This document shows positions 1 through 64,000 of a stretch of 64,000 bases of DNA, piece after piece. This stretch comes from Phycisphaeraceae bacterium (GTDB lineage Bacteria; Planctomycetota; Phycisphaerae; Phycisphaerales; UBA1924): NCBI GenBank assembly GCA_015200025.1, contig CP054186.1, forward strand, positions 2,838,643-2,902,642, in the 5' to 3' direction. The notes beneath the pieces were generated by a model. The model was not told the origin of the DNA. It worked only from the letters and a program-made list of their open reading frames with translations, and did no database searches. How positions within the stretch are numbered: position 1 is the stretch's first letter; the number at the start of each line of letters is the position of its first letter. The position numbers and the translations under genes were made by a program.

Positions 1-2982
1 TCCGGAACGACGCCCGTCTTTGACTTCAAGCCCGGCGACGAGCGCGCCGCCACCGGGTCGCACTACACACCCGACGACCTCGTCCAGCCGTTGATCAAAC
101 ACTCGCTCGACCACCTCATCACCGAGCGGCTCAAGGCCAAGGACCCCGCCGCCGCGCTGCTCGACCTCCGCGTCGCCGACATCGCCTGCGGCTCCGGGCA
201 CATCCTCCTCGCCGCCGCCCGCCGCATCGCCACCGAGCTCGCGATCGTCCGGACCGGTGAGGAGCAGCCCTCCCCGACCGCATACCGCGCCGCCATCCGC
301 GACGTCATCCGCACCTGCATCTACGGCGTCGACCTCAACCCCCTCGCCGTCGAGCTCTGCAAGGTCGCCCTCTGGCTCGAGGCCCACAACCCGGGCGAGC
401 CGCTCAACTTCCTCGACCACCACGTCAAGTGCGGCAACGCCATCGTCGGCTTCGTGAAGCGGGAGGAAGTCGACGCGGGCGTGCCGGATGAGGCCTTCGC
501 CAAGCTCCCGGGCGACGATCCCGACATCGGCAAGGAGGTCCGCGCCCGCAACAAGCGCGAGCGCAAGGAGCGTGCGACGGGGCAGGCCAAGCTCGCCTTC
601 ACGCACCAGCGCGAAACCGAGCTCGCTGCCGTGCTCGACCGGTGGCGGACCGTCACATCCATGCCGGAGACCACGCCCGCCGAGATCAACGCCAAGAAGA
701 ACGCCTTCGAGTCATTTTCGTCCTCCGGTGCCGCCTTCACGCTCCGCAACCTAGCCTCGATCCCGATTGCCCAGTTCTACATCCCGCGAACGCCAGAGAA
801 CGCCGATCGGCTGATAACCGACGAGCGGTTCAGGGACTTCTGGTCGGGGCGTGTCGCCGCGCAGGGGCAGGCACCAGCGGCGGCGTTAGCCCTCGCCCAC
901 CGCAAGCGGTTCTTCCACTGGTTTATCGAGTTCCCGGAGATCGTCCAAAGGGGTGGCTTCGACTGTATCCTCGGCAATCCGCCATACCTCGGCGGCCAAG
1001 CGCTCAGCGGCACCTACGGACACGAGTTTTGTGGGTACGTCCGTCACGCATTCGCCCCGACCGGCTTGAGCGATCTTGTCGTCTTCTTTCTCCGTCGGAT
1101 TTTCCGCCTTCTGCGGCCCAGCGGCTTCGCGGCGTTCATCACGACGAACTCCATCAAGGATGGTGACGTTCGGAAAGACGGCCTAGAGCAGGTCGTCGCC
1201 CAGGGCGGCAGCATCAACTTTGCTGTGCGCGGCATCAAGTGGCCTGGGCGGGCGAATCTGGTCGTGTCCCTTGTCGGCGTTCACCGCGGCGGGTGGAAAG
1301 GTCGCCACGTACTCGACGGCCAAGAGGTGCAGACGATCACGCCATTCTTTGAGGCTGAGGCTGACGCCGGAAAGCCGCATGCCCTCGCGGACAATGGAGC
1401 GCGAGTGTTTCAGGGTTCTATCTTTCTGGGCGACGGCTTCTTGCTCACTCACGACGAAGCTGAGAATCTTATCCGACAGGGCCCCAGCAACCGCGAAGTT
1501 ATCCAGCCCCTCATCAACGGGCAGGAGCTGAACAACGCACCCGACCAGCGGCCGGGCCGATCAATCATCAATTTCCGCGACTGGACTGAAGACAGATCGC
1601 GACGGTTCTCTGAGCCGTTTGCGATCGTCGAAGCGTCTGTCAAGCCGGAGCGAGAACGTCAGGGCGACGCGACGGGCCGACAGTACTGGTGGCGATTCTT
1701 GCGGCCACGTGGTGAGCTTTACCGCAGTCTGGAAGGAAGGCAGTGGTGTCTCGTCGCCGCTCGGACCACCAAGTTCTTGAGCTTCTCGGCCTGCCCCACG
1801 GATAGGGTGTTCTCCGACGCTCTCTACGTGTTCACAACTGACCGCTGGGATCTCTTCACGGTAGTGCAATCCACGATCCACGAGATGTGGGCGCGAAAGT
1901 ACAGCGGGGCTCTCGAAACGCGACTCCGATACTCGCCCTCTGACTGCTTCGAGAACTATCCATTCCCAAACGGACTCTGGCGTTCTGATGACCTGGCTCT
2001 CGCCGCTCCCGGCGAGCGTTACCACGAGCACCGCCGCTCGCTCATGCTCTCGCTCTGGCTCGGCCTGACCGACGTCTACAACCTCTTCCACTCCCGCGAC
2101 GTCGAAGCCGAGCTGAAGGCGCATTTTGCCGCCCGGGCCAAGAAGGACCCGCGTGGCCTCTCCATTCCGCCCGAGCACCGCGAGCGGGCGCTCGCGTTCA
2201 CCTACGACCAGGGCTTCGCCAGCCTGCACGAACTCCGCCGTCTCCACGTTGCTCTCGACAATGCCGTCCGCGACGCGTACGGCTGGACTTCGCTCGACCT
2301 TCAGCACGATTTCTATGAGGTCGAGACCCTCCCCGAGAGCGATCGCGTTCGCTACACCATCAGCCCCGCCGCCCGCAAGGAAGTCCTCAAACGGCTTCTC
2401 GCCCTCAACCACGAACGCTCCAAGGCCGAACAGGCTGCCGCAGCCCCGGCCGTGGCCAAGCCCGCCCGGGCCAAGCGTGCGGCGGTGGCGACTGCCGTCG
2501 AGGAGATGACCGTCTTCGATCAGGCGTTCCCCGCGACGGCGGTGGATTGGGAGACCGCGAGCTGGATGCTGGCACTGGTTCGCGCCGCGCCACGCAGAGG
2601 CATGGCCTTCTACATGGCGTGCATGGCTGCCGCGGCGTCCCCGGATCTGTGTGAGCAGATACTGCCGCAGGATCGAAAGCAGCAGACCAAGCGACTGATG
2701 GCGAAAGCGCCGCTGGCCAAGCAGCCGAGCGGCACGCGCATCCCGTTTGCGGCGGCGCTCCGCTGGGCATCAACCACCAAGGCGATCACCACATCTGCTC
2801 AGATGAACGACGCTCAGCCCGGGCCGACTTTCCCGCGCGCTGTGAGCGAAGCGGGGATGCCCAAGCTTGACGATGCGCTGATATCGCTCGTCATTAAAGT
2901 GGCAGAACACGCCACCGACGCGACCCAAGCCACGCAGCCGTGGCGACAGGCGTTTGAGCAGAGGAGGTTGTTGGTGGGATGA
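1..2982 (+). CDS. MmeI/PglX-like gamma-class N6-adenine DNA methyltransferase (type IIL/IIG-like); 5' end lies upstream of the window
   Basis: Frame 1 is open from nt 1 (SGTTPVFDFKPGDERAATGSHYTPDDLVQPLIKH), so the TTG at nt 91 is internal. SAM motif I DIACGSGHILL is at nt 178-210. HHVKCGNAIVG and FHWFIEFPEI are present. Motif IV GNPPYLGG is at nt 973-996. TNSIKDGDVR, WPGRANLVVSL and GDGFLLTHDEAENL match my memory of the MmeI-family MTase/TRD blocks. There are about 165 extra C-terminal residues. Confidence 0.8.
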   Translation, partial: SGTTPVFDFKPGDERAATGSHYTPDDLVQPLIKHSLDHLITERLKAKDPAAALLDLRVADIACGSGHILLAAARRIATELAIVRTGEEQPSPTAYRAAIRDVIRTCIYGVDLNPLAVELCKVALWLEAHNPGEPLNFLDHHVKCGNAIVGFVKREEVDAGVPDEAFAKLPGDDPDIGKEVRARNKRERKERATGQAKLAFTHQRETELAAVLDRWRTVTSMPETTPAEINAKKNAFESFSSSGAAFTLRNLASIPIAQFYIPRTPENADRLITDERFRDFWSGRVAAQGQAPAAALALAHRKRFFHWFIEFPEIVQRGGFDCILGNPPYLGGQALSGTYGHEFCGYVRHAFAPTGLSDLVVFFLRRIFRLLRPSGFAAFITTNSIKDGDVRKDGLEQVVAQGGSINFAVRGIKWPGRANLVVSLVGVHRGGWKGRHVLDGQEVQTITPFFEAEADAGKPHALADNGARVFQGSIFLGDGFLLTHDEAENLIRQGPSNREVIQPLINGQELNNAPDQRPGRSIINFRDWTEDRSRRFSEPFAIVEASVKPERERQGDATGRQYWWRFLRPRGELYRSLEGRQWCLVAARTTKFLSFSACPTDRVFSDALYVFTTDRWDLFTVVQSTIHEMWARKYSGALETRLRYSPSDCFENYPFPNGLWRSDDLALAAPGERYHEHRRSLMLSLWLGLTDVYNLFHSRDVEAELKAHFAARAKKDPRGLSIPPEHRERALAFTYDQGFASLHELRRLHVALDNAVRDAYGWTSLDLQHDFYEVETLPESDRVRYTISPAARKEVLKRLLALNHERSKAEQAAAAPAVAKPARAKRAAVATAVEEMTVFDQAFPATAVDWETASWMLALVRAAPRRGMAFYMACMAAAASPDLCEQILPQDRKQQTKRLMAKAPLAKQPSGTRIPFAAALRWASTTKAITTSAQMNDAQPGPTFPRAVSEAGMPKLDDALISLVIKVAEHATDATQATQPWRQAFEQRRLLVG

Positions 2983-4961
2983 CCCCGACCTTCCTCGACC
3001 TCAAGCCGTTGCGGACCGAGCCGGTCTTCTGGATCCGGCGGGTCGTCATTCTTGAGCGGCTCGACCCATTCGAGATGGTCAACGAGTTCTCCTTCAAGCG
3101 CGGCCTGAACATCGTGTTCGGCGAGGAGAAGGGCTCCTGGCGAGACATCAAGGCGTCGGGTCACGGCGTCGGCAAGACCTCGCTCTGCCGGCTGATCCGT
3201 TACTGCCTGGGCGAACCGCACTTCGGGCGTCGGCGGGTCGTCGCCGCAATCCGGCAGGATCTTCCCGCTGGTTGGGTCGGGGCGGAACTGCGCGTCGGTG
3301 GTCAGTCCTGGACTGTCCTGCGGCCCTTCGCCGTCGGGCCGTGGTCGCGGGCCGCCCGCGACACTTCGGTGGAGGATCTGGCGCTACAGCGACAGCGAGT
3401 TGTGCCATACAGCGAGTTCGAGGCCGCTTTGTCGTCGGCGCTTATGGCGAACATGCCGCGGAAGGGCCAGGTCGTCCCCGGCATCACGCTGACGCACAGT
3501 CACCTGCTCCCTGCGTTCACGCGCGACCAGGAGTGCCGCCTGGAGTCCGTGTGGAGGTGGAGGTCGGAGCGCAGCGACTCCGAGACCCCCAGCCTGCCCC
3601 GCCCCAAGATCGACGGCAGCAGGGTCATCCGCGCCATTCTCGGAGTGCTGGACGCCGAGGAACTGACTTTGCAGGACGATCTCGACAACTGCACCAGCGC
3701 CGCCGACAGGCTCCGCGTGCAAGTCGACACGCGGCTCAACGAGCCCCGCTATTGGGTCGCGAGGTTGAATCAGGCACTGCTGGATCAAGGGGTCCCGGGT
3801 GTCGCGCAGGATGCGGGCGAGTTGTTCTCGCCGGCGAACCGTGTCTCATCGTTCCTTGGGGGTCTCCGGGACGAACTGAAGGTGCTTGAAAGCAAGCTAG
3901 AGGCGGACAACCGGGAGCTCCGTTCTGTTCTCGCTCGCATCGAGACCAGGGAGGCAGATCGGAGAGATCGGGTTGCACTGCAGGGCTTGCAGTCGAAGCG
4001 CGGCGACGCGGCTGCGCAGTACACGCAGGACGAACGCGATGTGATGGCCAAGCTGAAGGCGCTGCAGTCGGGGCTCCAGACGTGCAACTACGGCGGTATT
4101 CCGTTCCGAGACTGCGGGCACATCGATGACCATCTGGGGCGGCTCGAGGGCTCGCGGGATGTGGCTCTTCCGGTCATTGCTCAATCTGACCAGGCAGCAG
4201 CGAGTTTCGCTGCGGATATCGAGGCGATTGACAAGGAGCTGGTCGAACCGAGAGCGAGGGCGATTGCGCTCGAGAAGCGGGTTGCGGAATTTTCTGCGAA
4301 GCAGCGCTCGTCCGAACGCCGCATTGAAGCCATAGAGCGTCTGGGCCGGGAGCTGGACCGATATGCGGGTCTGATCGCCGGAACCGAGCAAGACGCCGAG
4401 CTCGCGCGGCTCCGAGAGACGCTGCGGCTCGAGGAGGCGACCCAAGCCGGTCTCGCCGTCAAGGTGCAGGGCGTGCGATCCCGCACAACCGAGCAGTTCG
4501 ATCGCGTACGACGTCTGTACTCAGCGGTCATCGCCGCGGCACTGTCGCCGGACTACTCGGGCGAGATTGTCGTGACCGACGACGAGATCGAGTTCGAGAT
4601 CAGGCGAAAGGCGGCGATTGGCGGTGAGGCCGTCGAGTCGCTGGCCGTCGTGCTTGCTGACGCATGCGGCCTGCTCGCGTCCGTCGAGGGTGCCGCCAAC
4701 CATCCCGGTTTCGTCGTCCATGACAGCCCGCGTGAGGCGGATCTTGGTTCGGCCCTTTACCACCGATTCATCTCGTTCATGCTGGAAAGCCACAACACCC
4801 TCGGCGGTGAAAACCAAGCGCCGTTCCAGTACATCATGACGACGACAACCCCGCCACCTACGGAATGCAACGGGGTGATTCGCGTGCATCTGTCGGATGA
4901 TGATGACGCACGGCTGCTTTTCAAGCGTCGGCTTGGGTCAACGCCGTCCGGGCTGCTGTAG
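2979..4961 (+). CDS. Coiled-coil ABC/SMC-like P-loop ATPase (DUF2326 / ABC-3C-ATPase-like architecture)
   Basis: Its ATG at 2979 overlaps the methyltransferase TGA (ATGA). The N-terminal block FKRGLNIVFGEE...ASGHGVGKTSLCRLI carries the P-loop at nt 3159-3182. The central ~300 aa (aa ~225-520) are charged, helical and heptad-like. The C-terminal motif HPGFVVHDSPREADL (nt 4710-4745) looks like a Walker B/D-loop and is followed by FQYIMTTT. The family assignment is from memory of the motif layout, not from a search. Confidence 0.6.
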   Translation: MTPTFLDLKPLRTEPVFWIRRVVILERLDPFEMVNEFSFKRGLNIVFGEEKGSWRDIKASGHGVGKTSLCRLIRYCLGEPHFGRRRVVAAIRQDLPAGWVGAELRVGGQSWTVLRPFAVGPWSRAARDTSVEDLALQRQRVVPYSEFEAALSSALMANMPRKGQVVPGITLTHSHLLPAFTRDQECRLESVWRWRSERSDSETPSLPRPKIDGSRVIRAILGVLDAEELTLQDDLDNCTSAADRLRVQVDTRLNEPRYWVARLNQALLDQGVPGVAQDAGELFSPANRVSSFLGGLRDELKVLESKLEADNRELRSVLARIETREADRRDRVALQGLQSKRGDAAAQYTQDERDVMAKLKALQSGLQTCNYGGIPFRDCGHIDDHLGRLEGSRDVALPVIAQSDQAAASFAADIEAIDKELVEPRARAIALEKRVAEFSAKQRSSERRIEAIERLGRELDRYAGLIAGTEQDAELARLRETLRLEEATQAGLAVKVQGVRSRTTEQFDRVRRLYSAVIAAALSPDYSGEIVVTDDEIEFEIRRKAAIGGEAVESLAVVLADACGLLASVEGAANHPGFVVHDSPREADLGSALYHRFISFMLESHNTLGGENQAPFQYIMTTTTPPPTECNGVIRVHLSDDDDARLLFKRRLGSTPSGLL

Positions 4962-4990
4962 CAACCGAACGGTTCCAGACCTTTATGGCA

Positions 4991-5383
4991 TCAGCGCGAA
5001 CGAAGCCGCGCCCACAGCCTTCGCTGCTCGCTCCACGCGACCTTGCGGGTGAGTTGACGAAGTGACCGCTCGTGAATTGGGTCGTGCCCCCGTTCGACCC
5101 GAGGGAGCAGCAAGATCTCCTCCTGAATGTCCGGCGCAAGGTGCAGCAGGTTCATGATCTGCGTCATCCGCGGCTGCGTGACCTGGCACAACCGTGCGAG
5201 CTCCGACAGGTCGGCGACGACGCCCTTGCGGAGAAGCCGGTCGTACTTGATCGCCAAAGCCATCAGGCGGGCCACGCGGGGCACACGGCCCGGCAGTTCG
5301 GCCTTCGGGGCCTCGGGGCCAAGAACGACGCGTTTGCGGCGGGCCTTTCGGGTGATGTGGATGGTTCTCACGACGGTGGTCAC
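4991..5383 (-). CDS. Small ParB-type helix-turn-helix DNA-binding protein, likely a recombinase accessory protein
   Basis: LSELARLCQVTQPRMTQIMNLLHLAPDIQEEILLLP resembles the ParB HTH segment. A GTG at 5383-5381 overlaps the recombinase TGA (GTGA), which suggests translational coupling. The track's longer start at 5410 is also possible. Confidence 0.55.
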   Translation of the reverse strand: MTTVVRTIHITRKARRKRVVLGPEAPKAELPGRVPRVARLMALAIKYDRLLRKGVVADLSELARLCQVTQPRMTQIMNLLHLAPDIQEEILLLPRVERGHDPIHERSLRQLTRKVAWSEQRRLWARLRSR

Positions 5384-6978
5384 GCGGCTTCCTCCAATCG
5401 GCGGGCGCACAGGGCGGCAATCCCGGTCGCCCGGAACGTCACGGCGACGGTGGCGTTCTCGGCGTCGTACTCGATCTTCGAGAAGAGCAGCTTCAGCACC
5501 CGGCCCTGCTCGCGAGGCGACAGTTGCGCCCAGACCCCGTCGAACTCGTTGAGCGCCTTGCGGGCCTCCTCGCGGGTGATGGCGCTATCTCCGATTAAAC
5601 CCAGCCGTGTCTCGACTTCGGCAAGGCGGGTGCGTGCCCCGCTGACCCGTTCGTGAGCGGCGGCCAGCCGCGCGGTGGTAGCGGTGCTCCCGCTCCGGTC
5701 CGCTACCAGTTCCCGCAACTCCTTCTCCAAGCGGCCGAGCGAGGCGTGGATCGACGCCCGCTCCGACTTCAGCGCCGTCAGTTCCTCGTCTACGTTGACC
5801 TGGGCTTCTGCAAGGATGCGGTCCAGCAACGTCCGGTCGTTGCCGAGCGTCCGGATCTCGTCGACCACGAGCTTCTCGATCTCCAGCCCTGGCAGCGACG
5901 ACGCCTCGCAGGTGTGCGCCCCGTTCTTGATGGCTTCCAGACAGCGGTAGTAGCGGTACTGCTTGTTCCGCTTGCCGTAGAAGGTGTGGATCATGGCGCA
6001 GTCGCACTTCTTGCAGCGCAGGAGCCCACGCAGGAGTGCCCCGTACTTGTTGCGCATCTCGATACCACCGGTCCGACCGTTCTCGAGGAGCTGCTGGCGG
6101 ACGCGCTCGAACAACGCGGGATCGACGATCGCCTCGTGCTCGCCGTCGTAGGTGTTGCCCCGGTGGACGATCTTGCCCGTCAGAAGCGGGTTGGTCAGAA
6201 GAACGTGGAGGGTGCCCGTGTTGAAGGGCTGGCCGCCGACGCTGACCCCCTTCTTGGTCACCCGGCGCTTGTTCATCCACTCCCGGTGCCGGAGTTCGGT
6301 GACGGCCCGCTGGAGCGACCCCTTGTCGAGGTAGATCTGGAAGATCGCGCGGACCTTGGCCGCCTCGCGGGGGTTGACGACCAGGCGGGGACTGCCGCCA
6401 GAACGATCCACGTCGTAGCCCAGGATGGGCACGCCGCCCGCCCACTTGCCCCGGCGCTTCTGGGCGGCAATCTTGTCGCGGATCCGCTCGCCGATGATCT
6501 CACGCTCGAACTGGGCGAACGAGAGCAGGATGTTGAGCGTCAGCCGCCCCATCGAGCTCGTGGTGTTGAACTGCTGTGTCACCGAGACGAACGAGACGCC
6601 CTTGCGGTCGAACGACTGCATAATGCGGGCGAAGTCCATGAGCGACCGGCTCAGGCGGTCCACCTTGTAGACCACGACGCAGTCGACCTTGCCGGCCTCG
6701 ATGTCCTTCAGCATCTGCTCCAGCGCTGGCCGTTCCATGCTGCCGCCGGAGAAGCCGCCGTCGTCGTAGCGGTCTGGAAGGCAGATCCACCCTTCGTTCC
6801 GCTGGCTGGCGATGTACGCCTCCGCGGCCTCCCGCTGGGCGTCGAGGGAATTGAACTCGAGTTCTAGCCCCTCTTCGCTGCTCTTGCGGGTGTAGATCGC
6901 ACACCGGATCGGCCCGGGCGCTCCCGCGCCCCGTTCCCGCGATGGCGGCACGCTGGGCGTTCGGCCTCGCTTGGTCAT
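5380..6978 (-). CDS. Large serine recombinase (resolvase/invertase N-terminal domain plus recombinase and zinc-ribbon/coiled-coil C-terminal region)
   Basis: The N-terminal CAIYTRKSSEEG...SLDAQREA contains the catalytic Ser context, followed by VVVYKVDRLSRS and the recombinase-domain block GGVPILGYD. A Cys-rich segment (CKKCDCAM...YYRC...HTC) and a coiled-coil tail follow. The protein is 532 aa. Confidence 0.9.
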   Translation of the reverse strand: MTKRGRTPSVPPSRERGAGAPGPIRCAIYTRKSSEEGLELEFNSLDAQREAAEAYIASQRNEGWICLPDRYDDGGFSGGSMERPALEQMLKDIEAGKVDCVVVYKVDRLSRSLMDFARIMQSFDRKGVSFVSVTQQFNTTSSMGRLTLNILLSFAQFEREIIGERIRDKIAAQKRRGKWAGGVPILGYDVDRSGGSPRLVVNPREAAKVRAIFQIYLDKGSLQRAVTELRHREWMNKRRVTKKGVSVGGQPFNTGTLHVLLTNPLLTGKIVHRGNTYDGEHEAIVDPALFERVRQQLLENGRTGGIEMRNKYGALLRGLLRCKKCDCAMIHTFYGKRNKQYRYYRCLEAIKNGAHTCEASSLPGLEIEKLVVDEIRTLGNDRTLLDRILAEAQVNVDEELTALKSERASIHASLGRLEKELRELVADRSGSTATTARLAAAHERVSGARTRLAEVETRLGLIGDSAITREEARKALNEFDGVWAQLSPREQGRVLKLLFSKIEYDAENATVAVTFRATGIAALCARRLEEAA

Positions 6979-7499
6979 CGCCCACCCCGCAATCCGAAGA
7001 AGCGGTACCCGTTGATGTGCTGGCCCGTCACCTTTTTGGCGATCACCGACAGCGTGCCGTACCGCTCGCCGTCGAACTCGAAGCCCTCACCGTCCGCGAG
7101 CACCATCACCCGGATCGTCCGCCCCTTGTATTGGCGGACAATCGCGGAGCCGGGCGGCGGCAGCCGGGGATCGCGCCGGTCGCGCGGGTCGAGCGACCGC
7201 ACGCAGGTGCGGATCTCGCCGGGCTGCGGCGGGGAAGTGTACGAGCGGGGAGCCATCGTGCGGATTTCGGCGTCGTCGGCGAGTTCCGCCGCCCGCCGCT
7301 TGGCTCGCTCGCTTAGGTCGCCTTCCGCGTTGGCCTGGATGCGCCACGCGATTTTGCGGATCAGGTAGGCGCGGTGGCGCGTCCGGCAGGCGTGGCCGTG
7401 GAGTTCCTCGTAGCGGTCCACCAAGTCGCTGGTGGTCATCCGCTGAATCTCGCCGAGTTGTCGTTCAATGGCGTCGGGCATGGGGGTTCCTCTTCGCAT
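6975..7499 (-). CDS. DUF2924 domain protein, the usual partner of large serine recombinases
   Basis: LGEIQRMTTSDLVDRYEELHG...RAYLIRKIAWRIQ and the C-terminal YKGRTIRVMVLADGEGFEFDGERYGTLSVIAKKVTGQHINGYRFFGL match DUF2924 as I remember it. Its stop overlaps the recombinase ATG (ATGA at 6975-6978). Confidence 0.8.
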   Translation of the reverse strand: MRRGTPMPDAIERQLGEIQRMTTSDLVDRYEELHGHACRTRHRAYLIRKIAWRIQANAEGDLSERAKRRAAELADDAEIRTMAPRSYTSPPQPGEIRTCVRSLDPRDRRDPRLPPPGSAIVRQYKGRTIRVMVLADGEGFEFDGERYGTLSVIAKKVTGQHINGYRFFGLRGGR

Positions 7500-7510
7500 G
7501 GCCCGGAGCC

Positions 7511-7963
7511 CTAACCCCGGGGCCGTGCGGAGACACTGAGGTCCGCATGCCGCGGAAGTTCAAGTCGATCGGCGTCAGATTTCGCCTGGTCGCTCGACTC
7601 CCGGGTGGAGCGCGAACGCTCCGCATGGATGGCCCGCGCGAGGCCGCGAGCGAAGATGCTCGCCACTTCAGCGTCGCGCTCCGCAGGCGTCATGGACTCG
7701 GGCCTGGTGTTTGAGATCACGGTGAGCTCCGGGTCGGAGAGATTGGCCGCGACGATCGCAGCCGCATCACCGCATGCCTTTATGCAAAAGTCGCGCGCCG
7801 CGTGGCGCGATAGCCAGCGGATCGCGTTTGCAACCGCATCAATCCCGCCTTCGCGAGCACCAACCCCTCTTAACCCGGGCACCCGGCGTCGAGAGACGCG
7901 GAGAGACTTTGGGCCAGATTCGCGCCCGTGAGGCCCGAGCGGGTCAGAACTGGTTATGGACAC
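7511..7963 (-). CDS. Hypothetical protein, possibly the first gene of the recombinase operon
   Basis: It is an open frame ending 12 nt upstream of the DUF2924 start. No motif was recognised. The start is uncertain, and a competing + frame ORF (7605-7931) exists. Confidence 0.3.
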   Translation of the reverse strand: MSITSSDPLGPHGRESGPKSLRVSRRRVPGLRGVGAREGGIDAVANAIRWLSRHAARDFCIKACGDAAAIVAANLSDPELTVISNTRPESMTPAERDAEVASIFARGLARAIHAERSRSTRESSDQAKSDADRLELPRHADLSVSARPRG

Positions 7964-8035
7964 GGAGCGCGGCAGAGACCCGCCCCGCGGGCCGTCGTGC
8001 TGGCGAACCCTTCGGAACGTGGGCCAAAACGCGAA

Positions 8036-8063
8036 AACGCCGCCGAGGTCTCTCGGCGGCGTT
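8036..8063 (-). terminator. Perfect 12-bp GC-rich hairpin; possible second terminator or island-boundary element
   Basis: aacgccgccgag (8036-8047) and ctcggcggcgtt (8052-8063) pair around a 4-nt loop. On the minus strand it is followed by a partly U-rich ttcgcgttttgg. Confidence 0.4.
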
Positions 8064-8065
8064 CC

Positions 8066-8103
8066 CTGAAAACCAAAGGGCCGGCTGCTTTCGCAACCGG
8101 CCC
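8066..8103 (-). terminator. Rho-independent terminator of tRNA-fMet
   Basis: The minus-strand RNA reads GGGCCGGUUGC-GAAA-GCAGCCGGCCC (8078-8103) followed by UUUGGUUUUC. Confidence 0.7.
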
Positions 8104-8108
8104 GGCAA

Positions 8109-8182
<74 letters not shown>

Positions 8183-8193
8183 ATCTGGATCTA

Positions 8194-8222
8194 TTCATAG
8201 CCCACCATTTCTCCCGCGTCAA
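8194..8222 (-). promoter_or_regulatory. Sigma70-like promoter for tRNA-fMet
   Basis: The minus strand reads TTGACG (8222-8217), a 17-nt spacer, then TATGAA (8199-8194), about 12 nt upstream of the mature 5' end. Confidence 0.5.
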
Positions 8223-8348
8223 TGCCACGCCCGCCCGGAGGTGGTCGTGGGGGGATGGGTGGGGGGGCGGATCCCTTCGAGCCGGTTTCCGCTCGGTTCG
8301 CCCCGCGTGCGCTCCATCGCGGCCCTCCCGTCCCTACCATGCCCCCCA

Positions 8349-9896
8349 ATGCCCGAACGACTGAACGTCCTCCTCATCGGCGGCGGCGGCCGCGAGCACG
8401 CCCTCGCCATCGCCCTCAAACGCTCCCCTCGCCTCGCCGCCCTCTACACCACCCACCCCGAGAACCCGGGGCTCGCCGCCCTCGCCGCTCCCGTCGACGT
8501 CCCCGTCAGCGCGAGAGAGCTCTACCGCCTCCAGCAGTTCTGCCTCAAAAAATCCATCGACCTGGTCGTCATCGGCCCCGAAGACCCCCTCGCCGACGGC
8601 TACGCCGACAAACTCGCCTCGCCCGAGGCCGGTTCTCCCATGGTCTTCGGCCCCACGCGGCAGGCCGCCCAGATCGAGGCCGACAAGGCCTGGTCCAAGC
8701 AACTGATGCGTTCCGCCAGCGTGCCCACCGCCGAGTCCCGCTCGTTCTCCGACCACGAAGCCGCTCGGCAATACATCGAGTCCCGCGCCCACGACGACGA
8801 ACACCTCCGAGTCATCCTCGAGCGCTTCGCCGCCCTCCGCGACCCCGCCCGGCGCCGCTACGCCATCGACGCCATGCTCCGCGTCGGACGCGCCGTCGCC
8901 GACAAAAAGCCCTTCGCCAACGCCGACCTCAACGTCCTCAAGGACACCGGCACCTTCCGGACCCCGGGCGCCGATCCTTCGCCCATCCTCGCCGAGGCCG
9001 CCTCCCTCTGGAAGCTCTGGACCCTCAAGCGACAGGACCTCCCCGTCATCAAAGCCTCCGGCCTCGCCCGCGGGAAGGGCGTCATCCTCCCCGATTCACT
9101 CCTGCACGCCTTCGACGCCATCGACGACATCATGGTCAGAAAGTCCTTCGGCGACGCCGGACGAACCGTCCTCGTCGAGGAACGCCTCGAAGGCCCGGAG
9201 GTTTCCGTCCTCGCCCTCGTCGACGGCCGTTCCATCCTCGTCCTCCCGCCCTGCAAAGACCACAAACGTCTCGGAAACCGCGACACCGGCCCCAACACCG
9301 GCGGCATGGGCGCCACCTGCCCCACCTCGCCGCTCTCCGACGAACAGATGGCCGCCGTCGAGGCCGAGATCCTCGTCCCCACCATCGACGCCCTCCGCCG
9401 CGACGAGATCGTCTACAAGGGCGTCCTCTACGCCGGCCTCATGCTCACCCACGCCGGGCCCAAGGTCCTCGAGTTCAACTGCCGCTTCGGCGACCCCGAG
9501 TGCCAGCCCCTCATGGCCCGACTGACCTCCGACCCCATCGACCTCATCGAAGCCGTCTGCACCAGCACCCTCGACCAGGCCGCCGAACGCGTCACCTGGG
9601 ACCCACGGCACGCCTGCTGCGTCGTCCTCGCGTCCCACGGCTACCCCGACACCCCGCGCAAGGGAGACGTCATCACCGGCCTCGACGACGCCGACGCCCT
9701 CCTCAAAGGACGTGGCTTCGTCGCCCACGCCGGGACACGCCGAAACGCCGACGGCGCCATCGTCACCGACGGCGGACGCGTCCTCTCCGTCACCGCCCTC
9801 GGCGATTCCCCCGCCGACGCCCGCGCCCTCGCCTACAAGGCCGCCGACCGCATCCACTTCCCGGGCCTCCAACGCCGCGACGACATCGGCGCCTGA
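8349..9896 (+). CDS. purD: Phosphoribosylamine-glycine ligase (GAR synthetase) with an ~80-aa insertion
   Basis: LNVLLIGGGGREHALA, VIKASGLARGKGV, KDHKRLGNRDTGPNTGGMGA, EFNCRFGDPECQ and TDGGRVLSVTALG align with E. coli PurD. The ATG at 8349 (MPERLNVLL) is preferred over the track start at 8241. Confidence 0.9.
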   Translation: MPERLNVLLIGGGGREHALAIALKRSPRLAALYTTHPENPGLAALAAPVDVPVSARELYRLQQFCLKKSIDLVVIGPEDPLADGYADKLASPEAGSPMVFGPTRQAAQIEADKAWSKQLMRSASVPTAESRSFSDHEAARQYIESRAHDDEHLRVILERFAALRDPARRRYAIDAMLRVGRAVADKKPFANADLNVLKDTGTFRTPGADPSPILAEAASLWKLWTLKRQDLPVIKASGLARGKGVILPDSLLHAFDAIDDIMVRKSFGDAGRTVLVEERLEGPEVSVLALVDGRSILVLPPCKDHKRLGNRDTGPNTGGMGATCPTSPLSDEQMAAVEAEILVPTIDALRRDEIVYKGVLYAGLMLTHAGPKVLEFNCRFGDPECQPLMARLTSDPIDLIEAVCTSTLDQAAERVTWDPRHACCVVLASHGYPDTPRKGDVITGLDDADALLKGRGFVAHAGTRRNADGAIVTDGGRVLSVTALGDSPADARALAYKAADRIHFPGLQRRDDIGA

Positions 9897-10039
9897 TCCC
9901 CGCGGCGGCCCCTCCGGGGATCCGCCCCGCCCTCCCGCCCCGGCCACGCGATTACCCTCGCGCGAAACCCGGCGACCTTTCCACCCTATAACATCCGTAA
10001 TCGGGCCGATGCCGTGTGCCCTCAAAAAGGGGATCCGCC

Positions 10040-10780
10040 GTGAAAGCGACGATGATCTGGGACTGGCCGACACGACTCTTCCACTGGTCCTTCGCCGGAG
10101 GGATCCTCGCCGCGGCCTTCATCGCCCTCGCCCTCGGTGAGCACCACACCCTCTTCCCCTACCACGCCATCCTCGGCCTCACCCTCGCCCTGATCCTCGC
10201 CCTCCGACTCGTCTGGGGGGTCATCGGCACCCGTCACGCCCGGTTCCGCGACTTCGCCTTCGGCCCACGCGCCGTGCTCGCCTACGCGGCCTCACTCCTC
10301 GGCCGGGCCCCGCAACGCCACTCGGGACACAACCCGGGCTCCGCCTGGGTGATCTTCGCGCTGCTCGCCGTGGCCGCCGTCATCATCACCACCGGCGTCA
10401 TGCTCGGCCGGGGTTTCGAAGCCGCCAAAGAGATCCACGAAACCGCCGTCTGGGTCATGCTCGCCCTCGCCGCCGTCCACGTCCTGGGCGTGGCCTTCCA
10501 CACCCTCCGCTACCGCGAAAACATCACCGCCTCCATGGTCCACGGCCGCAAAGACGCGCCCGCCGAACACGGCATCCCCTCGGCCAAGCCCATCACCGCG
10601 ATCGTCGCGGCGGTCCTCGTCGCCGCCTGGACGCTCTCGCTCGTCACCGGCTTTGATCCCGCCCGCGCCACCACCACCATCCCGGGCGTCGGGGTCACCC
10701 TCAGGCTCGCGGAATCGCCGGAACGCGAGCCCGATCGCCGGCCGGAAAACCGAGCCGACCGCCACGACGACGACGATTGA
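10040..10780 (+). CDS. Cytochrome b561 / Ni-Fe hydrogenase b-type cytochrome family membrane protein
   Basis: IWDWPTRLFHWSFAGG...YHAILGLTLALILALRLVWG, conserved His residues and four predicted TM segments support the call. The start is ambiguous (GTG 10016, GTG 10040, ATG 10052). Confidence 0.7.
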   Translation: MKATMIWDWPTRLFHWSFAGGILAAAFIALALGEHHTLFPYHAILGLTLALILALRLVWGVIGTRHARFRDFAFGPRAVLAYAASLLGRAPQRHSGHNPGSAWVIFALLAVAAVIITTGVMLGRGFEAAKEIHETAVWVMLALAAVHVLGVAFHTLRYRENITASMVHGRKDAPAEHGIPSAKPITAIVAAVLVAAWTLSLVTGFDPARATTTIPGVGVTLRLAESPEREPDRRPENRADRHDDDD

Positions 10781-10844
10781 TGAGCCGCCGCCCGCACCCC
10801 AAAGGGCACGCCGCACACCCAAAGCCCCAAAGTATCATCCCTTA

Positions 10845-12047
10845 ATGATGCTCGCTCTCGCCGCTCTCGCCGCCGCCGCGGGACTCCAGCCCGCCGACAC
10901 ACTCGGTCCAGCCCTCTCCCCATCGCCCGCCCGCGAAATCCTCGTGGCCGACGACGCCGCCCTGCGACGTGCCCTCGCCGACGCCCGCCCCGGCGACGCC
11001 ATCCTCCTCGCCCCGGGGAAGTTCCGCGGGTTCACCGCCGACAACCTCCGCGGCGAACCCGACCGCCCGATCATCGTCCGCGCTCAACACCCCGCCGACC
11101 CCCCGGTCTTCACCTCCGGCGTACACCTCGTCCGACCACGCCACACCGAACTCGCCGACCTCCACAGCATCGACGCCCCGCACAACGCCTTCAACATCGA
11201 CGACGGCGGAAACCACCTCACCCCGGCCCAACACCTCACTATCCGCCGGCTCACCATCCGCGACAACGGCGGACGCGCCAACGCCGACGGGCTCAAACTC
11301 TCCGGCGTTCAGGATGTCCTCGTCGAGCACTGCACCTTCGAGCGGTGGGGGAGGGGCGGCAGCGCCATCGATATGGTCGGCTGCGCCCGCGGCGTCATCC
11401 GAGACTGCACCTTCGCCGACCTCGAATCCGACCCCGCCTCCAACGCCGTCCAGACCAAAGGCGGCTCCTCCGACATCACCATCCGCCGATGCCGGTTCGT
11501 CCACGCCGGGCAACGCGCCGTCAACATCGGGGGCTCCACCGGCCTCCCCTACTTCCGCCCCCCGGACGCACCCCACGAAGCCCGCAGCATCACCGTCGAG
11601 GGCTGCACCTTCATCGGCTCGCACACCCCCGTCGCCTTCGTCGGCGTCGACGGCGCCGCCTTCCGATTCAACACCGTCTACCTCCCGTCCCGCTGGGCCG
11701 CACGCATACTCCAGGAATCCACGGGCCCCAGGTTCGTCAAATCCCGGAACGGCCGTATCGAGGACAACCTCTTCGTCTATCGCCGTCGGGACATCTCAAC
11801 CATGATCAACGTCGGGTCGGGCACGAAGCCCGAGACCTTCCGCTTCGCGCGCAACTACTGGTTCGCCACCGACGATCCCGCGCGGAGCATCCCCACCCTC
11901 CCGGCCGCCGAGACCGACCCCGCCGGCGGCCGAGAGCCCCGATTCCGCGACCCCGACCGGCTCGACCTCCGGCAGACCCCCGAAAGCCCCGCCCTGCCGC
12001 ACGGCGCCGACGCCCTCCCGGCCGACCCGCCGACCATCCCGCGGTGA
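10845..12047 (+). CDS. Secreted right-handed parallel beta-helix repeat protein (pectate-lyase fold, function unknown)
   Basis: A signal-like MMLALAALAAAAGL begins at ATG 10845. Repeated short beta-helix-type segments follow (LTIRDNGG, VLVEHCTFERWG, GVIRDCTFADL, ITIRRCRFVHAG, ITVEGCTFIG). Confidence 0.6.
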   Translation: MMLALAALAAAAGLQPADTLGPALSPSPAREILVADDAALRRALADARPGDAILLAPGKFRGFTADNLRGEPDRPIIVRAQHPADPPVFTSGVHLVRPRHTELADLHSIDAPHNAFNIDDGGNHLTPAQHLTIRRLTIRDNGGRANADGLKLSGVQDVLVEHCTFERWGRGGSAIDMVGCARGVIRDCTFADLESDPASNAVQTKGGSSDITIRRCRFVHAGQRAVNIGGSTGLPYFRPPDAPHEARSITVEGCTFIGSHTPVAFVGVDGAAFRFNTVYLPSRWAARILQESTGPRFVKSRNGRIEDNLFVYRRRDISTMINVGSGTKPETFRFARNYWFATDDPARSIPTLPAAETDPAGGREPRFRDPDRLDLRQTPESPALPHGADALPADPPTIPR

Positions 12048-12126
12048 TCCATCGACCTTCCCCCGAACTCGGCCGGGCTTGGCGCACTTCGACCCTGATT
12101 ATGTTATGTTGCCGCCCGGAGGTCGC

Positions 12127-12954
12127 ATGCCACGCCACGCCCGCCGCGCGTTCACCCTGATCGAGCTCCTCGTCGTTATCGCGATCGTCGCCCTGCTCAT
12201 CGCGATCACGCTCCCCGCACTCCGCTCCGCGCGAGAGGCCGCACGCGCCACCCGATGCGCCGCCGTCATGCGGCAGCCCGCCGCCGCCCTCACCCTCTAC
12301 CAGAACGATTACCGCCACTTCCCCGCCCACCAGATCCGACTCCCCGACGGCTCCCGCCACCGCTGGTTCGCCGCCCTCGCCGAGTACGCCGATACGCGGA
12401 TCGGCGTCCGATGCCCCTCCACCCCCGACTGGGAGATCTCGCGCAACCACTCCTTCGGCTACAACTACAAGTACCTCGGCAGCATGCGAGACCTCAACAT
12501 CCCGGGCAACCCCTTCCGTCCATACGAGTCCTTCCCCGTCCGCGATATCCACGACCCCACACGCACCATCGCGTTCGCCGACGGCGACGGCTCCGGCCGA
12601 TCCCTCCCCTACGCCCCCGAGGGCCCCGACCAGCACCCCGACCGATGGGGCAACCACGGCTACACCCTCGACCCCACCTACATCCCCCTCCGCAGCGAAC
12701 TCGGCGCCGAGAAATACGCCGCCGGCATCCACCGAACCTTTCTGTCCGAGCGTCACCGCGGGGTTTCCAACGCCGCCTTCGTCGACGCCCACGTCGCCGC
12801 CGTCACGCCCGCCGAGGCCTACGCCGACAACCGCCTCTGGAACGGCCACGGGTTCGATCCCGGCGCCGACCCCAAGGTCTACGGCCACCACCTCGACCCG
12901 CACGTCCCGTACAAGTTCGACCCGGGCTCCGGCCAGGAATGGCCGTACCACTGA
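12127..12954 (+). CDS. DUF1559-type protein with a prepilin N-terminal cleavage/methylation domain
   Basis: RRAFTLIELLVVIAIVALLIAITLPAL is a classic type IV pilin-like leader. GGAGG lies 4 nt upstream of ATG 12127. A possible promoter (TTGGCG ... TATGTT) lies at 12079-12108. Confidence 0.8.
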   Translation: MPRHARRAFTLIELLVVIAIVALLIAITLPALRSAREAARATRCAAVMRQPAAALTLYQNDYRHFPAHQIRLPDGSRHRWFAALAEYADTRIGVRCPSTPDWEISRNHSFGYNYKYLGSMRDLNIPGNPFRPYESFPVRDIHDPTRTIAFADGDGSGRSLPYAPEGPDQHPDRWGNHGYTLDPTYIPLRSELGAEKYAAGIHRTFLSERHRGVSNAAFVDAHVAAVTPAEAYADNRLWNGHGFDPGADPKVYGHHLDPHVPYKFDPGSGQEWPYH

Positions 12955-12970
12955 CCCCTCACCCGCGAGA

Positions 12971-13939
12971 TCACGCCAACGGGTCGGGCTTGAACAACTT
13001 CGTGTCCAGCGCCCACAGCCGGTCCGTGAAGTTCCCGCCCAGGTCCTGCTGCGCCCTCGCCCCCCGCGCCGCGCCGAGCGCCATCGCCATCTTCGCGTCG
13101 ATGTTGTCCAGGTAGTGAACCAGGATCGCCTCAGGGCTCATCGGCACCTTCGCCGCCCCGTACGCCGGGTCCCCGTGGTGCGACAGGATGATGTGCTGGA
13201 GCACCATCAACGCGTTGGGCGGCAGCCTCAGCCCGCTCTCCCGCATCATCTGCTGCGACTTGTCGTGCAGCATGATCGCCCCGTCCACGATGTGCCCCAC
13301 CAACTCGCCCCGGTCCGTGTACGTGAACGCCCGGTCGTACGACAGCTCCCGCGTCTTCCCAAGGTCGTGCAGGAACAGCCCCATCACCACCAGGTCCCGG
13401 CTCAGCCTCGGGTACAGCGGGCACACCACGTTCGCCAGGTTCATCAGCGACAGCGTGTGCTCCAGCAGCCCGCCCAGGTACGCGTGGTGCGCGCTCTTGG
13501 CCGCCGGGCACCGACGGAACTGCTCCATCAGGTACGTGTCGTCCAGGTACGCCTTCGCCAGCCCCTTCATCGCCGGGTGCGACAGCGTCCCCAAGATCGC
13601 CACCACCTCCGCGAACATCTCGTCCGCCGGCCTCGATGAGCTCGGCAGCAGGTCCCGCATCTCCTCCGCCGACGGCTCGGCCGATTCGATGTGCTGGATG
13701 ATCATCTGCATCTCACCCTGATACTTCTGTGTCTCCCCCTGGATGTACGCGAACCCGTCCGTCGGCAGCCGCGACACCGTCGATTCTTCCACCGACCACA
13801 TCCGCCCCGGCATCTCCCCCGAGCGGTCCGCCACCAGCACCCGAAGGTAAGGCTTGTCCGTCCGCGTCCGGCCCATCTGCGCGTTCGTGATCGTGAACAA
13901 CCCCGCCACACGCTCCGAGGGCCTCATCTCCGCGATCAT
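12971..13939 (-). CDS. YhaM-like 3'-5' exoribonuclease (OB-fold plus HD domain)
   Basis: An N-terminal OB-like KPYLRVLVADRSGEMPGRMW is followed by the HD domain HHAYLGGLLEHTLSL...LFLHDLGKTRE...VGHIV...LSHHG. The start was chosen at MIAEMRP; the track gives 14041. Confidence 0.7.
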   Translation of the reverse strand: MIAEMRPSERVAGLFTITNAQMGRTRTDKPYLRVLVADRSGEMPGRMWSVEESTVSRLPTDGFAYIQGETQKYQGEMQMIIQHIESAEPSAEEMRDLLPSSSRPADEMFAEVVAILGTLSHPAMKGLAKAYLDDTYLMEQFRRCPAAKSAHHAYLGGLLEHTLSLMNLANVVCPLYPRLSRDLVVMGLFLHDLGKTRELSYDRAFTYTDRGELVGHIVDGAIMLHDKSQQMMRESGLRLPPNALMVLQHIILSHHGDPAYGAAKVPMSPEAILVHYLDNIDAKMAMALGAARGARAQQDLGGNFTDRLWALDTKLFKPDPLA

Positions 13940-14060
13940 CCGCCGCCGGTTCACCACCGGACCCCCCGACGACGCCCCTTCCATATTCACGCTGCTCATC
14001 CCCCATCGTAGACCCCGAACACCCCGCGTTCGTCGACACACCCCACCCCATCACACCCCC

Positions 14061-15098
14061 TCACCCCACCTCGATCATCCGGCGGATCGTCGCGGGCGAC
14101 TCGGCCTGCCCCGTCTTCGCGCTCAGCAGCGCCGTCTGGCAGATCGTGAGCGCCCCCAACGCCCCGCCCGGCGAATCCCCGAGCCCCGCCGACCCCGACG
14201 CACGGGCGAGCGATTCGCCCACCTCGCGCACCGCCTCACCCCACGCGTCCTTGGGACCGCGGTACCGCGTCGAGTCCGCACGCTCGCCCTCGGGCGTGTG
14301 ACGCTCAAAGCCCGCACCGCTCACCGTCACCCGCCCACGCTCCCCCAGCACCGTCACCCGGCGTCGCCACCCACCGCCCCGGCCCGACAGCACCATCGAA
14401 CCCACCCGCCCGTCCGCGTACCGCAGCGTCGCGAACAAATCCCCCTCCAGCCCGCGCAGACTCCCGGGCGCCACCGAGGGCGACGCCACCGGCGCGTTCC
14501 CGGGCCCGTACGCCGCGTGCACCGACTCGGGCTCGCCCAAGAGCGCCCTCACCACGTCCGCCGCGTCGTACAGCAGCCCCCCCAGCGTCCCGTTCCACGC
14601 CGACGACAACGCCTCCACACACACCGCCCGGACCGCCCCGATCTCCGACAGCACCTCGCCCGCCTCCCGGTACGACCGCCCCGAACGGATCAGCGGCGAG
14701 ACCCTCGGACGCCACGCCGGCGACGGCCCGTCCACCGACCCGCCCCCCACGCCCCACGCCGAGGACGCCGCGTCCAGCGCCGACCCCGGGATCGACTCGC
14801 GCGTCACCACCTTCACCCCGCGGGCGTGCGCCGCCGACAGCGACGACGCGTCCCCGGGCTCCCCGAACTCCCCCGCGTCCACCACCCACACCACGTCCAC
14901 CTCCCCCTCGACCAGCACCCGTCTCAGGTCGTCCGCCGGCTCGGCCCCCAGCGCCGCCGCCACCGCACGCGATTGACCGCGCGCGGGCGAGCCCGCCACC
15001 GACGCCGGCGCGTCCAGCCACGCCAACACCCGACGCGCCAGCTCCGCCCGCGCGGGGTCCACCCACACCGCCACTCGCTTGCCCTTGAGACTCGCCAT
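14061..15098 (-). CDS. Divergent Gfo/Idh/MocA-like oxidoreductase-fold protein
   Basis: The N-terminal KRVAVWVD and the overall length and layout fit the family. The start is set at ATG 15098 because the track's N-terminal extension (to 15374) runs antisense through rnpB. Confidence 0.45.
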   Translation of the reverse strand: MASLKGKRVAVWVDPARAELARRVLAWLDAPASVAGSPARGQSRAVAAALGAEPADDLRRVLVEGEVDVVWVVDAGEFGEPGDASSLSAAHARGVKVVTRESIPGSALDAASSAWGVGGGSVDGPSPAWRPRVSPLIRSGRSYREAGEVLSEIGAVRAVCVEALSSAWNGTLGGLLYDAADVVRALLGEPESVHAAYGPGNAPVASPSVAPGSLRGLEGDLFATLRYADGRVGSMVLSGRGGGWRRRVTVLGERGRVTVSGAGFERHTPEGERADSTRYRGPKDAWGEAVREVGESLARASGSAGLGDSPGGALGALTICQTALLSAKTGQAESPATIRRMIEVG

Positions 15099-15134
15099 CC
15101 GACCCCAGCATACGCCCCGTGCGTACCATCCTCC

Positions 15135-15588
15135 CGGAGCGCGGCAGGCGGCCGCGACGGCGGGGAGACATCCGCCGATCGAGGAAAGTCCGAGCACGGC
15201 AGGACACGGTGGTGGGCAACACCCACCCGCCCCCCACACCACGGCCCGGGGCGAGGGACAGTGCAACAGAAAGCACACCGCCGATGGCCCCGACCCGAAA
15301 GGGCGGGGATCAGGCAAGGGTGAAATGGTGCGGTAAGAGCGCACCGCGCGGCGGGTGACCGTCGCGGCCGGCAAACCCCACCGCGTGCAAGGTCATGCAG
15401 CCCCCGGTACGCCGGGCTCGTCCCGGCGTCACGCCCGGTCCGGGCGGAAGGGGGCGGGTCGACCGCTCGAGCCCGTCGGCAACGACGGGCCCAGAGAAAT
15501 GGCCGCCCAACGCCCGAAGGCCCGTCACCCCCAAGGGGACCGGGAACCGCGGGCCGGGACAGAACTCGGCTTACCGCCGCGCGGGACC
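15135..15588 (+). ncRNA. rnpB: RNase P RNA, bacterial type A
   Basis: Universally conserved blocks are present: GAGGAAAGTCCGAGC (15181-), ACAGAAAGCA, GGGTGAAATGGTGCGGTAAGAGCGCACC, GGCAAACCCCACC and ACAGAACTCGGCTTAC (15560-15574). P1 pairs gcgcggc (15139-15145) with gccgcgc (15575-15581). The ends are good to about 10 nt. Confidence 0.9.
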
Positions 15589-15590
15589 TT

Positions 15591-15633
15591 GGCGCGGGCC
15601 CCGGATGAACCCCCGGGGCCCGCGGCCCTTTTT
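15591..15633 (+). terminator. Rho-independent terminator after rnpB
   Basis: gcgggccccgg (15594-15604) pairs with ccggggcccgc (15613-15623). The stem is extendable and is followed by ttttt (15629-15633). Confidence 0.65.
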
Positions 15634-16924
15634 ACCCCGCCCCCGCCGCCCGCCTCACCCGCGACCACAGACGCTGCGGCCAGTCCTTGTACATGCACGG
15701 CCTCTCGATCAACACAAAGAACACCGCGCACAACGCCACCACCACCGGCACGATCAGCACCGACTGGACCAGCACGTTCACCCAATACGCCTCGCCCACC
15801 ACCATCCGCCCCGTCACCTTCCCCAGCACGTGCACCATCGGCTGGTGGATCAGGTAGATCGAGTAGCACATCCCGCCGATCGTCGCGATCCACGCGTTCG
15901 TAAAGAACGCCCGCACCAGCCTCCCCCGGAACACCGCGCAGAACACCACGAAGTTCGACACCAGGAACAGCGGGAGGTACGCCGCCGAGTGCGACAGCCC
16001 GTTCGCGAACACCTGGTCCTTGGTCACCCCGCCCGCCGGAAGGATCCCCGCCATCCCCGCCAGCCCCGCCAGGTCCCACCGCCACGACCCGTGCGACGGC
16101 TTCTGCTTCCAATCCGTGATGAACACGTCCGCGAACAGGAAGCCCACCAGGAAGCAGTGCAGGTACCCCGCGAGCGTCATGTCGAGCCGGTACGACCTGA
16201 GCACGTCGTCGAACCCGCCCTTGAAAAAGCCCCCCGCGAGGATCGCCGAGACCAGGATCGACCGCCTCACCACCTTCGGCAGCGTGAAGATCAGCGCCAA
16301 CGCCGGCGCGAGGATGTAGAACTGAACCTCGACCTCCAGCGACCACGCCACCCCGTTCACGCGTGAGTATTCCCCGAACGCCACGTTGTGCACGTACAGC
16401 GCCGACGCCCCCAGGTGCTCGGGGCCGGGCATCTTCTCCGCCGGAACGCCCATCCTCGGGCCCAGGAGATGCAGCGCCGCGTACATGCCCACCAACGCGA
16501 CCAGGTACGGCGGCTCGAGCCGCGTCACCCGACGGATGAAATAGTCCTTGAGCCTGACCTTCCTCGCCCCCTCAAGATGGTGCAACGCGAACGGGAACGC
16601 CAGGATGAACCCCGAGATCCCGAAAAACACCAACACCCCCACGCCCCCCCGGTGCAGGATGTTCCCCACCCAATCCGTCTCGTGCGCGTCCGCGAAGCCC
16701 CCCCGCGTCCCGTCCTTCACCAATTCCTGCCTCGCCACCGTGCTCACGTGCAGCAGGATCACCGAGATGATCGCCAGGAACCGCAGCCCGTCGATCTCCG
16801 GCAAGAAACGCCCCGACGAGGTCACCCGCGACAGCTTCGAGAGGACCCACCCCGACCACCCCGCACGCGCCGGCGGCGCCGCGTCGGACGCGGTCGGGGG
16901 ATGTGCGTGACTCAGTTCTCCCAT
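15632..16924 (-). CDS. Acyltransferase family 3 (OafA/YrhL-like) integral membrane protein
   Basis: FLPEIDGLRFLAIISVILLHV is the family N-terminal signature. About 10 TM segments are present. Confidence 0.8.
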   Translation of the reverse strand: MGELSHAHPPTASDAAPPARAGWSGWVLSKLSRVTSSGRFLPEIDGLRFLAIISVILLHVSTVARQELVKDGTRGGFADAHETDWVGNILHRGGVGVLVFFGISGFILAFPFALHHLEGARKVRLKDYFIRRVTRLEPPYLVALVGMYAALHLLGPRMGVPAEKMPGPEHLGASALYVHNVAFGEYSRVNGVAWSLEVEVQFYILAPALALIFTLPKVVRRSILVSAILAGGFFKGGFDDVLRSYRLDMTLAGYLHCFLVGFLFADVFITDWKQKPSHGSWRWDLAGLAGMAGILPAGGVTKDQVFANGLSHSAAYLPLFLVSNFVVFCAVFRGRLVRAFFTNAWIATIGGMCYSIYLIHQPMVHVLGKVTGRMVVGEAYWVNVLVQSVLIVPVVVALCAVFFVLIERPCMYKDWPQRLWSRVRRAAGAG

Positions 16925-17605
16925 GGGCCCTGACCATATCGGCCCGCCACGCCGATCGCCTCAAACACGCCCGACGACGCGGCGCGTTCATCGCGACGCC
17001 GATCCGGCCGGCGCTCTTGGGCGCACCCCGGGCGATCCGCGCCACGATCCTCCCTGCCGCATCCGGAGGTGTCGGGTGGGCTCCCGGGTCCTTCCCGCGT
17101 CCGACGTGTCGGAAGGGCCTCCACGCCCCGCCGTTCATAAATGCACGCCCCGTGCGCACGCCGGCACGACGGGCACGCCGTTCATCCGGATCATCTCGTG
17201 GCACGCGACCCGCGATGGATGGACCGAGGTCGGCCGGGACCCGCGATGGATCGTTTGTATTATGTTCGTGCATGCGGCGGGGTGAGAACCCACGAGGTCC
17301 GGCGTGGGGGGGGTTTGATCCGGCGGGGGGGAGACCCGTACAGTTCTGAGACGTTGCGGAGGTTGTGGCACGCCGCGGTGTGCGGCGTGCCGGTCTCCGG
17401 GTGCGAGGCGATCATGCTCCGAGCAGAGAATTATGCTCTCTGAGGGGTGCCAGTCGTGTGCCGGCCGGTGGTCGGTCGGCGCGGCGTGGGTCGTCCCGGT
17501 CCGTTCGGCGGGGGTGCCGATGGACTAGGGGCGGCGTGAGCCAGCCTTGGCCTTTGTCACGCCGGTCCCCCAATGGGCTCGGCGCGGCGGGGGCGATGGA
17601 CCCGG

Positions 17606-17645
17606 GGCCGCGAGCGGGAACGCTCGGGCCTCTTGTGTTTTTGTC
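17606..17645 (+). terminator. Terminator-like hairpin plus U-tract in the nusA leader; candidate attenuator
   Basis: The hairpin ggccgcgagcg-ggaa-cgctcgggcc (17606-17630) is followed by tcttgtgtttttgtc and ends about 95 nt upstream of the nusA ATG. Confidence 0.45.
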
Positions 17646-17740
17646 GCCGGCCGCTGGGGTGCTCCCCGGGGCCGGCGAGGTTTGGACATCTCGACATCGT
17701 GGGTCGGACATCCCGGCGCAGGGCAGAATCGGAGATCGGC

Positions 17741-19123
17741 ATGAACCTTCAGGAAGTGAACCGGAACCTCGACAGCATCAGCCGCGAGCGGAACATCGAC
17801 AAGGCGGTCCTGGTGCGGGACCTCGAGCAGGCGATGGTGTCGGCGTGCCGGAAGTATTTCAACAGCCTCGACGTGGAGGAGTTCCAGGCGAAGTTCGACC
17901 CCGAGGCCGGGGCGATGCGGGTCTTCCAGCGCCAGGGTGAGGAGTACGTCCCGCTGAACATGCCCCCCGAGGCCTTCGGGCGGATCGCGGCGCAGACGTT
18001 CAAGCAGGTGATGATCCAGCGGTTCCGGGACGACGAGCGGGCGAGCGTGCTGGAGGAGTTCAGCAAGCGGATCGGGGACATCGTGACGGGGGTGGCGCAG
18101 CGGTACGAGGGCGGGGCGCTGGTGGTGACGATCGACCGGGCCGAGGCGTTCATGCCCAAGAGCGAGCAGATCCCCGGGGAGATGTTCCAGGCCGGGGACC
18201 GGGTCAGGTGCCTGATCCTCGACGTGCGCGACGCGGGGAGCCAGGTCAAGATCGTCCTCAGCCGCGGGCACCCGGACTTCATCAAGCGGCTGTTCGAGGT
18301 CGAGGTCCCCGAGGTGGCCGAGCGGATCATCGAGATCAAGGCGATGGCGCGCGAGGCGGGGTTCCGGACGAAGCTGGCCGTCTCGAGCATGGACAGCAAG
18401 GTGGACGCGGTGGGGGCGTGCGTGGGCGTGCGCGGGAGCCGGATCAAGAACATCGTCGACGAGCTCAACGGGGAGAAGATCGACATCGTGCGGTGGAACG
18501 AGAGCAGCCAGATCCTGATCCAGAACTCGCTCAAGCCCGCGGAGGTGGCGGAGATCAGCCTGTGCTTCGAGCTGGGCCGCGCCACGGTCGTGGTCCGCGA
18601 CGACCAGCTGAGCCTGGCCATCGGGAAGCGCGGGCAGAACGTGCGCCTGGCGGCGAGGCTGACGGGGTGGGACATCGACATCCTCACGCCCGAGGAGTTC
18701 AACAAGGGCCTCGAAACGATGTCGCAGACGCTGCTGGGGATCGAGGGCTTGACGGAGACCGTGGTCGATCGCCTCGGCGCCCTGGGCATGGTGAGCGTGT
18801 TCGATATCGAGGAGGTCGGGGTCGACATCCTGATCAACGAGATCGGGGTCGAGGAATCGCTCGCCCGCCGCGTGGGCGAGGTGTGCGCGGCCAAGGCCAA
18901 GGAAGTCGCGGCCCAGCAGCAGGCCGACAAGGAAGCCAAGGCCAAGGCCGACGCGGCCGCTCAGGCCGCGGCGAAGGCGGCGCTCTCGGGCGACACCCTC
19001 GCCCAGGCCGGGGACGCGGCGGCGGCGGCGATCCTGGGCGCCTCGGCGGAGCCCACGCCCCCGGCGGCGAGCCCCGCGCCCTCCGACGAGGCGCGGGCCG
19101 CGGACATCCTCGGGCAGTCGTAA
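17741..19123 (+). CDS. nusA: Transcription termination/antitermination factor NusA
   Basis: MNLQEVNRNLDSISRERNIDKAVLVRDLEQAM marks the N-terminus. S1 and KH blocks are present (GDRVRCLILDV, RTKLAVSS...DAVGACVG.RGSRI, LSLAIGKRGQNVRLA). GGAGA lies 5 nt upstream of ATG 17741. Confidence 0.95.
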   Translation: MNLQEVNRNLDSISRERNIDKAVLVRDLEQAMVSACRKYFNSLDVEEFQAKFDPEAGAMRVFQRQGEEYVPLNMPPEAFGRIAAQTFKQVMIQRFRDDERASVLEEFSKRIGDIVTGVAQRYEGGALVVTIDRAEAFMPKSEQIPGEMFQAGDRVRCLILDVRDAGSQVKIVLSRGHPDFIKRLFEVEVPEVAERIIEIKAMAREAGFRTKLAVSSMDSKVDAVGACVGVRGSRIKNIVDELNGEKIDIVRWNESSQILIQNSLKPAEVAEISLCFELGRATVVVRDDQLSLAIGKRGQNVRLAARLTGWDIDILTPEEFNKGLETMSQTLLGIEGLTETVVDRLGALGMVSVFDIEEVGVDILINEIGVEESLARRVGEVCAAKAKEVAAQQQADKEAKAKADAAAQAAAKAALSGDTLAQAGDAAAAAILGASAEPTPPAASPAPSDEARAADILGQS

Positions 19124-19217
19124 TCCGCCGGGGCGGATCGGCGTGGAGCGGGGGAGGGGTTGATCGCGGGGGGGTGGCGGGGACGGGCGTGTCGCCCGGT
19201 CGTGATGGAGTTACCGT

Positions 19218-22124
19218 TTGGCCTCGAAGCGAATCTCACAACTGGCGAAAGAACTGGGCGTCGAGTCGAAGACCATCGTGGCCAAGTGCCGCGCCGAAGG
19301 GATCCCCGAATCCCTGGTGAAGGGGCACATGTCGACGGTGTCGGCCGGGCTCGAGGCCACGATCCGCGAGTGGTTCAGCGGCGAGGGCACGGCGACCGCG
19401 GTCGAGACCGCCGAGAAGATCGAGGCCGCACGGATCGCCGAGGGCGAATCGGCCTCCAAAGCCCCGTCCAGGTCCAGGAAGGCCGCGGCCGGGAAGGCGA
19501 CGCCCAGCGAGAGCGACAGCGGCTCGACCACCGCGGTCGTCGACGCGCCGAAGGTGTCCAAGACCATCGAGCGATCGATCAGCGCCGAGCCCGCGACGAC
19601 GCCGGCCGCCCCGGTCGAGGCCAGGCACGAGCCGGTGCGTGCGGCCCCCAAGCCCGTGGTGGTGACCCCCGCGGCGACGTCCGCTCCCGACGAGCCCGCG
19701 GTCCGCGCCACCTCGATCCCCGTCACGCCCACCGTCGTCCCGGCCCCCGCCGCGACCACGGCGGCCCCCCCGGCGTCCGGCCCCCCCGGCGGCGGCGCCC
19801 CCGCGGTCGTCCCCGCGCCGGCGAACGTGCCCCGCAAGCCCACCACCGTGGTGCGCGCCGGGCCGAAACTCGAGATCAAGACCCCGGTGAAGTTGTCCGG
19901 TCCCAAGATCGTGCGGATCGAGGCCCCCGAGCAGATCGAGGCGCCGCGCCCGCGCCGCGTGGGCCCCGGCGGCCCCGGCGTCGGCACGGGCGGGGCCCGG
20001 CCCGCGGCCCGTGGACCCGGCGGCGCGGAGGATGATGACCACGGCCGCAGCCCCCGCCGCAAGGCGGCCCCCGGCGGGGCCCCCGGCCCCAAGCGCTCGA
20101 CGGGCACGGGCGTCCCGGACCGCCGGCGCGCCAGCTCGGGACCCGAGTGGACCGGCGGGGTGTTCAGCGAGCAGGACCTGCTCGAGCGCGAGGCCCGTCT
20201 GGCCCGCTCCGGCGGGTTCGTGCGCAAGCAGCGTCAGGCGTTCAAGACGCGCGACGGCGCGGGCCTGGTGCCCGGGCAGCCCTCGACGGGCAAGATCCGG
20301 ATCGCCGCGCCCTTCACGATCAAGGACCTCTCGGAGGAGACGGGCGTCAAGGCGGCCGAGATCGTCAAGAAGTTGTTCATGCAGGGGGTGATGGCGACGA
20401 TCAACTCGGGCATCGAGCCGGCGAAGGCCATCGAGATCATGATGGACTTCGACATCGAGCTGGAGGTGACCGAGTCCAGGACGGCGGAGGAGACCATCGC
20501 CGACGACCTTGTCAAGCGCGAGGTGGTGGACGAGCGGACGCGCGGGCCGGTGGTGACGATCCTCGGGCACGTCGACCACGGGAAGACGAGCCTGCTGGAC
20601 AAGATCCGCGACGCGAACGTGGCGGCGGGGGAGGCGGGCGGGATCACGCAGCGGACCAGCGCGTTCCGCGTGCCGGTGACGGTCGGCGGGGAGACCAAGG
20701 AAGTGGTCTTCCTCGACACCCCGGGCCACGAGGCGTTCACGAGCATGCGGTCTCGCGGGGCGAGCATGACGGACGTGGTGGTGCTGGTGGTGTCGGCGCC
20801 CGAGGGCGTGATGCCGCAGACCATCGAGTCCATCAACCACGCCAAGGCGGCCGGGGTCCCCATCGTGGTGGCGCTCAACAAGATCGACCGCCCCGACGCG
20901 ACGGAGGGGCAGGTGCAGAAGACGCTGCGTCAGCTGGCCGACGCGGGCCTCCAGCCCTCGGAGTGGGGCGGGGACATCGACGTGGTGAAGACCAGCGCGG
21001 TGACCGGCCAGGGGATCAAGGAGTTGCTCGAGCTGCTGGACCTTCAGGCGCAGGTCAAGGGCCTCAAGGCCGACTTCGGGGGCTCGGCCCGCGGGGTGGT
21101 GATCGAGGCGAGGACCGAGGAGGGTCGCGGGTCGGTGGCGAGCCTGCTGGTGCAGCACGGGAAGCTCAAGGTCGGGGACTTTATCGTCGCGGGCCGGGCG
21201 TTCGGGCGCGTGCGGGATATCCACGACGACCGCGGGTCGAAGATCCGCGAGGCGCTCCCGCCCAGCCCGGTGCAGGTGTCGGGGATCGACATGGTGCCCG
21301 ACGCGGGGGACAAGTTCTACATCGTGGACTCGCTGCGCAAGGCCGAGGAGGCCGCCGAGCAGCGCCGCCACCGCGAGCGCGAGGCGGAGCTGGCCAAGCC
21401 GAAGCTGACGCTCGACAGCCTGTTCACGCAGATGCAGGAGGGCGAGGTCGCGGTCAAGGAGATCAAGGTGGTGCTCAAGGCCGCCGAGCAGGGCACGGTG
21501 GACGTGCTGGCGAAGGAGTGCGAGAAGATCGGGACGGCGGAGGTCAAGGTCCGGGTGCTGCACACGGGGATCGGCGGGATCAACCGCTCGGACGTGCTGC
21601 TGGCCGACGCGTCGCGGGCGATCATCATCGGGTTCAACGTCATCGCGCTGAGCGAGGCGAGGACGCTGGCCGAGCAGAAGGGCGTCGAGATCCGCACGTA
21701 CGACGTGATCTACAACATCACGGACGACCTCAAGGCGGCGGCCGAGGGCCTGCTCTCCCCGGAGCTGAGGCAGGAGATCCTCGGGCACGCGGAGGTCCGC
21801 CAGGTCTTCACCGTCTCGAAGGTCGGGACCATCGCCGGGTGCTACGTGACCGACGGCGTGGTGGAGCGCAACGCGTTCATCCGCGTGACGCGCGGCGGTG
21901 TGGTCGTGCAGAACGAGCGCGTCCTCGAGCAGCTCAAGCGGTTCAAGGACGACGCCCGCGAGGTCCGCGCCGGGATGGAGTGCGGGATGAAGGTCGCCGG
22001 GTACGACGACATCAAGGCCGGGGACGTCATCGAGTGCTACAAGCAGGTCGAGTTCAAGCGGACGCTCGACGGCGGGGTCAAGCCCGTCGAGAAGCCGGGC
22101 GTCAAGGGCGATCGGAAGAAGTAA
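19218..22124 (+). CDS. infB: Translation initiation factor IF-2
   Basis: The N-terminus is [14 protein letters not shown] with a TTG start and GGAG 6 nt upstream. The GTPase motifs [25 protein letters not shown] and NKID are present, followed by the conserved C-terminal domains. Confidence 0.95.
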
Positions 22125-22178
22125 CACGCCGGGCCGGGCTCCGGCCGGGGCGTCGCGCGGGCGGGCAGGACGTAGTCG

Positions 22179-22577
22179 ATGGTTGTCGGTGTGCTGCAGT
22201 TCGAGTTGCTGATCCACGGGGCCGAGTCGCTCAAAGACAAGCGGCGGGTGGTCAGTTCGGTCAAGGACCGCCTCCACCGAGAGCACCAGGTCAGCGTCGC
22301 CGAGGTCGCCCGGCAGGACAACCCGGCGGTCGCCGTGCTCGGGGTCGCCCTGGTCAGCGCCGACGGGAGGTACGCCGGCGAGGTTCTCGACCGGATTACC
22401 GCCAAACTCCGCGGGCTGGTCGACGCGGAACTGGGCGAGGTCTCCCGCCACCTGATCCACGGCGTCGAATCACGTGAGGGCTTCGGCGCCGCGGGCGACC
22501 CCGCCGATGATCCCGACGGGACGCTGGCGGCCGAGCTGCTCCGGCGGGGCGACGAGGCCTTGGGGGGTGAAGGATGA
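22179..22577 (+). CDS. DUF503 (YlxP-like) protein
   Basis: VVGVLQFELLIHGAESLKDKRRVVSSVKDRL matches the family. It sits in the conserved position between infB and rbfA. Confidence 0.8.
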   Translation: MVVGVLQFELLIHGAESLKDKRRVVSSVKDRLHREHQVSVAEVARQDNPAVAVLGVALVSADGRYAGEVLDRITAKLRGLVDAELGEVSRHLIHGVESREGFGAAGDPADDPDGTLAAELLRRGDEALGGEG

Positions 22578-23002
22578 GCCGGCGTTCCGAGCAGATGGCG
22601 TCGCTGCTCCACTCGGCCCTGAGCGAGGTCTTCGCCCGCGGGCTCAACGACCCGCGCGTGGGCGGGCTGATCACGGTGACCGGCGTCCGCGTGACCGAGG
22701 ACCTCTCCCGCGCCGTCGTTCGGGTGTCGGTGCTGCCCGAATCGAAGCAGAAGCTGGCGATGCACGGGATCGAGGCCGCGTCGGCGTGGATCCGCAAACG
22801 AGTCGGCCCGATGGTGGACAGCCGCAAGCTGCCCCAGTTCGTGTTCGAGCTGGATGAGGGGCTCAAGTCGCAGGCGAAGGTGATCGAGGCGCTCGAGCGG
22901 GTCCGGTCCGAGCCGGGGGCGCCGGGGTGGGGCCGCGCCGCGCCGGGCGACGCCGGCGGTGGTCACGGGGTCGGCGGCGAGGCCGCGGGGGAGGGCTCGT
23001 GA
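22574..23002 (+). CDS. rbfA: Ribosome-binding factor A
   Basis: RRSEQMASLLHSALSEVFARGLNDPRVGGLITVTGVRVTEDLSRAVVRVSVL matches RbfA. Its start overlaps the DUF503 stop (ATGA). Confidence 0.9.
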   Translation: MSRRSEQMASLLHSALSEVFARGLNDPRVGGLITVTGVRVTEDLSRAVVRVSVLPESKQKLAMHGIEAASAWIRKRVGPMVDSRKLPQFVFELDEGLKSQAKVIEALERVRSEPGAPGWGRAAPGDAGGGHGVGGEAAGEGS

Positions 23003-23766
23003 GCGTGTCCGACGCGGGCAAGGCGTTCCTAACGCTGGTCAAGCGGCTCCGCGCGAAGTACGCCCACGCGCCGAGCGACTCGCCCGTGTCGCAGGAGCCG
23101 GGCGGCGCGGCCGACGGCCTCGTCGATCAGATGGTCTTCGGGTTCATGCTCTGGGAGTCCTCGTCGTCCGCGGCCAAGACCGCGTTCGAGCGCGTGGGCT
23201 CGGCCTTTGTGGACTACAACGAGCTGCGCATCGCGCTCCCCGAGGAGATCGCGTCGGTGCTCGGCGACGAGGGGGCGCTCGGGCTCGAACGCGCGACCCG
23301 ACTCCGCGCCTCGCTGCGCGACGTCTACGGGCGCGAGCACTCGATCACGCTGGCCCACGTGTCGGAGGCCCCCAAGCGGGAGGCCTGGTCGTACCTGCGG
23401 TCGCTCGAGGGCATGCCCCAGTTTGTCGCCGCCCGGCTGCTGGTCTTCGGGCTCGGGGGCCACGCGGCGCCGGTCGACCGCCGGCTGGCCTCGCTCCTGC
23501 ACGCCGAGGGGGCGTGCCCGGAGGGGCTCGACGAACCCTGGGATATCGGCGCGTGGCTCGAACGACAGGTCAGGGCCAACGAGGCGGGGGCCGTGGCCTC
23601 CGTGCTGCAATCATGGTCCGACGACCGCGGGGGCGCCGCCCGCGCGAGCAACGCCGCCAAGGCCAAAGCGGAGCGGACGCCCAAGGCCGCGAGGGCCCCG
23701 AAAGCCAAGGGCACGCCGGCGTCGGCCAAAGCGAGCGGCGGCCGACCCAAGTCCAAAGGCGGCTGA
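22999..23766 (+). CDS. Hypothetical protein, possibly a degenerate HhH/endonuclease III-like fold, with a Lys/Ala-rich tail
   Basis: A GTG at 22999 overlaps the rbfA stop (GTGA). GMPQFVAARLLVFGLGGHAAPVDRRLASLL resembles the HhH-GPD helix-hairpin-helix region. This assignment is weak. Confidence 0.4.
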   Translation: MSVSDAGKAFLTLVKRLRAKYAHAPSDSPVSQEPGGAADGLVDQMVFGFMLWESSSSAAKTAFERVGSAFVDYNELRIALPEEIASVLGDEGALGLERATRLRASLRDVYGREHSITLAHVSEAPKREAWSYLRSLEGMPQFVAARLLVFGLGGHAAPVDRRLASLLHAEGACPEGLDEPWDIGAWLERQVRANEAGAVASVLQSWSDDRGGAARASNAAKAKAERTPKAARAPKAKGTPASAKASGGRPKSKGG

Positions 23767-23901
23767 GCCGGGGGCTGATCGAGACAGGGCGCGACGACGG
23801 GGCCGGGGCAAGGAGCGGACGCGATGAGCGGGCGAGGGAACGGAAGACGGGGACGTCCCGCGGCGGGCCGGGCGACAAGGACCCAGATCGGTGCCGTGGG
23901 T

Positions 23902-26900
23902 ATGCGTGCGGCGTCCGCGGCGCTGCTGATCTGGATGTCGGGCTGCGCGTCGGGCCATGAATCCCCGCACGGATCGAATCAAGATGCTCACGCCGCGGGC
24001 GAGCCCACACGGGTTGGCCCCTCGGCCATGGAGCGCCTCCGCGCGATGGCGGACGCGGAGGTCGGGGGGGTGGCGGTGGGGGCGGTGGGGGAGGCGCCCG
24101 AGGGGTTGGATGTCCCCACGCTGGCGATCATCCCGCCGGACCAGCGCCGGGGCGATGGGTCGATCGACGCCGCCGGTGCCCTTGAACGGGTCCGCGGCGC
24201 CGTCCCGGCGTCGCTGTCGGCGCTCACGCGATTCCCCGAGGTCAGCGGCGCCTCGAAGGCGGAAGCCTTGTCGCGCTTCGCACGCGGTCGGCAGTTGATG
24301 GCCGAGGGCAAGCCGGCCGAGGCGCTGGTGGAGTTCGAAGCCTCCGCGAAGGCCGATCCCGTCTCGGTGGAGCCCTGGGAGCGGATCGCCGAGGCGCAAT
24401 CGTTGCTCGGGCGGCGTGCGGCGTCGTCGTCGGCGCTGGTCCAAGCCGTCCGCCGGGGGTTCCGCGAGCCCAGAGGCCTGATCGCGCTGGGACGCGAGGC
24501 GGCCCGGTCGCTCAGGCACGACGAGTCGGCGTGGCTCCTGGCGACCGGACGCGAGGGGCTCTCGGGCGAGGACGACGCCGTGCTCCGGGCCCTCGCCGAG
24601 GCCGACTTGGCCGAAGAGTTCGAGCGACGCGGGTGGTATGCGGCGGCGCTCGAGCTGTGGACCCTGGCGGCGTCGGCCGAGCCCGGCGGCGACCGCCCCC
24701 ACGCGGGCGTCGCGGGGCCCGAGCGGGCCGAACTGGTCCGGCGGCGCGGTGAGTTCTGGCAGCGGGTCGGCGATCTGGCGTTCCGTCTCGAACGCCTCGA
24801 CGAGGCCAGAGCCGCCTACGCCAGGGGCGCGGGCGAAGCGTCGCTCGACCCCGGGGCGGTGGTGGCCCGGCGTGTCGTGCTGGCCGCCCGGGCGGGGAGG
24901 CCCGCCGAGGCCGCGCTGGTCCTGCTCGAGAAGATCGCCGCGTCGAAGGGACGGGTCGAGGACCGCGAGCTGGCGCTCCTTCGATCGCTGTCGTCGGACG
25001 CGACGCGGGCCGGGGTGATCTCCGACGCGCTGGGCGAGATCGCGCGCGGGCCCGGGGTCACGGGCAGCGTGGCGGGTCGATTGACGCGTGCCCGGGCCGC
25101 GGTGCTCAGGCCCGACGATGGGCGGGCCGTCCTCGCGGACTATCTCGCCTCCACCCCGGGCGACTCGGACGCCGCCTGGGACCTCGCGGCCTCGTTCGCC
25201 GACGGGGACCTGGCCGCCCGAGATCGGGCCCTCGCCGCCGTCGTCGCGAAAAACCCCAAGGCGTCGAGCGCGGCGGCGGACGCGCTGCTGGCGGACGGGC
25301 GGGGCGTGATCGCGGCGTCGGAGCGGCTGATGAACGCGTCGGGGGAGGCGGAACGGTTGCTCGGCGCAAGGCTGACCGCGGCACTCGGGAAGCCGACCGT
25401 CGCGCTCCGGGTGCTCGACGCCGGCCCGTGGCGCGGCGAGTGTGTCCCCGCGGCACGCGACGCGGAGGCCGAGATCGCGGCGGCGTGCGGCGCCTACGAG
25501 CGGGCGTGGCGCGTGGCGCAAGGGCTCGCGGGCGATCAGTCCGCGTCCGGCCGGGCGTCCTTGGCGTCGGCCCTCGCCGGCGTGCAGCGGTTCGGCGAGG
25601 CCCTCGCCGCGCTCGACCCCGAGGCCCGCTGGGACGCGCTGGCGTTCGACGAGCGGGTGCTCGCCGCCTCGGTCGCGCTGCGGGCGGGCGAAGGCGCTCG
25701 GGCCGAGGCCATGCTCCGGCGTCTCACGGCCGAGGATCCCTCCGATGAGCGGGCCTTCGAAGTCCTCATCCGCCTGTACGCCTCGTCGGGGCCCGGCGGC
25801 GCGCCCGACGAGTCCCTGCTGGGCGTCGTCCGGGCGCTGCGCGAGGGCGTCTCGTCGAGCCGCGTGCTGCGGTTCATCGCGGCGAGCGAGCTGGCGCAGC
25901 GCGGGCAGTGGACACAGGCCGAGGATGGGTTCCTCAGCCTCGCCGAAGAGAACCCCCGCAGCCCGGGGCTGATCGAGAGGCTCGTGACGGTCTGGATGCG
26001 GCAGGGCGGGCCGGCGCTTTCGCGCGGCGGGGCGTGGCTCTCGGCCCGGCTCGCCGCGTCCCCCGAGAACCCCGACTTTCTCGCCGGCATGGCGCGGATC
26101 AGGGCCGCCTCGGGAGATCACGCGGGCGCCCTCGCGATGCTCGACGCGTACACCGCGAAGGCACCGATCCCCGCCCTGCGACGCCTCCGTGAATCGATCA
26201 CCGCCGACCCCGGCGGCGACGAGGCCGGGGCGGCCCGTCTCCGCCTCGAACGCCTGGAGTCGGGGCCCAGGACCATCGAGGAAACGTTCTCGCTCGCGGA
26301 CCTCCTGCTGACCGGCGACCGGGCGTCGGAGGGGCCGCGCGTCGTGCGCGAGGGGCTGCCCGAGTTCGTCCCCCTGACCGACGAGCAGCAGACCGCGTTG
26401 GTGCTGCTGGCGGTGCAGGCGGTCCAGCGGGACACGGCGCTCGCCGGGCGGGGGCCTGCGGTCTCGCCCGGGTATCTCGCGCTGGTCGACGAGCGCGTGA
26501 CGAGCCCGAGGGTCGAGGTGCCCACGGCGCTGCGCGAGGGCATGGTCGTGGCGCTCGCGCAGGCCGACCCGGCGGACCCCGACGCGGTAGCCGCCGCGGT
26601 GCGTTCGATGATCGGGACCCTCCGCGAGCCCGAGCTCAACGCGGTGTCCCGGGTGGCGACGAGGCTCCTCAACGGCGAGAGGCCCGCCGCCGCGGTCACG
26701 TTCGCCGAGGGGCTGGTCAAGGCGGGGTGGACGAGCGAGCGGGCGGAGGTCCTCGCGAGGGTCATCGCGTGGGCGGGCGGGGCGGACGACGCCCGCCGAT
26801 TGATGCCCCTGCTCCTCTCGGGCGACGGGGGGGTCGCGCTGCTCGAACGGCTCATGCAGTCGATGGACCCCATCCCCCCGGCGGGACAACGCGAGCCCGA

Positions 26901-27546
26901 GATCGCCTACCAGCTCGCGTCCCTCGCGGCGGTGCGGGAGCGGCGCGAGGCCGCCGACGGGCTCTACCGCCTCGCGCTCGACTACAACCCCGCGCACACG
27001 ATGACGTGCAACGATTTCGGGTACCACCTCCTCACCGACGGCGGGAAGCCCGAGGAGGGCGCCCGGCTGATCGAGACGGCGTACGCCAGAGACAGCAGCA
27101 ACCCGCACATCCTCGACTCGATCGGGTGGGTCCGGTACCTCCAGGGCCGGCTGCACGACACCGTCGACGAGGCCGGGCGGGTTGTCTCCGAGGGCGCCGT
27201 CTCGCTGCTGATCCGCGCGAGGCTGGCCGACGGGGACGACGACAACACCGAGATGATGGATCACCTCGGCGACGCGCACTGGGCGGTGGGCAAGCGTGAG
27301 GAGGCGTTGGATTTCTGGGGCCGCGCCTCGAGGCTCGCCGACGGGTTCCTCGCCGAACTGCGGGCCCAGGGCGCCTCGGACCAGTCCAGGCAGGTCAAGT
27401 TCTTCCAGGGAATCCGTCGGGCTTCGCAGGAGAAACTCAAAGCGGTGAAGGAAGGCCGCGACCCACCGATCGCGTCCATGATTATGGTCGGGAGCAGGCC
27501 CGTCGGCGGTGGGGGCGACGGTGGTGGGGGCGGTGGGGGCGAATGA
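23902..27546 (+). CDS. Large TPR-repeat lipoprotein
   Basis: MRAASAALLIWMSGCAS has a lipobox-like motif. Helical-repeat sequence runs throughout, including canonical TPR segments near the C-terminus (NDFGYHLL...NPHILDSIGWVRYLQGRL). A poly-Gly tail follows. The alternative start is 23824. Confidence 0.7.
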   Translation: MRAASAALLIWMSGCASGHESPHGSNQDAHAAGEPTRVGPSAMERLRAMADAEVGGVAVGAVGEAPEGLDVPTLAIIPPDQRRGDGSIDAAGALERVRGAVPASLSALTRFPEVSGASKAEALSRFARGRQLMAEGKPAEALVEFEASAKADPVSVEPWERIAEAQSLLGRRAASSSALVQAVRRGFREPRGLIALGREAARSLRHDESAWLLATGREGLSGEDDAVLRALAEADLAEEFERRGWYAAALELWTLAASAEPGGDRPHAGVAGPERAELVRRRGEFWQRVGDLAFRLERLDEARAAYARGAGEASLDPGAVVARRVVLAARAGRPAEAALVLLEKIAASKGRVEDRELALLRSLSSDATRAGVISDALGEIARGPGVTGSVAGRLTRARAAVLRPDDGRAVLADYLASTPGDSDAAWDLAASFADGDLAARDRALAAVVAKNPKASSAAADALLADGRGVIAASERLMNASGEAERLLGARLTAALGKPTVALRVLDAGPWRGECVPAARDAEAEIAAACGAYERAWRVAQGLAGDQSASGRASLASALAGVQRFGEALAALDPEARWDALAFDERVLAASVALRAGEGARAEAMLRRLTAEDPSDERAFEVLIRLYASSGPGGAPDESLLGVVRALREGVSSSRVLRFIAASELAQRGQWTQAEDGFLSLAEENPRSPGLIERLVTVWMRQGGPALSRGGAWLSARLAASPENPDFLAGMARIRAASGDHAGALAMLDAYTAKAPIPALRRLRESITADPGGDEAGAARLRLERLESGPRTIEETFSLADLLLTGDRASEGPRVVREGLPEFVPLTDEQQTALVLLAVQAVQRDTALAGRGPAVSPGYLALVDERVTSPRVEVPTALREGMVVALAQADPADPDAVAAAVRSMIGTLREPELNAVSRVATRLLNGERPAAAVTFAEGLVKAGWTSERAEVLARVIAWAGGADDARRLMPLLLSGDGGVALLERLMQSMDPIPPAGQREPEIAYQLASLAAVRERREAADGLYRLALDYNPAHTMTCNDFGYHLLTDGGKPEEGARLIETAYARDSSNPHILDSIGWVRYLQGRLHDTVDEAGRVVSEGAVSLLIRARLADGDDDNTEMMDHLGDAHWAVGKREEALDFWGRASRLADGFLAELRAQGASDQSRQVKFFQGIRRASQEKLKAVKEGRDPPIASMIMVGSRPVGGGGDGGGGGGGE

Positions 27547-27564
27547 TCGAGCGAGGGAGCACCC

Positions 27565-28296
27565 GTGGCCGGACATAACAAGTGGAGCAAAATCAAGCAC
27601 CGCAAGGCGGTCGTCGATAAGCGCCGGGGCAAGGTCTGGACCAAGGTGTCCAAGGCGATCATCGTGGCGGCCAGGCACGGGGGCCCCGACCCGGCCAGCA
27701 ACCTCGCCCTCCGATACGCCATCGACGAGGCCCGCTACGCCAACATGCCCCGCGACACCATCGAGCGGGCCATCAAGAAGGGCGCGGGCGGCGAGGACAC
27801 GAGCCAGTACGAGACCGTCCGCTACGAGGGCTACGCGCCCGGCGGCGTCGCCGTCGTCGTCGACGCGCTCACCGACAACCGCACCCGCACCGCCGCGGAC
27901 GTCCGCGGCGCCTTCAACGACCACGGCGGCAACCTCGGCACCGCCGGGTGCGTCGGCTACATGTTCCTCCCCCGCGGGCGAGTGCTCGTCGCCCCGGCGG
28001 GCGTGAGCGAGGACGCGATCATGGGCGTGGCCATCGAGGCCGGCGCCGCCGACATCCGCCCGCCCGAGGACGACGGCGACCCCTGGGAGGTCCTCACCGA
28101 TATCCCCGCCTTCCTCCGCGTCAAAGACGCCATCGAGAGCGCGGGGTTCACCATCGAAGAGGCCTCGCTCGCGATGGTGCCCGAGGCCACCAGCGCCGTC
28201 TCGGGCGAGACGGCCGACCGCGTCGGGGAGATCATCGAGGCCCTCGAAGAACTCGACGACGTCCAGAAGGTCTACACCAACGCGGACTTCCGGTAG
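27565..28296 (+). CDS. yebC: YebC/PmpR family DNA-binding transcriptional regulator
   Basis: AGHNKWSKIKHRKAVVDKRRGKVWTK and full-length similarity to the family support the call. The start is GTG. Confidence 0.9.
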   Translation: MAGHNKWSKIKHRKAVVDKRRGKVWTKVSKAIIVAARHGGPDPASNLALRYAIDEARYANMPRDTIERAIKKGAGGEDTSQYETVRYEGYAPGGVAVVVDALTDNRTRTAADVRGAFNDHGGNLGTAGCVGYMFLPRGRVLVAPAGVSEDAIMGVAIEAGAADIRPPEDDGDPWEVLTDIPAFLRVKDAIESAGFTIEEASLAMVPEATSAVSGETADRVGEIIEALEELDDVQKVYTNADFR

Positions 28297-28374
28297 CCCC
28301 CACGCGATCGAGCGGCAGTCCGACGATCGGCAGTCCGACGATCGGCGGGGCGGCGGAGCGGCGGGGCGAGGGAA

Positions 28375-28980
28375 CTACTGGGGGGGAGGCGGGGCGTCCT
28401 GCCAGGCGCCGTCTTCGCCCTTGCGGAGGATGCCCAGCTCGCCCAGGAATTCCCACGCGTCGCCGAATCTCCTCCCGACCTTGCCCGTGACGAGATTGAG
28501 GGCGCGGGTCGTGTCGTCGGGGATGATGGCGGTCACGTCGCGGTAGGTGTAGCCGATGACGCGCGGCCGAAGCTCGTGGTTGTAATAGACCACGACCCGC
28601 TCGTAGGGGGCCATGAGGTCGCGGTCGCGCATCACACCGACCGCCACGTCGTGGCCATCGTCCCGGGGCGGGACGGGGCGGTAATAGTTCTCCAGCTCGT
28701 CGTGGCCCAAGAACGGCCGATCCTCGCGCGTGGGCCGGAAGCCCATGCCCCTCAGGTGCGCCAGGGTCTGCTCGCGTGTCCATTCGGGGCGGATGCCCAG
28801 CGAGAGGAACCGGGGGCTGGTGAACGCGGGCCGCCCGCGGACCTGCTGGAACGTCCGCCGAGCCTCCCGGATCTGCTCCTTGAAGGGCGCCAGCTCGGCC
28901 TGCCTGGCCAGGTACTGGCTCACAGCCCCAAAGACCGCGACGGGCAGCAACGACAGCAGGATATAAAACGCGACGGGCAT
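28375..28980 (-). CDS. Membrane-anchored hypothetical protein, paralog 2 (candidate orphan immunity-like protein)
   Basis: It has an N-terminal TM segment (VAFYILLSLLPVAVFGAV). It shares the blocks FLSLGI.PEW.R.Q.L.HLR.MGF, LENYYR, APYE, YY.H..RP.VI.Y.YRD and LRKGEDGAW with the upstream gene. GGAG lies 8 nt upstream of the ATG. Confidence 0.6.
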   Translation of the reverse strand: MPVAFYILLSLLPVAVFGAVSQYLARQAELAPFKEQIREARRTFQQVRGRPAFTSPRFLSLGIRPEWTREQTLAHLRGMGFRPTREDRPFLGHDELENYYRPVPPRDDGHDVAVGVMRDRDLMAPYERVVVYYNHELRPRVIGYTYRDVTAIIPDDTTRALNLVTGKVGRRFGDAWEFLGELGILRKGEDGAWQDAPPPPQ

Positions 28981-29010
28981 GATGGGGACTCCGGTATGAT
29001 CTGAATCCGA

Positions 29011-29673
29011 TCACCAATCCGGGGCGTCGGATGATCCGGGCGACGGCGTGGTCTGCGTCGCGGTGGAGGGTGGGCGGGGCGGATCAACGTGCCGCCAGAC
29101 GCCCTGTTCGTCCTTTCGTTGGACGCCGACCTCGCCGAGGTACGAGGACCCACCGAAGAATTCGTGGGTGATCTCCCGAGTGATCAGGTTGTAACTCCGA
29201 GTCACGTCGATCGGGAAGATGCCCGAGAAGTCGCGGTAGTTGTACGATATGACCAAAGGCCGCTGGTCGTGGCCGTAGTAAACAAATAGAAATTCGTACG
29301 GCGCGAACACCTCTCGACTCGAGAGCCGACCGAAGGAGGGCGTATCACCACCCTCCGGATCGCGGACAGTACGGTAATAGTTCTCCAGGAGGTCGATGTT
29401 GACGAGCGGGCCGTGTCGGGGCGGGTAGTCGAAGCCCATCGATCTAAGGTGATCGAGCGCCTGGTCACGCGACCATTCGGGATGGATGCCGAGCGACAGG
29501 AAATCGGGGTCGTCGGGTCGGAATTCGCCGCGGGTCTCTTCGAACCGACGGAAGGCCCCGCGGATCTCCTCACGGTAGGGAGCGAGGTAGACCCATTTGA
29601 CGATACAACGCGAGAGAAGGGAGAAGGCCGCGAGGGCGGCGAGGATCGACAGGCTCAAGAAGATCTTCCGCAT
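29011..29673 (-). CDS. Membrane-anchored hypothetical protein, paralog 1 (candidate immunity-like protein)
   Basis: It has an N-terminal TM segment (IFLSLSILAALAAFSLL). By eye it is roughly 40-45% identical to 28375-28980. Sampled lines are lower in GC (29221-29280 60%, 29281-29340 55%). Confidence 0.6.
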   Translation of the reverse strand: MRKIFLSLSILAALAAFSLLSRCIVKWVYLAPYREEIRGAFRRFEETRGEFRPDDPDFLSLGIHPEWSRDQALDHLRSMGFDYPPRHGPLVNIDLLENYYRTVRDPEGGDTPSFGRLSSREVFAPYEFLFVYYGHDQRPLVISYNYRDFSGIFPIDVTRSYNLITREITHEFFGGSSYLGEVGVQRKDEQGVWRHVDPPRPPSTATQTTPSPGSSDAPDW

Positions 29674-29718
29674 GCTCGTTGATCCACGTCGATGGGTGAG
29701 GTGACAGCCCCACAGGAC

Positions 29719-31116
29719 TCAAGGTATGCAGGGCACCGAGTGAGGCGCAATCAAGTTCGGCGGTACCGGACCGCTCCGTAACGTCACCGCTGTTACGGTC
29801 CCTTGAATGCCGCCCCCGAAGCCGACGGCAATGCCGCCAACCCCGACAGGATTCCCGCTGGTTCGGTGCCATGAGCCCATCTCCGCCATCGGAAATCCAA
29901 TGGTGGCCGAGAGCCTTCGCAATGGTATAGGGACGCCGACGAACCCGGCCCTGGTCTGTGAACCCACATCGAACGGCCATTGGCACCGCACAGGCAAGTC
30001 CCGAAAGGGGATATCCGCTGCAACATAGCCGACAACGGCTCCGGCACCAAAGTCAAGCGAACCATCCCCCTCGAGCGAATAAAGACACCCGGTCGAGTCC
30101 AACGCCCACCCGACTCCATCGATCGAACCGAGCCCGGATAGCAACACACTCCAATACCGCCAGCTCATCTTCCCGTTCCACAGGCACCCCTGCCCCGAGC
30201 ACGGCGTGCCCTCCTCCGCGTACTCCGAATCCAAGCAGCTCGACGTGGACGCGTTCCACATCTGCGGCCTCTCCTCCACGAATACATCGCCCTCACAGAC
30301 CCGCCCATCCCACATCCCCAGCATGCGGATCAGCGTCTCGGGGGCCGCCGGCAATGGCACGGGGCACGACGGGGGCGACGGCTGGAACAGCGCCGCGACC
30401 GCCGCCTGCGTGTCCAGCCCGTCCGTTACCCCGTCGCCGTTCACGTCCGTCAGCACGGCCTCGAACCCTTCGGTCCCCTCGGCGAGGAAAACCTCCACCG
30501 CGTCGTCCTCGGTCACCCCGTCGTCCGCGTTCGCGTCGGCCAACGAGCCGATCCGGCAGGCGCCCTGGCACCCCGAGGTCAGCCCAGAACCCAGCGGGCT
30601 CAGCCACGATCCCGAGTACGCCCGCCAGACCACGCGGACATTGGACATCGTGTCCACGACAAGCGAGGCGACGGCCACATCGCTCTTCCCGTCCCCGTCG
30701 AGGTCCCGTGTCACTCGCAGGCCAGCGCCGAAGAGCGTGTCCTGCGGCCCGGCCACGGACGTGATCACCGCCCCCGTCGCGCCCGAGATCAGGTACACCC
30801 GGCCCCTCCCGCCCGCCGTCGGCTCCATCGGGGCCGAAACGATAAGGTCCGCCACCCCGTCGTCGTCCGCGTCTTCGATCGCGATCGCGCCGTTGCCGAA
30901 CAACCCGCCCGTGGCCGGCGGGTTCAGCAAGAGGATCACCGTCCCGTCGGCCGAGACCACATCGACATGCGCGACCTCTTCGGCCGAGATCGTGCTGTCC
31001 CAGATCGTCAGCGTCTCGATCTGATCGACCACCCCGTCGCCGTTGAAATCCGCGTACGTCATCCGCGGGTGCCACGGCTGGGCGAGCGAGAGCGAGCCGG
31101 CCGCGAGGAAGCCCAT
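29719..31116 (-). CDS. Secreted FG-GAP/dockerin-like repeat protein with an unassigned Cys/Trp/Gly-rich C-terminal domain; the true start is probably upstream (ATG 31243) but is out of frame by 1 nt
   Basis: Repeats FNGDGVVD, DADDDGVADLIVSAP, DLDGDGKSDVAV, NADDGVTEDD and DVNGDGVTDGLD are present. The C-terminal ~230 aa match no family I recognise. The listed Met sits in the middle of a signal-peptide h-region (see the findings). Confidence 0.65.
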   Translation of the reverse strand: MGFLAAGSLSLAQPWHPRMTYADFNGDGVVDQIETLTIWDSTISAEEVAHVDVVSADGTVILLLNPPATGGLFGNGAIAIEDADDDGVADLIVSAPMEPTAGGRGRVYLISGATGAVITSVAGPQDTLFGAGLRVTRDLDGDGKSDVAVASLVVDTMSNVRVVWRAYSGSWLSPLGSGLTSGCQGACRIGSLADANADDGVTEDDAVEVFLAEGTEGFEAVLTDVNGDGVTDGLDTQAAVAALFQPSPPSCPVPLPAAPETLIRMLGMWDGRVCEGDVFVEERPQMWNASTSSCLDSEYAEEGTPCSGQGCLWNGKMSWRYWSVLLSGLGSIDGVGWALDSTGCLYSLEGDGSLDFGAGAVVGYVAADIPFRDLPVRCQWPFDVGSQTRAGFVGVPIPLRRLSATIGFPMAEMGSWHRTSGNPVGVGGIAVGFGGGIQGTVTAVTLRSGPVPPNLIAPHSVPCIP

Positions 31117-31223
31117 GATCCCTCCGATCCGCGCCGAAGCCCGTGTGCGGGTGTCGGAACGTCGGCGGTCGCGTGTGAACGGGCCGATCAGCCGACCGGC
31201 GACATCAGAGCAGCGTGCGTGGC

Positions 31224-31234
31224 GGGGGGGGGGG
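31224..31234 (-). repeat. C11 homopolymer (G11 on the + strand) between the upstream ATG-ATG and the main ORF
   Basis: Read directly from the sequence: ggc-ggggggggggg-att on the + strand. Confidence 0.95.
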
Positions 31235-31267
31235 ATTCATCATGGCTGATACTCCAAAGGATTGTTG

Positions 31268-31296
31268 AAGATAACTTACTCGAATGATCCGGTCAA
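31268..31296 (-). promoter_or_regulatory. Sigma70-like promoter of the FG-GAP locus
   Basis: The minus strand reads TTGACC (31296-31291), a 17-nt spacer, then TATCTT (31273-31268). Downstream, GGAG lies 8 nt before ATG 31243. The promoter sits in the only AT-rich patch of the region. Confidence 0.55.
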
Positions 31297-31370
31297 GTGA
31301 AGAATGCGTGTGTTTCGATTGGCGATATTCTATAACCATAACCCGAAGCCGATTATGGCTCGGCGGCGGC

Positions 31371-32165
31371 TTACCGGCTGAGCCCGAGCGCCCCGGCGGC
31401 CCGGTCGAACGCGTCGGACGCGTCGGGCAAGGCGCGGAGGTCGATCACGGGGTAGCCCGTAAACCCGCGGGCGTGGAGGCACGCGAGGTAGGCGGCCGGG
31501 TCGAGCCGACCCAGCCCGAGCGGGCGTCGGACCGAGGCGTCGGCGTCGGCGAGCCGTGCGGCGGCGGGCGTGATCGTGAGCCGGGCCGCGTGCATCGCCG
31601 GGTCCAACCCCGCCAGCAGCAACCCCGCCGGGTCGATCCCCGCGGTGAGCGGCCCGACGGGCGGGTCGAACCCGCGCGAGAAATCAGCGACGGCTACGTC
31701 GGCACGGGCGGCCGCGTCCGCGATCGCCGCGCGGACCGCCGCCAGCGTCGCCTTCATCGGCTCGCCTTCCACCGACCCGTTCGCGGGCAGTTCCACACAC
31801 ACCACGCGCCCGCGAGGATCGCCCGCGAGCGTCGCCAGGTCGCCCGCCAGCGAGATCGCCGCCAACGCGGCCGCCAAGGCACGGTCCGCGTGCGCCGGCT
31901 CCACGAAATGCCCCGGCGGGATCCACAGGTCCAGCCCGGCGAACCCCAGCCCGTGCCGGCGGAGCACGGCGGCCAGATCACGCCTCGCCGATCGGTCCAG
32001 GTCCCGCGGGCGGGTGTCCGGGCTCGTCGCGTCGAGCTGGACGGCCCGGGGGCGGGCCGCGGGCGGTCGGGCGGCGGCCCACTCGATCAGGGCCCGCGTC
32101 CCGGCGGGTCGTGCGGCCTCATCGGGAAAGGTCAGGCCCGCGAGCGCGAGGGCGGGCGACAGCAT
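31371..32165 (-). CDS. Sugar phosphate isomerase/epimerase-like (xylose isomerase-type TIM barrel) protein
   Basis: Length and blocks such as GLGFAGLDLWIPPGHF fit the family weakly. The start is set at MLSPALALAG (32165); the track gives 32213. Confidence 0.45.
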   Translation of the reverse strand: MLSPALALAGLTFPDEAARPAGTRALIEWAAARPPAARPRAVQLDATSPDTRPRDLDRSARRDLAAVLRRHGLGFAGLDLWIPPGHFVEPAHADRALAAALAAISLAGDLATLAGDPRGRVVCVELPANGSVEGEPMKATLAAVRAAIADAAARADVAVADFSRGFDPPVGPLTAGIDPAGLLLAGLDPAMHAARLTITPAAARLADADASVRRPLGLGRLDPAAYLACLHARGFTGYPVIDLRALPDASDAFDRAAGALGLSR

Positions 32166-32211
32166 GGGCAGACCCGGAGTCACGGAGTGTTGTAGGGCAG
32201 TACGATCGGGC

Positions 32212-32769
32212 ATGTCTCGCGCCGGCCGGATCTTCGAAGGTGTGCACGCGGTATCCCTGGCGGTCTGGTTCGCCGCGCTGGCGGGGGCCGGCCTGGCCGC
32301 GGGCGTGGCGTTCCCGGCGATGAAAAGTCTCGACCCGGGCCTGCCGGGGTTCTCGGCGTACGACGGGCCTCACTGGCTCATCGCCGGCGGTCATGTCGGG
32401 CGTGGGGCTTTCTCCATCGCCGAGAAGATCGTGCTCGTCAGCGCGGCGGCGGCGGTCGTGAGCCTGGCGGCCGCGGAACGCGCCGCCCCGGCTGAACGCT
32501 GGCGCTCGCTCGCGCGGTGGGTGTTGATCCTGACGGCCGGGAGCCTCGCCGTCTGGCAAGGTCTGGTGCAATCGCCGCGCATGAACCGCGCCCTGGACAC
32601 GTATTGGTCCAGCGCCCGGGCCGGCATGAACGACGAAGCCGACCAGGCTCGGCGAGCGTTCGAAGCGATGCACCCCTCCTCGCGCGGGCTCATGACCCTC
32701 GCCGCCGCGTGCGTGCTCGGGGCTATCGCCGCCGGCGGGCTCGGGGCCTCCGGGCGGGCCGACGCGTGA
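32212..32769 (+). CDS. Small multi-pass membrane protein (DUF4149/TMEM205-like)
   Basis: The protein starts MSRAGRIFEGVHAVSLAVWFAALAGAG and has four hydrophobic segments. The upstream 640 nt of the track ORF run antisense to the TIM-barrel gene and were discarded. Confidence 0.45.
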   Translation: MSRAGRIFEGVHAVSLAVWFAALAGAGLAAGVAFPAMKSLDPGLPGFSAYDGPHWLIAGGHVGRGAFSIAEKIVLVSAAAAVVSLAAAERAAPAERWRSLARWVLILTAGSLAVWQGLVQSPRMNRALDTYWSSARAGMNDEADQARRAFEAMHPSSRGLMTLAAACVLGAIAAGGLGASGRADA

Positions 32770-33449
32770 GCACGGCGTCCCCCGAGCGCGTGACGGCCTC
32801 TCAGAAAGCGCGGGCGGCCCGGGTCCTCGCCGCCCTCGACGAGCATTGGGGGCACGCTCGCTGCGAGCTGAACTACACCACCCCCTACGAACTCCTCGCC
32901 GCCACGATCCTCTCGGCGCAGTCCACCGACGCGGGCGTGAACAAGGCCACGCCGGCCCTCTTCGCCCGCTTCCCCACGCCGGCCCACTACGCCTACGCGA
33001 GCCCCGCGGAGATCGAACCCTTCATCCGGAAGATCGGGCTGTTCCGGAGCAAGGCCCGCGCCCTCCACGAATCGATGAAGGCCCTGGTCGAGCGGTTCGG
33101 TGGCGAGGTCCCCCGGCGGATGGAGGACCTCCTCACGCTCCGGGGCGTGGCCCGCAAAACCGCCAACGTCGTCCTAGGCAACGCCTTCGGGATCAACGAG
33201 GGCATCCCCGTCGATACGCACGTCCAACGCGTCTCGGCCCGCCTCGGGCTGGTCCGCCCCGGCGCGACCCCCGCGGCGATCGAAAAACGCCTGATGGCCC
33301 TGTTCCCCCGCGAGCGGTGGTGCGACCTCTCGCACATGCTCATCTGGCACGGCCGGTACGCCTGCCCCGCCCGGGGCGGCGGCCACACCCACCCCATCTG
33401 CCGGGAGTTCGGGAAGGGGTGCGGGGGAAGCGTGCCCGAGAGGAGTTGA
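32766..33449 (+). CDS. nth: Endonuclease III
   Basis: [26 protein letters not shown], the HhH block [35 protein letters not shown] and a C-terminal Cys cluster are present. The GTG start overlaps the preceding stop (GTGA). Confidence 0.9.
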
Positions 33450-33504
33450 ACCTCTAACCTCTGCCTTCGGAGGGCAGCGCTCTATCCAATTGAGCTACGG
33501 GCAC
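33431..33504 (-). tRNA. tRNA-Arg (CCG)
   Basis: The reverse complement is GTGCCCGTAGCTCAATTGGATAGAGCGCTGCCCTCCGAAGGCAGAGGTTAGAGGTTCAACTCCTCTCGGGCACG. It folds as a cloverleaf with the anticodon loop CTCCGAA. Confidence 0.9.
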
Positions 33505-33509
33505 TCGGC

Positions 33510-35009
33510 GTGTCGCCCTCGCGACGGCGGATGCTACGATCGCCGCCGCCCCGGGGCAAATGGACGCGACGGGGACGGCGGATCGGGCGGCGTGGGGGAC
33601 CAGGCGGTTTGATCGGCGTGGCCATCGGATCGGACAGCGACGCCTCACACCACCGGGCCACGTTGCCCGGGTCGAGCCGCTCCCCCGCCCCCATCGGGGC
33701 CGTCATCGCCTTCACGATGCTCAACAGCGTCGGGACCGCGACCGTCACCAACGGGATCTACTACATCACCGACAGCGGGTACGGCTTTACCCGAGGGCTC
33801 AACCTCGGGCTCGGGGTCACCATCGGCGCCTCCTACATCGCCGGGGCCGCCCTGGCGTGGCGTGTCCCCGCCTGGCTCCGATCGGTCATTCCGGGCCTGA
33901 CCTCGCGGGGCATGCTCCTCCTCCTTATGGCCCTGATGGGCGCGGTCTGCCTCATCCCGATGGCGTTGGTCCTGTCCGGGTTCGGGCCGCTGACATCGCA
34001 GGGGCAGGTTGAGGGCCGGGCGGGAACGGCGGGAATGGTTGGGGTGGTGGGGGTGTGGGGGGTGATCGTCGTGTACAGCGCCCTCTCGGGGGTGCTCTGG
34101 CCCGTCGTCGAGAGTTTCCTCTCCGGCGGCCGCCGCGGCGAGGGGCTGCGCCGCGTCATGGGGTGGTGGAACGTCTCGTGGGCCGGTTCGGCCCTGATGG
34201 CCCAGATCCTCATGAGCCCGCTGGTCAAGGACGACCCACAGACCGCCGTCTTCGAACCCGCCCTCATCCTCGCCGCCACCGGCGTGATCCACGCCGCCGC
34301 CGCCCTCGTGCTCGCCCGCCTCCCGCGTGAGCCCGCGCCCCACGAAGACGAGCACCACGGCGCCCACCCCGCGGACTACCCCCGCCTGCTCATCACCTTC
34401 CGGCTCCTCCTCCCCATGGGCTACGTCGTCCTCAGCGCCCTGGCCCCCATCCTCGCCTGGCTCCTCGAATCCCTCGGGGTCCCCGACCGCGAACGGCCGG
34501 TCTACGGGGCCGCGTGGATCGTGCCCAGGGTCATCATGTTCTGGGTGCTCTCGCGCTGGCACGGGTGGGAGGGACGCTGGTGGGCCGCCATCGCCGGCGG
34601 CGGGCTCATCGTCGGCGGGTTCGGCGTGGCCCTCTTGGCCCCCATCCTCGTCCCCGAGCAAGGCACCCTGGTCATCACCCTGGTCGGGCTGGGCGTCTTC
34701 GGGACCGGGATGGCCCTCGTCTACACCGCCGCCATCTATTACGCCATGGAGGTCGGCCGGTCCCAGGTCGCCGCCGGGGGCACCCACGAATCCCTCATCG
34801 GGGTCGGATATTTGTTGGGGCCGATGTGCGGCCTGGCCGCCGAATCGGCGGTAGCACTCAGGATCATCCCCCCGAGCGGGTTTGGTCCTGCTTTGTTCGG
34901 GGTGGTCGGCGTGCTGGCCCTGGGCACCACACTCGTGGTGATCCGGCGTGTATGGAAACTGTCGAGCACGCCGGTCGTACGAACTGGGGAGGATCGTGGG
35001 GGCGGGTAG
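33510..35009 (+). CDS. Multi-pass membrane transporter, MFS-like
   Basis: About 12 hydrophobic segments are present, with a central loop [10 protein letters not shown]. The start is uncertain; the real start is probably near 33600-33620 (TTG/GTG), because the first ~35 codons are Arg/Pro-rich. Confidence 0.5.
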
Positions 35010-35134
35010 GGAAGGCGAACCGGTCGGGGGGTGAAAGGGCGGAGCCTCGTGAACCGGGGTCGGGGGTCGGACGATCGATACGTGAGCGAGTGTTCGGGTC
35101 CCGTGACGATCTTTGGAGGCGTGAACCCGTGAGC

Positions 35135-37369
35135 ATGTACACCGAGCGTGTGGGCCGTGGCGTGGTCTGGTCGATCCTCGCGGGCCTCCTGGCCTGCGGG
35201 GCGCCGACGTCCTCGATGGCCGCCGAGCCCCAGGCCGACGCCGTCGCCGTTGCGGCCCGCAACGCCCCATCCCTGAGCGAGTGGGCCGACCGGCTCTGGT
35301 CGTCCGCCAAGCGGGACGACACCCCGACCTTCCTCGGTCTGCTCGCCGACCCGCCCGCGGGCCACACGTCCCTCTCGGCCTCCGCGTCCCGGCTCAAATC
35401 CCACTTCGCCGCCCGCGAGGACGACCGCGCCCAGCGCCTCGAGGCCGCCCGCACGGACATGACCAAACACATGGACGAGGCCCCGACGGCGGTGAGCCTC
35501 TCCAAAGCGCTGGTCTCGGCGATGGAGATCTACGAACTCTCGAAAGACCCCGCCCGCGTCCTCGACGAGCCGCAGGTCAGGGAACTCGTCCGGCGCGCCG
35601 ATGCCGCCGCACGCGACGCCGAGGCCAAGGGCGAATGGCTCTCGGCCAGCGAACTGTTCATCCGCCTCTCGCTCCTGATGGAAGAGAGCCCCGACGCCGC
35701 CCGGTACAAGTCCGACGCCCAGCGCCTCACGCACCGCCTCGCGATGCTCCGCCTCTACGCGCCGCGCCGGGTCTGGGAGATGCAGAACGAGCGCAAGATG
35801 GAGGCCGACGGCAAGCCCCTCCCACCCTACAACGCCGCGGGCAGCGACTTCCGTAAAAAGCTCGAAGGCATCGACGTCCGCATGGTCGTTGACGCGGTCA
35901 ACAAGAGCGCCCGCCAGCACGTCAAGCTCGGGGACATGAAGGCCATCCTCCTCAGCGGGATCGACTCGGTCCGCACCATGGCCACCACCGGCGACCTCCG
36001 CGAGGCCTTCCCGGGCCTCGCCGACGGCGACATGGTCTCCCGCTTCATGGCCGCCGTCGAACGCGAGCGGGCCGCCGTCGTCGACGACCGCGCCGTCACC
36101 CTCGCCGACGTCGAGGGCGCCGTCCGGCGCCTCCTCGCCGCCAGCGCCGAGTCCGTCAAGGTCCTCCCGGGCGCCCTCCTCCACGAGTTCGGGAACGGCG
36201 CCATGGCCGCCCTCGACGAGTTCTCCGCCATCATCTGGCCCGACGAACTCGCACGATTCAACAAGATGACCCAGGGCAGCTTCATCGGCGTCGGGGTCCA
36301 GATCGAGTTCGACGAGGCGTCCTACGTCCGGGTCGTCACCCCGCTCGACGGGACCCCCGCCCAGCGCGCCGGCATCGCCACCGACGATCGCATCGTCAAG
36401 GTCAACGGGACCTCCATCTTCGGGCTCTCCCTCGACCAGGTCGTCGACCTGATCACCGGGCCGCAGGGCACCCCCGTCACCCTCGCCGTCGAGAGGCCCG
36501 CCAAGGGCGACGGCGCCGACGCCCCCAGGCAGGAACTCGACTTCAAGCTCATCCGCGACCGGATCGCCGTCGCCTCCGTCAAGGGCTGGCGACGCGAGGG
36601 CCCCGGGGAGCACGAGTGGGGATGGTTCGTCGACCCCGAGGCCAAGATCGGGTACGTCCGCGTCACCCAGTTCACCGAGGACACCACCGACGAGTTCGAC
36701 ACCGCCGTCGACGCCATGACCCGCGCCGGCGTCCGCGGGCTCGTCGTCGACCTCCGCTTCAACCCCGGGGGCCTGCTCGACCAGGCCGTCCTGCTCTCCC
36801 AACGCTTCATCGATCGCGGCACCATCGTCATGACACGCGGCGCCGACAACGTCATCGAGGAGAAAAAGGACGGCGCCGGCCGCGCCGTCCTCGACAAGCT
36901 CCCCGTCGTCGTCCTCGTCAACCGCGGGTCCGCCTCCGCCAGCGAGATCGTCTCGGGCGCCGTCCAGCACTACGGCCGCCGCGGCGACATCCCCGCGGTC
37001 GTCCTCGGGCAGCGTTCCTACGGCAAGGGCTCCGTCCAGAAAGTCTGGGCCCTCGCCGGCAATCGCGGGATGATGAAACTCACCACCCAGCACTACCTCC
37101 TCCCCGACGGGCGGATGATCCACCGCGAGCCGGGCGCCAAGGTCTGGGGCGTGGACCCCGATTTCGCCGTCGAGATGCTCCCCAAGCAGATCGCCGAGGG
37201 GCTCACCCTCCGCAAAAACGCCGACGTTATCCCCCCCGCGGGCGCCGAGGCCGCCGACCCCGACGACACCTTCCGCAAAAACCTCGACCTCCAGCTCGAG
37301 ACCGCCGTCCTGCTCCTCCACGCCCAGGCCGCTTCGCGCGAGCATGGGCACGCCCGCCTCGACCGGTAG
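35135..37369 (+). CDS. S41 family C-terminal processing (tail-specific) peptidase with a PDZ domain
   Basis: A signal peptide (VVWSILAGLLACGAP) is present. The PDZ domain shows GIATDDRIVKVNGTSIFGLSLDQVVDLITGPQGTPVTL, and the S41 core shows LVVDLRFNPGGLLDQAV and LVNRGSASASEIVSGA. GTG 35129 is an alternative start. Confidence 0.85.
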   Translation: MYTERVGRGVVWSILAGLLACGAPTSSMAAEPQADAVAVAARNAPSLSEWADRLWSSAKRDDTPTFLGLLADPPAGHTSLSASASRLKSHFAAREDDRAQRLEAARTDMTKHMDEAPTAVSLSKALVSAMEIYELSKDPARVLDEPQVRELVRRADAAARDAEAKGEWLSASELFIRLSLLMEESPDAARYKSDAQRLTHRLAMLRLYAPRRVWEMQNERKMEADGKPLPPYNAAGSDFRKKLEGIDVRMVVDAVNKSARQHVKLGDMKAILLSGIDSVRTMATTGDLREAFPGLADGDMVSRFMAAVERERAAVVDDRAVTLADVEGAVRRLLAASAESVKVLPGALLHEFGNGAMAALDEFSAIIWPDELARFNKMTQGSFIGVGVQIEFDEASYVRVVTPLDGTPAQRAGIATDDRIVKVNGTSIFGLSLDQVVDLITGPQGTPVTLAVERPAKGDGADAPRQELDFKLIRDRIAVASVKGWRREGPGEHEWGWFVDPEAKIGYVRVTQFTEDTTDEFDTAVDAMTRAGVRGLVVDLRFNPGGLLDQAVLLSQRFIDRGTIVMTRGADNVIEEKKDGAGRAVLDKLPVVVLVNRGSASASEIVSGAVQHYGRRGDIPAVVLGQRSYGKGSVQKVWALAGNRGMMKLTTQHYLLPDGRMIHREPGAKVWGVDPDFAVEMLPKQIAEGLTLRKNADVIPPAGAEAADPDDTFRKNLDLQLETAVLLLHAQAASREHGHARLDR

Positions 37370-37559
37370 CCCCGTCCCGCCCGCCAGCGCCCGCCCCGGG
37401 ATATCCACCCCGAACGGGTGGTGTACGGGCCCGGGCCACCCTCCCGCCGGTGAACGACCGGCGGCCGACCTACCCTTGCCGATTGAACACCGGGAAGGGT
37501 CTAGGCCACGCCGTCGGCGGCGTGCCGAGAGGCCCCGGGGGCGGCTTGCTGAGGGCGAT

Positions 37560-38741
37560 ATGACGACGATGGCCAAGGACATGCACGGGGCGGGCGCGAT
37601 GAAAGACCAGGGCCCGGGCAAGGCCCAGCCGGCGGGGACCCCCGCCTCGGACCTCCTCCCGGACCAGACGCTGGTCAAGTGGCTCCGCGACATGCTGCTC
37701 ATCCGCGAGTTCGAGATGCGCTGCGCCCAGTCCTACCAGCAGGCCAAGATCGGCGGGTTCTGCCACCTCTACACCGGGCAGGAGGCCGTCGCCGTCGGGA
37801 CCATCGCCTCTGTCGAGCACGACGACCCGATCGTCACCGCCTACCGCGACCACGGGCACGCCCTGGCCCGGGGCATGTCCCCCGCCGCCTGCATGGCCGA
37901 GATGTACGGGAAGGTCACCGGGTGCGCCAAGGGCAAGGGCGGCTCGATGCACATGTTCGACCGCCCCAACTGGCTCTTCGGGGGGCACGGGATCGTCGGC
38001 GCCCAGACGCCCCTGGGGACCGGGCTGGCCTTCGCCGCCCGGTACGAATGGGAAGTGCTCGGCGCGAGCGTCGACGGCGGGCCCGCGAAGAAAAAAGTCT
38101 CCCTCGCCTACCTCGGCGACGGCGCCCTCAACCAGGGCGCCCTCCACGAGGCGATGAACCTCGCCGGGCTCTACTCCATCCCCGTCATCTACATCGTCGA
38201 GAACAACGGGTACTCCATGGGCACCGCCATCGACCGCGGGACCACCATGGCCCACGACCTCCGCAAGAAGGCCGACGCCTACGGCATCCGCGGCGAGATC
38301 ATCGACGGGTTCGATGTCGTCTCGCTCTACGACCATTTCAAGCCCGTCGTGGACTGGTGCCGCGCCGAGCAGAGGCCCGCCTTTATCGACCTCAAAACCT
38401 ACCGCTACCTCGGGCACTCCATGAGCGACCCGCAGAAGTACCGCACCAAGGACGAGGTCGAGGCCTTCAAGGGCAAGGACTCCATCGACGCCCTCGCCTC
38501 ACGCCTGATGTCGGCCGATTCCCCCCGCGCCAAGAAGCGGGGCGGGCCCATCCTCGACGAGGCCGCCCTCCAAGCCCTCCAGGCCGAGGTCCGCGAGGAA
38601 GTCCGGCGCGCCGTCGACGAGGCCGAGGCCGCCCCGACGCCCGACGCCGCCGAGCTCTACACCGACGTCTTCCTCAACCCCCAGCCCAACCTCTCCCCCT
38701 CGGGCGACTACACCCACGGCTCGCGCAACCCCCTGCTCTGA
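37560..38741 (+). CDS. pdhA: Pyruvate/2-oxoacid dehydrogenase E1 component alpha subunit (TPP-dependent)
   Basis: IREFEMRCAQSYQQAKIGGFCHLYTGQEAVAVG, YRDHGHALARG, GKGGSMHMF, YLGDGALNQGALHEAMNLA and YRYLGHSMSDP are characteristic of the E1 alpha subunit. Confidence 0.85.
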   Translation: MTTMAKDMHGAGAMKDQGPGKAQPAGTPASDLLPDQTLVKWLRDMLLIREFEMRCAQSYQQAKIGGFCHLYTGQEAVAVGTIASVEHDDPIVTAYRDHGHALARGMSPAACMAEMYGKVTGCAKGKGGSMHMFDRPNWLFGGHGIVGAQTPLGTGLAFAARYEWEVLGASVDGGPAKKKVSLAYLGDGALNQGALHEAMNLAGLYSIPVIYIVENNGYSMGTAIDRGTTMAHDLRKKADAYGIRGEIIDGFDVVSLYDHFKPVVDWCRAEQRPAFIDLKTYRYLGHSMSDPQKYRTKDEVEAFKGKDSIDALASRLMSADSPRAKKRGGPILDEAALQALQAEVREEVRRAVDEAEAAPTPDAAELYTDVFLNPQPNLSPSGDYTHGSRNPLL

Positions 38742-38775
38742 CGCCACGCCCAGCCCGGGCTTCCCGCGGTCCCTC

Positions 38776-39606
38776 TCAGCCCCGCCGCCCCGCGTCCCGC
38801 AGGGCGAGGATCTCGCGCATCTCCTCCGCCAGTTCCGCCAGCCTCCGGTCGGACGTGTCCAAGTTCTGCCTGCGGCGGTGCTCGATCTCCTGCACCTCCT
38901 GGTAGTTGTTGATGATCGCCCCCACGATCAGGTTGATCAGCAGGAACGTCGCGATCACGATCCACAGCACGTGGAAACCCGTCACGATCCACGCGTGCGG
39001 CCCGTAAAACGCCGCGGCCTCGTACCGCAGGTCCGTCCAGTTGTCCCCCGTCAAGACGCGGAACAGCGTGAAGCACGCCTCGTGGATCGTGGCGTACTCC
39101 TCGCGCAGCGGGTTGCCCGGATCCTGGGAGCCGAACACCTTCACCCCGATCGTCGCGAACACGTAGAAGCTCAGCGCCGCCAGCGCCGTGATGTGCTTCA
39201 TGCTCGCCGTCGAGCGGATGAGCACGTCCACGATCATCCGCAGCTCGGGCAGGGCCTTGACGAGCCTCAGGATCCGCAGCACGCGCAGGATCCGAACGAC
39301 CGGCGCCACCCCCTGCCACGCGGGGATGAACGCCGCCGTCACGATCACCACGTCGAACACGTTCCACCCGTCGCGGAGGTACGCCCGCGCCGAACGCGCC
39401 GACAGGAACCGCAGCACGATCTCCGTCGTGAACAGCGCCACACACGCCCGCTCGGCGTGGACGATCCACCCCGCGTCCGTGTACGTCGAGGCGCCGATCA
39501 ACGCCGCGTTGATCAAAATCACCGCCACCGACGCCGCGTTGAACCGCGGGTCCTCCGTCAATCGCGAAAGCCGGGTGCTCGGGGCGTGGGTCGTCTCCGT
39601 CGTCAT
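38776..39606 (-). CDS. Single-domain 6-TM voltage-gated cation channel (BacNav/NaChBac superfamily) with a Ca-channel-like pore motif
   Basis: The S4 segment is VVRILRVLRILRLVKAL. The pore sequence is FTLFRVLTGDNWTDL, and S6 is IVIATFLLINLIVGAIINN. The start is set at MTTETTH (39606) because the track's N-terminal 53 codons are a translated C-rich repeat. Confidence 0.8.
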   Translation of the reverse strand: MTTETTHAPSTRLSRLTEDPRFNAASVAVILINAALIGASTYTDAGWIVHAERACVALFTTEIVLRFLSARSARAYLRDGWNVFDVVIVTAAFIPAWQGVAPVVRILRVLRILRLVKALPELRMIVDVLIRSTASMKHITALAALSFYVFATIGVKVFGSQDPGNPLREEYATIHEACFTLFRVLTGDNWTDLRYEAAAFYGPHAWIVTGFHVLWIVIATFLLINLIVGAIINNYQEVQEIEHRRRQNLDTSDRRLAELAEEMREILALRDAGRRG

Positions 39607-39737
39607 TCGGCGGGCTCCGGGTGAGATGGATCGGGGGTGGTGAAAAGGGGTGGGATGGGTGGGGTGTGGGTGGGTAGGGAGTGGGTGGGGGGGGTGGGGA
39701 GGTGGGGGTTTCGGAAGCGGCCCGAGCGTAGCCAACC

Positions 39738-39777
39738 GCCCAAAAACACAAACGCCCGGGCACATCGGCCCGGGCGT
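39738..39777 (-). terminator. Rho-independent terminator of tRNA-Ala
   Basis: acgcccgggc (39752-39761) pairs with gcccgggcgt (39768-39777). The minus-strand RNA continues UUGUGUUUUUGGG. Confidence 0.65.
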
Positions 39778-39788
39778 CGGTGTTCACG

Positions 39789-39863
39789 TGGAGGCGACGA
39801 GACTCGAACTCGTGACCTCATCCATGCCATGGATGCGCTCTACCAAAACTGAGCTACGCCCCC
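39789..39863 (-). tRNA. tRNA-Ala (GGC)
   Basis: The reverse complement is GGGGGCGTAGCTCAGTTTTGGTAGAGCGCATCCATGGCATGGATGAGGTCACGAGTTCGAGTCTCGTCGCCTCCA. The G3:U70 identity pair is present, and the anticodon loop is ATGGCAT. Confidence 0.9.
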
Positions 39864-40087
39864 GGGATGGTCCACCCCCGGATCGTTCCACGTGCTATCG
39901 ACTTGTCGGGGCCCAGGCGTTCGTACCCCTCGGAAGGGGGACCCACGCCCGGGCCGGACACGATGGTAGGTGGGCCCCTCGGGGGGTTTCAACAACCGAA
40001 ACCCCGCCCTCCGACCCCCCGCCCCGAGGGGGACCCCTCCACACGCCTCCGCCCCCGGTCCGCCCCAGGGGGCTCTACGATCCCTTC

Positions 40088-41308
40088 ATGCTCTGGCAGC
40101 CCTCATTACCGGAGCGGTACCTCCGCACGGCCCCCGACGACCTCGCCCGCGCGATCGCCGCCGCCAGGGAACGCCTCGGCCAGTCCCTCCTCATCCTCGG
40201 GCACCACTACCAGACCGACGAGGTCATCCGGCACGCCGACGTCACCGGCGACAGCCTCAAACTCTCCCAGGTCGCCGCCGCCATCGCCGCCGAACGCGCC
40301 GTCCAGCACGTCGTCTTCTGCGGCGTCCATTTCATGGCCGAAACCGCCGACATGCTCACCCCCGCCCACGTCAAGGTCATCCTCCCCGACCTTTCCGCCG
40401 GGTGCTCCATGGCCGACATGGCCCAGTACGACGACACCGTCGACGCCTGGGACGCCCTCCACCTCGCCCTCGGTGGCGACAACTGGAACGGGCGCATCAT
40501 CCCCATCACCTACGTCAACAGCTCCGCCGCCATCAAGGCCTTTGTCGGGTCCCGCGGCGGCGCCTGCTGCACCAGCTCCAACGCCCGCCGTGTCTTCGAG
40601 TGGGCCGCCGCCGGGGGCGAAACCCCCGCCCGCCCGAGCGAAGAGATCAAGGTCCTCTTCCTCCCCGATCAGCACCTCGGCCGGAACACCGCCGCCGCCC
40701 ACGGGTTCGACGTGGCCTCCGAGTCCTGCGTCTACGACCCCACACTCACGCGTCGCGGGGAGCCGCTCGGCGGCGCCAGCGCCGACGAACTCCGCCGCTC
40801 ACGAGTGATCCTCTGGGCCGGGCATTGCTCGGTGCACAAACTCTTCAGGCCCGAGCACGCCGCCGCCGTCCGCGCCGCCGACGCCGCCACGCCCGACCGC
40901 CCCAAGACCACCATCCTCGTCCACCCCGAATGCGGCAAGGAGGTCGTCGACCTCGCCGACCTCGCCGGCTCGACCGAGTACATCATCTCGCAGATCCGCC
41001 AGGCCCCCCCGGGGTCCAGGTGGGCCGTCGGCACCGAGTTCCACCTCGTCGCCCGCCTCGCCCGTGAGGCCGCCGCCCGCGGCGTCGAGGTCCGCATCCT
41101 CTCCGACTGCCAGTGCCTCTGCACCACGATGTACCGCATCGATCAGCCACACCTGCTCTGGGCCCTCGACCACCTCACCGGCGAGGCCACAGGGACCCCC
41201 AAGGCCGTCAACGTGATCTCGGTCCACCCGGAAGTCCGGCGCGACGCCGTGCGGGCGCTGGACCGCATGCTCGCGCTCTCGAAGCCCAGCGTCGCCACCG
41301 TGGATTGA
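40088..41308 (+). CDS. nadA: Quinolinate synthase (long form)
   Basis: ILGHHYQ, FCGVHFMAETADML, PDLSAGCSMADM, TYVNSSAAIKAF, ILWAGHCSVH and VHPEC support the call. The start is set at MLWQPSLPE because the upstream part of the track ORF crosses tRNA-Ala. Confidence 0.85.
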   Translation: MLWQPSLPERYLRTAPDDLARAIAAARERLGQSLLILGHHYQTDEVIRHADVTGDSLKLSQVAAAIAAERAVQHVVFCGVHFMAETADMLTPAHVKVILPDLSAGCSMADMAQYDDTVDAWDALHLALGGDNWNGRIIPITYVNSSAAIKAFVGSRGGACCTSSNARRVFEWAAAGGETPARPSEEIKVLFLPDQHLGRNTAAAHGFDVASESCVYDPTLTRRGEPLGGASADELRRSRVILWAGHCSVHKLFRPEHAAAVRAADAATPDRPKTTILVHPECGKEVVDLADLAGSTEYIISQIRQAPPGSRWAVGTEFHLVARLAREAAARGVEVRILSDCQCLCTTMYRIDQPHLLWALDHLTGEATGTPKAVNVISVHPEVRRDAVRALDRMLALSKPSVATVD

Positions 41309-41344
41309 GTGTCTGGCCCACGCCGGCCCGCGGGCCGGGCGTCT

Positions 41345-42484
41345 TTAGGCCGCCAGGTCGATGTCGTCGATCCCGTCCGACGGGTCGCCCGGGGTGCCCC
41401 ACTTGTGCTTGGGCATGTGCCGGTGGTGCACCCGGACGATCTTCGCCAGGTGCCGCGAGAACAGGTCGGCCATCAGGGCGACCGCGGGCAGCTGCGACGC
41501 CGAGAACGGCGTGGCCCGGTCACGGAACAACTGGAACACCGCCAGGCACTCGCCCTCGTGCCGGCACGCGAACGCGATCACCGACACGTCCCGAAGCCAT
41601 TCCGCCGCGTCCCCAAGCCTCGACCGCAGCTCCGCGTCCGACGAGAGCAAGACCGGCTCACGCTGCTCCTGCAGCCGCGGCGCCGCCGACGCCGCCAGGT
41701 GGTCCATCAGCACCTCGGCCGAGTCCGCCCCGATGTCGTAATTCACGTACGCGCCCAACGAGAAATCCCCCGTCGTCGACGGCAGGAACACCGCGGCGTT
41801 GGTCGGGCCCGTCCGCGTCAGCATGAACTCGAGCCCCACCCGCAGCGCGTTCTCGATGTCCAGCTCCGGACGCAGCGCCGCCCCGAACTCCGCCGAGAGC
41901 GAGATCAGCCCGATCTGGTCCGCCAGGTCGCGGTACGCCGTCGCCAGGTTCTCGCACATCGAACCCACCTGCGCCGACAGCTCCCGGCGCGACCGCGAGA
42001 GCCCCTTGCACAGCGACCGAAGCCGCCGCGAACGCTCGTCCTCACGCCTCGCCCCAAAGGCCCGACGCGCCGCCGCCAGCACACGCGACGCCAGCTCGCG
42101 GTCCGTCGCGTCCGCACGGATCAGGTCCCTGACCCCCGCACGCATCGCGGCGACCGCGCCCTCCATCGTCGACCCGCGCGTCAGCACCACCGTCTCCACC
42201 CCGCGCGACGACGACCCCGCGACCGCCCCCGCGTGCTCGAACGAAGGTCCGCTCGACGCGTCGTCCAGCAGCACCGCGTCCACCCGCGCCGACCTCACCA
42301 AAGACACCGCGTGCGCCGCGTCGTCCGCCAGCAGGCACGACGCCCCACGCGAAGACAACGCCTCCAACGCGCGACGACGCTCCGACGGGTCCTCGAAGAC
42401 CACCACGATCACCGGGCCTTCCCGGCGCGGGCTCGGGCGGGGTGCGTGAGGTTGGGTGTCCTTGCGTGCGATGCGTCGCTCCAT
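41345..42484 (-). CDS. Receiver-like domain protein with a coiled coil and a C-terminal GAF-like domain
   Basis: The REC-like segments are VIVVVFED ... VDAVLLDD ... VVLT, but the conserved Lys is not evident. The C-terminal ~170 aa resemble a GAF fold (weak). Confidence 0.5.
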   Translation of the reverse strand: MERRIARKDTQPHAPRPSPRREGPVIVVVFEDPSERRRALEALSSRGASCLLADDAAHAVSLVRSARVDAVLLDDASSGPSFEHAGAVAGSSSRGVETVVLTRGSTMEGAVAAMRAGVRDLIRADATDRELASRVLAAARRAFGARREDERSRRLRSLCKGLSRSRRELSAQVGSMCENLATAYRDLADQIGLISLSAEFGAALRPELDIENALRVGLEFMLTRTGPTNAAVFLPSTTGDFSLGAYVNYDIGADSAEVLMDHLAASAAPRLQEQREPVLLSSDAELRSRLGDAAEWLRDVSVIAFACRHEGECLAVFQLFRDRATPFSASQLPAVALMADLFSRHLAKIVRVHHRHMPKHKWGTPGDPSDGIDDIDLAA

Positions 42485-42583
42485 TCGTCACAGGCCGGTC
42501 CGTCGCCCGGCCCAGAAAGTTCGGCGTTCCCAGGGCTCGACTTGACGACGCACGCCCCGTCCACTCACGATTTCGTCCGCCGC

Positions 42584-43324
42584 TCAGCGTTCCTTCGCCC
42601 GGCCCGTCGCCCCCGCCACGCTCAGACACCGCTCCACAAGCCCCGACACCTCCGTCTCGCGGGGCAGCACCTCGTCCGCCCCCGCCTGCTTGAACGCCCC
42701 GGCCTGCTTCACATGCCCAGGCTCCATCAGCACGATCACCCGCGCCCGGTCGCCCACCGCGCCCGACGAGACCCGCGCGCACACCCCCTCCGACCCCGCC
42801 ACCCGAGACGCCACCACCACCACCCCGCCCCGCATCTGCGCCGCCGCGTACCCCGCGTCAAACAACGTGCCCGCCCACGACACCCGCAGCCTCGGGTCCC
42901 GCGACAACGCACCCGCCAGACGTTCCGCCGCCGGCGCCTCGTCGATCACCAGCACCCGCACGCCCCCCGGCTCCAACGCCGCCGTCGACATCCCGTGCGC
43001 ACGCATGAAACGGATCAACTCGTCCCGAGGGATCCGCCGGAACCTCGACCCTGGCACCCGAAACCCCGTCAACTTCCCGTTGTCGAAACACCGGATGATC
43101 GTCTGCTGAGACACCCGACAGACCGCCGCGGCCTCGCCCGTCGTGAACACCCGCTTCTCACCCAACCCATCAGCCTCGCCCGACCCGCCGTCCCCACGAT
43201 CCGCCGGCGAAGGAGGAGACGCGTGGGGAGGAGGTGGTGGTGGAGGTGGAGGTGGAGGTGGGGGGGGTGGTGGGGGCATGGGGCGCGGTGTTGGATCGAC
43301 GCGCCGGGCACCCGACTTCACCAA
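42584..43324 (-). CDS. Excisionase-family (MerR-like) HTH protein fused to a pseudo-receiver domain, with an N-terminal poly-Pro tract
   Basis: The HTH_17-like segment is FTTGEAAAVCRVSQQTIIRCFDNGKLTGFRVPGSRFRRIPRDELIRFM. It is followed by VRVLVIDE ... VVVVASRV, where no phospho-acceptor Asp is seen. The start may be the internal Met at 43279. Confidence 0.6.
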   Translation of the reverse strand: MVKSGARRVDPTPRPMPPPPPPPPPPPPPPPPPHASPPSPADRGDGGSGEADGLGEKRVFTTGEAAAVCRVSQQTIIRCFDNGKLTGFRVPGSRFRRIPRDELIRFMRAHGMSTAALEPGGVRVLVIDEAPAAERLAGALSRDPRLRVSWAGTLFDAGYAAAQMRGGVVVVASRVAGSEGVCARVSSGAVGDRARVIVLMEPGHVKQAGAFKQAGADEVLPRETEVSGLVERCLSVAGATGRAKER

Positions 43325-43343
43325 ACCACCCGGACGACCCAGA

Positions 43344-44099
43344 TTACCCCGGCGGCACAGACGGCCCGCCGCGCAACTCCTGCCACTTGCGCACCGCCTC
43401 GGGCGGCCTGGGGTACACCACGTCCAACGCCATCGCGTCGATCACCGCGGCGTCCGCGGCCGCCTCCAGGCACGCCGCCGGGTCGAACACCGGCGGCTCC
43501 ACCCCGACCCCCAGCCCGCGGCACGCCTCCGCGAGCGACCCGGGCAGGAAACAGTCGGCGATCAGCCTCGCCGGCGGGTCGTCGCGCAGGTCCCGCGCCC
43601 CCGCGAGCCCACCGGGCGAGACCGGCCGACCCTGCGCGTCGTACCGCGTCACCCACGCGTCGTCGCCCTTCGACGAGAGCGCCACGGCGAAGGGCCTCCC
43701 GTCGGGCGTCACCCGGCGGGCCACCACGTCGGCCGACGGGACCGCCGCCGCACCGCACCCCGTCGTGAGCGCGAGCATCTTCGCCGACGCCACCGCGATC
43801 CGCAGCGACGTGAAGCCCCCCGGGCCCACCGAGACCGCGACCAGCGCCAGATCGGCGGGCGAGGCGCCGGCCACGCGGAACACCCGGTCCACGGCCTGCG
43901 CGAGCGTGTCGTCGCGGTCCGACGGATCAACCGGCTCGGCCCCGATGAGCCGAACCCCGCCGCCGGCCCGCTCCCCCAGCGCCACGCCCGGGCGCCAGGC
44001 CGATCCGGGCGTCCACGCGGACGGGTTGCTCGTCTCGATGGCGAGGATCAGGCGGGGCATGCGCGTCGTGAGCGTACGGGCCGAGCCGAGCCCGCGCAC
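43344..44099 (-). CDS. tsaB: tRNA t6A37 biosynthesis protein TsaB (YeaZ)
   Basis: ILAIETSN ... LALVAVSVGPGGFTSLRIAVASAKMLA matches the family. Confidence 0.8.
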   Translation of the reverse strand: MRGLGSARTLTTRMPRLILAIETSNPSAWTPGSAWRPGVALGERAGGGVRLIGAEPVDPSDRDDTLAQAVDRVFRVAGASPADLALVAVSVGPGGFTSLRIAVASAKMLALTTGCGAAAVPSADVVARRVTPDGRPFAVALSSKGDDAWVTRYDAQGRPVSPGGLAGARDLRDDPPARLIADCFLPGSLAEACRGLGVGVEPPVFDPAACLEAAADAAVIDAMALDVVYPRPPEAVRKWQELRGGPSVPPG

Positions 44100-44165
44100 G
44101 ACGCCGCGCGTCCGCGCCCCCGGGGTGGTACGCTACCGGACGTTCGCGTGAAAGGAATCGATCGC

Positions 44166-45047
44166 ATGACCATCGGATCTCGTTCGTTCGCCCTGGGTTT
44201 GTGGGCGGTCGTGTCGTCGTCGGCGTTCGCCCAGGACGCGCAGGCCCTGCGCGGCGAGGCCCCGGCCACGCGGGCCGCCGACGCGGCCAAGGCCGTGGAA
44301 GAGCCCGACCCGGGGTGGACCCTTCGGTTCGAGCCCGCCGTCTGGTACGCCGGGATCTCCGGGAACCTGCGCATGCCGGGGGCCCCGGCGGGCGCCGGGC
44401 GGACCACCATCCGCGCGCTCAACGGCGACAGCCCGCGCATGAGCCCCTTCGCCGAGGTCCACGCCCGCCTGGGCGATTGGCGCCTCTCGGTCTCGGGCGC
44501 CTTCTTCTCCACCGACCGCGACTCGATCGCGGCGTCGGCGTCGCAGGTCGGGCCCATCGTGGTCGCCCCGGGCGACGTGCTCGCCACGTCCCTTGATTTC
44601 ACCACCTTCGAGGTGCTCGGGGGGTACAGCCTCGGGCGTTGGTCCCTCGTCCCGCGGACCGAGGGCGGGTTCGGGTGGGAGCCCGAGATCCTCCTCGTCG
44701 GCGGCGTCCGGTACTTCGGCGTCGACTTCGAGGTCCAGGGCCCCGGCGGCGTCACCGCGTCGGCCGACGAGGCCTTCGTCCAGCCCGCCATCGGGTTCCG
44801 CGCCGAGATGGAACTGGTCGAGGCGTTCTCCATCGACGTCCAGACGCTCGTGGGCTACTGGCCCGACGAAGAGTCGACCTCGGTCGACATCGTCGTCGGT
44901 TTCGTGTGGAAGCCCATCGACGGGCTGGGCGTCCAGGTCGGCTACCGGCACGCCTGGCTCGATCTTACCTCGGGCGAGGGCGCGAACGAGTTTCATTTCG
45001 ACGGCGCCACCGCCGGCCTCTACGCCGGGATCGAACTGAAATATTAA
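44166..45047 (+). CDS. Putative outer-membrane beta-barrel protein
   Basis: A signal peptide (SFALGLWAVVSSSAFAQD) is present. Amphipathic strands alternate through the protein, and the C-terminus is LYAGIELKY with an aromatic last residue. Only the 3' third of the track ORF was kept. Confidence 0.5.
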   Translation: MTIGSRSFALGLWAVVSSSAFAQDAQALRGEAPATRAADAAKAVEEPDPGWTLRFEPAVWYAGISGNLRMPGAPAGAGRTTIRALNGDSPRMSPFAEVHARLGDWRLSVSGAFFSTDRDSIAASASQVGPIVVAPGDVLATSLDFTTFEVLGGYSLGRWSLVPRTEGGFGWEPEILLVGGVRYFGVDFEVQGPGGVTASADEAFVQPAIGFRAEMELVEAFSIDVQTLVGYWPDEESTSVDIVVGFVWKPIDGLGVQVGYRHAWLDLTSGEGANEFHFDGATAGLYAGIELKY

Positions 45048-45182
45048 ATCCGCGCGAACGGCCCCCACGCCGCTGACCCCGCGGGAGGCGCCGGCTCGGT
45101 TTGACGCGACCACGCCCGCGCGGCATACTGTGATCCCCGGTGCGGCGTCGCCACGACGCCGCCGGGTACGCAGGGGCCGCCG

Positions 45183-45536
45183 ATGGGCACGGTGACCAAG
45201 AAAGACATGATCGACCGCGTCGCGCAGCGGACCAAGGCGCAGCGATCGTTCGTCAAGATGGCCGTGCAGGAGTTCCTCGATCAGATGATCGTCGAGCTCA
45301 AGCGCGGCAACCGCATCGAGTTCCGCGATTTCGGCGTCTTCGAGATCAAGAAACGCTCGCCCCGGGTTGCTCAGAACCCCAAAACCCTCCAACGCGTCGA
45401 GGTCCCCGCGAAGATGACCGTCAAGTTCAAGGTCGGCCGGCTCATGCGAGAGAGTCTCGAACTCGGCGAGAGCAAGTCCCAACGGGCCAAAGCGCCCAAG
45501 GCCGCCGACGCCGTCGAGGCCAAGGCCCAGGATTGA
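45183..45536 (+). CDS. HU/IHF family DNA-binding protein
   Basis: TKKDMIDRVAQ...VQEFLDQMIVELKRGNRIEFRDFGVFEIKKRSPRVAQNPKTLQRVEVPAKMTVKFKVG matches the family. Confidence 0.85.
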   Translation: MGTVTKKDMIDRVAQRTKAQRSFVKMAVQEFLDQMIVELKRGNRIEFRDFGVFEIKKRSPRVAQNPKTLQRVEVPAKMTVKFKVGRLMRESLELGESKSQRAKAPKAADAVEAKAQD

Positions 45537-45594
45537 CATCCGGCCCACCCCGGCCCATCCCAACGTACTTCGGCGGTGACGCCCGGCCGATTCC

Positions 45595-48500
45595 TCAGCG
45601 ACGGGGCGCGGTCAGGTCCGGCGGCGAATCGAGCACGATCGTCACCGGCCCCGCCCCGACGATCACCGCCCCGTCGATCACCGCGAGCGCGTGCGGCGCC
45701 TCGTACACCACCAGCGATTCGTCCGCCGCCACCCGCCCGCCGGGCAGTTCGAGCCACTGCAGCGAGACCGTGCGGTTCGACGACGAGTCCGAGACCGGTG
45801 TCTGATCAATGAACAACGCGGCGTCGTGCGTCAACGCGTAGAGCCGCGAGCCCCGGTCCGGTCCTCGGGCGTCCGCGCCGATCATCTCCCCGGCGGGGTT
45901 GAACACCGCGAGCCCACGCTCGGAGAACAGGGCGGCGTGACCCCCGGGGAGCGGGTGGATCATCGTCGGCTGGTCGGACTGACGCCGCCTCGCCCCCGCC
46001 AACCGGTCGTTGGTCCGCAGCGGCTCGGGGATGAACTCGCCCGACGACAGCGCCCCGGAGAAGAGCAGCCCCTCCTGGTTGACCACGTAGAAACGGTCCC
46101 CGGCGACCCAGCACTCCGAGGTCCGGCGTGCAGGCCGCGTGTCCGCGTGCCAGGCGATCCGCTCCCCGGCCATGTCCCACGCGAAAATCCCCGTGTCCAG
46201 CCCCACCAGCACCGTGCCCCCCGCCTGACGCACCCACCGCGGCGGGCCTTGGCCCAGCGACGGATCGGTCCGAGGCGTCGAGACCTGCCGGCCGCTCCTC
46301 GCCTCGAACGCCACCACCCCCTCGGCGTCGCTCGAGATCCCCGCCACCACCAGACGCCCCGCGGCGATCGCCGCGTCGTACACCCCCACGAACGGCAGCT
46401 GACGCGCCCACAGCGGCTTCCCCGTGCTCAGGTCGATCCCCACGCCCCGGCCCCGACGCGACAGCAGCACCGCCGTCCCGCGGTCCATCACCACCACCAC
46501 CTGATCCGGGCTCACGTCCCCGTCCAGGGGCGTCTGGATCCGCACGGCGCGGCTGGGGTCCGCCCGGCCCTCGGGCGGGAGGAGCCTCGCGAACTCCTGC
46601 GACGTCCACGACGTCGCGCCCGTCGCCGCGTCGATCCGCTCCAGGCGGGGGCCCATCTCCGTCGGCCACAGCAAGTACGTCGCGTCCCACCGCACGCTCA
46701 GCACCGTCGGCCTCTGCGCGTCCGACTCGAACCGCCGGACCCACAACGGGGCCAGCCGCCCGTCCTCCGTCCGGCGAGCGAACACCGCGACCTCGGGCGC
46801 CAAACGCGCGAACATCGGGACCTGGTCCGACGCCGCCCACTCGGTGAACCGCGCCGGCGCGGGCGTCCATCCCGCGATCACGTCGGGGCGGCCGACCACC
46901 GCGAGGCCCACGACCGGGGGAGTCTGACGCGAAGACAACCGGCCTTCAAGATCCGCCCGGAGGCTCCCCACGTTCAGCGGCGTCGCGCCCACCTTGGGGG
47001 CCAACCCGGGCGATTCGGCGGCCAGCCGACGGATCAGCCGGTCCGCCTCGCCCAGACGCCCCGACGACGCGAGCGACTCGATCAGGAGCCCCGACGCCTG
47101 CATGGTCTCGTCCGCCTCGGGCTGACGCGTGATCCGCGCCAGGGTCCGCGAGGCGTCCAGCGCGCGGGCCAGCGCCTTGATCCGCGGGGCCTCCGCGCCG
47201 GGCGCCGCGTACGCACGGGCGGCGGCCAGGAGCACGCCCGGCGTCGATCGCGCCAGCGGGAAACGCGACGCCAGCGATTCCAATTCGTCCGGACCGGGCG
47301 AGGGGCCCAGCGACCGAAGCTCCGCCTCCGCCTGCGCCGAGTACGGTTCGTACGGCGCGTACCCCACGGCCAGGATCAGCGTCGTCAGGCGCTCGCGCGC
47401 GTACGGGCCCGCCGAGACCCGCAGCCTCACGTCCGGCCCGCGGGCCGCCGGGGCCTCGTGCGGGGGGACCACCGACGCCACCGACAGCTCGGCGTCCGCC
47501 AGCACGACTTGGTAGGCCTCGACCGCGCGGGCGTGCTGACCGAGCAGCGCCCGCGCGTGGGCCGCGGTCACCCAGAACCGCGCCCGCTCCTGGGGCGTGT
47601 CCGCCGCCCGCGACGCCCGCGCCAGCACCTGGTCCAGCGACCCCGCGTCCGGCGCGGGCTCCGCACCCGCGGGGTCCACCGCCCGCAGCAGCAGCTCGAA
47701 CAGCCTCTGACGCGCCGCCCGCGCCGTCGTCGAGAACGGGTCCAGGTCGGCCGCGTCCAGCACCCGGTCCGCGACCCCCGGGATGCCCTCCCGGCGTCCC
47801 GCGCGGATCGCGATCTCGATGTACGTCAACGCCGCGTCCGTGTCCTCGGGCCGGCGGGCGATCCGCGAGAGCAGCCTCGGCTCGGCCGCCTCCCACGACA
47901 GGAAACTGCTCAGCATCCCCGTGTCGGCGACCACCAGCGCCCCCTCGCCCACCGCGAGGTTCCCCGTCCGCTCGAGCGCCAGCGCCCGCGTGTCGTCGGG
48001 GTTCTCGGGGTCGATCGACAGCACGCCCGTCCCGATGGGCACCAACAGCCTGTCCCCGGACGCCACCGCACGCCCCGACACCCCCGCGTCGCGCAGCGAG
48101 GGCGAGAGCCGCACTGTGGCGCCCGAGAAATCCGCCAGCGGGACGAAGTTGACGATCGACGTGCCCACCGCCGCGATGGTCCGACCGACCCGGACGATGT
48201 ACCGCGGGGCCCCCAGCTCGTCCGCCGCCCGCCGCTCGAGGATCGCCCCGTCACGCCGCCCAAGCCGCACGAGGTCCCCGCCCGCCGGTTCGAGCACCAC
48301 CACGCTCTCCCCGTCGATGATCGGCGCCGACCCCAGCCACGGCGCGGGCTCCATCCGCGGGCCGAAACCCGAATCGATCGCGATGGCCCGCCGGATCCAC
48401 ACGACCCGGCCCGACCGCGCCTCGATCGCCGACACCACCCCGTTCACGTCCGTCCGGTAGATGACCCCGCCCTCCGCGACCCCGATGTCCGACGGGCGGT

Positions 48501-49872
48501 GCGGGCGCGGGTACGGCGGGATCCCGACGCTGCACAGCGTCCGCGACCACAGCAACCGACCCGTGGCCAGGTCCAGCCCGACCATCATCGACGCCGCGAT
48601 CCGCTGCGCGTTCGAGACGCGGGCCAGCGCCAGGACGCACGTATCCTCCGTCAGCAGCGCCGGGCCGCGCACCGTTGCGCCCTCCAGCGCCCGGGCCAGC
48701 GTCGAGGGGTCTACGGACCACAGCACCCGCCCCGTCGCCGCGTCCAGCGCGTGCACGCGCGTGTCGCCTTCGCGCCGAAAGTTCGGGAGCGCGTACCCGC
48801 CCACCGCCACCAGCACCCCGCCCTTGACCGACACCGACGCCAGCTCCTCGAACTGCCGGGCCGCCTGGCCCACCGGGAGCCTCAGGCCCTCGTCGAACGT
48901 CCGCAGCCCGGCGAGGCCCGCCCCCGGACGCGAACTCCAGATCGGGACCAGCGTCGCCCGGTCCCACGCCGCGATCTCCGCCCCGTCGTTCGTGTACAGC
49001 GTCTCCCCGATGATCGACGGGGACACCCACGACGCCGGCACCGCCGTGCTCACCCGGACCGCCGACCCCGCGTCCGTCGCCGCCGCCGCGAAGGGAACCT
49101 CGGCCAGCGCCCGCGCGGGGGGGGCCTGTTCATCCAGCGGCGCGAACCCGCTCCGCGATGAGCGCTCCGCCACCAGCGCCAGCGCGGGAGGCTCGACCGC
49201 CGCCGGCGCCGCGCCCGCCTCGCCCGCGTCCGCACGCCACCGCGCCGCCAGGTCCAACGCCTCGGGCGTCCGCAGGTACCTCGTCAGCGACGTCGCCAGG
49301 CCCGCGGCCCGAGAGGCCGCCGCGCGGTCCCGGACCCGGTCCGGGTGCGCCGTCAGCCCGCGCAGCACCAGCAACGCCGTCTCGAAACGTGCCGCTTCCA
49401 GCTCCTCCTGCGCGACCCTCAGGGCCGCCTCGAGCCCCGGCGTCGTCAGCAGCACCCGACGCTCCGCCTCGCGGTAGCGCCCCTCGCTCATCAGCCTCGC
49501 CGCCACCGGCGCCAGGTCGCGCCGGAACGCCTCCAGCAGCGCCGGATCGCCCAGGAGCGCCCCGTGCACCCGCGCGCGCACGCTCACAAAGACATTCGGC
49601 TCGCCCTCCACCGCGACAACCCGCTCGCCCTCGGTGTCCAGCAAGAGCGACAGGACCCGGACCGCCTCGGCGACGTTGCCCGCCGCCACCAGCTCGGGCG
49701 CACGCGTCAGCGTGTCGCGGGCCAGCACCGAGTCGTCCACAAAGACCTGCGTCACCTGGGCCCGCGCCGCCGGCGACGCCAGCGCCAGCACGGCCGCCGC
49801 CGCGACCGACCACCACACGCGGCGTGCGTTCGCGGCGGGCCGCGGGGGGACGCTTCGGGAAGGCTCGTGCAT
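45595..49872 (-). CDS. Very large secreted protein with an N-terminal helical/TPR-like region and multiple PQQ/BamB-like beta-propeller repeats
   Basis: A signal peptide (RRVWWSVAAAAVLALASPAARAQV) follows Met 49872. Motifs of the type ...G.V.A.D..TG..LW recur throughout. Confidence 0.7.
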   Translation of the reverse strand: MHEPSRSVPPRPAANARRVWWSVAAAAVLALASPAARAQVTQVFVDDSVLARDTLTRAPELVAAGNVAEAVRVLSLLLDTEGERVVAVEGEPNVFVSVRARVHGALLGDPALLEAFRRDLAPVAARLMSEGRYREAERRVLLTTPGLEAALRVAQEELEAARFETALLVLRGLTAHPDRVRDRAAASRAAGLATSLTRYLRTPEALDLAARWRADAGEAGAAPAAVEPPALALVAERSSRSGFAPLDEQAPPARALAEVPFAAAATDAGSAVRVSTAVPASWVSPSIIGETLYTNDGAEIAAWDRATLVPIWSSRPGAGLAGLRTFDEGLRLPVGQAARQFEELASVSVKGGVLVAVGGYALPNFRREGDTRVHALDAATGRVLWSVDPSTLARALEGATVRGPALLTEDTCVLALARVSNAQRIAASMMVGLDLATGRLLWSRTLCSVGIPPYPRPHRPSDIGVAEGGVIYRTDVNGVVSAIEARSGRVVWIRRAIAIDSGFGPRMEPAPWLGSAPIIDGESVVVLEPAGGDLVRLGRRDGAILERRAADELGAPRYIVRVGRTIAAVGTSIVNFVPLADFSGATVRLSPSLRDAGVSGRAVASGDRLLVPIGTGVLSIDPENPDDTRALALERTGNLAVGEGALVVADTGMLSSFLSWEAAEPRLLSRIARRPEDTDAALTYIEIAIRAGRREGIPGVADRVLDAADLDPFSTTARAARQRLFELLLRAVDPAGAEPAPDAGSLDQVLARASRAADTPQERARFWVTAAHARALLGQHARAVEAYQVVLADAELSVASVVPPHEAPAARGPDVRLRVSAGPYARERLTTLILAVGYAPYEPYSAQAEAELRSLGPSPGPDELESLASRFPLARSTPGVLLAAARAYAAPGAEAPRIKALARALDASRTLARITRQPEADETMQASGLLIESLASSGRLGEADRLIRRLAAESPGLAPKVGATPLNVGSLRADLEGRLSSRQTPPVVGLAVVGRPDVIAGWTPAPARFTEWAASDQVPMFARLAPEVAVFARRTEDGRLAPLWVRRFESDAQRPTVLSVRWDATYLLWPTEMGPRLERIDAATGATSWTSQEFARLLPPEGRADPSRAVRIQTPLDGDVSPDQVVVVMDRGTAVLLSRRGRGVGIDLSTGKPLWARQLPFVGVYDAAIAAGRLVVAGISSDAEGVVAFEARSGRQVSTPRTDPSLGQGPPRWVRQAGGTVLVGLDTGIFAWDMAGERIAWHADTRPARRTSECWVAGDRFYVVNQEGLLFSGALSSGEFIPEPLRTNDRLAGARRRQSDQPTMIHPLPGGHAALFSERGLAVFNPAGEMIGADARGPDRGSRLYALTHDAALFIDQTPVSDSSSNRTVSLQWLELPGGRVAADESLVVYEAPHALAVIDGAVIVGAGPVTIVLDSPPDLTAPRR

Positions 49873-50032
49873 GCGGTCCGGCTCCCGTGGCGGGCGCACG
49901 GTCCGGGAGTTCCCCGGCCGCGGGCCCATAACCACGGTTCGGGCCTCGCCGACCCGCGGTTCGGCAAGTTTAGTCGGTCCGCCCCCCGGCACAACTCAAG
50001 CCCGGCGCAAGATCCGCCGATCGCTGACGGCG

Positions 50033-50491
50033 ATGTCGACCTTCGTGTCGGCGCGGGCCCTCCAGCCCGAGCCCCTGGACAGCCCCGACCCAGCCCCCGC
50101 GGCCGCCCCCACGGCCCGCCCGACGCGGGTCTCGCTCGTGCTCCTGGCTGTCGCGATGGTCTCCCTCCTCGACCTCGACCTGACGCTCCACTACGCCGGG
50201 ACCACCGGCATGATCGAGCACAACCCCATCGCCCGAGAACTCCTCGCCACCGGGTCCGTCGGGCTCGTGGTGCTCTGGAAGGTCCTCACCGCCGGGCTGG
50301 CCATCGGCATCCTCTACGCCCACCGCCGCCACCGCTCCGCCGAGCTGGGCGCCTGGCTCTGCCTGGCCATCATGCTCTGGCTCACCGCCCGCTGGGTCCA
50401 CTTCAACAGCGAGGTGTCCCTCCTGGCCTGCCCGGAGTTCCGCGAGGCCGTCAGCGCCGACCCCCGCTGGGTCGTCCTGGCGAAGGAATAG
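50033..50491 (+). CDS. DUF5658-like small membrane protein
   Basis: SLLDLDLTLHYAGTTGMIEHNPIAREL and three or four TM segments support the call. The family assignment is from memory. Confidence 0.5.
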   Translation: MSTFVSARALQPEPLDSPDPAPAAAPTARPTRVSLVLLAVAMVSLLDLDLTLHYAGTTGMIEHNPIARELLATGSVGLVVLWKVLTAGLAIGILYAHRRHRSAELGAWLCLAIMLWLTARWVHFNSEVSLLACPEFREAVSADPRWVVLAKE

Positions 50492-51575
50492 GGCCGGGGC
50501 TCTTCGCCCCCAGCCGCCCCACAAGAAGGATCGCCTCGATCAGCGCCCAGGCGCACGCCGCGGGCACGAGCCACCACAGCCGCGGGCCCAGCGCCGCGAG
50601 CGTGCGGTCGATCAGTTCGCCCGCGTTGCCCTTCCAGAGCCCCTTGGCCAGCCCCAGGATCGGGTGCGGGCGGAGCATCGCCCGGGCTGTGGGCGAGGCG
50701 GTCCACTCGACCCCGCGTCGCCCCTTGCCCGCCGCCGCGAGGACCGCGTCGTCGCCGACCTTCGCGCCCGCGACCGTCCCCGTGCGCACGAGTTCGCCCG
50801 CCCGGTCCGGCGCCGCGTGGAGCAGCATCGCCGACGCCCCGGGGTTCTTCGAAGAGAGGGCCGCGAGCCGGGCGGCGTCGGCGGGCGTCTCGCACAGCCT
50901 CAGGGCCCGTGTGGCGCCACCGGGCGAGAGCGACCTCGACAGTGACGCCACGTGATCGCACAGCGACGCGAGGTCGCCCCAACGGCCGCGCCTCGCCGCG
51001 TCGGTCACGTGCGAGGCCAGCCCCGGGGAGAGCGCCCCGGAGCGGCGGGCCGACTTGAGGACCGACGGCGCCCAGTCGATCGCGGGCGCCAGCGTGGTCG
51101 CCAGCCCCGCGGCCGAGAGGGCGGTGATCACCGGGTCGGGCTCGCCCCCGGTGGTGATCTCGACCGCTTGGATCACCAGGTCGCGGACGTCACCGACCAC
51201 GAAGAAATCGGCCCCCAGCGCCCCGATGAGCCGCTCGGCGGACCCGCCACGCCCCGTCAGCGCGCCCACGCCCACCTCGCGGGCGATGCGGGCCCACCGC
51301 TCGCGTTCCTTCGCGGCGGCGTCCTTCGCGGCGAGCAACCGCGCTCGGGCCGGGCCCTCGGCGAACCCCAGGGCCGCGTCCGCCACGACCTCCGCTTCCC
51401 CGAGCCGATCCTCGGCGACGAGCCTCTCGACCTCGGCGGGCCAGTCGTGGTCGGGCAGGGCGGCGAACCGGAGCGTCGCGAGCCGGCGCGGCACCTCGCC
51501 CGCCAGGACCGCGGCCAGCGCGAGGGCGGCCGCGAGCCGGAGCAGGTTCCACCGGGCTGACCAGAGGGCGCGCAT
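50451..51575 (-). CDS. Hypothetical membrane protein
   Basis: It has N- and C-terminal TM segments. It lies 3 nt downstream of the DUF4230 gene. Its 3' end overlaps the convergent 50033-50491 gene by 41 nt. Confidence 0.4.
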   Translation of the reverse strand: MRALWSARWNLLRLAAALALAAVLAGEVPRRLATLRFAALPDHDWPAEVERLVAEDRLGEAEVVADAALGFAEGPARARLLAAKDAAAKERERWARIAREVGVGALTGRGGSAERLIGALGADFFVVGDVRDLVIQAVEITTGGEPDPVITALSAAGLATTLAPAIDWAPSVLKSARRSGALSPGLASHVTDAARRGRWGDLASLCDHVASLSRSLSPGGATRALRLCETPADAARLAALSSKNPGASAMLLHAAPDRAGELVRTGTVAGAKVGDDAVLAAAGKGRRGVEWTASPTARAMLRPHPILGLAKGLWKGNAGELIDRTLAALGPRLWWLVPAACAWALIEAILLVGRLGAKSPGPIPSPGRPSGGRR

Positions 51576-51578
51576 GGG

Positions 51579-52277
51579 TTACTCGTCGCCGAAGACGATC
51601 ACGGCCCGCTTCCCCGGCGCGATCGTCGAGACCAACGAGGACAACTGGTCGCGGGTGAGGTCCCGGACCTGCCGGGCCTGGTCGGCGTCGAGGACGAGAC
51701 GCTGGGCCCGCAGGTGCAGGTCGCGCCGGGCGAGGCCCAGGTGCCGTTCGCCCGCGCCCTCGCGCGACCGTAGCCACCCCGCCCGGACCTCCGCCCGCTC
51801 GAACTGCCCGAGCACCTCGCCCGACACCCGTGACGGGGGAGGGACGGTCAGCCGGATCAGCCCGAGCGTCTCGCTCCATTCCACCGCGTCGTCGGGCAGC
51901 CCCGAGAGGTCGCACCCGTAGAGCAGCCTGACCGGGGCGGTGACGGCGGCTTCCACGTCGCCCATCACGCTCCGCTCGAAGGACCGTGACGTCACCTCGG
52001 TCCGGATCTCGACCGTCACGACCTTGAGGGCACGCAGCGCCACCCGGACCGCGACGGCCCGGTCGAGCGTGATCGGCGCGACGGACTCCCCGGGCGTCGC
52101 CCCCGCCGGCAGGGGCTGACCCGCGGACCGCTCCAGTCGCCGGAGCCCCCACGCCAGGGCCACGAACACGACCGCCGCGGCGGCCAGCGTCCAGACCCGC
52201 ACCCACGCGCGACGACGGGCGAGCGCACGCCCGGGCGGCCCGGCTATCGTGGTGGAGGTGGGCTCGCGCGGGCTCAT
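51579..52277 (-). CDS. DUF4230 family protein
   Basis: An N-terminal TM segment is followed by the pattern ALKVVTVEIRTEVT ... VRLLYGCDL ... IRLTVPPP typical of DUF4230 (from memory). Confidence 0.55.
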   Translation of the reverse strand: MSPREPTSTTIAGPPGRALARRRAWVRVWTLAAAAVVFVALAWGLRRLERSAGQPLPAGATPGESVAPITLDRAVAVRVALRALKVVTVEIRTEVTSRSFERSVMGDVEAAVTAPVRLLYGCDLSGLPDDAVEWSETLGLIRLTVPPPSRVSGEVLGQFERAEVRAGWLRSREGAGERHLGLARRDLHLRAQRLVLDADQARQVRDLTRDQLSSLVSTIAPGKRAVIVFGDE

Positions 52278-52282
52278 GCCTG

Positions 52283-52969
52283 TTGTATCGTCCGGGAGGC
52301 GTCGAGTTGCCCAATGACCCCGACACGGCACGCGAGACGCCGGGCGTGGGCCAGCGCCGAGCGTCGCGCCCCGCGGTCTTCCTCGACCGCGACGAGACGA
52401 TCATCCCGAATCGGGCCGTCACCGAATGCACCGCGACGCCGGGCGATCTTTACGACCCCTCGCTCGTTCGGCTCCTGCCCGGCGCGGGCGAGGCCTTGGG
52501 CGAACTCAGCCGCGCGGGATGGCCGCTCGTGGTCGTGACGAATCAGGGGGGGCTCTCGCACGGGCTGGGGACCATCGAGCAGGTCCATGCCGTCAACGCG
52601 CGGATGGCCGACCTGCTCCGCCCCTTCGACGCCGCCCTCGCGGGGGTCTACCTGGCGCCCTTCCGCCCGGGGGCGACGTTCGGACGGTACGCCTCTGACC
52701 CCGACCGCCTCCGCAAGCCTGGGCCCGGGATGCTCCTCGCCGCCGCTCGCGATCTGGGCCTTGACCTGCCCGGCTCGTGGATGGTGGGCGACGCCGAGCG
52801 GGACGTCGAGGCCGGGATCGCCGCGGGGCTCGACCCCTCGCGTTGCCTCCGCGTCGGCACCCCCGCGATCCCCGACCTGGCGGCCGCGGCTTCGATCATC
52901 CTCCGCTCCGGCCCGCCCGCGGAGATCGTGGGCGGCGGTGGTGGTGGGGGGACCCCGCGGATAGAGTGA
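52283..52969 (+). CDS. gmhB: HAD-IIIA phosphatase, GmhB-like (D,D-heptose 1,7-bisphosphate phosphatase)
   Basis: VFLDRDETI, VVVTNQGG, RKPGPGML and WMVGDAERDVEAG are the four HAD motifs. The gene is adjacent to a heptosyltransferase. Confidence 0.7.
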   Translation: MYRPGGVELPNDPDTARETPGVGQRRASRPAVFLDRDETIIPNRAVTECTATPGDLYDPSLVRLLPGAGEALGELSRAGWPLVVVTNQGGLSHGLGTIEQVHAVNARMADLLRPFDAALAGVYLAPFRPGATFGRYASDPDRLRKPGPGMLLAAARDLGLDLPGSWMVGDAERDVEAGIAAGLDPSRCLRVGTPAIPDLAAAASIILRSGPPAEIVGGGGGGGTPRIE

Positions 52970-52975
52970 TCGACG

Positions 52976-53266
52976 ATGGAAGTTTCGACCGTCCGGCTCC
53001 GGGCCCTCTCGGGCGCCCCGCTCAAGGACCCCAAGGTCCGCGCGATGGTCGTGGCGACGGCGGAGGCCATCGCCGAGCGGACCGGCGTCACGCTCGCGGG
53101 CGTCCACGCCGAGGACCACGCGGTGACCGTCACGCTCCCGTTGGACAAGCTCGCGTGCCTGGGGTTCCTCGCCGAGCTGCGCCGGCTGACCAACGCCTGG
53201 TACGCCGGGAAGCACCACGGGCTCTCGCTCTGGGGCGACGAGCCCGACGTGTGGGACGCGGGGTGA
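52976..53266 (+). CDS. Small hypothetical protein
   Basis: It is an open frame packed tightly between gmhB and the GT9 gene. No motif was recognised. Confidence 0.35.
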   Translation: MEVSTVRLRALSGAPLKDPKVRAMVVATAEAIAERTGVTLAGVHAEDHAVTVTLPLDKLACLGFLAELRRLTNAWYAGKHHGLSLWGDEPDVWDAG

Positions 53267-53270
53267 CACG

Positions 53271-54380
53271 ATGAGCCACGCCGACCCCGCCTCATCCCAA
53301 GACCGATCCGACCCCGCGCGTCCCCGTCGCGTGCTGGTCGTGATGCCCAGCTGGCTGGGGGACGCGGTGATGGCGACGCCCGCGCTGCGGGTGATCCGCC
53401 GCGGGCTCCCCGGGGCGCTGATCGGGGTGCTGGTGCGTCCGGGGATCGACCAGGTGCTCGCCGGGCTCGATCTGTACGACGAGGCGCACGTCGCGCACTG
53501 GGGCGGGGTGATGGGCCCCAAGGTGGCGGCCGGGAAGGTCCGCCACGGGCGGTACGACGCCGCCGTCATCCTCGCCAACTCGTTCTCGACCGCCCTCGCG
53601 GTGCGCATGGCGGGGATCCCCCGGCGGATCGGGTACGACCGCGATCTCCGCGGCCTTTTGCTCACCGACCGCCTCGCCGCCCCGACCCGATCCGACGGGC
53701 GCTGGGCGCCGATCCCCGCGGTTCGGTATTACCTCGAGCTCGCCCGCGCGCTCGTCGGGGGCGAGATCGACGCCGACCCGGGGTTCCTCGAACTGGGCTG
53801 TACCCCGGGCGATGAGCGCGACGCCGAGGGCGTGCTCGGGCGTGCGGGCGTCGCCGCCGGGACGCCCTACGCCGTCCTCAACCCGGGCGGGAACAACGAG
53901 GCCAAGCGATGGCCTGTCGATCGGTTCGCGTCGATCGGCGCGTGGTTGAGGGAGTCGCGCGGGCTCGCGGTGCTGATCAACGGCTCCCCCGGCGAGGCCG
54001 ACCTGTGCGACGCGGTGGCGGCCGGGTGCGGCGGGGCGTCGCTGCCCGGGGCCGGCGTGACGCTCGGGGCGCTCAAACCCATCGTCCGCGGCGCCTCGAT
54101 CATGGTCACCAACGACACCGGGCCCCGCCACATCGCGGCGGCCTTCGGCGTCCCCCTCGTCACCCTCTTCGGGCCCACCGACCACCGATGGACCACCATC
54201 CCCACCAGGCCTTCCGGGCCCGAGGCGATCGTCCTGGCCGACCCCACCCTGCGCGACGACGAGGTCGCCAACGACGATCCCGAGCGTTCGAGGATCGATC
54301 GGATCTCGACCGCCGACGTTCGATCGGCGTGCGAACGCGTGCTGAACCTCAGCGGGAAGCCGGCTCCGTCGGCCTCGTGA
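53271..54380 (+). CDS. Glycosyltransferase family 9 (ADP-heptose:LPS heptosyltransferase)
   Basis: RVLVVMPSWLGDAVMATPALRVIR, VLNPGGNNEAKRWP and TNDTGPRHIAAAFGVPLVTLFGPT match the family. Confidence 0.85.
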   Translation: MSHADPASSQDRSDPARPRRVLVVMPSWLGDAVMATPALRVIRRGLPGALIGVLVRPGIDQVLAGLDLYDEAHVAHWGGVMGPKVAAGKVRHGRYDAAVILANSFSTALAVRMAGIPRRIGYDRDLRGLLLTDRLAAPTRSDGRWAPIPAVRYYLELARALVGGEIDADPGFLELGCTPGDERDAEGVLGRAGVAAGTPYAVLNPGGNNEAKRWPVDRFASIGAWLRESRGLAVLINGSPGEADLCDAVAAGCGGASLPGAGVTLGALKPIVRGASIMVTNDTGPRHIAAAFGVPLVTLFGPTDHRWTTIPTRPSGPEAIVLADPTLRDDEVANDDPERSRIDRISTADVRSACERVLNLSGKPAPSAS

Positions 54381-54666
54381 GTTCCACCGCGTACGACGAG
54401 CCCCCCGCCCCCCGGCCCACGCGGACCACGCGGCCGTGGATGAACTCGTCGGTCCGGAGGATCGGCTGGTTCTCCCACCCCACCGCCACGTCCACGATAT
54501 CGCCAACGATCGGCGGTTCGCCCCCGGCGGCCTCGATCAGCAGCCCGTGCTCCGACGCGTCCGCCGTGGTCCCGGGTAGGTACCGCCACGTCCCGCGGTG
54601 GAAAACCTTGCACGGACGCCGCACGGGCGTCCTCGGTTCGCGTCGGCGTTCGTTCGTCGCGTTCAT
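54349..54666 (-). CDS. PilZ domain protein
   Basis: RREPR ... DASEHG fits the RxxxR / DxSxxG motifs for c-di-GMP binding. Confidence 0.65.
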   Translation of the reverse strand: MNATNERRREPRTPVRRPCKVFHRGTWRYLPGTTADASEHGLLIEAAGGEPPIVGDIVDVAVGWENQPILRTDEFIHGRVVRVGRGAGGSSYAVELTRPTEPASR

Positions 54667-54798
54667 GGCCCCTTCTTTCGGTTGCGTCGTCGGTCGTCGG
54701 CCTCATTGCATCGGCCCGCCGACCGCCCGACTTTCCGGACCACGAACGAACACGCCCGAAACTCGCCCCCCGCCCGACCCGGGGTCGATATCGGACCG

Positions 54799-55836
54799 AT
54801 GCTCGCCAGCGTCCTGATCCCCACGTACCGCCGGCCCGCCAGGCTCGCCGCCTGTCTCCGGGCCCTGTCGGCCCAGACGATCGACGGCTTCGAGGTTCTC
54901 GTCGGGATCGACGGGCCCGACGGGGAGTCCGTGTCCGCCGCCCGCGGGGCGTGGTCGGTCGACCCCGCGAGGCTGACCGTCGCCGAGTTCCCGCGCGAGG
55001 GGTACAACGCGTCGCGGAACCGGCTGCTCGCCGCCGCTCGCGGGCGCGTGATGATCTCGATCAACGACGACGTGGCACCCGACCCGGCGTTCGTCGAGGT
55101 CCATACCCGAGAGCACGCGCCGGGCGTGGCGAACGGCCGGCCCGCGGTCGTGGTGGGGCGGTCGCCGTGGCGAAGGCCCGCCGACCCGACCGTGTTCGAC
55201 CTGCTCGTCCAACGCACCTCGATGATTTTCTTCTACGACCGCATGGACACGCCCGAGGGGCTCGCCGACCCGGGCCGCGATTGGGGCTACCGCCACGCGT
55301 ACGGGCTCAACCTGTCCGCGCCGTTGGATCTGGTCCGCCGCGCGGGGGGCTTCACCGCCCTCCCGCTCGCCTACGGGTACGACGACCTCGAGCTCGCGTG
55401 GCGTCTCAAAGCCCACTTCGGCCTGCCGGTCCTCTACCGCCCCGGGGCGCACGCCGAGCACGACCACCGGTACACCCCGGCCGAGGTCCTCGACCGCGAA
55501 GAGCGGCTGGGGTCGTCGGCGTGGGGGTTCGCGTGGGCCCGCCCGGCGTTCGCCATCGACCTCTTCGGGCGCGACCTGCGCTCCCCCGCCGAGTCGGCCT
55601 ACGCCCGTGCTTTCGTCGAGCGTGAATCGGCGGCCGCCGACCGCGCCCGTGAGGGCTTCCTCGCCCTGGGTCGAACGCCCGCGCCGGCCTCGAACGACCC
55701 GGCGTCGCCCGCGCTGATCCGATGGGCCGCCGAGGGGGCCCGCCTCCTCCGCCGCTGGCATTGGAACACCGGGTACCTCAGGGCGGCCCACGCTTCGGCG
55801 GGGGCCTTGGGGCCCGCGCTGGCACGCCCGGCCTGA
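54799..55836 (+). CDS. Glycosyltransferase family 2
   Basis: ASVLIPTYRRPARLAACLRALSAQT and the DxD-like INDDV support the call. Confidence 0.8.
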   Translation: MLASVLIPTYRRPARLAACLRALSAQTIDGFEVLVGIDGPDGESVSAARGAWSVDPARLTVAEFPREGYNASRNRLLAAARGRVMISINDDVAPDPAFVEVHTREHAPGVANGRPAVVVGRSPWRRPADPTVFDLLVQRTSMIFFYDRMDTPEGLADPGRDWGYRHAYGLNLSAPLDLVRRAGGFTALPLAYGYDDLELAWRLKAHFGLPVLYRPGAHAEHDHRYTPAEVLDREERLGSSAWGFAWARPAFAIDLFGRDLRSPAESAYARAFVERESAAADRAREGFLALGRTPAPASNDPASPALIRWAAEGARLLRRWHWNTGYLRAAHASAGALGPALARPA

Positions 55837-55890
55837 GCCCGCGTACGCTCGCCTGCGGCCGGTGACCCACCCGCCGACTTGGAGCGAGCG

Positions 55891-57423
55891 ATGCCCACCC
55901 AGGAATACCGCGAGTTGTGCCGGCTGGTCCGCGAGGCCTCCACCCTCGGCTCGGTTTCGAGCCTGCTGGGGTGGGACCAAGAGACGTACCTCCCGCCCAA
56001 GGGCGTCGCCGCCCGGGCCGAGCAGCAGGGGCTCCTCGCCGGGATCACGCACGAGCGCAAGACCCACCCGCGGGTCGGCGAACTGCTCGCCGCGTGCGAG
56101 GGCGAGGTCGGGCGGGTCATCGAGCCCGGCTCACCCGAGGCCGCCAACATCCGCGAGATGCGCCGCGACTACGACCTGGCGACGAAACTGCCCAAGGACC
56201 TCGTCGAAGAATGGGCGACGACCACCAGCAAGGCCTCGGAGGAGTGGAAGCACGCCCGCGAGAAGAGCGATTTCAAGCGGTTCGCCCCGTGGCTGGGCAA
56301 GGTCATGGACCTGGCCCGGCGCAAGGCGGCGTGCTACGGCGTCCCCGCGGGCGGCGAGGCGTACGACGCGCTGCTCAACGAGTACGAGCCGGGGATCACC
56401 GCCCGCGAGATCGAGCGGGTCTTCACGCCCCTCAAGGCCCGCCTCTCCGACCTGATCGCCCGCGTCCGGGCGTCGAAGGCCAAGGTCGGGACCAAGGTCC
56501 TCTCGGCCAAGGCCCCCCCCGACGCGCAGCAGGGTCTGGGCGAGTTCGTGCTGGGCGCGATGGGCTTTGATCTTCAGGCCGGTCGGCTCGACACGACGAC
56601 GCACCCTTTTTGCTCGGGCATCGCCCCGGGCGACACGCGCCTGACGACGCGCTACAAGGGCGAGAAGTTCACCGACGCGCTGTACGGGACGATGCACGAG
56701 ATGGGGCACGGTCTGTACGAGCAGGGGCTCCCCAAGGACGGCCCGCACGCGGGCACCCCGCTCGCCGAGGCCGTCTCCTTGGGCATCCACGAGAGCCAGA
56801 GCCGGATGTGGGAGAACTTCGTTGGTCGCGGGCGCCCGTTCTGGAAGTGGGCGCTCCCGCACGTCAAGAAGCGTCTGGGCCCCCACGCGGCGGCGCTCCG
56901 CAAGGCCTCGGTCGACGACCTCTTCCGGGCCGCGAACACCTGCACCCCGAGTTTCATCCGCGTCGAGGCCGACGAGGGCACGTACAACCTGCACGTGATG
57001 ATCCGGTTCGGGATCGAGCGGGGCCTGATGTCGGGCGGGCTGTCGGTCAAGGACGTCCCCGGGGCGTGGAACGAGGCGTACCGGTCGTCGCTGGGGCTGA
57101 AGGTGCCCGACGACCGCCGCGGGTGCCTGCAGGACGTGCACTGGAGTTTCGGGCTGATCGGGTACTTCCCGACCTACACGCTGGGGAACCTCTACGCCGC
57201 ACAGTTCTGGGAGGCGATCAACAAAAAGATCAAGGACCTGCCCGCGCGGCTCTCCAAGGGCGATTTCGCCCCGCTCAAGAAGTGGCTCGTCACCAACATC
57301 CACGCGCACGGGCGTCGCTACCGGGCCGCGGAACTCTGCGAGAAGGTCACGGGCCGCCCGCTCTCGGCCGACCCCTTGATGCGCCACCTCGAATCACGCC
57401 TGGGCGAGGTGTACGGCCTCTGA
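55891..57423 (+). CDS. M32 family metallocarboxypeptidase (Taq-like)
   Basis: HEMGHGLYEQG, GIHESQSRMWEN and IRVEADE match the family. GGAG lies 6 nt upstream of ATG 55891. Confidence 0.9.
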   Translation: MPTQEYRELCRLVREASTLGSVSSLLGWDQETYLPPKGVAARAEQQGLLAGITHERKTHPRVGELLAACEGEVGRVIEPGSPEAANIREMRRDYDLATKLPKDLVEEWATTTSKASEEWKHAREKSDFKRFAPWLGKVMDLARRKAACYGVPAGGEAYDALLNEYEPGITAREIERVFTPLKARLSDLIARVRASKAKVGTKVLSAKAPPDAQQGLGEFVLGAMGFDLQAGRLDTTTHPFCSGIAPGDTRLTTRYKGEKFTDALYGTMHEMGHGLYEQGLPKDGPHAGTPLAEAVSLGIHESQSRMWENFVGRGRPFWKWALPHVKKRLGPHAAALRKASVDDLFRAANTCTPSFIRVEADEGTYNLHVMIRFGIERGLMSGGLSVKDVPGAWNEAYRSSLGLKVPDDRRGCLQDVHWSFGLIGYFPTYTLGNLYAAQFWEAINKKIKDLPARLSKGDFAPLKKWLVTNIHAHGRRYRAAELCEKVTGRPLSADPLMRHLESRLGEVYGL

Positions 57424-57436
57424 GCGGCCCGCGGGC

Positions 57437-58615
57437 TCAGTCCAGCCAGTCCTTGGCCCTGAGCCGCTGGGGCACGTACGTCTCGGTGACGTACGAGATG
57501 TCCTTCGTGATGAGCGACTCGACCTCCATCTTGAAGCCGTTCTTCAGCATGAGGTCGATCTCCTTCTGCCAGCCCTTGTGCTCGACGAACCACGGGTAGG
57601 CGGCGATCTCCTTGGCCCTCTTGGTGTCGTTGTCGTTGAGGGCGATCTGCACGTCGTCGGAGAGCCCGCACTCGGCGTAGTCCTTGGAGCGGACGCCGAC
57701 GAACTTGGCCTCGGGGATGGCCAGCCGGTTGCTCTCGAAGGCCAGGGAGATCGAGCCCTGCTTGATGACGCTGAAGATGTAGTGCCCCCAGGGGTCGCAA
57801 TCGAGCAGGCAGTAGATGGGGAGCCCCAGCTCGGTGTTGAGGCGTTGCAGGAGCCGGCGGACACCTCGCGAAGGCTGCCCCCCGCCCTCGGTCAGGATGC
57901 AGTTGTGCTTCTGCCAGAACTTGTCCTCGTTGAACCGCCCCCAGACCGTGTCCTTCTCGACGTGGAGGACGAACTTCGCGTCGCACTTCTTGAACTGGAT
58001 CACGTCGGGCTCGACGATGCTGGGGATGGCGTAGCCCCCCGAGCCCATCCGCCGGCAGTCGATCTCGTCCCCCGTGTCGACGATCGTGATGTTCCCGATC
58101 ATCGTCCCCTTCTTTTTCGCGAAGATGTGCAGCTCCTCGCGCAGCGCCCCGAGCGAGACCTCCAGGTCCTCGAGCACCGCGTCGGACTCGTCCTGGTCCG
58201 CGAAGGTTTTCTCCTTGGTCCCCGCCACCGTGTGCAGGCCCTTGTAGAACATGCCGCGGAGGCTCAGCGTCTTCTCCGCCTCGATCAGGTCCTTGATCGA
58301 CGAGGAGTGCAGGCACGTCTGCATGAACTGCTTGGCCTGGCTCAGGTTGAACAGCTCTCGCTCCGACGACGCGTCGCCCATCCGCAGCACCCGCCGCTTG
58401 CGGTCCCAGATCGTGTTGCTCTTGGCCCGGATCGGGATCTCGATCTTGGGCTCGCGCATCGAGAGCGCGCTCGTCGAGATTCGGTCCGCCAGCTCCACGA
58501 TCTTCCCGCGCGTCCGCGCGTCCCGCTCCTTGATCCGCGCCGTCATCCCCCCACCCGCCCCACCCGCCCCACCCGCCCCACTCCCCCCGCCACTCCCCGA
58601 CGTCTTCTTCGCCAT
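57437..58615 (-). CDS. top6A: DNA topoisomerase VI subunit A (Spo11-like)
   Basis: LRGMFY provides the catalytic Tyr context. The Toprim region shows VLHVEKDTVW and LLDCDPWGHYI. A Gly-rich N-terminal tail is present. Confidence 0.9.
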   Translation of the reverse strand: MAKKTSGSGGGSGAGGAGGAGGGMTARIKERDARTRGKIVELADRISTSALSMREPKIEIPIRAKSNTIWDRKRRVLRMGDASSERELFNLSQAKQFMQTCLHSSSIKDLIEAEKTLSLRGMFYKGLHTVAGTKEKTFADQDESDAVLEDLEVSLGALREELHIFAKKKGTMIGNITIVDTGDEIDCRRMGSGGYAIPSIVEPDVIQFKKCDAKFVLHVEKDTVWGRFNEDKFWQKHNCILTEGGGQPSRGVRRLLQRLNTELGLPIYCLLDCDPWGHYIFSVIKQGSISLAFESNRLAIPEAKFVGVRSKDYAECGLSDDVQIALNDNDTKRAKEIAAYPWFVEHKGWQKEIDLMLKNGFKMEVESLITKDISYVTETYVPQRLRAKDWLD

Positions 58616-58662
58616 GCCCGATCCCTCCGCCCGGGGCCAGCGCCCCGGTCCATCTCAGCCCG

Positions 58663-60909
58663 TTAGAACAGCCCCGGCTCGTCCACCCGCACCAGCTTCC
58701 CGTCCACCAGCCTCATCCGCGGCTTGGCCCCGTGGGCGGGCCCGCTCGCCTCGGGCTTGCTCTTGGACGACGGCGGATCACCCGCCTTGGCCTTCCCCCG
58801 GCCCGCCCGCGGCGTCTCGCGCACGTCCAGCAACGCCGGCTCGTCGTCCTTGGCCAGCGACGCGACCTTGAGCCGCGCCGCCTCGGCCTTGCTCAGCACC
58901 CCGCCCGGCATCCCGCCCGGGGGGACACCCGCGGGGCCCTCCGCCGGCGTGGGGGCGACGATGATGACCCCGTCCTGGTCCGCGGGGTCCTCGTCCTTGA
59001 TCCTCTTGCCCTCGTCGTCGAGGCGCTGGTCGGCGATCGCCGTCCGCTTCTTGGCCTGCGCGAGCAACGCCTCGTACAGCCTCGACGCGTCGCTCCCGTT
59101 GATCGCGCTGAGGGCCTTGCTGATCTCCCCGATGTACTTCTGGAAGACGTCGCGCCGCTCGGCCTCGCGCTTCATCTTCGCCCGCTTCTTGAGGTACGTC
59201 CCCAGTTTCCGCCCGCACTCCATCAGCGCGAGCTTCATCTCCTTCCGCACCTCGTCGTAGTCCGCGATGGCCTCCTTGCTCTCGCTCGTGAAGGGGACCC
59301 ACACGCTCGCCATGTGGATCATGATCACCAGCGGGCCCACCGGCAGGCTCTCACGGGGCTGCTGAAGGTCGTAGTTCCGCCAGTTCGTCTCCGTCACGCT
59401 CTTGAACGACGAGCACGCCGACTGCTGGAACAGCAGCGGCACGCGGTTGGCAAACCGGATCACCCGCGCCGACTCGTCCTTGGGAAGGTCGCCCCCGAAC
59501 GCGATGGCCGCCTCGATCTGGAACGGCCGGCCCCGGTAGACCTCCGGCTCGCGCGACGACGCCGCGTAGAACTCCGCCTTCACGCCCTTGAGCATCCCCG
59601 CCAGGAGCTGCCTCACCCCGATCGGCGCCAGGCAGTCCGTCGGCGGCGGGGCCAGCTTCGCCTCCTGGAACGCCCGGAACAACGCCTCCGCCTGCGCGGG
59701 CTCGAGGTCGCTCACCTTCGTCCGGGCCGTCGCCTTGATCGTCTGGCAGAACTCCGACGCCGTCGACGACGACACCCGGCAGAACCGCTCCTGCAGGAAC
59801 TTGTAGAGCGTCCCGCCCTTCTCGGCGGCCTCGTAATCCTTGAGCATCTGGATCAGGATGCCCAGCTCGATCCCCTTGGGGTGGGGCTGGATCTCCTTGG
59901 TCTCGGGCGGCAGCTCCGCCACCCCGCGAGGGAACACCACCACACCGCCCGTCTCGGTCGTCTGCGCGGGCGACTCGGGCTCGGCGGTGACGCCCGGGGT
60001 TTCGTCCGCCGACCCCCGGCCGCGCCCCGCGCCCGCCAGCAGCGTCTCGTCCTCCGCCGCGCTCTCCCGCGAAGGCGGGACAAAGGTGATCCTCGCGTGC
60101 GGGTTGGCGATCGCCGTCAGCTCCAGGAACTCATCGACCGACCCGCGCCCTTTCTGGTACCGCCCCTCCAGCTCGACCGTCACGCTCGTCCCGGTGGGAT
60201 AGGCCCCCGCCGCGAGGAACTCCCCCCGTTGCGCCAGCTCGCGAGTCCCCGCCGTCAACCCCTTGAGCCTCGCGAGCGGGAAATCCTCGGTCTCCTCATC
60301 GACGGTCACCTCGGCCCGGTTGGTCTTGGTGTTCATCGCCAGTTCGATGTGGTGGGCCGGCTGGTCCGCGCGCGGACGCGTCTGGATCAGCATGGGCTTG
60401 CCCGTCGTGATCAGCCCGTACATCCCCGCCGCCGAGATCCCGATCCCCTGCTGCCCCCGGCTCATCTTGAGCCGGTGGAATTTGCTCCCAAAGAGCAGCC
60501 GCCCGAAGACGTTCTCGACCTGCTTGCGGACGATCCCCGGCCCGTTGTCCACCACCGTGATCCGGTACCGCGACTGCTTGACCTCCCGCCCCCGATCGGG
60601 CTGCAGGTCTTCGATGACCACCGTGATGTCCGGCAGGATCCCCGCCTCCTCGCACGCGTCGAGGCTGTTGTCCACCGCCTCCTTGACCGTCGTCAGGAGC
60701 GCCTTGCGCGGGTTGTCGAACCCCAGCAGGTGCCGGTTCTTCGCGAAAAACTCCGACACCGAGATGTCGCGCTGCTTGGCCGCCATGCTCTCGGCCGTCG
60801 CCCGCGCCGCCGTCTTCTTGCCGCTCACCTTGGTCTCACCCTCCGCCGACGGTCGCTCGGCCACTCGCGTCATGCTCCGGCCCTCCATGGCCCGCACGGC
60901 CCGTCGCAA
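58663..60909 (-). CDS. top6B: DNA topoisomerase VI subunit B (GHKL ATPase), extended form
   Basis: The Bergerat fold shows TVKEAVDNSLDACEEAG, VVDNGPGI and GQQGIGISAAGMYG. At 748 aa it has an acidic internal insert and a ~130-aa Lys/Asp/Pro-rich C-terminal tail. Confidence 0.9.
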   Translation of the reverse strand: MRRAVRAMEGRSMTRVAERPSAEGETKVSGKKTAARATAESMAAKQRDISVSEFFAKNRHLLGFDNPRKALLTTVKEAVDNSLDACEEAGILPDITVVIEDLQPDRGREVKQSRYRITVVDNGPGIVRKQVENVFGRLLFGSKFHRLKMSRGQQGIGISAAGMYGLITTGKPMLIQTRPRADQPAHHIELAMNTKTNRAEVTVDEETEDFPLARLKGLTAGTRELAQRGEFLAAGAYPTGTSVTVELEGRYQKGRGSVDEFLELTAIANPHARITFVPPSRESAAEDETLLAGAGRGRGSADETPGVTAEPESPAQTTETGGVVVFPRGVAELPPETKEIQPHPKGIELGILIQMLKDYEAAEKGGTLYKFLQERFCRVSSSTASEFCQTIKATARTKVSDLEPAQAEALFRAFQEAKLAPPPTDCLAPIGVRQLLAGMLKGVKAEFYAASSREPEVYRGRPFQIEAAIAFGGDLPKDESARVIRFANRVPLLFQQSACSSFKSVTETNWRNYDLQQPRESLPVGPLVIMIHMASVWVPFTSESKEAIADYDEVRKEMKLALMECGRKLGTYLKKRAKMKREAERRDVFQKYIGEISKALSAINGSDASRLYEALLAQAKKRTAIADQRLDDEGKRIKDEDPADQDGVIIVAPTPAEGPAGVPPGGMPGGVLSKAEAARLKVASLAKDDEPALLDVRETPRAGRGKAKAGDPPSSKSKPEASGPAHGAKPRMRLVDGKLVRVDEPGLF

Positions 60910-60946
60910 TATAGCCTTTTTCCACCCTCGAATCTCCGCCCGCCCC

Positions 60947-61573
60947 TCACGCCCGCGTCACCCACGCCAGCCACTCCGCGTTCCCCGCCCCCTTCCCGCC
61001 GCCCAAGACCGGCGACTTCGTCAGCCCCAGCACCCTCGCCCCCCACGACCCCATCCGCCCGCACACCTCCCGCGCGATCCGTTCCGCCTCCTCCTCACCC
61101 AGCACCCCGCCCCGCGGCACCACCACCCCGACCTCCCTCGCCTCGTAGTGCGGCTTGATCAGCGTCACCACCCCCACCCCCACCCCCACCCCCACCCCCA
61201 TCCCCTCGCCCTCCACCGAGCCCTCCGCGGCCGAGAGCCACCGAAGCGCCGCGGGAATCACCAGACGCTGAGGCGTCCAGCTCATGTCCGCCACCACCAG
61301 CGCCACGCCGCCCGCCGGCGGCGTGGCGTGCAGGGCGTTGGTCCGCTCCATCACCACGACCCTGGGATCGTTCCGCAGCGTCCAGGCCAGTTGCCCGTAC
61401 GCCGTGTCCACCGCGTACACCCTCGCCGCCCCGTGTTTGAGCAGGCAATCCGTGAATCCCCCCGTGCTGCACCCAAGGTCGGCGCACACCAGCCCCGCGG
61501 GGTTGATCCCCAACGCCCCAAGCCCGTGCTCGAGTTTCAACCCGCCCCGGCTGGCGTACGCCCCGCCGCTCAT
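60947..61573 (-). CDS. tlyA: TlyA-family rRNA 2'-O-methyltransferase lacking the N-terminal S4 domain
   Basis: ASRGGLKLEHGL ... CADLGCSTGGFTDCLLKHGAARVYAVDTAYGQLAWTLRNDPRVVVMERTN matches the family. It contains a (GV)5 insert. Confidence 0.8.
   Translation of the reverse strand: MSGGAYASRGGLKLEHGLGALGINPAGLVCADLGCSTGGFTDCLLKHGAARVYAVDTAYGQLAWTLRNDPRVVVMERTNALHATPPAGGVALVVADMSWTPQRLVIPAALRWLSAAEGSVEGEGMGVGVGVGVGVVTLIKPHYEAREVGVVVPRGGVLGEEEAERIAREVCGRMGSWGARVLGLTKSPVLGGGKGAGNAEWLAWVTRA
61170..61199 (-). repeat. Perfect hexanucleotide microsatellite (ACCCCC)5 on the + strand, (GGGGGT)5 on the coding strand
   Basis: Read directly from the sequence. It encodes GVGVGVGVGV inside tlyA. Confidence 0.95.
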
Positions 61574-62472
61574 CCCATCGCCGTGGGGACCCCGATGATG
61601 GCGATCCCCGCCTCGTCGGCCTTGCGGATCATCTCCCGTTTGTCCAGCATGATGACCTCACCCGCCGCCAGCGCCAGGCACCCCGCCCCGTGCTTCGCCA
61701 GGTTCTCGATCGTCCGCACCCCGACCGTCGGGACGTCGCTCCGCCGGTCGTGACCCGCCCGCGCCCCCTTGACCAGCGTCCACCCCCGCGCCCGGCACAA
61801 CCCACCGACCCGCTCGATCATCCGGTCCGTCCCCTCCACCGCCTCGACCGCCAGAACGTCCCGCTCTCGCACCGCCACCGCCTGCCCGACATCGAGCCGG
61901 AGCATCTGCTGGAGCAGCGGCCACACGAACTGGATATCGCTCCGCTGCTCCCGCGTCGGCTCCCGCCTTGTCATCACCCCCGCGTCCGCCATCGAGTCGG
62001 GGATCGGGGCCGTCGAATCCAGCAGCGATACCCCGCACCGGTCCAGCTCCAGCGCGATCGCCCCCAAGACCGCGTGGCTCCGCCGGTCGTGCCGGAGGTG
62101 CCGGTACCACGCCACCGCCGTCCGCCAGTCCGGCACGTAGCGCAGGATCCGCAGCGGATCGTGCATCAATTTGGCCTTGTCCACCTTCCCCACCATGATC
62201 GCGTGCTTGACCCCCAACCCAGACAGAATCCGTCCCCACCGCCCGACCTTCAGCAGCCCCACCTCTCGGAACGTCGAGCAGATCCCCGGCAGCACCGGGT
62301 CGTACTGACGCAGCAGCCCGAGCCCATGAACGGCGTGCCCGGCTTTCACCAACGACGTGGCGATCAGCACCGGCAACTCGCCCCCGCCGGCGATCAGACC
62401 GATCGCGGTGGGCGGCGGCGGTGGGTCCGGCAGCACGGTCAGCGAGATCGGAACAGGAGCCGCGACGCTCAT
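61570..62472 (-). CDS. lpxI: UDP-2,3-diacylglucosamine diphosphatase LpxI (DUF1009)
   Basis: IGLIAGGGELP, HAIMVGKVDK, LDVGQAVAV....VLAVEAVEGTD.MI and the terminal DVPTVG..T match the family. Its stop overlaps the tlyA start (ATGA). Confidence 0.8.
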   Translation of the reverse strand: MSVAAPVPISLTVLPDPPPPPTAIGLIAGGGELPVLIATSLVKAGHAVHGLGLLRQYDPVLPGICSTFREVGLLKVGRWGRILSGLGVKHAIMVGKVDKAKLMHDPLRILRYVPDWRTAVAWYRHLRHDRRSHAVLGAIALELDRCGVSLLDSTAPIPDSMADAGVMTRREPTREQRSDIQFVWPLLQQMLRLDVGQAVAVRERDVLAVEAVEGTDRMIERVGGLCRARGWTLVKGARAGHDRRSDVPTVGVRTIENLAKHGAGCLALAAGEVIMLDKREMIRKADEAGIAIIGVPTAMG

Positions 62473-62733
62473 CGGTCCTGAAAAACCTCCACACAGGCCC
62501 GCCCGATCGGCGTCGACTCACGCCACCACGGACCGGCCGCCCCCCATCTCCGCGACACGCGACCCACCCCGCCCATCCGAGCACGAACTTTACCGCCCCC
62601 GCCCCGCCTCCTCAACCGGCCCAACCTCCCTCTCTTGTCTATCGGACCCCGACGCCGGGCCATCCTCAAAGTTCCCACGCCGGCCTTCCGATACCGAATA
62701 TCGACCTTGCGATTGGACCGTATCGCCGTCATT

Positions 62734-62949
62734 ATGCATACAAAATACGAACAGACGATTCCTTCCGAGCCCGACCCGGCCCGGCCGTCGCTGGCCGTCT
62801 TTTTCCGCTGCTCCAACCAGTACCTCCGCGTCTTCCGCGATCCGACCGGACGTCTCTACATCGCCCGATGCCCGCGGTGCATGAAGCAGGTCCGGTTCGC
62901 CGTGGGGCCCGGGGGGACGTCGCGTCGGTTCTTCGAGGTCAGTTGTTGA
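62734..62949 (+). CDS. Small Cys-containing protein (possible zinc ribbon)
   Basis: The 71-aa sequence is MHTKYEQ...FRCSNQ...ARCPRCMKQVRF...EVSC. It sits in a locally lower-GC patch. The alternative start at 62635 gives 104 aa. Confidence 0.35.
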   Translation: MHTKYEQTIPSEPDPARPSLAVFFRCSNQYLRVFRDPTGRLYIARCPRCMKQVRFAVGPGGTSRRFFEVSC

Positions 62950-63015
62950 ACGCCCCACACCGGCGCGAGGACGCCGGGCCATCACGCCCCAACGCCGGGC
63001 TCTACACTGCCCGCG

Positions 63016-63597
63016 ATGTCCGGCCTCTCCTCGCTCTCGTTCTCGATCACCAAGCCGACCGGGCGGTGCGCCGCCACCGGGCGAGAGATCGCCCCGGGCG
63101 AGCCCTATGTCGCGGTCCTGTGCGAGTCCGAGGGGGTCGCCGAGCTCTCCCGCCTCGATTTTTCCAAAGCCGCCTGGGATTCGGGCTCACGCCCGCTCCC
63201 TCCCTTGTCGGCCTTCGCGACGTGGCGTGCCGTCCAGCCCGAGCCCAACCAGACCCGCGCCCTGCGTATGACCGACGACGAGCTGCTCGACCTCTTCGAG
63301 CAACTCGCCTCCGCCGACCAGCCCCGCCAGCGGGCCTTCCGCTACGTCCTGGCCCTCCTGCTCATCCGCCGCCGACGCCTCGTCTACGAAGGCACCGGCC
63401 ATCTCGGTCACGCTGAACACGCGAGCGGACGGGGTGATGGGGGTGGTGGGGGAGGTGGGGGAGGGGTGTTGCGTGTCCGAGTCCGCACGCCCGCGGGCGC
63501 CGCGCCCGCCCCCGTCGTCGAGATCGACGACGCCCCGATCGACCCCGACACCCTCAACGGCGTCCTCGAACAACTCAGCGAGGTCGTCGGTGGGTGA
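63016..63597 (+). CDS. Hypothetical protein with an internal poly-Gly tract
   Basis: It is an open frame with genome-typical codon bias. No motif was recognised. Confidence 0.45.
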   Translation: MSGLSSLSFSITKPTGRCAATGREIAPGEPYVAVLCESEGVAELSRLDFSKAAWDSGSRPLPPLSAFATWRAVQPEPNQTRALRMTDDELLDLFEQLASADQPRQRAFRYVLALLLIRRRRLVYEGTGHLGHAEHASGRGDGGGGGGGGGVLRVRVRTPAGAAPAPVVEIDDAPIDPDTLNGVLEQLSEVVGG

Positions 63598-64000
63598 ACC
63601 CGGCAGACCACCCACGGGCGATCGGCCCCGCCGGCGCGAAGCCCGATCGGGTCGGCGGCCTTGGGCGCTCCTGATCGCGGCCACCTTCGCCTCGATCCTC
63701 CCGGCGTGCTGTTCGCCCGACCGCCACGGGACCGTGACCTGGCCCCAGGGACGCCGCCCGATCCCGCAGGAACCCCCGCCGGCCTACGAGACCCTCGTCA
63801 CGGCGTACAACCGCCGGGTGCAGCGGCTCGAACGGTTCTGGACCCCGGTGGACCTCCGCCTCAAGGGCGTCGACCGCGACGGTAAGCCCATCGACGAGGA
63901 CGCCGGCGGGTACCTCCAGCACGTCCGACCGACCCGCGTGGCCCTCTCGGTCAACAAACTCGAGAAAACATACTTCTACCTCGGCGCCAACGAATCGTCC
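63590..64000 (+). CDS. Putative lipoprotein, 3' end outside the window (absent from the ORF track)
   Basis: A frame with high GC3 is open from GTG 63590 to the window end. The signal and lipobox are RRPWALLIAATFASILPAC-CS. The start overlaps the stop of the preceding gene. Confidence 0.5.
   Translation, partial: MGEPGRPPTGDRPRRREARSGRRPWALLIAATFASILPACCSPDRHGTVTWPQGRRPIPQEPPPAYETLVTAYNRRVQRLERFWTPVDLRLKGVDRDGKPIDEDAGGYLQHVRPTRVALSVNKLEKTYFYLGANESS

Follow-up and report, generated by a model that had tools for sequence, protein, structure and literature searches.

The first 4961 nt of the window (the whole 64,000-nt stretch of DNA that was analyzed) are the 3′ half of a four-gene operon of ARMADA Type I (disARM-related antiviral defence array; Bell et al., bioRxiv 10.1101/2025.09.15.676423), with a methyltransferase and an ATPase as its last two genes. 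The sequence-only reading had described these two as a pair without a helicase or a separate nuclease, with the caveat that further genes might lie beyond the window edge. That caveat proved decisive: the upstream contig carries two helicase genes directly 5′ of the methyltransferase, one of them with a Vsr-like motif, and all four genes are co-directional and overlapping (locus L001). In order, they encode an ArmC-like helicase of the YprA/DruE type (1722 amino acids), an ArmA-like SNF2 helicase (958 amino acids), an ArmB-like PglX/DrmMI-type N6-adenine methyltransferase (1428 amino acids), and the ATPase (660 amino acids), with gene overlaps of 4 nt (L001 positions 2845/2848, 5718/5721, and 10001/10004). 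The 1722-amino-acid helicase contains the Pfam domains DEAD, ResIII, Helicase_C, and MZB (DUF1998), and its best PADLOC matches are DruE models; its C terminus, which bears the Vsr-like motif and gives a weak match to 3hrl (E = 0.8), is a putative nuclease. The 958-amino-acid protein contains SNF2-rel_dom and matches the DpdE, DrmD, and BrxHII models.

On the other side of the ATPase gene lie, all on the − strand, the large serine recombinase of an integrated element (5380..6978; Pfam Resolvase, Recombinase, and Zn_ribbon_recom), a DUF2924 protein whose gene overlaps that of the recombinase (6975..7499; PF11149, E = 2e-37), and a tRNA-Met (CAT) (8108..8183; ARAGORN) with a terminator-like hairpin at 8103-8078. 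Synteny up to the tRNA-Met is kept in a second locus (L014). The operon rides on an element integrated beside this tRNA gene, its probable integration site, in a Phycisphaerales (Planctomycetota) genome, which bears out the early placement of the pair as defense-island genes on an integrated element. The claim of lower-GC DNA held, although the GC content is only modestly lower over positions 1-5000 (0.60-0.68) than further on (0.68-0.76).

From window base 1, the methyltransferase reads as one open frame up to a TGA stop at 2980-2982. The window holds the 3′ 993 codons of this PglX/DrmMI-like N6-adenine DNA methyltransferase (ArmB; 1..2982, + strand, as are all features of the operon given below), and the first 435 codons lie outside it, the full gene occupying L001 5718-10004. 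Pfam assigns Eco57I, MmeI_Mtase, MmeI_TRD, and N6_Mtase, and the DrmMI model of PADLOC (PDLC02643) matches the window part with E = 3e-193, the DrmMI match of the L001 gene reaching E = 4e-215. Both the SAM-binding motif I DIACGSG (178..198) and the catalytic motif IV NPPY (976..987) read as intact, and they are followed by an MmeI-type target recognition domain (1429..1971; PF20466, amino acids 477-657, E = 1e-12) and by a C-terminal domain of ~175 amino acids (2440..2967; jackhmmer, BLASTP, and hmmsearch), hereafter the CTD. The methyltransferase stop overlaps the ATPase start in an ATGA (2979..2982), a tight junction with similar counterparts in ~80 loci. This overlap, the P-loop, the C-terminal motif, the helical region, and the neighboring genes were all found where the sequence-only reading had put them.

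Judged from its predicted structure, the 660-amino-acid product of the fourth gene (2979..4961) is a short SMC-like ABC ATPase of the Lamassu LmuB/YydD type. Its AF2 model (pLDDT 87.6) retrieved YydD (7e-17), LmuB (9uxh, 9hqx, and 9hqu; 1e-14 to 6e-13), and Rad50 (2e-11) in Foldseek, which agrees with the suspected membership in the coiled-coil ABC ATPases (ABC-3C/DUF2326/LmuB). The PADLOC LmuB model PDLC03863 matches over the full length, weakly and with 47 bits only (E = 3e-13); the protein itself has no Pfam or NCBIfam match, and some of its relatives match DUF2326. The head carries a Walker A motif, GHGVGKTS (3159..3182, amino acids 61-68), whose G61, H62, G65, and K66 are invariant in the family alignment, TRDQE at the Q-loop position (3519..3533; R182 and Q184 invariant), and GGEA at the position of the ABC signature motif (4620..4631). 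A variant Walker B with D-loop, FVVHDSPREADL (4710..4745, amino acids 578-589), reads FVVHDS, with Ser where the catalytic Glu would stand; this agrees with short LmuB, for which the pattern hhhhD[Q/S/T/E] has been described (10.1101/2025.04.02.646746). The strand at the H-loop position, FQYIMTTTTPPP (4824..4859), lacks the His, and no more than ~35 residues are left after the last strand of the head. Amino acids 226-521 (3654..4541) are modeled as an antiparallel coiled-coil arm, nearly all helical (H226-269, H285-364, H380-467, and H473-521) and 32% charged. At its apex, in a loop (365-379) between two long helices, a Cys-x9-Cys (4083..4115; C369 and C379 invariant or nearly so) occupies the zinc-hook position, and one subclade has CPxC there. 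The family is large: it comprises 851 clusters at E ≤ 1e-30, all of 645-700 amino acids, and is present in at least 563 species.

The first three genes are alike in content and order to published ARMADA Type I, which consists of three genes, YprA → SNF2 → methyltransferase (10.1101/2025.09.15.676423). All the parts are present in the right order: a YprA-family DEAD/DEAH helicase with DUF1998 (MZB), closest to Druantia DruE and with a putative Vsr-like tail, a BrxHII/RapA-like SNF2 protein, and a PglX-like methyltransferase with NPPY; published examples likewise lie on a mobile element beside a tRNA gene. The operon differs from the published form in its translationally coupled fourth gene and in the extra CTD of its methyltransferase. 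Table S1 of Bell et al. lists the ARMADA Type I helicase for homologous plasmid operons that bear the ATPase (CP143888 V2V90_24365, CP049160, CP006880, CP140866, and CP080530), and the accessible parts of the main text and supplements mention no ATPase, SMC, or ABC partner (10.1101/2025.09.15.676423). The helicase fragment shares 62% identity with that of Caballeronia CP049160, a record with a single matching place. The experimental tests of ARMADA concern Type II only (10.1101/2025.09.15.676423). The sequence-only reading had regarded the pair as an unnamed system and had set the upstream extension as the check that might overturn this. In that extension, the operon is ARMADA Type I, which is DISARM-related. 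Elsewhere, related ATPases also sit in canonical operons of type I, type ISP, and class 1 DISARM, contexts of the sort that it had named as refuting. The ATPase gene lies outside the published definition of ARMADA.

The junction between ATPase and upstream gene is not a product of chance, because it recurs in ~80 loci of unrelated phyla, in nearly all of which the upstream stop lies within ~25 nt of the ATPase start. The tight coupling proposed from the one locus, and the expectation that the genes co-occur in unrelated genomes, were thereby confirmed, and the same operon arrangement is kept at ~30% identity. Among 79 species loci, we counted 41 in ARMADA-I, 5 in class 1 DISARM, 2 in type I, 2 in type ISP, 2 in PLD-SNF2, and 2 in AAA_21 contexts, with the non-ARMADA contexts confirmed by domain search. 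The hosts comprise ARMADA-I ArmB (in both gene orders), class 1 DISARM DrmMI, type I HsdS, the type ISP enzyme, an HKD-SNF2/type IIG-like methyltransferase pair, and an AAA_21 ATPase. We regard the ATPase as an accessory, because most ARMADA-I operons work without it: its gene is found in only 8 plasmid records, against 71 with the helicase. It could also act independently of the host system.

What these loci share is the CTD. Whatever the type of protein encoded immediately upstream of the ATPase, be it an ARMADA methyltransferase, DISARM DrmMI, type I HsdS, a type ISP enzyme, or another, it nearly always ends in this domain, which has no match in Pfam or among PDB sequences. The CTD profile scores 135 bits against amino acids 814-989 of the window frame, cross-host CTD pairs reach 48-129 bits in BLASTP, and a profile search found no CTD in 9 ARMADA-I loci that lack the ATPase. 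The profile fails in 7 loci that have the ATPase and upstream sequence (L009, L010, L081, L082, L085, L089, and L090), and some of their tails are joined to other CTDs by weak BLAST links only. Distances between ATPases and between CTDs are correlated (Mantel r = 0.92, with none of 2000 permutations as high), as is partly expected for adjacent co-inherited segments, and nearest neighbors in the two distance sets agree across host types. A model of the CTD, built on an alignment of 3 sequences, gave no confident fold (pLDDT 37). On sequence comparison, then, the constant partner of the ATPase is the CTD of the upstream protein rather than the methyltransferase as such, and the distribution indicates that CTD and ATPase behave as a portable two-part module, apparently an add-on without earlier description. 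We propose that the CTD may serve as a docking domain for the ATPase. The early idea of a methyltransferase-ATPase pair has accordingly shifted: the methyltransferase is not a fixed partner, and the idea stands in a sharper form that pairs the ATPase with the CTD of the preceding specificity or methyltransferase protein.

By analogy with Lamassu, where the LmuB dimer holds the effector LmuA by the latter's C-terminal helical domain, an ATPase dimer might bind the CTD. This would tether an SMC-like sensor of DNA ends, or of replication intermediates and other DNA structures, to a DNA-specificity subunit. ATP-dependent engagement of the heads with slow hydrolysis could then act as a switch that licenses or localizes the host system's own motor and nuclease on invading DNA (in the window operon, the two helicases and the putative Vsr-like domain of ArmC), the host system being otherwise kept methylation-only or inactive. 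We consider an ARMADA-I operon with a CTD-coupled, LmuB-like ATPase that gates restriction to be the best explanation of the locus, with a probability of roughly 0.6 for a reading that leans on this analogy. A broader version, to which we give a little less than even odds, holds that a Lamassu-derived two-part sensor was repeatedly grafted onto the specificity subunits of motor-driven restriction-type systems (ARMADA, DISARM, type I, and type ISP), so that the whole restriction complex replaces LmuA and SMC-like sensing gates restriction.

Among the alternatives, the most serious would make the ATPase a functionally separate, embedded defense gene that watches over the restriction-modification-like complex, much as PrrC does for EcoprrI, and that, once a phage anti-restriction protein has disabled the complex, answers with an abortive response via a partner effector (HNH where present). 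ABC ATPase genes within restriction-modification, DISARM, BREX, and Hma loci are indeed a known theme, and some are activated by anti-restriction proteins, according to the accessible parts of 10.1101/2024.01.29.577857 and of the RloC and PrrC papers. The movement of the module between different host systems would suit such a role, and an HNH_2 gene 3′ of the ATPase in Stenotrophomonas, Agrobacterium, and Mesorhizobium and in 7 of the 79 species loci (~10%) hints at an effector of its own. The window and ~90% of the loci, however, have no effector gene or domain, the ~35 amino acids after the last strand leave no room for an anticodon nuclease domain, and a guard that mostly lacks an output is hard to square with so widespread a family; we therefore judge this role unlikely. 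Less likely still is an accessory on the methylation side, in which the ATPase would anchor the methyltransferase, or the specificity subunit, on host DNA, for example at replication forks or DNA ends, and so secure full self-methylation and freedom from autoimmunity rather than sense invaders. SMC-like proteins do bind and bridge DNA, and the CTD is always fused to the subunit that bears the target recognition domain or methyltransferase (in type I systems, to HsdS and not to HsdR). Yet the closest characterized relatives, LmuB, Rad50, and JetC, sense DNA that is foreign or broken; methylation proceeds in most ARMADA-I, type I, and DISARM systems with no factor of this kind; and in two loci (L068 and L074) the gene just upstream of the ATPase does not encode a methyltransferase.

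The two remaining readings carry very little weight. That methyltransferase and ATPase form a self-contained two-gene defense needing neither helicase nor nuclease would fit their ATGA coupling and kept adjacency. The upstream contig sequence already refutes it, since two helicase genes, one with a nuclease-like tail, precede the pair in a single run of overlapping genes; SNF2 and YprA-like helicase genes moreover accompany the pair in 41 of 41 ARMADA-context loci. A housekeeping SMC, as the RefSeq name “chromosome segregation protein SMC” of homologs and the SMC-like fold might suggest, has next to no chance of being correct and is contradicted by the genomic context: the protein has only 660 amino acids and no hinge domain, it occurs patchily, on plasmids and in islands, its gene is always the 3′ neighbor of one of restriction-modification type, and in structure it matches LmuB and YydD best, not Smc.

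If gating of restriction through the CTD is correct, the module would be a previously unrecognized layer of control that links restriction, DISARM, and ARMADA mechanistically to SMC-based immunity. It would extend Lamassu-type sensing from the release of a toxic effector to the control of a restriction machine, and it would offer a concrete handle on how DISARM- and ARMADA-type systems discriminate invader from host DNA and avoid autoimmunity. Annotation tools could add both the unannotated domain family and the ATPase family, now mislabeled as “chromosome segregation protein SMC” or “hypothetical.”

With the short LmuB of Lamassu, the ATPase shares the ABC head, the short antiparallel coiled coil, the Cys apex, the Rad50-like topology, and the Walker motifs (Walker A Gx4GK[ST]; Walker B hhhhD[S]), and the gene order is alike, the ATPase gene coming immediately after one whose product has a helical domain at its C terminus. 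In contrast to Lamassu and ABC-3C systems (LmuA-LmuC-LmuB; DdmABC), the LmuC middle component and a LmuA-type toxic effector are absent here; LmuA and LmuC models found no match among the ATPase neighbors, and the place of the effector belongs to a restriction-type system's methyltransferase or specificity subunit. As to class 1 DISARM (DrmD-DrmMI-DrmA-DrmB-DrmC), DrmMI is the nearest counterpart of the methyltransferase, and the SNF2 protein resembles DrmD. That system has separate DrmA and DrmB. The window operon encodes in their stead one fused DruE-like YprA helicase, which DrmA models match weakly (E ~ 1e-10), and no PLD gene that could be the nuclease DrmC lies within 10 kb on either side. 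We rejected an assignment to class 1 DISARM because core DrmA, a separate DUF1998 DrmB, and DrmC are missing. Genuine operons of class 1 DISARM do harbor relatives of the ATPase, encoded between DrmMI and DrmA (L035).

Several other systems were considered and rejected. There is no PglZ or BrxC of BREX among the genes called in L001, and NCBIfam PglX models score at most 45 bits against cut-offs of 400-900. A single-polypeptide enzyme of the MmeI type (IIL/IIG) does not fit the multi-gene helicase operon, and the N-terminal 440 amino acids match MmeI_N with E = 0.13 (13 bits; cut-off, 27). Hma (helicase-methylase-ATPase) was set aside because the methyltransferase is of the N6A type with NPPY and the ATPase has no HmaC match. 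Among the candidates in PADLOC from BREX, DISARM, and type I restriction-modification loci (Payne et al., 10.1101/2024.01.29.577857), nested ABC ATPase genes are a shared theme in the accessible part of that paper, whose main text, to the same extent, yielded no description of a paired CTD. PDC-M68B is a weak relative of the ATPase (E = 3e-10 to 1e-13), and the family has no model of its own in PADLOC v2. RloC and PrrC were rejected as identities for the ATPase, given the ~35-residue tail, no anticodon-nuclease domain, and no Pfam AAA_13 match. They are nonetheless alike in being Rad50-like ABC ATPases, with a zinc hook in RloC, both genetically linked to restriction-modification systems, and they provide an earlier case of physical coupling between an ABC ATPase and a restriction-modification complex; unlike in RloC and PrrC, the coupling here would go through a domain of the specificity subunit.

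On the plus strand of the window, the ATPase is encoded by an open reading frame of 660 codons that runs from the ATG at 2979 to 4961, and its start overlaps the stop codon (TGA, 2980-2982) of the methyltransferase, whose last 993 residues form an open frame from base 1. The sequence-only reading had described this overlap together with two ATPase motifs, the Walker A sequence GHGVGKTS (nt 3159-3182) and FVVHDSPREADL (nt 4710-4745), and we found all of them at these coordinates. The methyltransferase displays the Pfam domains Eco57I, MmeI_Mtase, MmeI_TRD, and N6_Mtase, and its DIACGSG and NPPY motifs are unbroken. One PADLOC model labeled "DrmD" (PDLC02626) matched residues 742-812 of this open reading frame (nt about 2224-2436, E = 1e-36) as well as the DrmMI of locus L035; its label is probably wrong, the model having most likely been derived from pieces of methyltransferases.

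The operon is abutted by a convergent block (4983-8183, minus strand) consisting of a 130- to 145-aa open reading frame, a large serine recombinase (Pfam; 5380-6978), a DUF2924 gene (Pfam; 6975-7499), a small open reading frame, and a tRNA-Met (8108-8183); together they resemble the part of a mobile element that serves its integration. Recombinase and tRNA had both been noticed from the sequence, as had a lower GC content, of which a dip is indeed present, albeit only a modest one. Just beyond the tRNA lies a 589-aa open reading frame (8222-9991, plus strand) without a Pfam match, for which the contig record has a faint RHS-repeat annotation. In a related Phycisphaerales metagenome-assembled genome (MAG; L014), the whole stretch from methyltransferase to tRNA is kept at 85 to 91% nucleotide identity. 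A Phycisphaerae MAG contig (L018, 10001-12624) is 97.5% identical to window 4065-6688, where the likeness begins only at base 4065, within the ATPase gene and just 5' of its Cys apex, and the preceding 10 kb are unrelated; the contig represents either a copy that has decayed or been rearranged or a chimeric assembly.

An exact match for the 660-aa protein on a 428-kb contig (ENA ERZ27309505, k141_51316; locus L001) revealed what precedes the pair. There, four genes run in the same direction, each overlapping the next by 4 nt, and encode, in order, a 1722-aa helicase (ArmC), a 958-aa SNF2 helicase, the 1428-aa methyltransferase, and the ATPase. The 1722-aa helicase combines DEAD, ResIII, and Helicase_C domains with an MrfA Zn-binding (DUF1998) domain, and its top PADLOC matches were Druantia DruE models, well above DrmA; the SNF2 protein matched DpdE, DrmD, and BrxHII models, and the methyltransferase matched DrmMI at E = 4e-215. 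PglZ, BrxC, PLD, and a separate DUF1998 gene were absent among the L001 genes. The earlier premise of a pair with no helicase and no nuclease thus fails, since two helicase genes directly precede the methyltransferase within the same overlapping operon.

This gene order corresponds to ARMADA Type I, defined as a YprA-like helicase, then a BrxHII-like helicase, then a PglX-like methyltransferase, where the YprA-like helicase is DruE-related and carries a Vsr-type nuclease at its C-terminus (Bell et al., bioRxiv 10.1101/2025.09.15.676423); in ARMADA Type II, the fourth gene is another one and codes for a RelE-GajB helicase (10.1101/2025.09.15.676423). Among the "ARMADA Type I helicase" entries in Table S1 of that preprint are those of plasmid operons that bear homologs of the ATPase (CP143888 V2V90_24365, CP049160, CP006880, CP140866, and CP080530); the homologous plasmid operons begin at the helicase gene, and the Caballeronia helicase of CP049160 is 62% identical to that of the window operon. 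The aligned helicase C-termini displayed a Vsr-like pattern, PDFxY...FxDGPxHD; Pfam yielded no Vsr or DUF559 match there, and a PDB profile search yielded only a weak one (3hrl, E = 0.8). Taken together, the data establish the composition of the operon, and we have very little doubt about the anatomy and classification of the system. Two other identities were rejected: the Hma system, whose methyltransferase is an m5C enzyme, and class 1 DISARM, which had been weighed since DrmMI was the best methyltransferase model, but against which a fused, DruE-like helicase and the lack of DrmC speak.

The same four-gene arrangement recurs at ~30% identity in Geobacter, Stenotrophomonas, Caballeronia, Agrobacterium, and Mesorhizobium. 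Among the 79 best species loci, 40 are ARMADA-I operons in forward order and 1 is in reverse order, with the ATPase between methyltransferase and helicase. The ATPase also lies between DrmMI and DrmA in class 1 DISARM (5 of 79; in L035, DrmD, DrmMI, DrmA, DrmB, and DrmC are all full-length), and 2 loci each show it at the end of a type I restriction-modification operon (hsdR-hsdM-hsdS-ATPase), after a type ISP enzyme, with an HKD-SNF2 protein and a type IIG-like methyltransferase, or with an AAA_21 ATPase upstream; the other 25 have other contexts or contigs too short for full classification. Viewed from the helicase side, the ATPase is present in only 8 of the 71 plasmid records whose helicase is of the ARMADA-I type. 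Because of these mixed contexts and the low plasmid count, we conclude that the ATPase is an accessory and is not ARMADA-specific.

Other ARMADA-I operons end at the methyltransferase or with McrBC, an AAA/DUF3696 ATPase plus HNH, or HNH alone, as exemplified by overlapping McrB-McrC genes in Nocardioides (L012, 21649-25558), by the AAA/DUF3696-HNH combination in Acinetobacter soli (L098, 19374-23239), and by an HNH gene in Acidithiobacillus (L095, 23932-24544). The 3' end of the operon seems to be a preferred site for accessory modules. Directly 3' of the ATPase, relatives also have other complete defense systems, namely DRT1 in Geobacter (L005, 12128-15946), a four-gene Zorya system in Desulfovibrio (L033, 9980-17253), and GmrSD in Caballeronia (L008, 22262-24100), neighborhoods that are typical defense islands. 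In two ARMADA-I loci, a ~335-aa open reading frame without a PADLOC match separates the ATPase from a methyltransferase that bears the C-terminal domain described below (L028, 8974-9981; L054, 8985-9980).

What stays constant across these contexts is the end of the upstream protein. A jackhmmer search that started from the C-terminal 300 residues of the window's methyltransferase showed that the final ~175 residues, a C-terminal domain (CTD; nt about 2440-2967), are common to the upstream protein in every context type: ARMADA methyltransferases, DrmMI, HsdS (residues 517-678 of 684 in L021 and 465-609 of 647 in L080), the type ISP enzyme (residues 1616-1764 of 1796 in L033, past its Type_ISP_C domain), AAA_21 proteins, and several 470-aa proteins. 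Direct BLASTP comparisons linked the CTDs of type ISP and HsdS (56 bits), ARMADA and type ISP (48 bits), the 470-aa protein of an ARMADA-context locus (L053) and AAA_21 (93 bits), and ARMADA and an unknown protein (129 bits). The CTD model matched 81 of the 89 ATPase-bearing loci analyzed and 0 of 9 ARMADA-I loci without the ATPase; in seven loci with both ATPase and upstream sequence, the tails were too divergent for it. In nearly all loci, the upstream stop lies at most about 25 nt from the ATPase start. In a Mantel test, ATPase and CTD distances correlated at r = 0.92, a value that 0 of 2000 permutations reached, and their nearest neighbors agreed across host-system boundaries, with AAA_21-context modules, for example, nearest to verrucomicrobial ARMADA modules, which indicates that the two travel together. 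By sequence comparison, the constant partner of the ATPase is therefore the CTD of the upstream protein, in a pairing that is portable between host systems. The CTD had no Pfam or PDB sequence match; homolog searches with a single sequence and with the CTD alignment (A3) returned only 1 to 2 proteins each, presumably owing to a word-index limit, and an AlphaFold2 model from a 3-sequence alignment was unusable (pLDDT 37). A Candidatus Thorarchaeota MAG contig of 5.5 kb, of uncertain Asgard binning, likewise carries an ATPase relative with a CTD-bearing gene 5' of it (QMYR01000186.1, 3373-5325).

The ATPase itself had no Pfam or NCBIfam match. PADLOC LmuB models matched it over its full length at a weak E = 3e-13, PDC-M68B matched weakly, some relatives touched DUF2326, and the ATPase profile, run against PDB sequences, retrieved chiefly coiled-coil noise along with weak matches to DUF3732 (LmuB) chains. 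Consistent with the coiled-coil ABC-like ATPase of the sequence-only reading, AlphaFold2 (45-sequence alignment; pLDDT 87.6, pTM 0.70) predicted an ABC head that is split by a long coiled coil of antiparallel helices, with a conserved Cys-x9-Cys at its apex (residues 365-379; CPxC in one subclade). The best Foldseek matches in the PDB were B. subtilis YydD (E = 7e-17) and Lamassu LmuB (9uxh, 9hqx, and 9hqu; 1e-14 to 6e-13), followed by Rad50 (2e-11) and, more weakly, Smc, MukB, JetC, and PtuA. Walker A is canonical, and Walker B (VVHD-S) fits the hhhhD[Q/S/T/E] pattern of short LmuB proteins, a variation believed to make hydrolysis slower (10.1101/2025.04.02.646746). Both the LmuB-like fold and the motifs are thereby established. 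Only ~35 residues remain past the last head strand, so the protein has no effector domain. A search of 1.84 billion cluster representatives (50% identity) placed 851 clusters in this compact family at E ≤ 1e-30, each with a protein of 645 to 700 aa, and relatives are encoded by at least 563 of the 185,579 genomes in a species-level set. The nearest relatives lie in Phycisphaerales MAGs, which points to that order as the host lineage.

How the ATPase acts can be read in several ways. A stand-alone methyltransferase-ATPase pair is refuted by the helicases in the same operon, and a housekeeping SMC is likewise refuted. A PrrC-like guard would fit the HNH gene that sometimes follows the ATPase, yet most loci lack any effector; a methylation-side tether is a further rival. 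HNH_2 endonuclease genes lie 3' of the ATPase in about 10 loci (L006, 12007-12768; L009, 22078-22740; L010, 16973-17743; L046, L076, L078, L082, L083, L086, and L090), overlap it by 4 nt in Stenotrophomonas, are absent from the window, and could serve the module as an optional effector. We favor, with a probability of roughly 0.4, a tethered sensor of DNA ends or DNA structure that would gate or localize restriction, with the output here running through the ArmC helicase and its putative Vsr-like nuclease domain, because of the analogy to LmuA and LmuB in gene order and effector place.

The ABC ATPase classification of Krishnan et al. (2020) reportedly defines ABC-3C. Our literature search found no description of the ATPase family as fourth ARMADA-I gene, of its paired CTD, or of ATPase and CTD behind HsdS, type ISP, or DrmMI, each of which may have been mentioned earlier in the ABC-3C classification, and no mention of "PDC-M68." Neither the main text of Bell et al. 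nor those of its supplements covered here refer to a Type I partner of the ATPase, SMC, ABC, or Lamassu-like kind. The host operon has already been described, as ARMADA, in the 2025 preprint, LmuB-like folds are known, and the nesting of ABC ATPase genes within loci of restriction type has been recognized before (10.1101/2024.01.29.577857). Lamassu keeps its effector LmuA docked to the LmuB dimer through the helical domain at the C-terminus of LmuA, whether or not LmuC takes part, and frees it upon sensing of DNA ends. Lamassu and the ATPase loci share a gene-order logic, namely a protein that ends in a C-terminal domain followed by a short LmuB-like ATPase, and the effector place, held by LmuA in Lamassu, would here fall to a restriction system driven by motors, namely to its specificity or methyltransferase subunit.

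Follow-up and report, generated by a model that had tools for sequence, protein, structure and literature searches.

The window, the whole 64,000-nt stretch of Phycisphaeraceae bacterium contig CP054186.1 analysed here, carries on its minus strand an ORF for an FG-GAP repeat protein of 465 aa counted from Met 31116 (29719..31116; Pfam FG-GAP, E 1.4e-11). After a 45-nt gap comes a 220-aa gene on the same strand (29011..29673) with an N-terminal hydrophobic segment and no Pfam family, which probably shares an operon with the FG-GAP gene, and then a 201-aa gene (28375..28980, minus strand), a second downstream paralog that is 44% identical to the 220-aa one. In the Phycisphaerales MAG UBA2396, which holds the closest ortholog, a fused two-module homolog of this downstream pair comes after the FG-GAP ortholog. 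AlphaFold2, run on an alignment of three sequences, returned a mean pLDDT of 33.

Reading the minus strand toward Met 31116, we located in order a sigma-70-like promoter (31268..31296: TTGACC at 31296-31291, a 17-nt spacer, TATCTT at 31273-31268), a Shine-Dalgarno GGAG (31252..31255) lying 8 nt ahead of an upstream ATG-ATG start (31243-31238) whose next codon is AAT, and a C11 homopolymer (31224..31234; G11 on the plus strand), a simple-sequence tract that sets the frame. The promoter was also recovered in a scan of 30900-31500, where it was the only site against 0.1 expected from shuffles, and it sits in an intergenic stretch of 47% GC within a window of 70.6% GC. As sequenced, the frame opened by the upstream ATG (31205..31243) runs for 12 codons, MMNPPPPPRTLL, and ends at TGA 31207-31205, 17 nt after the C run. 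The original prediction had named these elements, and every coordinate in it proved right, as did the 12-codon frame.

Counted from the upstream ATG, which lies 127 nt from Met 31116, the main ORF is in the +1 frame. Ahead of that Met its frame stays open for 40 codons (31117..31236, minus strand), which would supply an Arg-rich n-region together with the start of the h-region (…RTRASARIGGI), until it is closed by TGA 31239-31237; between this stop and Met 31116 there is no ATG, GTG or TTG, in agreement with the earlier claim that no alternative in-frame start exists there. Met 31116 has a second Shine-Dalgarno of its own, GGAGG (31121..31125, minus strand), at a 4-nt spacer. By itself the open upstream frame is weak evidence, because 41 stop-free codons at 70.6% GC have a chance of about 0.47 when calculated from base composition. 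The GC content of the 40-codon leader is 72.5%, versus 47% upstream of the ATG, and is flat by codon position (0.70/0.72/0.75); the first 40 codons of other genes span 0.65-0.90, so codon-position GC cannot decide whether the leader is translated.

When tract length was varied in simulation, C10 or C13 fused the upstream ATG to the main ORF and added 42 residues, reproducing both the fusion that had been claimed for the loss of one C and the residues quoted for it. With C8, C11 or C14, a short upstream ORF ended 88 nt before Met 31116, and with C9 or C12 an upstream ORF of 17-18 codons ended 71 nt before it. Fused, short and alternative upstream-ORF states cycle by 3 in the simulation, in the window and UBA2396 alike.

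Started at Met 31116, the protein begins with MGFLAAGSLSLA and then QPW, giving a 12-residue hydrophobic stub that is uncharged and lacks an n-region. In the fused form a basic n-region is followed by the h-region IGGIMGFLAAGSLSL and a predicted cleavage between SLA and QP; by feature counts only, this form shows a net charge of +7, a 16-residue uncharged stretch, S/A at -3/-1 and 54 aa to the cleavage site. A signal peptide of 54 residues is unusually long, and Pfam TAT_signal gave no match at E<=1. Calling the gene from Met 31116 (465 aa) probably cuts off part of the signal peptide. That the listed Met lies within the h-region, as originally proposed, fits the family, but the proposal had overlooked that this Met is preceded by a GGAGG of its own and that the Met is conserved in three lineages.

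The family comprises four lineages in the databases searched, the orthologs of the window's FG-GAP ORF being P0002/P0121 (57% identical), P0003 (45%) and the most distant, P0149, which serves as outgroup (locus L022). Searching with P0149 brought up no further relatives, and searching with the C-terminal domain alone brought up just a fragment of P0002, whose contigs begin inside the gene, without the leader. The QP cleavage context follows a hydrophobic segment ending in small residues in all four lineages, and the outgroup has a 21-aa signal peptide, MLKTIFPIVLTLCAGTASALA, with cleavage before QP; together these point to a secreted family. In the outgroup, GGGAG-N6-ATG is in frame with the gene and no repeat lies between the start and the h-region, while at the equivalent place UBA2396 has AAGGAG-N7-ATG and a third ingroup lineage, L003, has AAGGAG-N7-ACG. 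Judged from this in-frame, Shine-Dalgarno-equipped ATG of the outgroup, the upstream ATG 31243 is probably the ancestral start of the FG-GAP gene.

The relatives also differ in the signal peptides that their starts provide. The called start of the outgroup yields the 21 residues already mentioned and ATG(-33) of UBA2396, the NCBI/ENA call that gives the 491-aa protein P0121, yields 33, each with a charged n-region. L003 has no repeat; its sole canonical start, ATG 523, leaves 16 uncharged residues before the cleavage site, and a hypothetical 31-aa signal peptide with a charged n-region would arise only if the Shine-Dalgarno-equipped ACG initiates. The window, UBA2396 and L003 share the internal Met and the conserved context around it, G[AG]TCATGG, both of which are absent from the outgroup. 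In a DNA alignment of the four leaders this context was the sole conserved part, and BLASTP of the window leader peptide against the UBA2396 leader produced no alignment.

In UBA2396, the upstream start is ATG-AAC, followed directly by a (CGTTGCC) array of 7 perfect units and 1 imperfect unit, stronger than any other tandem repeat in 7.4 kb (TRF score 110), and again a +1 offset separates the main ORF from the upstream ATG. The window and UBA2396 therefore each contain exactly one frame-shifting repeat, of different kinds, at homologous positions. Between two UBA2396-type sequences that are 99.9% identical (3 SNPs in 3200 nt), the repeat holds the only indel and 2 of the 3 SNPs fall in the leader. 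The heptamer count is 5 in one contig and 8 in the other; the 8-unit count recurs in two records of different extent, a UBA MAG and an ERZ assembly, and the 5-unit value may be a k-mer collapse. Since the 5-unit value equals the minimal k=31 de Bruijn path (Logan) for any longer period-7 tract, 34 nt, and 55 nt is likewise the minimal path for k=55, the 5 versus 8 difference is unsafe evidence and we rejected it as proof of hypermutability. The case carries a general caution, as repeat counts from k-mer assemblies may be artefacts that mimic strain polymorphism.

At C11, the tract exceeds every other homopolymer in the window, among which five runs of 8 come next. G/C runs of at least 6, 7 and 8 number 62, 20 and 6, a drop of about 3.2-fold per extra base, and extrapolating this empirical decay gives roughly 0.1-0.3 expected G/C runs of at least 11 per 64 kb. 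The tract alone is thus just mildly unusual, with several such runs expected by chance across the genome, and its position is the standout feature. An independent Logan contig, built directly from SRR9305632 reads, is 100% identical to window positions 27738-33485 (5748 nt) and also has C11, so that both of the two sequences of this single strain agree; an error-free k-mer contig of 5.7 kb suggests that the reads were accurate. Among further samples of the window species, a search over the tract found just this same Logan contig and a 1477-bp metagenome contig that ends before the leader.

The explanation we favour, if only tentatively, is a slipped-strand repeat switch belonging to a known kind, situated where the 5′ end of the gene encodes the signal peptide and sequenced in its uncoupled state. 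On this explanation, C11 would be a hypermutable tract in the 5′ coding end, within the signal-peptide n-region, of the gene for a Sec-exported FG-GAP protein whose original start would be the promoter-proximal, Shine-Dalgarno-equipped ATG 31243. One-base replication slippage in the tract would move this ATG in and out of frame. With C10 or C13, translation would yield a 507/508-aa precursor with the basic n-region, h-region and cleavage site described above. With C11, ribosomes starting at 31243 would stop after 12 codons and protein could come only from Met 31116 by way of its own GGAGG, with a 12-residue N-terminus that has no positive charge and is probably poorly exported. In that event, mutation at the locus would reversibly switch a secreted or surface protein on and off, or else adjust how much of it is made, and the sequence would have captured the uncoupled state. 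Variation of tract length within the population, better export of the long form and the usefulness of switching to the cell are all things that we infer.

Several features agree with what is expected of SSR phase-variable loci. The tract is longer than the homopolymer length of ~8-9 nt taken as slippage-prone for such loci, as the several perfect units of the UBA2396 array also would be, one-unit changes alter the frame in the simulation, and the product has the marks of an environment-exposed protein (FG-GAP repeats, and a hydrophobic segment before QP in all four lineages). Slipped-strand phase variation had been proposed in the original prediction as one of three unranked readings, and it gains from the in-frame Shine-Dalgarno-equipped ATG of the outgroup and from the frame-shifting heptamer of UBA2396, but the two sequences of the window strain both have C11. 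As a separate matter, Met 31116 combines a strong Shine-Dalgarno of its own with a conserved context, which counts against a switch and means that the uncoupled arrangement may be the normal working state; equally, the C11 state as sequenced need not be null. Leader peptides without conservation, a leader without codon periodicity, the unusual length of a 54-residue signal peptide and the several runs of this size expected by chance across the genome are further observations that count against a switch.

Among surface-protein genes, slipped-strand phase variation in the signal-peptide-coding 5′ end is known from the opa genes of Neisseria, with CTCTT repeats, and the same type occurs with CT repeats in outer-membrane protein genes of Helicobacter pylori. 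Mycobacterium tuberculosis glpK contains a 7C tract subject to reversible homopolymer frameshift; the window tract is likewise a G/C homopolymer in the coding region of a GC-rich genome and a possible site of reversible frameshift, but the tract of glpK is internal to an enzyme gene, with loss of function as the result, whereas the one described here would fall in a dispensable n-region directly after the start codon. Listeria monocytogenes inlA has a 5′ poly(A) tract (PMC2831843), and homopolymeric tracts at 5′ gene ends are established devices of reversible inactivation (PMC2831843; criteria in PMC3711429). In common with opa, the H. pylori genes and inlA, the present locus has a frame-shifting repeat a few codons after the start of an exported-protein gene, one-unit changes that shift the frame of the start, and different repeat types at the same position in related genes. 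It departs from them in belonging to an environmental planctomycete and not a host-associated pathogen, in being a predicted switch, and in having a second Shine-Dalgarno-equipped internal start, so that the uncoupled state may still give some protein.

The rival that survives best, which we hold to be unlikely, is a fixed two-cistron arrangement, in which the ancestral start has become a short upstream ORF in this clade, the protein is normally made from the conserved internal Met by way of GGAGG, and the C tract is a mutational relic or at most tunes ribosome traffic along the leader, with no on/off role. The GGAGG 4 nt before Met 31116 fits this well, as do the conservation of that Met and of G[AG]TCATGG in the window, UBA2396 and L003 together with their absence from the outgroup, the unconserved leader peptides, and the finding that all three ingroup lineages are uncoupled by different lesions (the C tract, the heptamer count, and ACG in place of ATG in L003). 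Termination-reinitiation after an upstream ORF is one of the GeneTack frame-transition classes (PMC3711429), and UBA2396 has its classic layout, with an upstream ORF that stops 4 nt before the in-frame ATG(-33) and its good 33-aa signal peptide or, in the other repeat phase, ends in a TGATG overlap with ATG(-17). In the window, however, 88 nt separate the end of the upstream ORF from Met 31116, which leaves no coupling geometry, and the 12 uncharged residues from that Met are much shorter than the other signal peptides of the family. A perfect heptamer array of 8 units in one lineage and a C11 run in another, both at one position, are also hard to accept as inert relics, given that such tracts decay or change length quickly.

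A wider form of the switch must be counted a long shot, namely that the repeat is a three-position selector of the N-terminus, choosing between exported and retained or poorly exported isoforms, and that a mutable-repeat leader has been kept across Phycisphaerales lineages by turnover of the repeat, in free-living bacteria from which contingency loci are not known. Whatever the repeat phase of the UBA2396 allele, ribosomes still reach the main ORF (by fusion, at ATG(-33) or at ATG(-17)), and the phases of the window give either the 54-aa signal peptide or the 12-aa stub from the Shine-Dalgarno-equipped internal Met.

It is improbable that the true tract is C10 and that an ordinary ORF starting at 31243 was broken by a sequencing or assembly error, although long G/C homopolymers are the classic place for residual indel errors and C10 would restore exactly the outgroup architecture of a Shine-Dalgarno-equipped ATG in frame with a signal peptide. 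A homopolymer error had been among the original explanations, and it is made less likely by C11 in the identical, read-based Logan contig and by the remaining G/C runs of 7-8 in the window, which lie in intact, uninterrupted ORFs. No fused 507-aa version of the protein was found in a collection of 5.8 billion proteins, and UBA2396 is put out of frame by a heptamer repeat, which a homopolymer error cannot explain.

We give a similarly small chance to recoding, that is, to a real C11 at which some transcripts or ribosomes slip and so yield the precursor constitutively, whether by RNA polymerase slippage or because tRNA-Pro shifts +1 on CCC-C with the aid of poly-proline pausing; this reading is compatible with the switch and does not exclude it. 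The main ORF is in the required +1 frame, the run supplies repeated CCC-C contexts, which are +1-prone sites for tRNA-Pro (PMC4519876), and C11 stands at the frame junction with more than the 8-9 nt characteristic of programmed transcriptional slippage, for which homopolymers of at least 8 are the typical sites (PMC3711429). In Citrobacter rodentium an interrupted tssM is rescued by transcriptional frameshift (PMC4256274), and the break in the present gene likewise coincides with a homopolymer of 8 nt or more, beyond which the frame is intact and conserved. The transcriptional slippage sites documented in these papers are, however, A or T runs (PMC3711429, PMC4256274), as in the tssM type, whereas the window has a C run at a site that is unconserved among orthologs: UBA2396 has a heptamer there, a repeat is missing from L003, and in the outgroup the start is already in frame. 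In contrast to prfB-type +1 frameshifting, the stimulators (internal Shine-Dalgarno a few nt upstream, slow or stop codon in the A site, RNA structure) are absent as well, the leader being unstructured, the stop codon coming 17 nt past the run and the initiation Shine-Dalgarno, ~18 nt upstream of the run, being the sole one nearby.

Least probable is the original suggestion of a poly-proline leader, in which translation of the upstream ORF MMNPPPPPRTLL would pause when EF-P activity is low or proline is short and would thereby control the ORF that follows, in the manner of mgtP: its five consecutive Pro codons in a 12-codon ORF with a strong Shine-Dalgarno do recall the short Pro-codon upstream ORF of the Salmonella mgtCBR leader and other known proline-codon leader ORFs controlling downstream genes (PMC3641672; EF-P dependence in PMC5299641), but the prolines are a by-product of the C homopolymer, of which another frame would still leave a run, they are unconserved in UBA2396, whose upstream ORF MNSRCPLPVARCPL… contains no consecutive prolines, and the window lacks the alternative RNA hairpins and the attenuator of the mgtP type. 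Folding of the leader RNA did not improve on shuffled sequences (z +0.99), for which reason a riboswitch or attenuator was dropped as a candidate; a scan of the leader region found no terminator-like site, and no Rfam family matched 30800-31500 at E<=1.

For the protein itself, the probable truncation of the signal peptide in the 465-aa call means that localisation predictions would be wrong for it and for its orthologs. If the tract does switch, as in the reading we prefer, it would add a free-living, high-GC planctomycete to the bacteria with contingency loci. To our knowledge, such switches are documented almost entirely in host-associated pathogens, and a search of the literature turned up no account of phase variation in the Planctomycetes. 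Switching of the tract would also mean that mutability has been conserved while the repeat sequence itself turned over, with C11 in one species and a heptamer array occupying the same codon position in another.

Inspection of the minus strand recovered every element listed by the original prediction: a sigma-70-like promoter (TTGACC at 31296-31291, 17 nt, TATCTT at 31273-31268), GGAG (31255-31252) followed after 8 nt by ATG-ATG (31243-31238) and AAT, a run of 11 C (31234-31224), and a TGA (31207-31205) that ends the upstream frame MMNPPPPPRTLL. This was the sole promoter-like site in a consensus scan of 30900-31500, with 0.1 expected from shuffles. The main ORF (29719-31116, minus strand, 465 aa; product P0001) matches Pfam FG-GAP (E 1.4e-11) and also FG-GAP_3. 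Its frame is shut upstream by a TGA (31239-31237) overlapping the second ATG, and a scan agreed with the earlier claim that no ATG, GTG or TTG lies in that frame between this stop and Met 31116. When tract length was varied in simulation, C10 or C13 fused ATG 31243 to the main ORF, adding exactly the 42 residues previously proposed for removal of one C or gain of two; C8, C11 and C14 gave a short upstream ORF (uORF) ending 88 nt before Met 31116, and C9 and C12 a uORF of 17-18 codons ending 71 nt before it. The uORF stop overlaps a third-frame ATG (TGATG, 31203-31207, minus strand), probably by chance, which opens just 5 codons (MSPVG, stop at 31190-31188). Approximately 40-60 nt upstream of the -35 hexamer, in 47% GC intergenic DNA, an inverted repeat, CCATAA-N11-TTATGG followed by TTATAG (31336-31358, minus strand), could be a putative regulator binding site.

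The C11 tract is the longest homopolymer in the window (70.6% GC), followed by five runs of 8. The window's G/C runs number 62 of at least 6, 20 of at least 7 and 6 of at least 8, and this roughly 3.2-fold drop per extra base predicts about 0.1-0.3 runs of at least 11 per 64 kb; by itself, the tract is only mildly unusual. The 41 stop-free codons upstream of Met 31116, with a chance of ~0.47 at window composition by our own calculation, are weak evidence. What is unexpected by chance is the position of the run, 9 nt past an ATG equipped with a Shine-Dalgarno (SD) motif, where a related species has another repeat. Elsewhere in the window, a ~90-nt G-rich array of GGGT/GGGGT units with quadruplex-like spacing (39619-39709, including a G8 at 39687-39694) sits where the 5′ ends of a minus-strand ORF (38776-39765) and a plus-strand ORF beginning at 39650 overlap. 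G8 and G7 runs spaced 11 nt apart (17306-17331), outside high-GC3 ORFs and ~240 nt upstream of a gene whose start is at 17573, are a possible second length-variable tract in a regulatory region. Three near-perfect repeats whose unit lengths are divisible by 3, namely GGAGGT x7 (43225-43276), CCCCACCCG x3.7 (58546-58598) and CCACCC x6.3 (61168-61205), would keep the reading frame, if coding.

To find relatives of P0001, we searched 5.8 billion proteins twice with a word index, ran a third such search from the outgroup protein P0149, and scanned 1.84 billion representatives exhaustively with HMMER. Across these collections, full-length similarity was found in four lineages only: P0001; P0002/P0121, at 57% identity to it, encoded in the Phycisphaerales MAG UBA2396 and in matching contigs from metagenomes; P0003, at 45% identity, known from a single short Logan contig (L003); and the more distant P0149. 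All four share a cleavage context before QP (SLA, AMA, ALG and ALA), so the family is predicted to be exported. In the outgroup, four contigs agree completely across a 600-nt comparison that took in 500 nt of upstream DNA plus the gene's opening 100 nt. Here GGGAG-N6-ATG is itself in frame with the signal peptide MLKTIFPIVLTLCAGTASALA, which precedes QPPQP, and the interval from start to h-region is free of repeats; judging from these sequences, translation ancestrally probably began at an SD-equipped ATG lying shortly before the h-region. A G-rich stretch, GGGCGGGGGGGCTGAAGGGGGGTGGTGGGGCGGGTGGG (L022:1300-1350), lies about 150-200 nt upstream of the outgroup start codon.

In UBA2396 (contigs L004 and L011, which agree), AAGGAG-N7-ATG-AAC-TCA is directly followed by seven perfect CGTTGCC units and one CGTTGCT, an array that outscores every other tandem repeat in 7.4 kb by a wide margin (TRF score 110, 100% matches), and the main ORF lies in the +1 frame relative to the upstream ATG, open back to a TGA overlapping ATG-A. 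Since the window reads ATG-ATG-AAT before its tract, in both genomes a frame-shifting repeat begins near codon 4 of the ancestral frame. L003, a single short contig, lacks a frame-shifting repeat and apparently reads AAGGAG-N7-ACG in the frame of the ORF, with the conserved Met 15 codons further on. Just upstream of that site is a perfect 12-nt direct repeat (L003:441-463; two copies of CCCGGGCAGAC followed by A or C), and an ATG at 438 opens a frame with the same +1 relation to the main ORF.

Comparison of another UBA2396-type contig (L002, Logan, SRR19052718) with L004 revealed 3 SNPs in 3200 nt, 2 of them in the roughly 100-nt leader, and a sole indel of 21 nt in the heptamer array (5 vs 8 units). 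Taking this as direct proof of hypermutability is unsafe: once a perfect period-7 stretch exceeds k+6, a de Bruijn graph represents it as a cycle, through which the shortest path preserves length modulo 7, and that path is 34 nt for k=31 (Logan), exactly the L002 tract, and 55 nt for k=55 (SPAdes-style), exactly the L004 and L011 tract. Tract polymorphism and the reading phase of L002 are therefore unproven. The 5-unit value may simply mean 5 or more, and the 8-unit array, found in two records whose contigs differ in length (the UBA MAG and an ERZ assembly), is probably real. Contigs from three metagenome assemblies of three other samples (L017, L018 and L019) carry UBA2396 sequence at 100% identity, and their first positions (L004:3876-3891), at most 15 nt apart, all lie within the FG-GAP gene near codons 293-297 of P0002. 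This shared break is not accounted for by any repeat in L004, and suggests that strain-level variation or rearrangement, covering the leader and the 5′ two-thirds of the gene, stops sharply there.

Absent from the original prediction was a strong SD motif of Met 31116 itself, GGAGG at 31125-31121 with a 4-nt spacer, which doubles as codons for the h-region Gly-Gly. Such motifs are not ubiquitous in the window, as a crude survey found SD-like sequences at just ~6 of 26 putative gene starts. The N-terminus from Met 31116 consists of 12 uncharged residues, MGFLAAGSLSLA, before QPW, and the C11 state need not be null if, as could be the case, a product is made from this start. Downstream of the FG-GAP gene lie two paralogs encoding 220 and 201 aa (28375-29673), with gaps of 45 and then 30 nt; they are 44% identical, and each has an N-terminal hydrophobic segment. 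Both carry an FLSLGI-PEW-type motif and have no Pfam family. One fused 350-aa two-module homolog follows the UBA2396 ortholog (L004:4438-5490), and none follows the outgroup FG-GAP gene.

In the mechanism we propose, the ancestral gene would have started at the SD-equipped ATG, and the window lineage and UBA2396 would each have gained slippage-prone repeats in the stretch for the tolerant signal-peptide n-region. By feature counts, C10 or C13 would yield the complete signal peptide originally predicted for the fusion, made up of a basic n-region of net charge +7, an h-region of 16 uncharged residues and SLA before QP; in C11 the strong start would be uncoupled, and only the internal Met, with its own SD and a 12-residue stub, would remain. 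Phase variation, as first suggested, thus gains from the ancestral SD-ATG start and the second frame-shifting repeat in UBA2396, but not from tract-length polymorphism, both available sequences of the window tract being C11 and the 5 vs 8 comparison unsafe.

The main alternative, which we consider rather unlikely, is that the uncoupled layout is a fixed, working state in the clade. The upstream site is uncoupled in all three ingroup lineages, by a different lesion in each, and the internal Met with its context G[AG]TCATGG is kept in all three and absent from the outgroup. Moreover, the UBA2396 uORF stops 4 nt before an in-frame ATG opening a good 33-aa signal peptide, and in the other phase its stop overlaps another in-frame ATG (TGATG). 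It seems improbable that the locus selects among alternative N-termini as a three-position device kept up across Phycisphaerales through repeat turnover. Programmed frameshifting may allow some read-through into the main frame, as CCC-C contexts have an inherent tendency to +1 shifts (PMC4519876) and transcription can slip on long homopolymers (PMC3711429, PMC4256274), but the four lineages do not share the site at which a shift would occur, and nothing near the run looks like a stimulator. A sequencing or assembly error is disfavoured: direct assembly of run SRR9305632 by Logan gave a contig matching 27738-33485 at 100% identity, C11 included, and an error-free 5.7-kb k-mer contig points to accurate reads, although the two sequences may share one read set. 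The window's remaining G/C runs of 7-8 fall inside uninterrupted high-GC3 ORFs, and the fused 507-aa protein was not found in the 5.8-billion-protein collection. A poly-proline stalling leader peptide regulating the main ORF is not supported, since the UBA2396 uORF lacks consecutive prolines, shuffled sequence folds at least as well as the leader RNA (z +0.99), and no terminator-like site or Rfam match was found at the leader.

Codon-position GC is flat in the leader (0.70/0.72/0.75) vs 0.62/0.45/0.95 in the first 40 codons after Met 31116, but this is not decisive for coding, as position-3 GC in the first 40 codons of other putative genes ranges from 0.65 to 0.90. Leader GC is 72.5% vs 47% in intergenic DNA upstream of the ATG, and the window and UBA2396 leader peptides share no similarity.

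A 1477-bp MEGAHIT contig (L021, metagenome ERZ27309503) matches 28259-29735 at 100% identity, reaching 16 nt into the FG-GAP gene from its 3′ end; that sample thus contained the sequenced strain or a near-clone, and could supply natural tract-length data. A full-text literature search, judged from titles and abstracts, returned no simple-sequence-repeat phase-variable locus in Planctomycetes. The arrangement resembles in function classic contingency loci with repeats in the signal-peptide-coding 5′ end of surface protein genes, as well as 5′ homopolymer inactivation devices of the inlA type (PMC2831843), and combines a slippery tract, frame-setting placement and a predicted exported product. 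Overall, we tentatively read the C11 tract, at a little under even chances, as a slipped-strand switch, or a volume control, for FG-GAP protein export, sequenced here in its uncoupled state.
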